This document shows, piece after piece, positions 1 to 32,000 of a stretch of DNA of 32,000 bases. A program made the translations under genes and the position numbers. The notes under the pieces are model-generated. The model was not told the origin of the DNA and did no database searches. It worked only from the letters and a program-made list of their open reading frames with translations. The stretch is taken from the NCBI RefSeq assembly GCF_000010625.1, contig NC_010296.1, positions 4,110,001 to 4,142,000 on the forward strand, given 5' to 3'. Each line of letters begins with the position of its first letter. The stretch's first letter is position 1. This DNA is from Microcystis aeruginosa NIES-843. GTDB taxonomy: Bacteria > Cyanobacteriota > Cyanobacteriia > Cyanobacteriales > Microcystaceae.

Positions 1-17
1 GGAATTTCTGGCGATTA

Positions 18-278
18 TTAGTAGTGAAATTTACAGGAAATAATAACAATTTCTTGATCAGACACGCTATAAACTAGGCGGTGTTCTTTTGTAATGCGTC
101 GTGACCATAATCCTGATAGTTCATGTTTTAATGCTTCTGGTTTTCCTAATCCAGAAAAAGGCTCTCTTTGAACATCTTTAATAAGGCTGACAATTTTAGC
201 GTCAACTTTTTTATCTGCGATCACCCATTGATTAAACTAATCAAAACTTCGGGTTAGAAAGGCGACTTTCCTGATCAG
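18..278 (-). pseudogene. yoeB: YoeB/Txe-family toxin, disrupted by an in-frame TAG at 237-239 and lacking a canonical start
   Basis: ORF 18..224 reads ...PFSGLGKPEALKHELSGLWSRRITKEHRLVYSV...CKFHY. This aligns almost residue for residue with E. coli YoeB as I remember it ([32 protein letters not shown]...CRYHY). The same frame upstream reads LIRKVAFLTRSFD-TAG-FNQW-GTG, matching the YoeB N-terminus (..SWDDYLYW). The only start candidates are CTG/ATC at 278/275, or the internal GTG at 224. Confidence 0.8.
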
Positions 279-505
279 TTAGCAGCATTTACATAAATAT
301 AACTATCAGGATTTTTCAGGGATTCTATTGCCTCTTGGAGATGTTGACGGTTAGCTTCTGTGGAAAGCAGATAGTCCGTTTCATCCATTTCAGCAGCTTC
401 TTTAATCAATAAAATCGCTTCGACAACTGTTCCTTCTGGTAAGTCGAGGGGAGGTAAACTAAGTTGACCATTTTTGATGATTGTTTGGTATTTTAGTGCA
501 TTCAT
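275..505 (-). CDS. Antitoxin with a Phd/YefM-like C-terminal toxin-binding segment
   Basis: 76 aa. The C-terminal ETDYLLSTEANRQHLQEAIESLKN resembles the YefM/Phd tail. Its stop overlaps the yoeB frame (AACTGATC). A TATAAT lies about 30 nt upstream of the ATG on the minus strand (535-540). Confidence 0.7.
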   Translation of the reverse strand: MNALKYQTIIKNGQLSLPPLDLPEGTVVEAILLIKEAAEMDETDYLLSTEANRQHLQEAIESLKNPDSYIYVNAAN

Positions 506-1370
506 ATAATTTTGCTATTCTTGAGATTTTATTAATTATAGCAGTTTCAAAGATAACTTGGCTCTTCTCGTTTCTGTATAGTCTTACCTCGTTGCCAGAG
601 TATCCCTTGTAAGGCTTTCCAGAGGTTCTAGCTCTTGTGTAACCGATCAGGGAAGGGAGGGAGATCCTCCCTTGTCTCGTACCAAGGTAGAACCTTGGCA
701 TCAGAGAAATATGAAGATTTTATTAAATTGTATTTGTAAGTACAACTTTGGATAGGAAAGTGTGTTCATTAACAATGCGCCAGTCTTTGGTGTTGGGTAG
801 TGCGGTGTCTTAACCCAACCGACAAAATAGCGATCGCCGTTAACCTGACAGACCAGACTGGAAGCTTGTGCTGATGATCTAGGATTATTTGCCGATTAAT
901 GACTCTTTTCGGAAATTAGAGGACAATACCGTGCCAGTAATTATGGATTTTAACAACTTTCCCCGACCTTTCTTTTTTATTCTCAAGCGATGTCAAAGAC
1001 CAGATTGAAACGTTAGTAGTTATGGCTCTTCGTTACCCTTTATGCTAAATCAACATACAAGATGCCAAGATAACATACTTATAACCCAAAAATTCCGAAA
1101 GTTTCTAAAGCCATAGCCTCTCCGTTTTATTAGTTTAAGTTTATTGTTGATTCCCTCGACCACCCCATTCGTTGTCCTTCGCTCGAAATAACTAATTATT
1201 TCTCCAAACCAGTTTCGGATTGTTTGACAACTCTTGGTAAAAACACTGGAGGATTTTGCCAACCATTCCGAGATGGATAGCATTCCCTCTGTCGGATTCT
1301 CTGAGGTTTCATAAATCTTTCTGAATTCTTCCTTTAATTCCTGCATCTTTTTCAAATTTGGGAATTTTTC

Positions 1371-1557
1371 GGCTCTTCGGTTTGTCTTATGCAACGTACA
1401 GGGTTATAAGGAATGAAACTCTTATAGAGAAAGACATGGCTGCGATTTTTGTTAATTGGTTTCGATCTAGAGCGAACTAATCAATTAAATCTCTTGCCAG
1501 ATAAGGATTCAGTCGATTTATGCCCCCATATCGAACCATACTAAGTAACGAAGAACC
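1371..1557. mobile_element. MITE family A (ISL3-end-derived), copy 1, 187 bp
   Basis: Begins GGCTCTTCGGTTTGTCTTATGCAA and ends ...AAGTAACGAAGAACC. Perfect 8-bp target duplication AATTTTTC at 1363-1370 and 1558-1565. Confidence 0.85.
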
Positions 1558-2196
1558 AATTTTTCTTTGATAGCTTCTAGTTTAATTTTTTGGGGTTCCG
1601 TTAAATCTTCTTCATTTTTTAACAGGCTATATTTACTTCGCTTTAAAACTTCTAGCTTTGCTTCTTTTTCCGCTTTCTGTTTTTTATTTTTCTGCGCTTC
1701 TACGGCTCTTTTTTCCGCTCTTCTCTGTTCGTCTAACTCTTGATTAATTTGTTTCATTACATGGAATCTATCGGCGACTACCTCGGCCGATGGCATCAAT
1801 TCTTTCACCAAATTTTTATAGGGCAACCAAAGGTCTATGCTCACTTCTTCAATTTGCTCTAACACCTCTTTTCCCCACCCAGTAAGCGTTTCCCTCAACT
1901 CTTCTTGTGTTCGCTTCTCTAGAATAGCTATTAGTTTTCCCGTATCTAAATTTACTAAAACCGCACAGTAATTTTTTTGTCCTTTGACTAGAGCGATTTC
2001 ATCAATTCCTAGCCTTTTTAATTTCGATAAATCTGGCTCTGTAATTTCTTCGGCGATGTCCTCTACCATTCTTTGAATCTCTTCTTCCGTTACGTTATTT
2101 CTTCGGCTAACATTTAAAATATCTCCTTCTTTTAATTGTTCGAGTATATTCTCGGCTAGTCTTTTCGTATAGGTTCGTTTCTTGGCGACAAAATCT

Positions 2197-2383
2197 GGCT
2201 CTTCGGTAATTGTTATGCAATGGACGGGGGTTATAAGGGATGGAACCCTTATATAGAAAGGCATTTAGCGATTTTTGTCAATTGTTTTTTATCTAGAGCG
2301 AACTAATCAATTAAGTCTCTTGCCAGATAAGGATTTAGTCGATTTATGCCCCCCTATCGAACCATACCAAGTAACGAAGAACC
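2197..2383. mobile_element. MITE family A, copy 2, 187 bp
   Basis: Begins GGCTCTTCGGTAATTGTTATGCAA, which is 24/26 identical to the right end of the host ISL3. Ends ...AAGTAACGAAGAACC. Perfect 8-bp duplication CAAAATCT at 2189-2196 and 2384-2391. Confidence 0.85.
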
Positions 2384-2846
2384 CAAAATCTAACTCTTCG
2401 CTAAAGGGTCTCTGACAATTACCGCACTTAAATTGACGACGATTAACCTGTAGGTACACTGGTTGTCCTGAGATTGGTAAATCTTTGACTAAATGTCGAT
2501 GATTTTGGTGGAGTTTATCGCTCTCTAACCCACAACGAGGACAGGTTGCTTTTTTATTTTTCGATTCGACTGGTCAAACTATACCGATATTTTCTAGGTG
2601 TCGATAGCCTTGAATACAGGTTCCTTCTAGGTTCAAAAATTTGTCAAGTATCATAAGTAAAATAATCTCGTTTTTGGCTATTATATCAAATCTTAACTCA
2701 ATTGTCTATCTTTTGGTATTAACCTGTTGATGCCTTAAGTCCTTCCCTATATGGATTTCAGCTACTTTTGAGCGTAGGCGCTCTCATCGAATTTTATTTT
2801 AAGTTAATTATTTGCATAACAATTTCCGAAGAGCCGTAAATATCAA

Positions 2847-3164
2847 GTGGAGTTATTGGGGTTAGATGTGTTTGACCCGATTACCATGAAAGTGGACTCA
2901 GAACCGGGTAAGAATGTCCCCGCTTGGTTTCTCGATACTAACTACAACGGCTTATGTTTCCACGTCAATCAGGCATTTTTTCCCCGTACCGGCGCTTGGG
3001 ATTCGATTAAAAAAGCTTTAAAGGGAACCTATGAGGAATCAGTCTGGGAACATCTAGCAGGGACAACCAGCGCACCTTTTGAAGTGGGAGAACATCGGCA
3101 AATTGCCGTTAAGGTGATTGATGACCGGGGGAATGAGTTATTAGTGCTTAAAAGTTTAAATTAG
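2847..3164 (+). pseudogene. 3' fragment (copy A) of a site-specific DNA methyltransferase (type III-like mod)
   Basis: The C-terminal block ...AWFLDTNYNGLCFHVNQAFFPRTGAWDSIKKALK...GEHRQIAVKVIDDRGNELLV is one I recognise as the tail of N6/N4 methylases that precede res helicases. There is no catalytic or N-terminal part. It abuts the ISL3 end, and the left flank of the IS does not continue the frame. Confidence 0.6.
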
Positions 3165-3189
3165 CCGAATTAAAAAAAGGAAAACTAAT

Positions 3190-3447
3190 ATGAATGCTGA
3201 CAAAAAATATGTGACAATTGAGCGATCGCATCAGTTGATTTTATCCGATTTACCCTTTCGAGCCTGTCAAAGAGTAGAAATTATTATTTTAGCAGAAGAT
3301 GGTCAGAAAACTAACCCTCAATTAGAGGAGTTACGGCAAAAAATTGATAGTGCAACCGAGCAAATTTTAGCGGGTAATGTAACCGATGGGGAATTAGTTT
3401 TTGAGCAGTTAAAAACAAGATTAAGAGAAGAATATGGCTTAAAATAA
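3190..3447 (+). CDS. Putative antitoxin (ParD-like by context)
   Basis: 85 aa. The segment LEELRQKIDSATEQILAGNVTDGELVFEQLKTRLRE resembles ParD-type antitoxins. Its stop overlaps the ATG of a ParE-like stub (TAATG). Confidence 0.5.
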   Translation: MNADKKYVTIERSHQLILSDLPFRACQRVEIIILAEDGQKTNPQLEELRQKIDSATEQILAGNVTDGELVFEQLKTRLREEYGLK

Positions 3448-3494
3448 TGGCAATTTATCAATTCTCCCAAGAGGCAATTAATGATCCAGGGTGA
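3447..3494 (+). pseudogene. ParE/RelE-family toxin remnant (15 codons)
   Basis: MAIYQFSQEAINDPG* matches the usual ParE N-terminus (M-x-Y-x-L/F-S/T-x-x-A-x-x-D-L) and then terminates. No continuation was found in any frame. Confidence 0.5.
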
Positions 3495-3574
3495 GCGCAT
3501 CTCAAACGCCATTGACAATTGACCAATTTTGTTATCCGTTTGCTGTGTGAGCATTTCAAGCGATACCAGTCAAT

Positions 3575-3664
3575 CAGAATAGTTACGAACTCGATCCATT
3601 TGGTCGATTGTTGCTCAACAATTGAGAAGGCAAATTCTACCCAAATATGCCCAAATTGTGGGTA
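3575..3664 (+). pseudogene. Possible TnpB C-terminal remnant
   Basis: Short frames read ..FGRLLLNN and EKANSTQICPNCG*. Compare the intact TnpB in this window (YGRLTIAVNPAYTSQECFNCG). The fragment ends next to MITE B copy 1. Confidence 0.3.
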
Positions 3665-3676
3665 GGCAACCTACAT

Positions 3677-3888
3677 AGGGTTTGCTGAAAAAGTTTTTCC
3701 TGGGGGCAGGGTGTGGGGTGTGGGGTGTGGGATGTGGGGTTTTACCAGTTTTGAGGTGGCCAATTACCTAATTTTCAGGGAAAAAGTGCCTAAATTTCCC
3801 CCCGATCACTCCCATATCCATTACTTTTTGATTGACAAAAGGTCTAAAAGTCTTACCCAACAAGGTTTTTAGATTTATTCAGCAAGCC
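3677..3888 (+). mobile_element. MITE family B (G4-bearing), copy 1, 212 bp
   Basis: Ends are AGGGTTTGCTGAA...TTCAGCAAGCC. 6-bp duplication CTACAT at 3671-3676 and 3889-3894. Internal G tract at 3702-3740. Confidence 0.8.
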
Positions 3889-3949
3889 CTACATAAAGTT
3901 CATTTTGTCAAGAATTTTTAAGATGCACTTACCCTGTGTTAATTTTCTG

Positions 3950-4244
3950 GTTTGACCCGATTACAATGAAAGTGGACTCAGAACCGGGTAAGAATGTCCC
4001 CGCTCGGTTTCTCTATACTAACTACAATGGCTTATGTTTCCACGTCAATCAGGCATTTTTTCCCCGTACCGGCGCTTGGGATTCGATTAAGAAAGCTTTA
4101 AAGGGAACCTATGAGGAGTCGGTCCAGAAACATTTAGCAGGGACAACCAGCGCACCTTTTGCAGTGAGAGAACATCGGCAAATTGCCGTTAAAGTGATTG
4201 ATGACCGGGGGAGTGAATTGCTAGTGGTTAAGCAATTAAAATGA
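3950..4244 (+). pseudogene. 3' fragment (copy B) of the same methyltransferase family
   Basis: About 89% aa identity to copy A over about 98 aa. It carries substitutions at positions conserved in copy A (AWFLDTNY becomes ARFLYTNY). No upstream methylase sequence is present. Confidence 0.6.
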
Positions 4245-4257
4245 GTTGGAGGTCGTT

Positions 4258-4961
4258 ATGGCAATTGAAATTAAATCTCTAGTTCCTAAATTTGGACCTG
4301 ATGGTAACTACCATGTAGGCTATATTGGATTTACCTACAGTGAAGGAAATAAGCTAAACGGCGCTTAACCTGCATGATCCAACAGCTATAACCCTTTTGG
4401 AGTCTATATCGGTGATCCGAAGTAAAAGCCGTTTAGCTTATCATCTCTGAAGGAATCGCCTATTTTACCCGTTGGCATCGAATGAGCGACATAAAGGTTT
4501 CTCATGCTTTAATTGTCACCGGAGACAATAAATGTGTTGAAGCTCATCTTGAAACCGGAGTTGCTGAAAAAGATTTGAGTGAATATTTTAATGATCCGCA
4601 CTGTCAAATCTTTTTCAGAAAACCCAAAGGATTAACTTCGGATATAGCCAAAAAAATTGTCGAAAAAGCCGAGGAGCAAAAAGGCTGTAAGTATGACCTT
4701 GATTTAATTGAACACATGGTAGAAGTCCACAGCATTGTAGGGTGGACAATTAATAAGCTAACCCGAGGTGGCTACGAAAACCGTATTACTCTGGCTCATG
4801 AAGGAGATGACAAGTGGATTTGCAGTGAATTAGCTGCTCATTGCTTAGATGAACAGCCAGAATACAAAGACAAGGGAATACTAAGCAAGCTAGATGCAAC
4901 AATAGATCCTCAAGAATTATTTGAAGATCAGACGATATTTGAGCCTTGGAAAAAGGCGTAA
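4258..4961 (+). pseudogene. Permuted papain-fold (NlpC/P60, YiiX/C92-like) hydrolase, interrupted by an 89-bp element
   Basis: ORF 4482..4961 has the His-then-Cys order (VSHALIV ... GCKYDLDL ... WICSELAAHCL). A 36-codon ORF at 4258-4368 has GGAGG 8 nt upstream. It joins the downstream frame in phase when 4351-4439 is removed, giving ...GYIGFTYSEGN|IISEGIAYFTRWHRMSDIKVSHALIV. Confidence 0.6.
4351..4439. mobile_element. 89-bp miniature inverted-repeat insertion
   Basis: Perfect 12-bp terminal inverted repeats, AAGCTAAACGGC and GCCGTTTAGCTT. This becomes 14 bp if the flanking AT is included. The element introduces TAA at 4366 and TAG at 4434. Confidence 0.6.
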
Positions 4962-4967
4962 TTTTCT

Positions 4968-5055
4968 GGACACCTCGAAAACTAAAGATGCTTATTGAGA
5001 ATAACCCGGTATATGATGGTTAGTTTTCGCAATAAGACAATTTATCGGGGTGTCC
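4968..5055. mobile_element. Possible 88-bp MITE (GGACACCTCGAAAA-type ends)
   Basis: Left end is GGACACCTCGAAAA. The reverse complement of the right end is GGACACCCCGATAA (12/14 match). It is flanked by TTCT on both sides. Related ends occur at 16062, 16372 and 16508. Confidence 0.4.
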
Positions 5056-5102
5056 TTCTTTTTTTCCTACTACTTCCCACTTAACATCAAAACCGTCAAG
5101 CC

Positions 5103-6542
5103 ATGAATCCTAGCGAGTTTCTCAGTCGTGAGATTATACGTCCTTTAATCACCCTTGCCATTCCGGGAGGAGTGGCGATCGCTCCTTATGTTTACTTATT
5201 ACATAGCAACGATACAGTTCGTGGTTTTTGGACAACCCATGAAGTAGCGATGATTTTCTTTCTGCTAGTCATTTCTTTAGCAGTTGGATTACTTTTAGAA
5301 GATATTGGCGCAGAAATCGAAAAATTCTATCGAGATCAGTTTGATCCGACAGGAACCACTTGGAATAATTATCTAAAAAAACCAGCTTACTCAGAATTAA
5401 AGGATTTAGAACCTCCCCCGACAGGTATTTATATTACTGAAACAGCTAAAGACTGTATTAACTCAATTGTCCTTCGGCTGAAGTTTGAGTTAGGAATGTT
5501 TATAGCGATACTTTTTGCTTTTCCTGGTCTAGTTTGGATATGGCATTTGAATTGCGATCCGATAAACTACGTTTGGTTAGTAGGTTTACCTTTATTATTA
5601 TCCTTGTGCGGATATCTCTTATATGAAGCTCTGAATAGCGTTGAATTACTTCATGAAACCCGAAAAGCTATTTTAAATGATAAGAGAAACTCTGGGATAA
5701 TAAATGTCGGAGCAATTTTCAAAGCAGCAATTTTCGGAGCAATTTTCGGGACAATTTTAGGAGCAATTTTAGGAGCAGGTATCGAAGGAATTCCCGTAGT
5801 ACTTCCCAGAATATTTAGCTCTATTAGCTTTAGCCAATTCGGTAGCTGGTTACAAACAGGAGCAGTCTTAGTATTTCTTTTGGGAACAACTAATGGAGCA
5901 TTGTTTGGAGCATTGTTTGGACTATTGTTTGGATTGAGTGATCCAACATGGCAGCCAGTTCTTGGACAACTTTTTGGAGCAGTTTTTGGACTACTTTTTG
6001 GAGCAGTTTTTGGAGCAGTTTTTGGACTACTTTTTGGAGCAGTTTTTGGATTATTTTTAGGACTCGGTTCTAGGGGATTAATCAGTGCGGTGTTCGGAGC
6101 ATTTTTTGGGGCATTTCTTGGAGCAGTTCTTGGATTATGTTTCAGTAACAACTCAGTAAATAAACCTATTTATGTAGTTATTTTATGCTTGATTTGGTTT
6201 AGTGTTTTAATATTTGTTGCTTCAGCATTTTTAGATACAAGACTATGTATTATAAATCCAGCAAATAATACTACAAAGTTTTTCGCAAATCACCCCATTA
6301 TTTTTCAAGGGAAAGCCTATGGACATATTGAGAAAATAAAAGCAAAAGTATCACAAAATGGAATAAATTTCCCTGAAAAAGAGAAGGTTGCCTTTCCCAG
6401 CCAAAATAAATGGTCATTTGACGAAACCTTGAGCAATACCAACAACTCTGAAATTCCCTACGATATTACTATAGATGGGTTAGATAAGCAGGATAATTTG
6501 ATTGCAGAAGGCAAAGTAAGAGTAATTATTGTAGATCCTTAA
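5103..6542 (+). CDS. Multi-pass membrane protein with extended glycine-zipper (GxxxG) arrays; family unknown
   Basis: 479 aa with hydrophobic helices in the first 180 aa. Four blocks of G/A-xxx-G tetrads follow: GAIFGTILGAILGAG, GALFGALFGLLFG, GQLFGAVFGLLFGAVFGAVFGLLFGAVFGLFLGLG and AVFGAFFGAFLGAVLG. Then comes one more TM helix and a polar tail of about 100 aa. Confidence 0.75.
   Translation: MNPSEFLSREIIRPLITLAIPGGVAIAPYVYLLHSNDTVRGFWTTHEVAMIFFLLVISLAVGLLLEDIGAEIEKFYRDQFDPTGTTWNNYLKKPAYSELKDLEPPPTGIYITETAKDCINSIVLRLKFELGMFIAILFAFPGLVWIWHLNCDPINYVWLVGLPLLLSLCGYLLYEALNSVELLHETRKAILNDKRNSGIINVGAIFKAAIFGAIFGTILGAILGAGIEGIPVVLPRIFSSISFSQFGSWLQTGAVLVFLLGTTNGALFGALFGLLFGLSDPTWQPVLGQLFGAVFGLLFGAVFGAVFGLLFGAVFGLFLGLGSRGLISAVFGAFFGAFLGAVLGLCFSNNSVNKPIYVVILCLIWFSVLIFVASAFLDTRLCIINPANNTTKFFANHPIIFQGKAYGHIEKIKAKVSQNGINFPEKEKVAFPSQNKWSFDETLSNTNNSEIPYDITIDGLDKQDNLIAEGKVRVIIVDP
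5709..6140 (+). repeat. 12-nt-periodic coding tandem repeats, including a perfect 36-bp x2 duplication
   Basis: GGAGCAGTTTTTGGACTACTTTTTGGAGCAGTTTTT occurs at 5976-6011 and again at 6012-6047. Related 12-mers are GGAGCAATTTTC/A and GGAGCATTGTTT. Confidence 0.9.
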
Positions 6543-6545
6543 AAT

Positions 6546-6641
6546 ATGTCCTACGAAGTAAACAAACCCATCCTCAACTCACCTTTTGATGAACCCTTGA
6601 TGAAGTTAAATCAGCCGTTTATCGAGCTTGCTTATACTTAG
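6546..6641 (+). pseudogene. 5' stub of a type III-like res gene
   Basis: MSYEVNKPILNSPFDEP (6546-6596) parallels the start of the res pseudogene at 7414 (MSYEVNEPILNSPFDEP), with about 84% nt identity. It then diverges and stops. Confidence 0.65.
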
Positions 6642-6650
6642 AATAATTCT

Positions 6651-7007
6651 ATGTCAGCCAAAGATATTTTTCATCAATCCGTGTGTATTGCCCTCGAAAA
6701 AGATGGCTGGAATATCACTCATGATCCCCTTTATCTTAAAGTCAATGACGTAGAATTTTACATCGACTTAGGTGCGGAAAGATTAATTGCCGCCGAAAAG
6801 GCAGGTCAAAAAATCGCCATAGAGATTAAATCTTTTTTAGGGACATCTGAAGTCACCGAATTTCATCTCGCATTAGGACAAATCCTCAATTATCGGTTAG
6901 CATTAAAACAGGAAGAACCCGAAAGGATTCTTTATCTAGCCATTCCTCAAGATACCTATGAAGACTTCTTCTCTCGTCAATTTATTCAAGACGCTGTAGC
7001 AGAATAG
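6651..7007 (+). CDS. xisH: XisH-family protein, ended by an in-frame TAG; the frame continues to 7067
   Basis: MSAKDIFHQSVCIALEKDGWNITHDPL...IAIEIKSF... is typical of XisH. After TAG (7005-7007) the same frame reads KIKLLIFNSLKQEVVLWKE*, which resembles XisH C-termini and overlaps the xisI start. Confidence 0.8.
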   Translation: MSAKDIFHQSVCIALEKDGWNITHDPLYLKVNDVEFYIDLGAERLIAAEKAGQKIAIEIKSFLGTSEVTEFHLALGQILNYRLALKQEEPERILYLAIPQDTYEDFFSRQFIQDAVAE

Positions 7008-7054
7008 AAAATTAAACTTTTAATCTTTAATTCTCTCAAACAAGAGGTGGTATT

Positions 7055-7384
7055 ATGGAAAGAATAAACTACTCTCAACTGATTCAAGACATTCTCACCC
7101 AACATTCAGTTAATGACAGCAAAAATGACAGAGAAACTCAACTTATTTTTGACACAAAACGCCATCATTATCAAGTCTTAAATATTGGGTGGAAAGAGCA
7201 AAAGCGAATCTATGGTGTGATTATTCATCTTGACATAAAAGATGACAAAATCTGGATTCAAAGAGATGGAACAGAAATCGGCATTGCCAATCAATTAATC
7301 GCTGCTGGTGTTCCTAAACAAGATATAGTCTTAGGTTTTCAGGCTCCCTATAAACGCAGTTTAACCGAGTTTGCCTTGAGTTAA
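7055..7384 (+). CDS. xisI: XisI-family protein
   Basis: 109 aa. ...YQVLNIGWKEQKRIYGVIIHLDIKDDKIWIQRDGTEIGIANQLIAAGVPKQDIVLGF is the recognisable XisI pattern, and the gene lies immediately downstream of xisH. Confidence 0.8.
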   Translation: MERINYSQLIQDILTQHSVNDSKNDRETQLIFDTKRHHYQVLNIGWKEQKRIYGVIIHLDIKDDKIWIQRDGTEIGIANQLIAAGVPKQDIVLGFQAPYKRSLTEFALS

Positions 7385-7413
7385 TACATAAGAAAAAAAT
7401 CCTAAATAACCCT

Positions 7414-8502
7414 ATGTCCTACGAAGTCAACGAACCTATCCTTAATTCCCCCTTTGATGAACCCTCACAATACTGGTTCATCCGAGAAGGTTATGAACCG
7501 GAATTAAAAGAAGGGAGAAGACCAGCTATCGTTTACCCACCCCGGGAAGGTAATACCGAATGGGAATTAGGACAAGTTCTCAAACTTTCATCCCCCGATG
7601 AATTTTTCCCAGGTTATGAAATGACCCTAGTTAACCGCATCAGGAAAGAAGTTAAAGAATGGAGAAGACAACAGTATCCCGGGGTCAGCAGTACCACCTT
7701 AGAACTATTAGAATACTGGAGCCGAGAAGGAAGAGAACATCGCCTATTTTTTGCTCAAAAAGAAGCAGTAGAAACCATCATTTTCCTAATTGAATCTCGC
7801 ACCGACTTTCGCCAAGGGATTCATATTCCCCAAGATACCCCCATTGACAGCACCCTGAAAGCTTTCATCCGCTACGCCTGTAAGATGGCAACCGGAAGCG
7901 TCAAAATAACAGTGATGGGGATGTTAGCAGCATGGTCTATCCTCAACAAAGTAGCAGATCGCAGTAACGCTAAATTCTCCGATATTGTCCTGATTATCTG
8001 TCCCAATATCACCATTAAAAGTAGATTACAGGAACTCAACCCCGACAACGGCGAAGCTTCTTTGTATCGCACCCGTGACCTCGTACCTTCTCACCTGATG
8101 GACAAACTGAGACGGGGTAAAGTCTTAGTGACAAATTGGCATATTTTTGAAAAGCGAGCGCCTGCCACGTGGTGGCTGATACCGATCAATGGGAACAGGC
8201 AGCCGCCTATATTATTGACAATCATCCCGCCACTGCAGCCTTTGTTAAAAATGAACGCTTAGGGTTTACTATTCCCAGACTTTATTATCCGTCTGAAGAC
8301 AGCTAAATCTAACTATTTAATTTTAGAAACTAAAGGATGGGACGAACTGAGGGAAGTGAAGGAAGCAGCGGCTAAACCCTGGTGTAATGCCATTAATACC
8401 GACGGCAAACACGGTCATTGGCAATACTTTTTAACTGGATTGAGCAAAGTTAAAGAAGGAATTGATCAAGCAATGAGAGAAATCGAAGCATTAACCAACT
8501 AA
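7414..8502 (+). pseudogene. Type III-like restriction enzyme res subunit (helicase/endonuclease), with large internal deletion and frameshifts
   Basis: The N-terminal 250 aa are in one frame with a corrupted motif I (KMATGSVKITVMG, where GSGKT is expected). From about 8172 a second frame reads VADTDQWEQAAAYIIDNHPATAAFVKNERLGFTIP. From 8275 a third frame reads PDFIIRLKTAKSNYLILETKGWDE...EALTN*, which contains a PD-ExK nuclease motif. The total is about 360 codons, against roughly 900-1000 expected. Confidence 0.75.
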
Positions 8503-8684
8503 ATTTTCGATAACTTTTCTGGAAGGCAATCGCCGGTACAGAGTACCCTTGATCTTAATCAGAGAAAAAGTGTATGAGTGATTTTGGCGGCATTCCGCTC
8601 CCAATCAACACCCTAGGTCGGGGTGGGGGAAGTGGCGAGAAAAAAAGCTGGTAAAATAACTCTAGGCAACCTTAAAAAGAATTC

Positions 8685-9251
8685 ATGAAAGCGCAAACAA
8701 CAAGTAAAGATAGCCTGATCCTACGGCAAGAAGTAGTGGGAGCGCGTCGCCCTAGTAACTATTTTTGGGCTGTAATCGTCTCTATTGGCGGTCTAGGGTT
8801 TCTCCTCGCCGGTCTTTCCAGTTATTTGAAGGTCAATCTACTTCTCGTTAGCGATACCAGTGCCTTGCAATTTATTCCCCAAGGAGTCGCCCTCCTCTTT
8901 TATGGCACTGCGGGGACGCTTTTAGCCATCTATCTCTGGTTATCTCTCCTCTGGAATGTCGGAGGTGGTTACAACGAGTTTAATAAGGAAACCGGCAAAG
9001 TTAAAATCTTTCGTTGGGGCTACCCCGGCAAAAATCGTCGCATTGATCTCGATTGGCCCCTGGAAGATGCGCAAGCTGTGCGGGCCGAAGTGCGAGAAGG
9101 ACTCAACCCGAAACGGGAACTATTCCTGCGGATTAAACAGCGTCGCGATATCCCTCTAACTCGCGTCGGTGATCCGATGTCCCTCTCGGAATTGGAAAAT
9201 CAAGGAGCGGAACTCGCTCGTTTTCTGGAAATTCCTCTAGAGGGATTGTAG
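8685..9251 (+). CDS. ycf4: Photosystem I assembly protein Ycf4
   Basis: 188 aa. Two N-terminal TM helices (NYFWAVIVSIGGLGFLLAGLSSYL, GVALLFYGTAGTLLAIYLWL), then ...FNKETGKVKIFRWGYPGKNRRI, typical of Ycf4. Confidence 0.85.
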   Translation: MKAQTTSKDSLILRQEVVGARRPSNYFWAVIVSIGGLGFLLAGLSSYLKVNLLLVSDTSALQFIPQGVALLFYGTAGTLLAIYLWLSLLWNVGGGYNEFNKETGKVKIFRWGYPGKNRRIDLDWPLEDAQAVRAEVREGLNPKRELFLRIKQRRDIPLTRVGDPMSLSELENQGAELARFLEIPLEGL

Positions 9252-9279
9252 GCCTTTTTTCGCTCTTTTTGGCTATAAA

Positions 9280-10017
9280 ATGATGAAGATAAGAAAATCT
9301 GGCTGGCTGTCTGTGGTTTGTGTTTTTTTAATCACAACGACCACACTTTTCGGCTGTTCTTCCCCAGAAGCTAACTCCACCCCCGATAATTCTAGTATCA
9401 CCCAAACCTCTCAACCTGCCAGTTCGGGCAGTGTCAACATGGATAATTACAAACCCCGCTTAGATGGAACTGCTGTCGTCGAGATGATCATCAAAGGTAA
9501 ACCGGTAACGATCGAAATTGATGGCAATGCGGCCCCAGTTACTGCCGGTAATTTTGTAGATCTGGTGGAGAGAGGTTTTTATAATGGTTTAACTTTCCAT
9601 CGCGTGGTTACAGAACCGCAGCCTTTTGTCGCCCAAGGTGGTGATCCCCAAGGTCGCGGAACTGGTGGTTTTGTCGATCCAGAAACCAAGCAATCCCGTT
9701 ATGTTCCCCTGGAAATTCTCCTCAAAGACGAAAAAGAGCCGATTTATGGGAAAGCAATCGGTCAACAGGCCACGGCCCGCACTCCCATCGTCGCTTTACC
9801 CCATAAACGCGGTGCGATCGCGATGGCCCGTTCTCAACAGCCTAATTCCGCTTCTTCTCAGTTTTATTTTGCTCTGTCGGATATCAATTTCCTCGATGGT
9901 GATTATGCCGTTTTTGGTTATGTCACTAAGGGAATGGAAGTGATCGATACGATTAAACAAGGGGATAAAATTGACTCGGCCAAAGTTATTTCCGGTGCAG
10001 AAAATCTGAAAAAATAG
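9280..10017 (+). CDS. Peptidyl-prolyl cis-trans isomerase, cyclophilin type, with lipoprotein-like signal peptide
   Basis: Signal and lipobox LFGCSS. Cyclophilin motifs FHRVV..F.AQGGDP.G.GTGG and MAR...PNSASSQFYF. Confidence 0.85.
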   Translation: MMKIRKSGWLSVVCVFLITTTTLFGCSSPEANSTPDNSSITQTSQPASSGSVNMDNYKPRLDGTAVVEMIIKGKPVTIEIDGNAAPVTAGNFVDLVERGFYNGLTFHRVVTEPQPFVAQGGDPQGRGTGGFVDPETKQSRYVPLEILLKDEKEPIYGKAIGQQATARTPIVALPHKRGAIAMARSQQPNSASSQFYFALSDINFLDGDYAVFGYVTKGMEVIDTIKQGDKIDSAKVISGAENLKK

Positions 10018-10191
10018 CGATCGGTTAGGGTGGGTTCGCACGACGTTAACGGAGGCAGGGGGCAGGAGTCCGTTTTTGTAACGGGGATTTATGCCCCGCT
10101 CCAAAAACTTTTCGCCTTAAGGCGAGGTTTTAGACCCGATTTTTTCGATAATTTAATCTTCGCCGTCCCCCCCCCAATCATTTAATATTCC

Positions 10192-10294
10192 GATAACTGA
10201 TAACTGATAACTGATAACTGATAACTGATACCTGATAACTGATAACTGATAACTGATAACTGATAACTGATAACTGATAACTGATAACTGATAA
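10192..10294 (+). repeat. (GATAACT)n heptamer array: 14 full units plus GATAA, one variant unit GATACCT
   Basis: Counted directly. The array ends at the nucleotide before the ATG at 10295. Confidence 0.95.
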
Positions 10295-11457
<1,163 letters not shown>

Positions 11458-11492
11458 TGGGGAGACGGGGAGAATAAATAAAAGCAAATCTC

Positions 11493-11526
11493 CTGATAAC
11501 TGATAACTGATAACTGATAACTGATT
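11493..11526 (+). repeat. (CTGATAA)n heptamer array, about 4.9 units
   Basis: Counted directly. It ends at the nucleotide before the dnaG ATG (11527). Confidence 0.95.
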
Positions 11527-13407
11527 ATGGATACACCGAGACTACATCCAGATACGATCGAAGAAGTTAAACAAAGAATTGATATTGTGGATTTAATTTC
11601 GGAGAGAGTCGTCCTCAAAAAAAGGGGACGGGAATACGTCGGTTTATGTCCTTTTCACGAGGAAAAATCCCCTAGTTTTACGGTTAGTCCTGCCAAACAA
11701 ATGTATTACTGTTTTGGCTGTGGTGCGGGGGGAAACGGGATTAAATTCTTTATGGAGGTGGGGAAACAATCTTTTAGTGAAGTGGTTTTCGATCTTGCTA
11801 GAAGGTATCAAATCCCGATTAAAACTCTAGCAGTAGAACAGCGTCAGGAATTAGAACAGCAATTATCCCTCAAGGAACAATTATACGAGATAATGGCCGT
11901 GGCGGTGAGTTTTTATCAACACGCCCTTAGTCAACCCCAAGGGGAAAAAGCGTTAGATTATCTCAAGGTACAACGACAACTAACCCCAGAAACTATCGCA
12001 ACTTTTCAACTGGGATATTCTCCAGAAGGTTGGGAAACGCTCTATCGTTATTTAGTGGAACAAAAGCGCTATCCTGTGGCTTTAGTAGAACAAGCAGGAT
12101 TAATTAAAGCGCGTCAAAATGGTAGTGGTTATTACGATCAATTTCGAGATCGTTTAATGATTCCTATTTTTGATAGTCAAGGACGAGCGATCGCTTTTGG
12201 TAGTCGCACTTTAGGTAATGAGCAGCCAAAGTATCTAAATTCTCCCGATACTCCTCTATTTGAAAAGGGAAAAACTCTCTTTGCTCTCGATCGAGCTAAA
12301 CAGGCAATTATTCAGCAAGATTTAGCGATAGTTGTCGAGGGTTATTTTGATGCGATCGCTCTCCATGCTACTGGTATTAGTAATGTGGTTGCCTGTTTAG
12401 GAACAGCTTTAAGTCAAGAGCAAATTAAATTACTTTTGCGCTACAGTGAAAGTAAACAAATAATCTTTAATTTTGATGCTGATCAAGCGGGAATTAAAGC
12501 GACACAAAGGGCGATCGAGGAAATTAACTCCCTAGTTTATTCAGGACAAGTTAACCTAAAAATCCTCAATCTTCCCGATGGTAAAGATGCCGATGAATTT
12601 CTTAAATCTCGTGCTGACGGGGTGAATAGTTATCGAGAACTAATCGAAAAATCTCCTTTTTGGATTGATTGGCAAATCTCGCAAATGTTGGTCAATAAAA
12701 ATTTAAAACAGGGACTACATTTTCAACAAATAGCTAATAGTATGGTTAGTTTACTGCAAAAGTTAATCGATGGCAATCAACGCACTTTTTATCTAGATTA
12801 TTGTGCTGAAATTTTGGCTCAAAAAGATGCGACTCGTTTGCCATATATTTTAAAAAATCTCTCCAAACAGGTTAATAAACCTCTGGGAAAATCCCCGGCA
12901 ATTAAGAGGAAAAATATTTTAGATAAATCCGAAAAAAACGGCTCAGAAACAGCCGAATGGTTATTATTATTAATCTATCTGCATCGCTCTGAATATCGGG
13001 AAATGATTTTAGAATCTTTGGATGAAAAAGATTTAATTTTTAATGTCCCTGATTATCGTTGGTTATGGCAAGTAATTCTAGAGCTAGAAACCCAAATTAC
13101 TAACCCAAGAGATTTGATGTCAGCTTTACAGAATCATTTATTGATGATAACTACAGACAAAAATCGTGATTTTAATTCTTTATTTCACCTAAGCGAACAC
13201 ACCAGTCAAGCAGTATTTCAACCAGAAGAACAAATTAAAGATGCTATTATAGCTCTGGAAAAAATTAGTTTAATGGAATATCGTCGCTACTGTCAAGAAC
13301 AATTAATTAATGCTCTCGACAGCAATCAACGGGAATTTTATCAGCAGGAATTTTATCAAACTGTTAATAAATTAATCGAAATTGATCCTCTCTACCAACA
13401 AGCTTAA
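11527..13407 (+). CDS. dnaG: DNA primase
   Basis: Zinc-binding motif CPFHEEKSPSFTVSPAKQMYYCFGCGAGGN, TOPRIM region VVEGYFDAIALHATG...NFDADQAG, 626 aa. Confidence 0.9.
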   Translation: MDTPRLHPDTIEEVKQRIDIVDLISERVVLKKRGREYVGLCPFHEEKSPSFTVSPAKQMYYCFGCGAGGNGIKFFMEVGKQSFSEVVFDLARRYQIPIKTLAVEQRQELEQQLSLKEQLYEIMAVAVSFYQHALSQPQGEKALDYLKVQRQLTPETIATFQLGYSPEGWETLYRYLVEQKRYPVALVEQAGLIKARQNGSGYYDQFRDRLMIPIFDSQGRAIAFGSRTLGNEQPKYLNSPDTPLFEKGKTLFALDRAKQAIIQQDLAIVVEGYFDAIALHATGISNVVACLGTALSQEQIKLLLRYSESKQIIFNFDADQAGIKATQRAIEEINSLVYSGQVNLKILNLPDGKDADEFLKSRADGVNSYRELIEKSPFWIDWQISQMLVNKNLKQGLHFQQIANSMVSLLQKLIDGNQRTFYLDYCAEILAQKDATRLPYILKNLSKQVNKPLGKSPAIKRKNILDKSEKNGSETAEWLLLLIYLHRSEYREMILESLDEKDLIFNVPDYRWLWQVILELETQITNPRDLMSALQNHLLMITTDKNRDFNSLFHLSEHTSQAVFQPEEQIKDAIIALEKISLMEYRRYCQEQLINALDSNQREFYQQEFYQTVNKLIEIDPLYQQA

Positions 13408-13419
13408 TTCTCTAATTGA

Positions 13420-14658
13420 TTAGAAACTAGACAGTTGTTCAGCAATAATAGATACTAACTTATCCACTGCTCCTGCTTGTCCGCGCACTGCCCGCAATTT
13501 TTGCCGGATAGCCTCTAATTGTTGGGGATTTTCTAACCAAGATATAGCCATATTTGCCACTTCTTCTGGTTGTAATTCCCCCAATAATTCCGGAACAATT
13601 TCGGCAGCGGCCCAAATATTTGGCCAGGCATATAAACGCTTTTTCCGCAACATATAGAGATTAATTATCTTAGCAAATAAAGAACCCACCCCCGGCAGTT
13701 GGGCTAATAAACCGGGTAAACCGTCCCAAGTCCGCATCGCGTCTAGTTGCTGAGTCGGTAGTAAAATAATCATCGGGATTGCCAGCGCTCCTAATTCGGC
13801 AGTATTAGCACCCACCGTCGTTAAAGCTAAATGACAGCGAGAAAGCTGGTTATGGGCGGGAAAATCGGTAATTAGGTCAACTTTTACCCCCTTATCTGTT
13901 TCTAGATAGGGTTTTTCACCGTTTTTTAATTTGGCAGCACTCCAACCGGTTTTAGTGATCATCGGATTAGAGCTAGGATCGGCAAATTTCGCCAAATAAG
14001 CTAAATTTAGGGTAGGAGCGACGGGAATTAAGAATTTAGTCCGGGGATCCTGCGCGTGTATCTTTTCGGCAATGGCTAGGGTTAGGGGTACACCCTGAGC
14101 TAATTTCGAGGGTTTGGAACCCGGGAGAAGTGCAATTAAGGTAGCGTCATCAGGGGTGATAGCATTGGGCAAATCCACCATTAAATCGCCGATAACGGTA
14201 AATTTATGCTGATATTGTTGGGGAATATTATTTAATACACTTGTATTCATCACGGCAAAGCGATCGATCCCCCGATACCAACGCGCTTCCCATTCCGCAT
14301 AGATAACGGTGCGATAACCCAAACGTTTACCGATGGTGAGGGCAAAAAATTGATCGCCCCCTAAAAATAAAACGATGCCCTTGGGGTGCCAATCCCAATT
14401 ATCGGCGGTTTTTCCCCAGAAAAGAAAATTAAAGAAGTTTTCTGGCGACTGGACTCGATCGACCTCTGGATATTTCCTAACTACTTCCGTTTCCGCCCCC
14501 ATAGCATGAGTACAAGGGGAAAGAATCACCGAAATCCGCAACAGTGATCGATCTTCTGTTAAGTTTTGTCGCAATCTCTTGACAACTGGACGCACCCATG
14601 TAGATATTTCTCCCGGACCATTAGAGAGAATGAGAAGATCAACAGGAGAATCAAACAT
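13420..14658 (-). CDS. Lipid-A-disaccharide synthase-related protein (LpxB-like glycosyltransferase)
   Basis: 412 aa. The N-terminus LLILSNGPGEISTWVRPVV and the overall pattern match the cyanobacterial LpxB-related family as I remember it. Confidence 0.55.
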   Translation of the reverse strand: MFDSPVDLLILSNGPGEISTWVRPVVKRLRQNLTEDRSLLRISVILSPCTHAMGAETEVVRKYPEVDRVQSPENFFNFLFWGKTADNWDWHPKGIVLFLGGDQFFALTIGKRLGYRTVIYAEWEARWYRGIDRFAVMNTSVLNNIPQQYQHKFTVIGDLMVDLPNAITPDDATLIALLPGSKPSKLAQGVPLTLAIAEKIHAQDPRTKFLIPVAPTLNLAYLAKFADPSSNPMITKTGWSAAKLKNGEKPYLETDKGVKVDLITDFPAHNQLSRCHLALTTVGANTAELGALAIPMIILLPTQQLDAMRTWDGLPGLLAQLPGVGSLFAKIINLYMLRKKRLYAWPNIWAAAEIVPELLGELQPEEVANMAISWLENPQQLEAIRQKLRAVRGQAGAVDKLVSIIAEQLSSF

Positions 14659-14691
14659 GATATGTGGTGAGGTAGGAAGTTTTCGTTTTGG

Positions 14692-14733
14692 GGAGACAGT
14701 ATTCAGGAGTCAGGAGACAGTATTCAGGAGACT
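14692..14733. repeat. 21-bp tandem repeat x2, internally 7-nt phased
   Basis: GGAGACAGTATTCAGGAGTCA followed by GGAGACAGTATTCAGGAGACT. Confidence 0.85.
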
Positions 14734-14805
14734 ATTTTTATTTGTTTTCCCCTCTCCCTTCTCCCTCACAACGCGCGCGAAGTGGTTTCCCTGTTGGGGT
14801 GTTGC

Positions 14806-15966
14806 CTACTTGCCATTGAATAAAGAACGAATTGCCTGATGTTTAGGGTGATCAAACTCTGGGAGAACCTTGCGGGTATCGGTAATCAACCAATCCAAGG
14901 CTGCCGCTTCCACATCGATCGCCGCGCCAGTTTTATCAACACAGTAGCGCCCAAAGACCAACTTATCCACCAAACGCGCCCCTGAACCGAGGCGAGAATA
15001 TTCAAAAATAACGCTATTATCCACCGTCGCGCCGCCACAAATCCAACAATTCGGGCCAATCATACTCGGACCGACAATTTTCGCCCCGTCTTCAATGCGC
15101 GTCATTGCCCCGATATACACAGGTCCGGTGATATCGACTCGCTCCCAGTTTACCCCCACATTTAAGCCCGTGTAGATGCCCGGTTTAACTTCGATGCCGG
15201 GGATAGCAACATTTTTAATTTTCCGGGATAACACCCCGCGAATTGCCTGCCAGTAGTCGGGGACTTTACCGATATCCACCCATTCAAAATCCATGTTTAA
15301 AGCGTAGAAAGGCGCAGCTTTAGCGACTAATTCGGGGAATAATTCGCCCCCGATGTCGTATTTACTATTAGGGGGAATAAAATCAATGATTTCTGGCTCA
15401 AAAATATAGATACCCGTGTTAATGCAGGTACTTAAAGCTTCATCGATGGCGGGTTTTTCTTGGAAACTGAGAATCCTTCCTTCCTCGTCGCTAACTACCA
15501 CCCCATAACTGGACACTTCCTCTCTGGGGACGGTTTTGGTGACAATAGTAGCGATCGCTCCTTTTTCTCGATGCCATTTAACGGCTGCGGTTAGATCGAG
15601 ATCAATCAGCGCATCACCACAGAGAACCACAAAAGTATCGTCAAAAAAGGGATTAAAATCTTGAATTCGTCGTAAACCGCCCGCTGATCCTAGAGCATCG
15701 CCGATTAACTCACCTTCTTCGATTCTACCCTCGAAAGAATAGCCGATATGCACCCCAAAACGCTGACCATCGCGGAAATAACTCTCAATTTCTTCGGCTA
15801 AATGACTAACATTGACCATGATCTGATCAAAGCCATGCTGTCGCAACAGTTCCAACAAAAACTCCATCACCGGCTTTTGTAAAATCGGGATCAGGGGTTT
15901 GGGAATCGTATGGGTAATCGGACGGACACGAGTTCCTTTGCCTGCCGCCAAAATCATGGCTTTCAT
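14806..15966 (-). CDS. Sugar-phosphate nucleotidyltransferase (mannose-1-phosphate guanylyltransferase-like)
   Basis: N-terminal MKAMILAAGKGTRVRPIT..PKPL signature, and a C-terminal left-handed beta-helix-like region. Confidence 0.8.
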   Translation of the reverse strand: MKAMILAAGKGTRVRPITHTIPKPLIPILQKPVMEFLLELLRQHGFDQIMVNVSHLAEEIESYFRDGQRFGVHIGYSFEGRIEEGELIGDALGSAGGLRRIQDFNPFFDDTFVVLCGDALIDLDLTAAVKWHREKGAIATIVTKTVPREEVSSYGVVVSDEEGRILSFQEKPAIDEALSTCINTGIYIFEPEIIDFIPPNSKYDIGGELFPELVAKAAPFYALNMDFEWVDIGKVPDYWQAIRGVLSRKIKNVAIPGIEVKPGIYTGLNVGVNWERVDITGPVYIGAMTRIEDGAKIVGPSMIGPNCWICGGATVDNSVIFEYSRLGSGARLVDKLVFGRYCVDKTGAAIDVEAAALDWLITDTRKVLPEFDHPKHQAIRSLFNGK

Positions 15967-16061
15967 CGATATTTATTTCCTTTTGCGATCGAGGTTTGTA
16001 ATTAAATCATGCCTAGTGTATCATTACTGGCTCGGAATCAGTAGTTATCGATCCTCTTGGG

Positions 16062-16508
16062 GGTACCTCGAAAAATAGATTTACTTCAGCATTGCACCGC
16101 CTGAAACCCTGATCAAACCTTGGTTTACTCTCAATTAGTGCGAAGATTTTCTCAATAAGTCCAATTGATCGAGCTACCCCTTGAGTAATTGATAACGGGA
16201 AAAAGTGAGAGATTTAACCCAGATTACACTGATGGACAAAATTAACAAATCAACTTTGCTGTAACTCATACTACTCAGTCCTCTAGGCTAAGATGATCAA
16301 AAAAACGCAAGTTTTTAAATTGATGGGCAAAAAAAGGTTAATTTTAGGCAATAACCAAGGCGTTATGTCTAGGCTACCTCGAAAAATCGAATTTTGAGGG
16401 CCGGAGCGCCTTGTTAGTTCTTGAAAATAATTCCCTCTTCATCAATGTAGATCAAGGAGATTTCCTCGACCAACAGTTTGTTAACAAAATCTTTTATTCG
16501 AGGTGTCC
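16062..16508. repeat. Cluster of GG(T/C/A)ACCTCGAAAAAT-type MITE-like ends
   Basis: Left-end-like copies at 16062 and 16372. An inverted copy ends at 16508 (TTTTATTCGAGGTGTCC). 16372-16508 would be a 137-bp element. No ORF of 60 aa or more occurs in 15967-16672. Confidence 0.35.
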
Positions 16509-16616
16509 TTGAGCATTAGAGCAACCTAGACTCCCTGCCGAATTTCCCCAACAATCCGGTTAACCGCAAGCAGTCTAGGCGAAAAATGGTGAGCAAAAAT
16601 TTGACTACTTGAGATA

Positions 16617-16800
16617 TTGACACTCCCGTCGCGCTTATGCGAGGGATTCTTGGTTCACTGACTCAAGTTGTCTTAGCAGGTATTTCTACCAACCAAAATA
16701 GAGCTTAAATCTCCCCAAGCGTTTAGGTCTAACGACCAGCTTCCGATATGCCCTATCGTAGCTTTTTTGAGTATATTTAATGCCGCCATCTTGTCCCTAT
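16617..16800 (-). ncRNA. Predicted omega (re)RNA of TnpB; extent uncertain
   Basis: This is the expected position, overlapping the tnpB 3' end and running to the right end. The terminal hairpin CCCTCGC-ATAAGC-GCGA(C)GGG (complement of 16625-16645) is followed by AGTGTCAA. Confidence 0.3.
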
Positions 16801-17860
16801 CTTCTATATACCCACACAAACAAACATGAGTTCTAACTGATAGAGACTTTTGGATTAACCGACCACAATTAAAGCATTCTTGACTTGTATAGGCTGGATT
16901 AACTGCAATAGTTAATCGGCCGTATTTAATACCAAAATACTCAATCCATTTTCTCAATTGTGACCAACCAGCATCATTAATACTCTTAGCTAGTTTTCGA
17001 TTACGCACAAGGTTCTTGACTTTTAAATCTTCATATGCTATCAAGTCGTTTGACTGAATTAAACGGAGTGCCAATTTTTTAGCAAACTCTTCTCGTTGCC
17101 TACTTACTTTTAAGTGTCCCTTGGCGTATTTTTGACTAGCTTTTTTGTAGTTATTAGACTGCTTTTGTCCTCTCTTAAACTTTTTCGACTTTCTTCTATT
17201 CAGTTTATTAAGACGCTTTTCGGCTTTTCGATAATACTTAGGAGGCTCTACTGTATTCCCGTTGCTGTCAGCATAAAGATATTTTAACCCCAGATCTAAT
17301 CCTAGGCAATGACCCGTCGATTCTAATTGTGGGGTTATATCTCTAGCATCGAGTTTTAGCATTAACTGGCAATAATATCCGTCAGCCCGTTTAACTATTC
17401 TCACCCGTTGAATTTGCCATTCTTGAAAATCAAACAAGTCTCGACTACCAATTAGTTTTAACTCCCCAATGTTTTTTCCATCAGTGAAAGTTATTCTCTT
17501 GGAATTTCGATTAAGTTTCCAACCTGACTTTTTAAACTCAACAGAATGAGTACGTTTAGAGTATTTAGGATATCCTTTTTTACCAGCGATTTGGTTCTGG
17601 CAATTGTTATAGAACCTAAGAATAGCAGTCCAAGTCCGTTCGCAAGCCTGTTGACAAGCTGTAGAGTTAAGGTCTTGAACAAAAGGGTATTCACTTCTTA
17701 ATTGAGTGACATATTTATATACATCCTTTTGTCCTACACCTTTATTGTCTTCCCAATATCTAAGACATTTATTCCGAACAAACTGTACTGTCCGAATAGC
17801 CTCATCAATGGCTTGATATTGAGATGGTTTTCCTCTAAGCTTGTACTCTAAAACAAACAT
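16673..17860 (-). CDS. tnpB: TnpB (IS605 OrfB / IS1341-type RNA-guided endonuclease)
   Basis: 395 aa. MFVLEYKLRG.. N-terminus, RuvC-like GLDLGLKYL, ...AYEDLKVKN..., zinc ribbon TSQECFNCG...HVCLCG, ...DRDKMAALNI. Confidence 0.9.
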   Translation of the reverse strand: MFVLEYKLRGKPSQYQAIDEAIRTVQFVRNKCLRYWEDNKGVGQKDVYKYVTQLRSEYPFVQDLNSTACQQACERTWTAILRFYNNCQNQIAGKKGYPKYSKRTHSVEFKKSGWKLNRNSKRITFTDGKNIGELKLIGSRDLFDFQEWQIQRVRIVKRADGYYCQLMLKLDARDITPQLESTGHCLGLDLGLKYLYADSNGNTVEPPKYYRKAEKRLNKLNRRKSKKFKRGQKQSNNYKKASQKYAKGHLKVSRQREEFAKKLALRLIQSNDLIAYEDLKVKNLVRNRKLAKSINDAGWSQLRKWIEYFGIKYGRLTIAVNPAYTSQECFNCGRLIQKSLSVRTHVCLCGYIEDRDKMAALNILKKATIGHIGSWSLDLNAWGDLSSILVGRNTC

Positions 17861-18010
17861 TTTGCGTTATCGACCTACCACGCAAACTACTCTAGCATAC
17901 TAAAATTAAATTGGCAACTATAGATTAGAGTTATTCTTAGTCGTGCTTCGCTGTTGTATGCTGGTCAGCTTTTCATCTCCGAGGTGAAACCGAGAGATGA
18001 AAAGCCGACA

Positions 18011-18301
18011 TTATAGGTAAAAAGCGATTTCTTTCTCCTTGAGAGGGGCAAAATCGGCGGCTAACAACAGCTGATTTAATTCCTCTTGGGGGATATGTTT
18101 GGCCCCGATGCGGACAATTCGCGATCTCATCGTGTTAGAAACCCCGCTTCTTTGTCGTCCTGCTTCCAAACCCATTACCCGGTGATAAAGTTCCAATTTT
18201 GCCGGGGGAATTGGGGAACCATCAAAATCAATACCATTAGCGATCGCCACATCAATGGCATCAGCGCCCGTAGTTGTGGTTAAATTAGTTTCGGTGGACA
18301 T
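18011..18301 (-). CDS. Hypothetical protein, 96 aa
   Basis: Uninterrupted ORF, divergent from blaI. No family recognised. Its last codons may lie inside the IS left end. Confidence 0.5.
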   Translation of the reverse strand: MSTETNLTTTTGADAIDVAIANGIDFDGSPIPPAKLELYHRVMGLEAGRQRSGVSNTMRSRIVRIGAKHIPQEELNQLLLAADFAPLKEKEIAFYL

Positions 18302-18390
18302 AAAGACAATATAAAGGATCGTTGCTATTTTATCAGGCGATCGATATCCGCCGCTATGATCAGGAAAGTAATCTTCATTTCTGTGTGACT

Positions 18391-18810
18391 ATGGCTCAAT
18401 TGCCGACCTATCAACCAAAACAGTTATCCCTGGGCCCCCTAGAAGCGGAAATTCTCAATATTGTCTGGGAATTGGAACCCGTTAGCGTTAAGGATGTCCA
18501 CGATCGCATTTTAGCGGATCCAGAACGGGATCTGGCCTATACTTCTGTGACTACGGTACTGCGTCGTTTAACTAATAAAGGCTGGTTAAGTTGTTATAAA
18601 CAGGGTCGGATTTTCTACTGGAAACCGATGGTTTCTAAGGAACAAGCACAGGCAATTAAAGCCTACGAACAATTACATCGTTTTTTGGCTATTGGTAATG
18701 CGGATGTGGTGGCTTCTTTTGCCGATAGTCTCGATACTGCTAGTGTCGAACAATTAAAAGCGATCGCCTCTCGTTTAGATACCCTTCGTCAACAACGGAG
18801 AGAAAGCTAA
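18391..18810 (+). CDS. BlaI/MecI/CopY-family transcriptional repressor
   Basis: LGPLEAEILNIVWELEPVSVKDVHDRI....AYTSVTTVLRRLTNKGWL is the winged-helix signature. ATG at 18391 is preferred over the track start at 18322. The stop overlaps the next ATG (TAATG). Confidence 0.8.
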   Translation: MAQLPTYQPKQLSLGPLEAEILNIVWELEPVSVKDVHDRILADPERDLAYTSVTTVLRRLTNKGWLSCYKQGRIFYWKPMVSKEQAQAIKAYEQLHRFLAIGNADVVASFADSLDTASVEQLKAIASRLDTLRQQRRES

Positions 18811-19658
18811 TGCACGGTTCAATGTTATTACTAGCATTAACTATCGCCATTGGTTTACGTTGGTTTCTGCCCAGCTATCAGCGTCGTTGGCAGATAACGC
18901 TATTTTTCTTCCTCTTTCCTCCTTTGCTGCTGTTAATGACAGTTATATCGGTGGTTTGTATGGGCTATCGCGGGCAAATGCTAGGCTATAACTCCAGTTT
19001 AATAAGTTACTTTAGTGCTATAATTTGGCTAGGTTTTGCTATATTTTGTTTGATAAAACTCTCCTATCAAACCTGGCAAACCCATCGGGATTTTAGCAGT
19101 TATCCCCTCAAAAAAATCACCGCTCAGAAAGCGAGAGTTTTAGCAGTGGATTTTCCCTACAGTGCCAGAGTTGGCTTCTGGAAGTCGGAATTAATTGTGA
19201 CGCAAGGATTATTAAATCTCTTAGATCAAGAACATTTACAAGCAGTTTTAGCCCACGAACAAGCTCACCAAGAATATCATGACACTTTCTGGTTTTTCTG
19301 GTTAGGTTGGCTGCGATCGATGTCTTCTTGGCTGCCCAATAGCGAGAATTTATGGTCAGAATTGGTCTTCTTGCGGGAATTACGCGCCGATAAGTACGCT
19401 TCCGGACAGGTGGATTATTTACTATTAGCTGAATCGCTGCTTTTAGTGGCAGAAAAAGTTAATCAAGTAGCGGAAATAAGTTTCTCCGATAGTTGCTGTG
19501 TCGCTCTCAATGATCATTCTTTAAATAATCGTTTATTAGAGAGAATCGATGCTTTAGTCGAGTCAGAAAACCCCGAACTTCCCAGATTTAACTATCAAGT
19601 CTGGCTATTGCTTTCCCTCTCCCTCGCTCCTTTCTTACTCTTGCCTTTACACTCCTAA
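18810..19658 (+). CDS. BlaR1-like M56-family membrane metalloprotease (no penicillin-binding sensor domain)
   Basis: Multiple TM helices, HExxH motif (LAHEQAHQ), and translational coupling to the BlaI-like gene. Confidence 0.7.
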   Translation: MHGSMLLLALTIAIGLRWFLPSYQRRWQITLFFFLFPPLLLLMTVISVVCMGYRGQMLGYNSSLISYFSAIIWLGFAIFCLIKLSYQTWQTHRDFSSYPLKKITAQKARVLAVDFPYSARVGFWKSELIVTQGLLNLLDQEHLQAVLAHEQAHQEYHDTFWFFWLGWLRSMSSWLPNSENLWSELVFLRELRADKYASGQVDYLLLAESLLLVAEKVNQVAEISFSDSCCVALNDHSLNNRLLERIDALVESENPELPRFNYQVWLLLSLSLAPFLLLPLHS

Positions 19659-19660
19659 AA

Positions 19661-20128
19661 ATGACCCTAGAAGTTGGACAAAAAGCCCCCGAATTTGCCA
19701 CCCCCAACCAAAGGGGGGAAATTAGTAAATTAGCAGATTTTGCCGGTCAATGGTTGGTCTTATATTTTTATCCCAAAGATAACACTCCGGGCTGCAGCGC
19801 AGAAGCGATCGATTTTACCGCTTTGTCGCCGCAATTTCAGCAATTAAATGCGGTAATTCTGGGAGTTAGTCCCGATTCAGAAAAGTCCCACTGTCGTTTT
19901 ATTGAAAAACACAATTTAACTATTCAATTATTGAGCGATCCCGAGCATCAACTGGCGGAAATTTATCAAGTCTGGGGATTAAAAAAATTTATGGGCAAGG
20001 AATATATGGGGATTAGACGCTCCACTTTCCTGATCGACCCCCGGGGAAATATTGCCTATATTTGGTCAAATGTCAAGGTAAAAGCCCATGCAGAAGCGGT
20101 TTTGAAAAAACTTGAGGAATTGCAGTAG
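19661..20128 (+). CDS. bcp: Thiol peroxidase Bcp/PrxQ-type peroxiredoxin
   Basis: WLVLYFYPKDNTPGCSAEA peroxidatic-Cys motif, 155 aa. Starts 2 nt after the BlaR1-like stop. Confidence 0.85.
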   Translation: MTLEVGQKAPEFATPNQRGEISKLADFAGQWLVLYFYPKDNTPGCSAEAIDFTALSPQFQQLNAVILGVSPDSEKSHCRFIEKHNLTIQLLSDPEHQLAEIYQVWGLKKFMGKEYMGIRRSTFLIDPRGNIAYIWSNVKVKAHAEAVLKKLEELQ

Positions 20129-20284
20129 GAAGCCCTCAGTACCCAATATTTACGGGTATGCAATTGCGCCCTTTCGTGTTAGACTAGAAAAGTTGTCAAA
20201 AATCGCACATCTAGGCGATCGGGTGTTTCTAGGAATCTAGAAATCCAGCCCTAGATGGAGGATAAACCCGAAAAGGAGAAAAAT

Positions 20285-21082
20285 ATGCCCGTTGTCTCTC
20301 TTGCAGAATTGCTAGAGTCTGGTGTTCACTTTGGCCATCAAACGCGCCGTTGGAACCCGAAAATGTCTCAGTACATCTACACTGCCCGGAATGGGGTTCA
20401 TATCATTGATTTGGTGCAAACTGCCCAATTAATCGAAGAAGCTTACGAATTTGTCCGAGGAGAAGCCGATCGCGGTAAACGCTTTTTATTCATCGGTACG
20501 AAACGGCAAGCGGCAGCAATCATTAAACAGGAAGCTTTACGCAGCGGTAGCCACTTCGTTAACCAACGCTGGTTAGGGGGAATGTTAACCAACTGGGAAA
20601 CCATTCGCGGCCGGGTAGAAAGACTCAAAGAATTAGAAGAATTAGAAAATAGCGGCGCCCTCGATAAACGACCGAAAAAAGAAGCATCGGTACTGCGTCG
20701 GGAATTAGGCAAACTAGAAAAATACCTCGGTGGCATTAAAACCATGCGCCGGCTGCCGGATTTAGTCGTCGTAGTGGATCAGCGTCGGGAATACAACGCT
20801 ATCCAAGAATGCCAAAAATTGGGCATTCCCATCATCTCCCTCTTGGATACTAACTGCGATCCTGACTTGGTAGATGTGCCGATTCCCGCCAACGATGACG
20901 CAATTCGCTCAGTCAAACTGATTTTAGGCAAAATTAGCGATGCGATCATCGAAGGTCGTCGCGGTGGTCAAGCAGCGGTGGAAGAATACGAGGAAGACTA
21001 CGATAATGAAACCGAGTACGAGGAAGAAGGTGATTATTCCCAATACGCCGCCGAATTTGCCAGTGGAGACGACGATAACTAG
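20285..21082 (+). CDS. rpsB: 30S ribosomal protein S2
   Basis: [27 protein letters not shown].... AAGGAG lies 7 nt upstream of the ATG at 20285. The track start at 20255 adds 10 unlikely residues. Confidence 0.95.
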
Positions 21083-21198
21083 GGAAAATTAGCTATTGAT
21101 CGCAGCTAGGTTCGGGGGGAAACTTTCCGAGCCTATCGATCGGCAAAACCTGCCCCTCTCGTGGCATGATCAATTATAAGCAGTAGGTTAAGAATATT

Positions 21199-21954
21199 AT
21201 GGCGGAAATTACAGCACAACAGGTTAAAGAACTTAGGGAAAAGACCGGCGCCGGCATGATGGATTGTAAGAGGGCGCTGACGGAAAACGCGGGGGATATA
21301 ACTAAAGCGATCGAATGGTTGCGTCAAAAAGGGATTACTTCCGCCGAGAAAAAAGCTAGTCGGGTAGCGGCAGAAGGGATGATCGGCAGTTACATCCACA
21401 CCGGCAGCCGCATCGGTGTTTTAGTGGAAGTGAACTGTGAAACCGATTTTGTCGCCCGTCGCGAGGAGTTCAAAAAATTGGTTAATGACGTGGCCATGCA
21501 GATTGCCGCTTGTCCTAACGTCGAATATGTAAAAGTGGCCGATATTCCCGCCGAAATCGCCGCCAAAGAAAAAGAAATTGAGATGGGACGGGACGATTTA
21601 GCCAATAAACCCGATAATATCAAAGAAAAAATCGTGGCCGGCCGCATTGAAAAACGTTTGAAAGAACTTTCTCTGCTCGATCAACCCTTTATCCGCGATC
21701 AGAACATCAGTATTGACGAATTGCTTAAACAAGCGATCGCTGCTTTAGGAGAAAATATTCAGGTGCGTCGTTTCCAACGCTTTGTACTAGGTGAAGGGAT
21801 CGAAAAAGAAGAAACGGATTTCGCCGCCGAAGTAGCCGCCCAAATGGGACAAAAAGCCCCGGAACCGGTAGCAGCCGCCCCGCAAGTGGAGGAAAAAGCC
21901 CCGGAACCGGCAGCGAAGGATAATCCGCCCGCTAAAGGCAAAAAGAAAAAGTAA
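21199..21954 (+). CDS. tsf: Translation elongation factor Ts
   Basis: [27 protein letters not shown]... with a C-terminal Pro/Ala/Lys-rich extension. Confidence 0.95.
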
Positions 21955-22063
21955 GTTCAATGAAGATAAATCTGGTGGGGTGCGAGTTTCGTACCCTTTT
22001 TGTCTTCAGGGAATTATGAATTATTTGCACTCGTGGTCCCTAGAGGTTGTCGAACGGAAAAAA

Positions 22064-23971
22064 ATGCAGATTCAGGACAAAATCACCGAAATAGCCGCTA
22101 AAACAGCGAAAGCGATCGAACTTTCTCAAAATTATTTACTTTCTACCCAATACTCTGAGGGTTACTGGTGGGCAGAATTAGAATCTAATGTCACCATCAC
22201 CTCAGAAGCAATTTTACTGCACAAAATCTGGAAAACTGACAAAAATCGCCCCCTAGACAAAGCAGCCACCTATCTGCGTCAGCAACAGTGTCCTAACGGC
22301 GCTTGGGAGTTATTTTATGGTGATGGTGGCGATCTTAGCACCACTGTGGAAGCCTACATGGGGCTGCGACTATTGGGAATTCCCGCTAATGATCCTGCTT
22401 TAGAAAAAGCTAGAGAATTTATCTTAGCTAAAGGTGGCATCAGCAAAACCCGCATTTTCACCAAAATGCACCTCGCTTTGATTGGTTGTTACGATTGGCA
22501 GGGGGTTCCCTCTATCCCCGCTTGGATTATGCTACTGCCGGAAAATTTCCCTTTTACTATCTATGAAATGTCCAGTTGGGCGCGGGGAAGTACGGTTCCT
22601 TTATTAATTGTTTTCGACAAAAAACCCGTGTATAAAATGGGTTTTAATCTCGATGAACTCTATACAGAAGGGGTGAATAATGTCAAGTATGAGTTACCAA
22701 AAAATAACGATTGGGCGGATGTTTTCCTCTGGTTAGATGGGCTGTTTAAATGGGCAGAAAAAACTGATTTAGTTCCCTTCCGTCAAGAAAGTCTGAAAGC
22801 GGCGGAAAAATGGGTAATTGAACGACAGGAAGACACAGGCGATTGGGGGGGAATTATCCCGGCGATGTTAAATTCCCTATTAGCTTTAAAAGCCCTAGGT
22901 TATGATGTTTACGATCCGATTGTTGCCCGCGGTTTAAAAGCCGTGGATAATTTTGCCATTGAGACAGATAATACCTATTGTGTACAGCCCTGTGTGTCGC
23001 CGGTTTGGGATACGGCTTGGGTAATTCGATCGCTAATTGAATCCGGTCTAAATCCCGCTCATCCAGCTATGATTAAAGCGGGACAATGGTTAATCGATCA
23101 ACAAATTCTTGATTATGGCGATTGGGCGATTAAAAATAAAATCGGAACCCCCGGGGGTTGGGCTTTTGAATTTGACAATCGCTGGTATCCCGATTTAGAC
23201 GATTCGGCAGTGGTGGTGATGGCTTTAGAGTTAATTAAAATGCCCGATGAAAATATTAAAAAAGCTGTGATGAAACGGGCAGTTAATTGGATGGCTACTA
23301 TGCAGTGTAAAGCTGGTGGTTGGGGAGCTTTTGACATCGATAATGACCAAAACTGGCTTAATTCTTTGCCCTATGCCGATCTAAAAGCAATGATCGATCC
23401 TAATACAGCCGATGTTACCGCCAGAGTTCTAGAAATGTTAGGTACTTGTGATGTTAAAATGGAGGAAAATCGAGTTAAAAAAGCTTTGGATTATCTGGAA
23501 AAAGAACAGGAAGCTGATGGTAGTTGGTTTGGTCGTTGGGGTGTAAATTATATTTATGGAACCAGTGGGGCATTATCTGCTTTGGCTTTTCTGGAACCGA
23601 ATAAATATCGCCATCAATTGCAAAAAGGAGCCAATTGGTTAAGCAGTTGTCAAAATGTTGATGGTGGTTGGGGTGAAACCTGTTTTAGTTACAATAACCC
23701 TAAATTTAAAGGACAGGGAAATAGTACCGCTTCCCAAACTGCTTGGGCATTAATCGGTTTATTAGCCGTCGGGAAAGTCACCGGCAATTATCAGCGAGAA
23801 GTGATTGAAAAGGGCGTTAACTATCTTCTTGTTACCCAAAAAGAAAATGGTACATGGGATGAAGATTACTTCACCGGTACAGGTTTTCCCTGTCATTTTT
23901 ACCTGAAATATCATTTCTATCAGCAGTATTTTCCTCTACTGGCTTTGGGGCGTTATCGGGCTTTGATTTAG
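22064..23971 (+). CDS. shc: Squalene-hopene cyclase
   Basis: Repeated QW motifs, a DxDD-type motif (WYPDLDDSAVVV) and GGWG repeats. Start chosen at MQIQDK (22064), giving 635 aa. Confidence 0.9.
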   Translation: MQIQDKITEIAAKTAKAIELSQNYLLSTQYSEGYWWAELESNVTITSEAILLHKIWKTDKNRPLDKAATYLRQQQCPNGAWELFYGDGGDLSTTVEAYMGLRLLGIPANDPALEKAREFILAKGGISKTRIFTKMHLALIGCYDWQGVPSIPAWIMLLPENFPFTIYEMSSWARGSTVPLLIVFDKKPVYKMGFNLDELYTEGVNNVKYELPKNNDWADVFLWLDGLFKWAEKTDLVPFRQESLKAAEKWVIERQEDTGDWGGIIPAMLNSLLALKALGYDVYDPIVARGLKAVDNFAIETDNTYCVQPCVSPVWDTAWVIRSLIESGLNPAHPAMIKAGQWLIDQQILDYGDWAIKNKIGTPGGWAFEFDNRWYPDLDDSAVVVMALELIKMPDENIKKAVMKRAVNWMATMQCKAGGWGAFDIDNDQNWLNSLPYADLKAMIDPNTADVTARVLEMLGTCDVKMEENRVKKALDYLEKEQEADGSWFGRWGVNYIYGTSGALSALAFLEPNKYRHQLQKGANWLSSCQNVDGGWGETCFSYNNPKFKGQGNSTASQTAWALIGLLAVGKVTGNYQREVIEKGVNYLLVTQKENGTWDEDYFTGTGFPCHFYLKYHFYQQYFPLLALGRYRALI

Positions 23972-23984
23972 TCCGTTAACCTAT

Positions 23985-24027
23985 GCGTTAAGACAGGAAA
24001 TAAGCTTAACTGTCTAGCGCATTTTTT
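23985..24027. terminator. Hairpin plus T-run between convergent shc and the higA-like gene
   Basis: GCGTTAAGACAG (23985-23996) pairs imperfectly with CTGTCTAGCGC (24010-24020), and ATTTTTT follows. Confidence 0.45.
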
Positions 24028-24031
24028 GTGA

Positions 24032-24427
24032 CTAACTAGGAAAAAATAAATCAGGAGATATATTTAAAAAATTGGCTAATTTTTGAATATAGATAGGAGT
24101 TAACTCTTGTTGGCCATCAAGAATATCATCCAGGGTTGACTTGCTTTCAAAAATAGATAGCAAATCTTGCTTTTGTAGTTTTTTTTCCTCTAATATGAAT
24201 TTCAACAATTCAAGTCCATAAATATCAGGTATTGGCTCTTGATTTTCCTCATACTCATAAATTAAAGCCCCTAAAACATTTAGATATTCCCTTTCTTCTG
24301 CCGTTAATTGGGGTTTGTCTAACAGGCGATTAATAACCTCCTGCATCATTTCTAAGTCTTCCTCATCGTGAATAGGACGAGGAGGGTATTGCTTTAATAA
24401 TTCTAAGTATTTATCAGTGGCAAACAT
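24032..24427 (-). CDS. HigA-like HTH antitoxin (COG5499-type), with no adjacent toxin gene
   Basis: Pattern ...PPRPIHDEEDLEMMQEVINRLL......EYLNVLGALIYEYE... then an HTH region (LQKQDLLSIFESKSTLDDILDGQQELT). The 118 nt upstream contain no ORF. Confidence 0.6.
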   Translation of the reverse strand: MFATDKYLELLKQYPPRPIHDEEDLEMMQEVINRLLDKPQLTAEEREYLNVLGALIYEYEENQEPIPDIYGLELLKFILEEKKLQKQDLLSIFESKSTLDDILDGQQELTPIYIQKLANFLNISPDLFFPS

Positions 24428-24545
24428 AATTTAATAATATCTATGGTTGATCGACTATTGCCTTTAGATACCTCACACCTTAATAATTAAGTATAGAATA
24501 GCCAAGTCTCCAAACTACCGCTTAACCAAAACTTCTATTATCCTG

Positions 24546-25541
24546 ATGAGAAATCTCTATTTTCTTTTGCCCGGTACTACTTCTCCTTTTGGTGGGGGTG
24601 GACTGTGGGCAGAAATGAAAACCGTCAATTTGGCTAGTCAAATTTGTAGCGCCCAGATTGTGACTTATCGTCAAAAAGAGTTAAATTATCTTTTTTTAGA
24701 GGATATACTCGCGAAAATAAGCTCGGATGACAGTATTTTTGTGGTTAGCTGGGGTTTTGATGTTCCTAAATTGGTGCAAAGATTGCGATCGCATAATATC
24801 ATTTATCATGCCCATAGTACAGGTTACGGCTTTCGTTTACCCTCCCAAATACCAATTATCACCGTTAGCCGCCATACTATGGGTTATTGGGGAGAAAAGG
24901 CTCCTAATGCTTTAATTTACTATCTTCCTAATCAAATTGGCTCAGAATTTCTCAATTTAGGCTTAGAAAGAGATATCGATGTCCTAGTACAGGGGCGCAA
25001 ATCCTCAAAGTATCTTCTCAATCGTCTAGTTCCCGCCCTCCGTCCCCACTGCCGCGTTAAGGTTTTAGATAGCTATGTGGAGGATTTAGTGGGATTATTC
25101 AATCGCAGTCGGGTTTATCTCTACGATTCGGCTGAATATTGGGCTGTAAACGGTTTAACGGAGGGTTTTGGCTTACCGCCCCTGGAAGCTTTAGCCTGTG
25201 GTTGTACGGTATTTTCTAGTGTTAATAGCGCCCTAGCCGATTATCTCGATCCCGGTTTCAATTGTCAAAAAATCGGGGCTTATTCCAGTCAATACGATCT
25301 GGAACGTATTCTTAATTATGTCCGGAATTTTCCCGTTAATTCTTTACAGGCTAATTTTCTCGATGATTATAATCCCGAAAAATTACTACCACGTTTTGAA
25401 ACAATTTTAAGAGAAATTAATGATTTCTTTGATATTAAAAAACGCTATCCGGCTGATATAGAAGGTTTAGAACCCCTGCGACTTAAAAAATTATGGATAC
25501 AGAGTTCCCTCGCTAAACTTAAGAAAAAACTGTTTAAGTAG
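24546..25541 (+). CDS. Glycosyltransferase (GT-B, group 1-like)
   Basis: C-terminal TEGFGLPPLEALACGCTVFSS resembles the E-x-F-G-x-x-x-x-E-A motif of GT4 enzymes. Confidence 0.6.
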   Translation: MRNLYFLLPGTTSPFGGGGLWAEMKTVNLASQICSAQIVTYRQKELNYLFLEDILAKISSDDSIFVVSWGFDVPKLVQRLRSHNIIYHAHSTGYGFRLPSQIPIITVSRHTMGYWGEKAPNALIYYLPNQIGSEFLNLGLERDIDVLVQGRKSSKYLLNRLVPALRPHCRVKVLDSYVEDLVGLFNRSRVYLYDSAEYWAVNGLTEGFGLPPLEALACGCTVFSSVNSALADYLDPGFNCQKIGAYSSQYDLERILNYVRNFPVNSLQANFLDDYNPEKLLPRFETILREINDFFDIKKRYPADIEGLEPLRLKKLWIQSSLAKLKKKLFK

Positions 25542-25560
25542 CAGTGATATTTCCTTAATT

Positions 25561-25773
25561 AGGGTTTGCTGAAAAAGCTTTTCCTAGGGGCAGGGTGTGG
25601 GGTGTGGGGTGTGGGGTGTGGGGTTTTACCGATTTTCAGGTGGTCAATTACCTAATTTTCAGGGAAAAAGTCCAGGGATTTTCCCCCCAATCACTCCAAA
25701 GGTCGGCACTTTTTGAGGGAAAACAAGTCTAAAAGTCTTATCCAACAAGGTTTTTAGATTTATTCAGCAAACC
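25561..25773 (+). mobile_element. MITE family B, copy 2, 213 bp
   Basis: Ends are AGGGTTTGCTGAA...TTCAGCAAACC. 6-bp duplication TTAATT at 25555-25560 and 25774-25779. G tract at 25587-25624, with five G runs. Confidence 0.85.
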
Positions 25774-25846
25774 TTAATTATTCGCCAATTCAAAAATCAA
25801 ACTCACGACTTCTTAAGAGTTGACAGAGAAAGATCGATCGGCTATT

Positions 25847-25884
25847 CAGTTATCAGTGATCAGTGATCAGTTATCAGTGAACAG
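25847..25884. repeat. Heptamer array (CAGTTAT/CAGTGAT units)
   Basis: CAGTTATCAGTGATCAGTGATCAGTTATCAGTGAACAG, read directly. Confidence 0.85.
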
Positions 25885-26058
25885 GGATATCGGGAGAAAA
25901 AAGCTGATGGCTGACTCCCCAAAAGGAAAACTTTCTACTTCACCATTAAGATAACTGCTATATAATTATTTCTATAGTCATTTCAATTAAGATTGAGAAT
26001 ATCAATCCCAGAGTTCATAAGGACTTTGTCGGTCTAGACTGTATCAGACTTATCTGAA

Positions 26059-26994
26059 ATGACTATAACTCTTACCCCCAGGATATTTATGAAGCGAGGA
26101 ATTTACATTACCGCTAATGATCGAGTTATCGAGCAGGCGATCGCATTAATGAATAGTATTCGTTTGTACGATCCCGATTCTCCCGTTATCTTGATTCCCT
26201 ACGACAATAATTATCAAAAAATTGCCGATTTATTAGCAGAAAAATATGGCGTTATTCTCTATCCAGATCTGCAATTAGTGGAAGAATTGGCACAGAAAAT
26301 CTATGATATTTTTGGAGAAAAATTCTTTGCTCGTCCCAATCAATTTCGCAAGCAGGTGTGTTGGTTTGGAGAACTAGATCAATTTCTTTATATCGATACC
26401 GATATCGTAGTTTTTGAAAAAATAATAGATAATCTAAATTTCCTCGATACCTACGATTTTCTCTGCTGTGATTACCAACACAAAAAAGGGATTACTGATG
26501 TCTTTAATCCGCTTGTTTTAGAACAGGGAATCTTCACAGAAAATGATCTAACAGGGATGTTTAACGGTGGTTTTTGGGCTAGTAAAAAGAATCTGTTCTC
26601 AGAACAGGACTTATATAGTGCTTTTCAAGAATGTGCCGCTCATCCAGAATATTTTGATTTTTCTCAAAAAACCTCCGATCAACCGATTATTAATTATACC
26701 ATTCTCAAACGAGTTCCCAATCGATTTAATATTGTCCGCGCTCCGGGTTGTCAAGCGGGAAATTGGGGGGGAAGTTCTCATTTTCAACGTCAGGGGAATA
26801 TTTTAATCGATCCGAGATTAAATCAGCCCTTAAAATATTTACATTGGGCAGGAATTCGCATTGAACCGGGTTGTCCCTACTGGGATATCTGGAAATATTA
26901 TCGTTATCTAGATGATCCTAATCCCCCCGCAGATCCGCCAGCAAGCAAACCAAAAAATCCTTTTCAGAGATTATTAGATAAAATCAAATTATAG
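26059..26994 (+). CDS. Putative GT-A/GT8-like nucleotide-sugar transferase
   Basis: IYITANDR... and a DxD-like YIDTDIVVF motif. An alternative start is at 26089 (MKRGIYIT). Confidence 0.45.
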   Translation: MTITLTPRIFMKRGIYITANDRVIEQAIALMNSIRLYDPDSPVILIPYDNNYQKIADLLAEKYGVILYPDLQLVEELAQKIYDIFGEKFFARPNQFRKQVCWFGELDQFLYIDTDIVVFEKIIDNLNFLDTYDFLCCDYQHKKGITDVFNPLVLEQGIFTENDLTGMFNGGFWASKKNLFSEQDLYSAFQECAAHPEYFDFSQKTSDQPIINYTILKRVPNRFNIVRAPGCQAGNWGGSSHFQRQGNILIDPRLNQPLKYLHWAGIRIEPGCPYWDIWKYYRYLDDPNPPADPPASKPKNPFQRLLDKIKL

Positions 26995-27036
26995 GTTTGA
27001 TTTTTCCTCTCGCACCATTAAGATAACTGCTGCAAT

Positions 27037-27327
27037 TTAACTCCAATCCTGTTGCTCCTCGGTTTGGCGAATTTGATACACTTGTCCGTGACTGTGCAGT
27101 GGTCGAGTTTTTGCCCATAAACTAGCTTCATCTAACTGCCATTTTTCTAGGATTAAATCTAAATCTCTTTGGATTTCTCTTGCCCCCGGAAAGTTTTGAT
27201 AACGTATGCGTAAACGAGCGCATTCAGCTAAGTTTAAATCATTGGGTTCTGATTGCAGTAGCTGATCAACAATCGGGCGATCGAGTCTTTCCTGTGGATG
27301 TTGTTGTTCTTGATTTTTACTAGCCAT
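27037..27327 (-). CDS. Small conserved cyanobacterial protein (DUF3288-like)
   Basis: The true start is probably MASKNQEQQHPQERLDRPIV... at 27327. The track start at 27345 lies inside MITE B copy 3. Confidence 0.6.
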   Translation of the reverse strand: MASKNQEQQHPQERLDRPIVDQLLQSEPNDLNLAECARLRIRYQNFPGAREIQRDLDLILEKWQLDEASLWAKTRPLHSHGQVYQIRQTEEQQDWS

Positions 27328-27331
27328 AATT

Positions 27332-27640
27332 AGGGTTTGCGGCACAAAGTTTTTCCTGGGGGCAGGGTGTGGGGTGTAGGGTGTAGGGTTTTACCCATTT
27401 TCAGGGAGTCAATTACCTAATACCAAATCCGTTGAGTATAGGCTACATATCAGGAGAGGCACTCATGCAAAAGGCAAAACGGAGAATAAATAATCAGTTT
27501 TTAATAACTGGATTTAGTATAATTTTCAGGGAAAAAGTCCCGGAATTTTCCCCCCGATCACTCCAATGGCCGGTACTTTTGGATTTCAAAAAGGTCTAAA
27601 AGTCTTATCGAACAATGTTTTTAGATTTATTTAGCAAACC
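27332..27640 (+). mobile_element. MITE family B, copy 3, 309 bp including a nested element
   Basis: Ends are AGGGTTTGCGGCA...TTTAGCAAACC. 6-bp duplication ATAATT at 27326-27331 and 27641-27646. Confidence 0.85.
27421..27519. mobile_element. 99-bp MITE nested inside MITE B copy 3
   Basis: Ends are TACCAAATCC...GGATTTAGTA (9/10 inverted match). TAA is duplicated at 27418-27420 and 27520-27522. The other copies read ACCTAATTTTCAGGG uninterrupted at this point. Confidence 0.75.
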
Positions 27641-27644
27641 ATAA

Positions 27645-28259
27645 TTAATCGAACCAACCGATATCGGAATCCGTTAACTCTGTGGGGGTAGGAGTGGGGG
27701 CAATATAACGGGCTAAAGTGGCCATTTCAAAGTTATAAAGACTGGGTTTCTTAGGCAATAGTTTGGTAATTGCTGACGGTTCAGGGGTGGCGGTGGGACT
27801 ATTTTCTAGGGTTTTAATTTGATTATATAATTTTTCAATTAACTGTTTTTTATCAGTCAGTTCTGTTTCTGTCTTGCTTAATTGACTCGATAATTTTTCA
27901 ATTAACTGTTTTTTATCAGTCAGTTCTGTTTCTGTCTTGCTTAATTGACTCGATAATTGTGCCACCAAAGTAGTTTTTTCCGAGAGGACAGATTCTAACT
28001 GCTCGGTCTGTTGTTGTAACTGCTGTAAACTGACAGAGAGTTCCAGATGTTCTTTAAGTTCTTCTTCCAGAGAAATAACTTTTTCTTGGAGAGTTTGCTG
28101 ATTTTTCTCGGTTTTTTCTAACTCTGCCGTCAAGTCCTTAATTTTTGCCTGTAGGGTGGCGTTAGTTTCCTTCGGACGTTTGGCAGAAGGAGAGGGTTGG
28201 GATTCTACCTCTTTATTAGCTTCTGTACGGATGAGATCGTTTAAATTACCTTTGGTCAT
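27645..28259 (-). CDS. Coiled-coil protein, 204 aa
   Basis: Heptad-rich Q/E/L/K sequence with a duplicated 21-aa block, LSSQLSKTETELTDKKQLIEK. Confidence 0.6.
   Translation of the reverse strand: MTKGNLNDLIRTEANKEVESQPSPSAKRPKETNATLQAKIKDLTAELEKTEKNQQTLQEKVISLEEELKEHLELSVSLQQLQQQTEQLESVLSEKTTLVAQLSSQLSKTETELTDKKQLIEKLSSQLSKTETELTDKKQLIEKLYNQIKTLENSPTATPEPSAITKLLPKKPSLYNFEMATLARYIAPTPTPTELTDSDIGWFD
27831..27956. repeat. Perfect 63-bp tandem duplication inside the coiled-coil gene
   Basis: 27831-27893 is identical to 27894-27956 (read directly). Confidence 0.9.
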
Positions 28260-28558
28260 AAGCTCTGCAAATAGGATATTACGATAGAGTCGGATACTGT
28301 CCAGAAATCTGTTGGTTTAGGCAATCGATCATTATTCGCCCGATATACAAGCTTGATTACGCTGGGGAATTGTTCCATAGGTTTTATTGTATAGCTTGAG
28401 GTCGATCGATCCCTGTCCATTTAAGGAATGAGAAAAAATACCTAAATCTCAGTTTCGCCAGTAAGATTCTAAATTTTTCTGTAGTTAATGATACGGAATA
28501 CTAAATTTGTGTCAGACTAAGGGTAGAAGTTGATCGCACCTGTGGCAAGGATAAATTT

Positions 28559-28771
28559 ATGAATATTGAAGAAAAAGCACGTCTTAATTTAACCCAAGAA
28601 CGACAAGCAGAAGGAATGCTCGAAGAAAATGTCTTAACTCGTACAGAGGAGCTTTTAGGGGAAGGGGAGGCAGGAACTGCGAAAGCACGGGTTTTATTAA
28701 CTGAAAATCGTCAAGAAGACGAAAAACTCCAAGATAAGATTTTAGAACGTTCGATCGAAGCTATGCAATAG
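28559..28771 (+). CDS. Hypothetical acidic 70-aa protein
   Basis: ORF only. No family recognised. Confidence 0.3.
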   Translation: MNIEEKARLNLTQERQAEGMLEENVLTRTEELLGEGEAGTAKARVLLTENRQEDEKLQDKILERSIEAMQ

Positions 28772-28817
28772 CCTTTCGGTGAGGACTGGGAATATCCACA
28801 CAAGTCTAGATAAATAG

Positions 28818-29031
28818 GGTCTGCTGAATAAATCTAAAAACCTTGTTGGATAAGACTTTTGGACTTTTTTCCCCTCAAAAAGTGCCAGCCATTGCGGGGA
28901 TCGGGGGGAAAATTCCTGGACTTTTTCCCTGAAAATTAGGTAGTTGACCACCTGAAAATCGATAAAACCCCACACCCCACACCCCACACCCCACACCCTG
29001 CCACCACCGAAAAGCTTTTTCAGCAAACCCT
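28818..29031 (-). mobile_element. MITE family B, copy 4, inverted, 214 bp
   Basis: Begins GGTCTGCTGAA and ends TTCAGCAAACCCT. Flanks are AAATAG and AAATAT (5/6 match). The C-rich tract at 28968-28999 is the G4 motif on the minus strand. Confidence 0.8.
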
Positions 29032-29130
29032 AAATATCTGTAGAGACGTGGTTGACTGCGTCTCTATTTCAATTACCGATAACTAATCACTGTTAAACTA
29101 ATCACTGTTCACGCTCTGGACAGTGAAAAA

Positions 29131-30021
29131 ATGCAGATCCGAAGAAAACACCCCAATCCTGCCGTCAAAGTTGAGAGTTTGAGTTATGTGGTGAAAGTGC
29201 CAGAGGCACAACCGCAAAATATTTTAGAAGAAATCGTTTGGCATAAGGAGATAGAAGTCGATAAATTGCGCGAACGGTTGCCTTTATTGGAATTACGCCA
29301 AAAAATAGCCAATACTGCGCCACCTTGCGACTTTTTAGCCGCCTTAAAACAGGGTAAAACCCAACCCGCTTTGATTGCCGAAGTGAAAAAAGCTTCCCCT
29401 AGCAAGGGAGTTATCCTGGAAGATTTTGATCCTGTAGCGATCGCCCGTACCTATGAACAGGGAGGGGCCACTTGTTTATCGGTTTTAACCGATAGTAAGT
29501 TTTTTCAAGGTAGTTACGAAAATCTTACCCTCGTCCGGCAAGCGGTATCTTTACCCCTATTATGCAAGGAATTTATCCTTTATCCCTATCAAATCTACTA
29601 CGCTCGCTCTAAAGGAGCCGATGCTGTCCTTTTAATTGCCGCTATTTTAAGCGATCAAGACTTAGCATATTTTGTCAAAATTGTCAAGGGTTTAGGGATG
29701 ACAGCTTTGGTAGAGGTGCATAGTCTGGCTGAATTTGATCGAGTGTTAGCCATTGAGGGAATCGAACTAATCGGCATTAATAACCGCAATTTAGAGACAT
29801 TTACAGTCGATTTAGACAATACTCGCCAATTACTAGAAGCCAGGGGCGAACAGGTGCGAGAAAAAGGTATTCTGATCGTCAGCGAATCGGGATTACACAC
29901 AGCAACAGATCTGGCGAAAGTGAAGCAAGCGGGAGCAAATGCGGTTCTAATTGGCGAATCTTTGGTAAAACTGCCCGATCCTGCCCTCGGTATCCAAAAA
30001 CTCTTTGAAAATCTCGGTTAG
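29131..30021 (+). CDS. trpC: Indole-3-glycerol phosphate synthase
   Basis: [13 protein letters not shown]..., [24 protein letters not shown], ...IGINNRNL..F. Confidence 0.9.
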
Positions 30022-30029
30022 GGGTTTTT

Positions 30030-30327
30030 CAGTCATCAGTTATCAGTTATGGTTCTTCGGTTTGTGCTATGCAATGGACGGGGTTATAAGGGATGAAACC
30101 CTTATAGAGAAAGACATTTGGCGATTTTTGTCAATTGTTTTCGCTCTAGAAGAAACTAATCAATGGAACTCTTGCCAGATAAAGATTTAGTCGATTTATG
30201 CCACCCTATCGAACCATAGCAAGTTCAGTGATCAGTAAACAGTAAACAGTAAACAGTAAACAGTAATCAGTGAACTGAAAACTCACATCTGATAACTGAT
30301 AACTGCTAACTGATCACTGATAACTGA
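30030..30327. repeat. Composite heptamer-repeat tract split by a MITE
   Basis: CAGTCATCAGTTATCAGTTAT (30030-30050), then the MITE, then TCAGTGATCAG, (TAAACAG)x4 and ...CTGATAACTGATAACTGCTAACTGATCACTGATAACTG (30225-30327). Confidence 0.85.
30051..30224. mobile_element. MITE family A, copy 3, right end truncated
   Basis: Begins GGTTCTTCGGTTTGTGCTATGCAATGGACGGGG and is colinear with copies 1 and 2 up to ...CGAACCATAGCAAGT. It lacks the final AACGAAGAACC. Flanks are TCAGTTAT and TCAGTGAT. Confidence 0.75.
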
Positions 30328-30449
30328 CAAGGCTATCTGCCGGGATATAATCAGAGTTTGCCGAATCTTAAATCATCCCCTCAGAATTGATGCGATCGAG
30401 ATTTGGTTTTTTATCTTTTTGAATATAGCCCAACGAGAGAGGACGAACC

Positions 30450-31604
30450 ATGGAAAATAAAAATATGTTGATGATTCCCGGCCCCACACCAGTGCCGGAA
30501 GCGGTATTATTGGCTATGGCTAAAGCACCGATAGGTCATCGGACGGGTGCTTTTAGCAAGGTAATCGCCGAATTAACCGAAAATCTTAAATGGTTGCATC
30601 AAACCAGTGGCGATGTCTTAATGCTAACTGCTTCGGGAACCGGTGCCATGGAAGCGGGAATTATTAATTTTCTCAGCCCCGGCGATCGAGTTTTGGTGGG
30701 GGATAATGGTAAATTTGGGGAACGTTGGGCGAAAGTGGCGAAAGCATACGGCTTAAATGTGGATGTCATTAAGGCAGAATGGGGTAAACCCCTAGATCCA
30801 GAGGCATTTACCGCTAAACTGACCGAAGACAAGGAAAAAGCCATCAAAGCGGTAATTATCACCCATTCGGAAACTTCCACCGGGGTTCTCAATGACTTGG
30901 AAAGCATTAACAAAGCGGTAAAAGACCACGGGGAAGCTTTAATCATCGTCGATGCTGTCACCAGTTTAGGAGCTTATCATATTCCCATCGATGAATGGGG
31001 TTTAGATGTGGTCGGTTCTGGTTCCCAGAAAGGTTATATGATTCCTCCCGGTTTAGGTTTTGTTTCCGTAAGTCAAAAAGCTTGGAAAGCCTACGAAACC
31101 GCCAAACTGCCCCGTTTTTATCTAGATTTGGGCAAATACAAAAAAGCCACCGATGAGGATAGTTCCCCCTTTACCCCTCCAGTTAACCTGATGTACGGTT
31201 TACAAGCTTCTCTGCAAATGATGAGAAGGGAGGGATTAGCGGCAATTTTCGCCCGTCACCAACGCTTAACGAAGATGACGCGGGCCGGTATGCGCGCCCT
31301 GGATTTGCCCCTCTACGCGGCGGATTCTTGGGCTTCCACGGCGATTACTGCGGTGGCCCCCACTCTGGTAGATGCGGAAAAAATTCGTTCGACTCTCAAT
31401 AAAAAGTTCGACATCGCTGTGGCTGGTGGTCAGGATCACCTCAAGGGTAAAATCTTCCGTATCGGTCATTTAGGTTTTGCTAGTGAGAGGGATATCCTCA
31501 CGGTTATCGCTGCCATTGAAGCGACTTTAATCGAGCTAGGTGTCGAAGGTGTCACCCCCGGCGCCGGTGTGGCTGCGGCGGCCTCGGTGATGGTGCAGGG
31601 TTAA
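30450..31604 (+). CDS. Class V aminotransferase (alanine-glyoxylate / serine-pyruvate type)
   Basis: MLMIPGPTPVPE..., THSETSTGV, DAVTSLG, and SGSQKG (PLP lysine). Confidence 0.85.
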   Translation: MENKNMLMIPGPTPVPEAVLLAMAKAPIGHRTGAFSKVIAELTENLKWLHQTSGDVLMLTASGTGAMEAGIINFLSPGDRVLVGDNGKFGERWAKVAKAYGLNVDVIKAEWGKPLDPEAFTAKLTEDKEKAIKAVIITHSETSTGVLNDLESINKAVKDHGEALIIVDAVTSLGAYHIPIDEWGLDVVGSGSQKGYMIPPGLGFVSVSQKAWKAYETAKLPRFYLDLGKYKKATDEDSSPFTPPVNLMYGLQASLQMMRREGLAAIFARHQRLTKMTRAGMRALDLPLYAADSWASTAITAVAPTLVDAEKIRSTLNKKFDIAVAGGQDHLKGKIFRIGHLGFASERDILTVIAAIEATLIELGVEGVTPGAGVAAAASVMVQG

Positions 31605-31743
31605 TCTTGGGTTGGCTTTTCCCCTTCTCCCCAAAGAGGGGGATTTTGGCTGGAAGATATAGTTTATACCAAAATAGTATGATTAACTTCCAATCCAACT
31701 TTAAAAACCCGGTTATGGATTGTTTCCCCCGCTCGGCACTCCC

Positions 31744-32000
31744 TCACTCTCCTATATCTTTTAAACAGGATTTAGTCTGACTTGATTGCGGGCCGATTTG
31801 GGGCAAATGCAAAGCCGGATCCTGCGCTGTCCAACCGACGGGAGTATCTAAGCGCACCTCAAAATGAAGATGGGGGGGAATAATATCCGGTTGTCCCGTG
31901 GTGCCAACCGCACCGATAACGTCTCCTGCTCGTACCCGTTGGTCAATTCTGACTGTAACCCTGCTTAAATGGGCATAACGGGTCTGCCGGCGACCTAAAT
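31744..32000 (-). CDS. M23-family peptidase, C-terminal part (5' end lies beyond the window)
   Basis: My reverse-complement translation gives ..YAHLSRVTVRIDQRVRAGDVIGAVGTTGQPDIIPPHLHFEVRLDTPVGW..DP..., with the stop at 31744-31746. Confidence 0.75.
   Translation of the reverse strand, partial: LGRRQTRYAHLSRVTVRIDQRVRAGDVIGAVGTTGQPDIIPPHLHFEVRLDTPVGWTAQDPALHLPQIGPQSSQTKSCLKDIGE

Follow-up and report, generated by a model that had tools for sequence, protein, structure and literature searches.

Two genes, here called gene 1 and gene 2, lie on the forward strand between the broken remains of a DNA methyltransferase gene (mod) and a restriction endonuclease gene (res) of Microcystis aeruginosa NIES-843. 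The window, that is the whole stretch of DNA that was analysed, covers 32,000 nucleotides of contig NC_010296.1, and the features of the region around the two genes are collected in Table 1.

Table 1 Features between the first methyltransferase remnant and the end of the nuclease remnant, in window positions
Feature	Position	Strand	Description
mod remnant A	2838..3164	+	last ~108 codons of a BPTD_3080-associated DNA methyltransferase
mod remnant B	3936..4244	+	second copy of the methyltransferase 3′ end
gene 1, 5′ part	4258..4349	+	codons 1-30 plus 2 nt; identical to intact 204-aa alleles L001, L014
MITE-like insert in gene 1	4350..4438		89 bp; missing from intact alleles L001, L014
gene 1, 3′ part	4439..4961	+	carries His53, Cys63, Glu65, Cys159
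spacer between gene 1 and gene 2	4962..5102	+	141 nt
gene 2, N-domain (aa 1-196)	5103..5690	+	four-helix membrane domain
gene 2, variable middle	5691..6149	+	four blocks, 20 [GAS]xxxG tetrads
gene 2, last TM helix (~aa 355-382), C-terminal polar domain (aa 383-479), stop	6150..6542	+	from hydropathy
orphan res start, first 17 codons	6546..6596	+	original gene 2-res junction (TAAAATATG)
xisH (6651-7007) and xisI (7055-7384)	6651..7384	+	cassette within the res 5′ end
res remnant, three frames (7414-8262, 8169-8306, 8356-8502)	7414..8502	+	BPTD_3080-family restriction endonuclease

Remnants of a restriction-modification operon around the two genes

Mod remnant A, with an open-reading frame at 2847-3164, matches residues 796-903 of a 903-aa methyltransferase encoded on a Planktothrix plasmid (81%, tblastn), and remnant B matches residues 807-903 of the same protein (74%, tblastn). 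The two copies share ~93% nucleotide identity across ~290 nt, and both fragments of ~100 aa align to the C-terminal ~100 residues of the 900-983-aa methyltransferases that adjoin BPTD_3080 nucleases. From the stop codon of remnant B (4242-4244) there are 13 nt, containing a GGAGG at 4248-4252, to the ATG of gene 1 at 4258. At the other end, the stop codon of gene 2 (6540-6542) lies 3 nt before an ATG at 6546 that begins a 17-codon repeat of the res N-terminus (45 of 51 nucleotides), with 16 of 17 amino acids as in the res start at 7414. This gene 2-res junction sequence is common to the window and to an intact operon, L191, described below. The original order, on one strand, was mod, 13 nt, gene 1, 141 nt, gene 2, 3 nt, res. 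Promoter or terminator signals in the spacer between the two genes did not exceed the shuffled expectation.

The three res frames correspond to positions 2-250, 856-893, and 931-969 of the 970-position BPTD_3080 model NF046055 (NCBIfam). With the extent of the remnant also compared by tblastn to intact relatives of 1037 and 1040 aa, ~250 N-terminal and 110 C-terminal codons are left and ~600-660 internal codons are missing. A full-length BPTD_3080 nuclease (~970-1040 aa) with a methyltransferase of ~900 aa was not found in the window (301 bits against a cut-off of 800). Judged by these alignments, the flanking mod and res are remnants of a BPTD_3080 family member and would not form a working system, and none of the Microcystis copies sampled retains a live host restriction-modification (R-M) system. 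An earlier sequence-only reading had placed the gene pair exactly in the mod-res junction of a type III-like R-M operon on one strand, surrounded by toxin-antitoxin modules and xisHI. The junctions, the 17-codon res copy, and the fragment matches bear out this placement, and family scans of the window identified the neighbours as a YoeB/YefM-like pair, a RelN-like antitoxin, and xisH/xisI (XisH 2.7e-52 and XisI 3.9e-44 in the Pfam scan). The GC contents of gene 1 (0.39) and gene 2 (0.365) are both under that of the window (0.416).

Properties of gene 1 and gene 2

In the window, gene 1 is divided into open-reading frame pieces at 4258-4368 and 4482-4961, which become a single 204-aa frame once the 89 bp are excised. 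The sequence-only reading had reconstructed gene 1 in this way, as 4258-4961 minus the insert, and alignment with the intact Microcystis alleles (contigs L001 and L014), which are identical on either side of the insert, confirmed it. The insert has TA on either side and is bounded by imperfect terminal inverted repeats of 19 nt (arms at 4349-4367 and 4423-4441), and it supplies a stop codon at 4366-4368. Because of this MITE-like insert, gene 1 in the window is a predicted pseudogene, while it is intact in other Microcystis strains.

The gene 1 family comprises more than 346 homologues of 200-220 aa, mostly solitary chromosomal genes in ordinary contexts without a conserved neighbour, and several of them, at 53-65% identity, carry a precomputed PF05708 match. 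Gene 1 itself stayed below the cut-offs of Pfam PF05708 (Peptidase_C92; 19 bits against 27, E = 0.0015) and NCBIfam YaeF (27 bits against 279). His53 and Cys159 (204-aa numbering), with the motifs VSHALIV and WICSEL, are invariant across 46 homologues. With the AF2 model (pLDDT 86.5), the best Foldseek match in BFVD was a phage 'Permuted papain-like amidase YaeF/YiiX C92' (E = 3.7e-7, TM 0.57/0.69), followed by poxvirus OPG091-like and giant-virus C92 proteins. The best structure matches in the PDB were PLAAT3/HRASLS3 and other permuted NlpC/P60 proteins, weak at E ~0.06, and a PDB profile search returned a marginal match to 3KW0 only. The His-before-Cys order and permuted NlpC/P60 fold that had been read from the sequence are upheld by the invariant residues and the BFVD match, and according to the model, gene 1 is a predicted permuted YaeF/YiiX (C92)-like papain-fold Cys-His enzyme. 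No signal peptide was found in the protein, so it is probably cytoplasmic. Permuted NlpC/P60 enzymes bind or act on lipids (PMC3142127; PMC12994826; PMC7387801), as exemplified by the hydrophobic lipid-binding S1 pocket or lipid-directed activity of YiiX and BcPPNE (PMC3142127) and by the lipid-directed activity of Tox-Act1 (PMC12994826); by analogy, lipid-directed activity is likelier for the gene 1 hydrolase than peptidase activity.

Gene 2 (5103-6542) is an intact open-reading frame of 479 aa. Both hydropathy and the AF2 model gave four N-terminal membrane helices, which are long in the model (N-domain pLDDT 93.5), and the charged motifs LEDxGxxIE, W..YL, and RLKFEL as well as E175 and R187 are conserved in this domain. 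There follow the 20 in-register tetrads, in blocks at aa 208-224, 261-277, 288-320, and 328-344, then a further TM helix and, by hydropathy, a polar tail of 97 aa. This glycine zipper is coded by 12-nt and 36-nt tandem DNA repeats, and in other alleles and homologues, its region is either absent or occupied by NATLT pentapeptide-like or charged ENGQIEEAK repeats. Since the zipper is variable between alleles and absent from homologue P0002, where it is evidently dispensable, it is not the defining feature of the protein, and it could be a by-product of repeat slippage and not a functional pore element. The C-domain is conserved in P0002, P0004, and L111, and hydropathy and charge alone would place it in the periplasm.

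The four Microcystis alleles of gene 2 (447, 475, 479, and 546 aa) are all in frame despite the turnover of the repeats. The dN/dS was 0.3-0.5 for the gene 2 domains and ~0.2 for gene 1, values below 1 that come from more distant homologues; dS between Microcystis strains (~0.008) is too low for testing decay. Both genes look like maintained coding sequences on this evidence. No family model in Pfam, NCBIfam, PADLOC, or PHROGs matched gene 2. Two further points of the sequence-only reading stand: the protein belongs to no named family, and its architecture is that of about four TM helices, about 20 tetrads in four blocks, another TM helix, and a tail of about 100 aa. The N-domain gave no significant fold or sequence match in the PDB and the C-domain gave no sequence match there. 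The glycine-zipper Pfam models PF13441, PF13488, and PF13436 were below cut-off (22.1 against 28.9, 20.4 against 25, and 18.9 against 27 bits). Neither protein matched a PADLOC-DB v2 family at E ≤ 10, and neither gene contains a transposase or integrase domain detectable with Pfam or NCBIfam.

The N-domain defines what appears from sequence to be an unnamed family of free-standing membrane proteins of ~190 aa, often near restriction, TIR, PycTM, or caspase-like genes. At E ≤ 1e-3, 316 cluster representatives (50% identity clusters) were found, mainly free-standing proteins of this length, and when gene 2 and 60 homologues (61 sequences) were compared to PADLOC, isolated chance-level matches only were obtained. 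The neighbourhoods contain a type I R-M system and an HD protein (L096), TIR_2 and integrases (L097, L098), PycTM (L095), an Mrr_cat_2-ResIII helicase (L196), caspase-like C14, HNH, and SNase genes, a DnaB/HTH mobile region (L195), and plain metabolic genes (L099); that of L100, where the gene directly follows a Peptidase_M15_4 gene, is uninformative. Defence or mobile genes surround the N-domain in 5-6 of about 8 neighbourhoods, a sample too small for an enrichment statistic.

The mod-res junction as a cargo slot

The junction was surveyed in 75 related operons having both the mod 3′ end and the res 5′ end. The two genes are directly adjacent, leaving the slot empty, in 27 of these, and the slot is occupied in the other 48. 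Its occupants are unrelated genes, mostly of defence type as judged from their sequence. At 25 loci, the cargo is an ABC ATPase of ~550 aa with AAA_21/AAA_15 domains and NsnB/AriA/GajA/PtuA-like matches in PADLOC, and other loci hold HEC-01A (E = 1e-177) together with DUF4276, PDC-S11 (3e-37), vWA+TIR_2, or DUF3800. Reading of open-reading frames by eye, without a family scan, added PIN-like proteins, a nucleotidyltransferase/HEPN-like pair, and small TM proteins, and the junction also takes frames read as toxin-antitoxin pairs and, at L180, as a REP-associated tyrosine transposase (by the same kind of reading only). The cargo varies between operons whose res proteins are 74-96% identical. In L191-L194, the order is mod, 18 nt, a 321-aa gene 2 homologue, 3 nt, and an intact 1040-aa res; in L191 the homologue is the sole occupant of the slot in an intact operon, and the 141-nt spacer is absent. 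The 3 nt between the gene 2 stop and the res ATG in an intact operon suggest co-expression with the nuclease, and since the junction is a hotspot for defence-type cargo, a defence role for gene 2 is a fair hypothesis.

Gene 1 and gene 2 were found together in all Microcystis loci sampled (L001-L008, L014, and L111). Outside Microcystis, 80 genome loci carrying gene 1 homologues (more than 80 of these) contained neither gene 2, by tblastn or by profile search, nor mod or res, and a gene 1 homologue was found neither at the 8 loci of the free-standing N-domain nor in the L191-L194 operons. As far as these sequences show, the two genes co-occur only in Microcystis, and conserved co-occurrence across lineages, as expected of an obligate two-gene module, was not seen. 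The sequence-only reading had proposed a candidate defence module in which a hydrolase partners a membrane effector, and had named co-occurrence in other genomes as the check on it. The pairing is not supported, and by that check it is largely refuted, with 0/80 for the gene 1 loci, N-domain loci without gene 1, and gene 2 alone in L191. The defence aspect of the proposal is partly supported by the junction hotspot and by the gene 2 homologue in the slot of an intact operon.

Proposed role and comparison with known systems

We put at about even the chance that gene 1 and gene 2 are two independently acquired cargo genes nested in a BPTD_3080-family type III-like mod/res operon that has since decayed in Microcystis, with gene 2 an accessory anti-phage protein. 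Gene 2 would then be functional cargo encoding a protein of the cytoplasmic membrane, in which the four helices of the N-domain hold conserved acidic and basic residues in a ring where membrane and cytoplasm meet, and the hypervariable repeat (here the GxxxG zipper) and final TM helix lead to a small conserved C-domain in the periplasm. At the membrane, it would back the co-transcribed R-M system, either by blocking entry in the manner of superinfection exclusion or by depolarising and permeabilising the membrane upon infection, as in abortive infection. Gene 1 would be a cytoplasmic Cys-His enzyme whose activity is most likely that of a lipid acyl hydrolase or acyltransferase, and a second, separable passenger and not an obligate partner. 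Because the R-M system is dead in all Microcystis copies seen, any cooperative role with it would be gone there, and the Microcystis cargo may itself be decaying.

A two-component toxin or abortive-infection module made up of both genes, a membrane effector with an activating or assisting hydrolase, is distinctly unlikely. Their adjacency on one strand and constant association in Microcystis would fit, as would the precedent of LnsA/LnsB, a permuted NlpC/P60 enzyme with a polytopic membrane partner (PMC7387801), but in addition to the co-occurrence results above, 141 nt separate the genes where the other junctions have 3-18 nt, and in NIES-843, gene 1 is knocked out and gene 2 is intact. A toxin-immunity pair, with gene 1 a phospholipase-type toxin and gene 2 its membrane-embedded immunity protein, seems very improbable. 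Tox-Act1 and TseH are permuted NlpC/P60 phospholipase toxins, the immunity protein of Tox-Act1 is membrane-associated (PMC12994826), and toxin-antitoxin modules surround the region; however, gene 1 lacks a domain for secretion or delivery, its family occurs widely in the form of solitary chromosomal genes, which is unexpected for a toxin needing immunity, the 'immunity' gene occurs without the 'toxin' gene, and at 479 aa with a conserved putative periplasmic domain, gene 2 is far above the typical size of immunity proteins. Least credible of all, with next to no chance of being right, is a phage lysis cassette remnant, gene 1 being endolysin-like and gene 2 holin-like, an explanation already largely refuted. 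NlpC/P60 enzymes are common as endolysins, gene 1 matches phrog_1128 and is found on 5 IMG/VR contigs, and the L100 N-domain homologue comes right after its Peptidase_M15_4 gene. Yet the N-domain gave no tblastn match in 50,697 phage records, has no PHROG, and turned up on a single contig among 2.9 million viral ones, the L100 neighbours show no phage families or PHROG matches, tblastn found no gene 1 in the isolated phage genomes (the same 50,697 records), and permuted NlpC/P60 enzymes are lipid-directed and not muralytic (PMC3142127, PMC12994826).

Two further explanations dispense with defence. That the genes are passengers serving envelope or lipid physiology (lipid or lipoprotein acylation, a surface protein) at a junction that is merely insertion-tolerant is unlikely, though the junction also accepts selfish or neutral DNA (the putative toxin-antitoxin pairs, the L180 transposase frame, and xisHI here), gene 1 homologues are mainly in ordinary chromosomal contexts, and L099 lies among metabolic genes. 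Against it stand the mostly defence-type identifiable cargo of the slot, the 5-6 defence or mobile N-domain neighbourhoods out of about 8, and the 3 nt from the gene 2 stop to the res ATG in the intact operon. There is a slim chance that the whole region, including gene 2, is a decaying relic without current function, consistent with the fragmented mod and res, the interrupted gene 1, and the many insertions in the locus. Opposed to this are gene 2, intact in all alleles seen despite slippage-prone repeats, gene 1, intact in other Microcystis strains, and the dN/dS, which stays under 1 in comparisons with more distant homologues.

Should gene 2 and its ~190-aa relatives turn out to give protection from phage, they would be a new membrane-acting effector family in prokaryotic immunity, present in bloom-forming Microcystis, whose phage interactions matter ecologically; if the two genes are only passengers, the locus would be an ordinary decaying defence island. 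The BPTD_3080 methylase-nuclease junction is occupied in about two thirds of cases and switches cargo between near-identical systems; much of this cargo is recognisable defence machinery, and the remainder are unknowns that can be tested likewise. A wider reading, which we regard as possible but doubtful, is that the N-domain marks a fairly widespread, undescribed four-helix anti-phage effector or exclusion family, whose members stand alone within defence islands or, in the cyanobacterial case, are joined to a hypervariable repeat linker and periplasmic domain and embedded in restriction operons, and that the BPTD_3080 junction is a fifth major embedding hotspot from which new defence genes could be mined.

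Gene 1 has His before Cys, like YaeF/YiiX (MEROPS C92, PF05708), LRAT/PLAAT, Tox-Act1/TseH, and LnsA. It shares with C92 relatives a polar residue, Glu65, 12 positions past the His (from reading the alignment), and its predicted fold is like that of viral C92 proteins and PLAAT3. It differs from YaeF/YiiX in staying below the curated Pfam and NCBIfam cut-offs and in forming a distinct subfamily of ~205 aa, marked by the extension NYxxGYIGFTY at the N-terminus and by Cys63 as another invariant Cys. Gene 2 resembles glycine-zipper proteins (Gly-zipper_YMGG, Gly-zipper_Omp, Gly-zipper_OmpA, and microcin E492-type bacteriocins) in its long in-register GxxxG runs within hydrophobic segments, with weak, below-cut-off matches to the three Pfam models and to the NCBIfam YiaD and E492 models. 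Unlike in those families, its zipper lies as an insert between two conserved domains, is encoded by repeats, and varies with the allele. The mod and res fragments on either side are colinear with intact BPTD_3080 R-M systems (NF046055), type III-like and with a ResIII helicase, on plasmids of Planktothrix, Mycobacterium, Shinella, and Thermus, from which they differ in that mod consists of its last ~100 codons in two copies and the res 5′ end is split by xisHI.

A classical embedded gene is prrC, which lies within the type I R-M locus EcoprrI. Guilt-by-embedding concerns defence genes nested in multi-gene defence systems, among them the candidates named HEC and PDC (Payne et al., bioRxiv 10.1101/2024.01.29.577857). 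The hosts in that work were Hma, BREX, DISARM, and type I R-M, unlike the BPTD_3080 mod/res operon here, whose res gave no match to the PADLOC Hma models, and unlike the known embedded candidates, gene 1 and gene 2 match no PADLOC model and their host system is dead in the window. In position the two resemble embedded genes: a single multi-gene defence system encloses them, its genes and theirs share one strand, the junctions are tight (13 and 3 nt), L191 provides an intact example, close relatives have the slot vacant or occupied by unrelated cargo, and HEC-01, PDC-S11, and the ABC ATPases fill the same slot of other BPTD_3080 operons.

Remains of a restriction-modification operon around genes 1 and 2

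The flanks of genes 1 and 2 were not recognised by Pfam. Downstream, three pieces of a res gene matched the NCBIfam model "BPTD_3080 family restriction endonuclease" (970 positions), and a Planktothrix agardhii plasmid carries an intact relative with an N-terminus 89% identical, adjoining a 903-aa site-specific DNA methyltransferase. Two upstream ORFs both matched the final ~100 residues of this methyltransferase and of its counterparts in Mycobacterium, Shinella and Thermus. Given these matches to the methyltransferase (mod) 3′ end and to pieces of the BPTD_3080 model, the region is what is left of a ResIII-helicase, type III-like mod/res operon. This confirms the earlier sequence-only reading, which had placed the gene pair on the same strand inside the mod-res junction of a type III-like R-M operon and had noted a 17-codon copy of the res N-terminus opening 3 nt past the gene 2 stop.

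The res remnant lacks ~600-660 internal codons (model positions ~250-856), and since the same deletion was present in every retrieved Microcystis copy, the R-M system was already dead when these strains split. Relative to L001 and L002, the C-terminal res piece has one more frameshift in the window and in contig L111. A downstream ORF matches ycf4 and peptidyl-prolyl isomerase genes, in the same position in the near-identical contig L001, and ORFs further downstream look by sequence appearance like ketoacyl synthase and DnaG primase, indicating that the wreck is in all likelihood chromosomal.

Of mod the 3′ end alone survives; it is duplicated, with the RelN-like antitoxin ORF and other debris between the copies, and variants of this layout were seen in four other Microcystis contigs (L001, L002, L006 and L007). 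An xisH/xisI cassette interrupts the 5′ end of res, of which the first 51 nt are doubled, with 45 of the 51 positions identical. At 88% identity the copies have diverged too far to be a recent target-site duplication, and the cassette may have been brought in through recombination with another res allele. Toxin-antitoxin modules, xisHI and IS debris had been described around the pair; the YoeB/YefM-like, RelN-like and xisH/xisI genes bear this out, while the IS component (ISL3-like) was read by eye. Promoter and terminator scans across 3800-6700 gave scores no better than those of shuffled sequence.

Features of the decayed operon and its surroundings in the window, with the gene 2 alleles and junction cargo of comparison contigs
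Feature	Position	Strand	Remark
YoeB toxin and YefM-like antitoxin	18-505	-	upstream of the wreck; YoeB, Pfam E=5e-31
Fragmented ORFs, ISL3-family-transposase-like	1050-2459	-	beyond the YoeB/YefM pair; by-eye reading
mod 3′ end, two copies	within 2838-4244	+	last ~290 nt, about 93% identical
mod-fragment ORF	2847-3164	+	~100 aa
RelN-like antitoxin ORF	3190-3447		between mod copies; family scan
ORF resembling a TnpB C-terminal fragment	3519-3665		between mod copies; by-eye reading
mod-fragment ORF	3936-4244	+	~100 aa
GGAGG	4248-4252		upstream of gene 1
Gene 1	4258-4961	+	ATG at 4258, stop at 4368, picked up again by ORF ending 4961
Insertion in gene 1	4350-4438		89 bp
Gene 2	5103-6542	+	intact ORF, 479 aa
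res 5′ end, first copy	6546-6596		ATG at 6546; 17 codons
res 5′ end, second copy	7414-7464		
res remnant, whole	7414-8502		
res piece	7414-8262		model positions 2-250
res piece	8169-8306		model positions 856-893
res piece	8356-8502		model positions 931-969
Gene 2 allele, L111	1654-3294		546 aa
Gene 2 allele, L014	1429-2772		447 aa
Gene 2 allele, L001	5077-6504		475 aa
Gene 2 homologue, L191	130-1095		321 aa
Junction cargo, L114	8444-8995		183-aa single-TM protein with beta-rich tail

Gene 1: interruption, fold and predicted chemistry

Gene 1 begins 13 nt past the second mod-fragment ORF, behind a GGAGG, as had been read from the sequence, and its frame is interrupted. Alignment with the intact 204-aa gene of two other Microcystis contigs (L001 and L014) revealed an insertion as the sole difference, and its size agrees exactly with the 89 bp first proposed. 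The insert has TA on either side and 19-nt imperfect terminal inverted repeats, and occurs once in the window; elements of the IS630/Tc1 type typically duplicate TA. The insert is a MITE-like element that has turned gene 1 into a pseudogene in NIES-843. A 107-bp excision guided by the TGAAGGAA direct repeat was ruled out, because the intact alleles give 89 bp and the repeat is native coding sequence. The AF2 model of gene 1 had assumed this longer excision and therefore lacks six residues (NIISEG), with low confidence at residues 30-36; this leaves the fold assignment as it was.

More than 346 homologues of the repaired protein, of 200-220 aa, occur in cyanobacteria, Verrucomicrobia, Zetaproteobacteria, Lentisphaerae, Planctomycetes and others. 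Several have a precomputed match to PF05708 (Peptidase_C92), and the gene 1 protein itself falls below the curated cut-offs (Pfam, 19 vs 27 bits; NCBIfam YaeF, 27 vs 279 bits). In the family alignment His53, Cys159 and a second cysteine (Cys63) are invariant, and Glu65, 12 residues past the histidine, is nearly so. The best viral structural match of the model (pLDDT 86.5) was a phage "Permuted papain-like amidase, YaeF/YiiX, C92 family" (E=3.7e-7, TM 0.57/0.69), followed by poxvirus OPG091-like and giant-virus C92 proteins; in the PDB, PLAAT3/HRASLS3 (permuted LRAT-family) ranked ahead of canonical NlpC/P60 peptidases, all with weak E-values. With the invariant His/Cys and these model matches, the predicted permuted papain fold is sound, and the His-before-Cys, permuted NlpC/P60 assignment made from sequence is upheld.

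The designation "hydrolase" is in need of refinement. According to the literature, permuted NlpC/P60 enzymes target acyl-lipid bonds, not peptides (PMC3142127, PMC7387801, PMC12994826): the YiiX crystal contained a fatty acid (PMC3142127), LnsA has a part in lipoprotein N-acylation alongside the membrane protein LnsB (PMC7387801), and Tox-Act1 and TseH are phospholipases (PMC12994826). This literature indicates that the gene 1 product is better read as a putative lipid acyl hydrolase or transferase.

Gene 1 and its homologues also match phrog_1128 (E=2e-18 to 2e-22) over profile positions ~10-175 of 381; the label of this profile, 'enoyl-CoA hydratase/carnithine racemase-like', probably stems from its other half. 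Family members are encoded on five IMG/VR contigs (L101-L105). A second C92-like member, 49% identical to gene 1, occurs in Microcystis reference genomes (L044, L052, L055, L059 and L060) in a separate, ordinary-looking chromosomal setting adjoining a cysteine-synthase-like gene. In Microcoleus (L071, L078-L089) the homologue lies in a conserved cluster that encodes small proteins lacking annotation (113-138 aa) and, by eye, a SLOG/DprA-like protein and a 490-aa protein with peptidoglycan-binding and SH3-like regions.

Gene 2: architecture, alleles and N-domain family

Four hydrophobic helices at the N-terminus of gene 2 are followed by 20 in-register [GAS]xxxG tetrads in four blocks (aa 208-224, 261-277, 288-320 and 328-344), a further TM helix (~aa 355-382) and a polar tail of 97 aa, so that hydropathy and the model confirm the layout first sketched by the sequence-only reading. 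The zipper DNA consists of 12-nt and 36-nt tandem repeats. Only five close homologues were present in a set of 5.8 billion proteins; the N-terminal ~190 aa are common to all and the C-terminal ~100 aa to most, and the middle is wholly dissimilar, being a GxxxG zipper, NATLT pentapeptide-like repeats, charged ENGQIEEAK repeats or almost nothing.

With aa 1-197 as the query, an exhaustive HMMER scan returned 316 cluster representatives, 100 of them at E<=1e-10. Members of this N-domain family are mostly free-standing proteins of about 185-200 aa covering the whole domain, with the conserved motifs FRP..TL..PG, LEDxGxxIE, W..YL, RYL..IL.RLKFEL and E..S....L...R. Pfam, PADLOC and PHROG hold no model for it, in keeping with the earlier statement that gene 2 belongs to no named family. 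The AF2 model of the N-domain (pLDDT 93.5) has four helices of 30-40 residues each; it found no significant fold match in the PDB, only generic long-helix ones at E>0.6, and a PDB sequence search was also empty. For the C-domain (aa 383-479), neither Pfam nor PHROG nor PDB sequences gave a match, and by eye its fold may be beta-rich or Ig-like. Conserved charged residues lie where helices exit the hydrophobic segments, all on the same side; from hydropathy and the positive-inside rule we infer that this side is cytoplasmic, which would make the C-domain periplasmic.

Both genes might be pure relics, a reading to be set beside the dead R-M system and the interrupted gene 1 on one side and the coding signal on the other. 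The four Microcystis alleles of gene 2 (447, 475, 479 and 546 aa) are all in frame despite their slippage-prone repeats, and against more distant homologues gene 1 had a dN/dS of about 0.2 and the two conserved domains of gene 2 one of 0.3-0.5; within-strain divergence (dS about 0.008) is too small to judge selection since the death of the R-M system. The alleles vary mainly in the repeat region, which has the GxxxG zipper, the NATLT repeats or both. Those of L111, L014 and L001 are mosaic, nearly identical to the window over the first ~130 aa and abruptly divergent after, and the sharp divergence from the L111 allele suggests recombination. Both genes have a lower GC content (gene 1, 0.39; gene 2, 0.365) than the window (0.416).

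Cargo genes in the mod-res junction

Within Microcystis gene 1 is present in every locus with gene 2, as expected of a true two-gene module or a toxin-immunity pair. Elsewhere this association fails: gene 2, mod and res were found by tblastn and profile in none of the 80 genome loci that carry gene 1 homologues, and a gene 1 homologue was absent from all N-domain loci. A conserved neighbour of gene 1 homologues, sought across the 80 genomes in a survey whose ORF calling missed gene 1 in 17 loci, gave synteny only at genus level (Microcoleus, Microcystis). Four contigs with an intact operon (L191-L194) have a 321-aa gene 2 homologue 18 nt past the mod 3′ end and, 3 nt further, an intact 1040-aa res, with gene 1 absent. 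This homologue has an N-domain 69-71% identical to that of gene 2 and the same C-domain, lacks the zipper, and shares with the window an identical gene 2 stop/res ATG junction, TAAAATATG. Because the families are apart outside Microcystis and the slot is filled in L191-L194 without gene 1, gene 2 would be the primary occupant and gene 1 a separable addition, and the co-occurrence implied by the original two-gene proposal holds only in Microcystis. The sequence-only reading had itself named a failure of the two genes to co-occur elsewhere as grounds for refuting the proposal, and this is largely what was seen.

BPTD_3080 res N-termini were collected from 85 loci (5 plasmid, 80 metagenome), 75 of which had both mod stop and res start placeable. 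The two genes abut (gap <=100 nt) in 27 of these 75 and are separated by inserts of 0.5-4 kb in 48. An ABC ATPase of ~550 aa (AAA_21/AAA_15), with best PADLOC matches to NsnB, AriA, GajA and PtuA, is present in 25 inserts; others hold HEC-01A (E=1e-177) with a DUF4276 partner, PDC-S11, a vWA-TIR_2 protein or a DUF3800 protein and, read by eye, PIN-like ORFs, a nucleotidyltransferase/HEPN-like pair, several small TM proteins and unknowns. Cyanobacterial operons with res 74-96% identical carry entirely different cargo. L114 and L191 have res proteins 96% identical, yet the former carries the single-TM protein and the latter the gene 2 homologue, a contrast that reads as direct sequence evidence that cargo was swapped recently. 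The BPTD_3080 operon with its ATPase was also considered as the published Hma system and was treated as not Hma: when res and ATPase of L106 were scanned, res matched REase_III only weakly and the best PADLOC matches of the ATPase were NsnB, AriA and GajA, with Hma unlisted.

Neighbourhoods of about eight free-standing N-domain members, a suggestive sample and not a statistic, bear on whether the cargo is defensive or consists of non-defence passengers. One member adjoins a type I R-M system and an HD-domain protein (L096), another a TIR_2 protein and integrases (L097, L098), and a third has a PycTM protein in its vicinity (L095); one lies directly upstream of a Mrr_cat_2-ResIII helicase (L196) and, at one further locus, one is found among caspase-like C14, HNH and SNase genes. 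Others lie in a DnaB/HTH mobile region (L195), in an operon of unknowns where a Peptidase_M15_4 gene precedes the member (L100), and among metabolic genes (L099). The defence-type surroundings are suggestive. A membrane protein next to a papain-fold enzyme could also be the remnant of a lysis cassette. This holin/endolysin reading was rejected, as the N-domain family is essentially absent from viruses, with no match in 50,697 phage records and, for a narrower alignment, one locus among 2.9 million viral contigs; this near-absence argues against a holin. A tblastn search of plasmids with N-domain homologues gave no match.

We consider it highly probable that genes 1 and 2 are two independently embedded cargo genes of a decayed BPTD_3080 R-M operon. 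More tentatively, and with some doubt, gene 2 could be an anti-phage accessory acting at the membrane, through entry exclusion or Abi-like depolarisation. Gene 1 would be a lipid-directed permuted papain-fold enzyme that is no obligate partner of gene 2, and it is inactivated in NIES-843. The whole account, embedded cargo together with a membrane-acting gene 2, stands at about even chances. In the literature, a defence effector with a glycine zipper was found to have no precedent; the one related case was a bacteriocin-like zipper protein adjoining CoCoNuT systems. The gene 2 case merits a phage assay.

No paper on the BPTD_3080 family and no description of the junction hotspot were found. The junction shows the same pattern as the embedding by which Payne et al. 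discovered new defence systems within Hma, BREX, DISARM and type I R-M loci, with activity in 7 of 9 candidates and co-orientation in 96.7% (bioRxiv 10.1101/2024.01.29.577857); the BPTD_3080 operons lie outside the host systems of that study. The phenomenon, that of defence-system-embedded candidates, is known and involves no categorical novelty; what is added here is an unannotated protein family.
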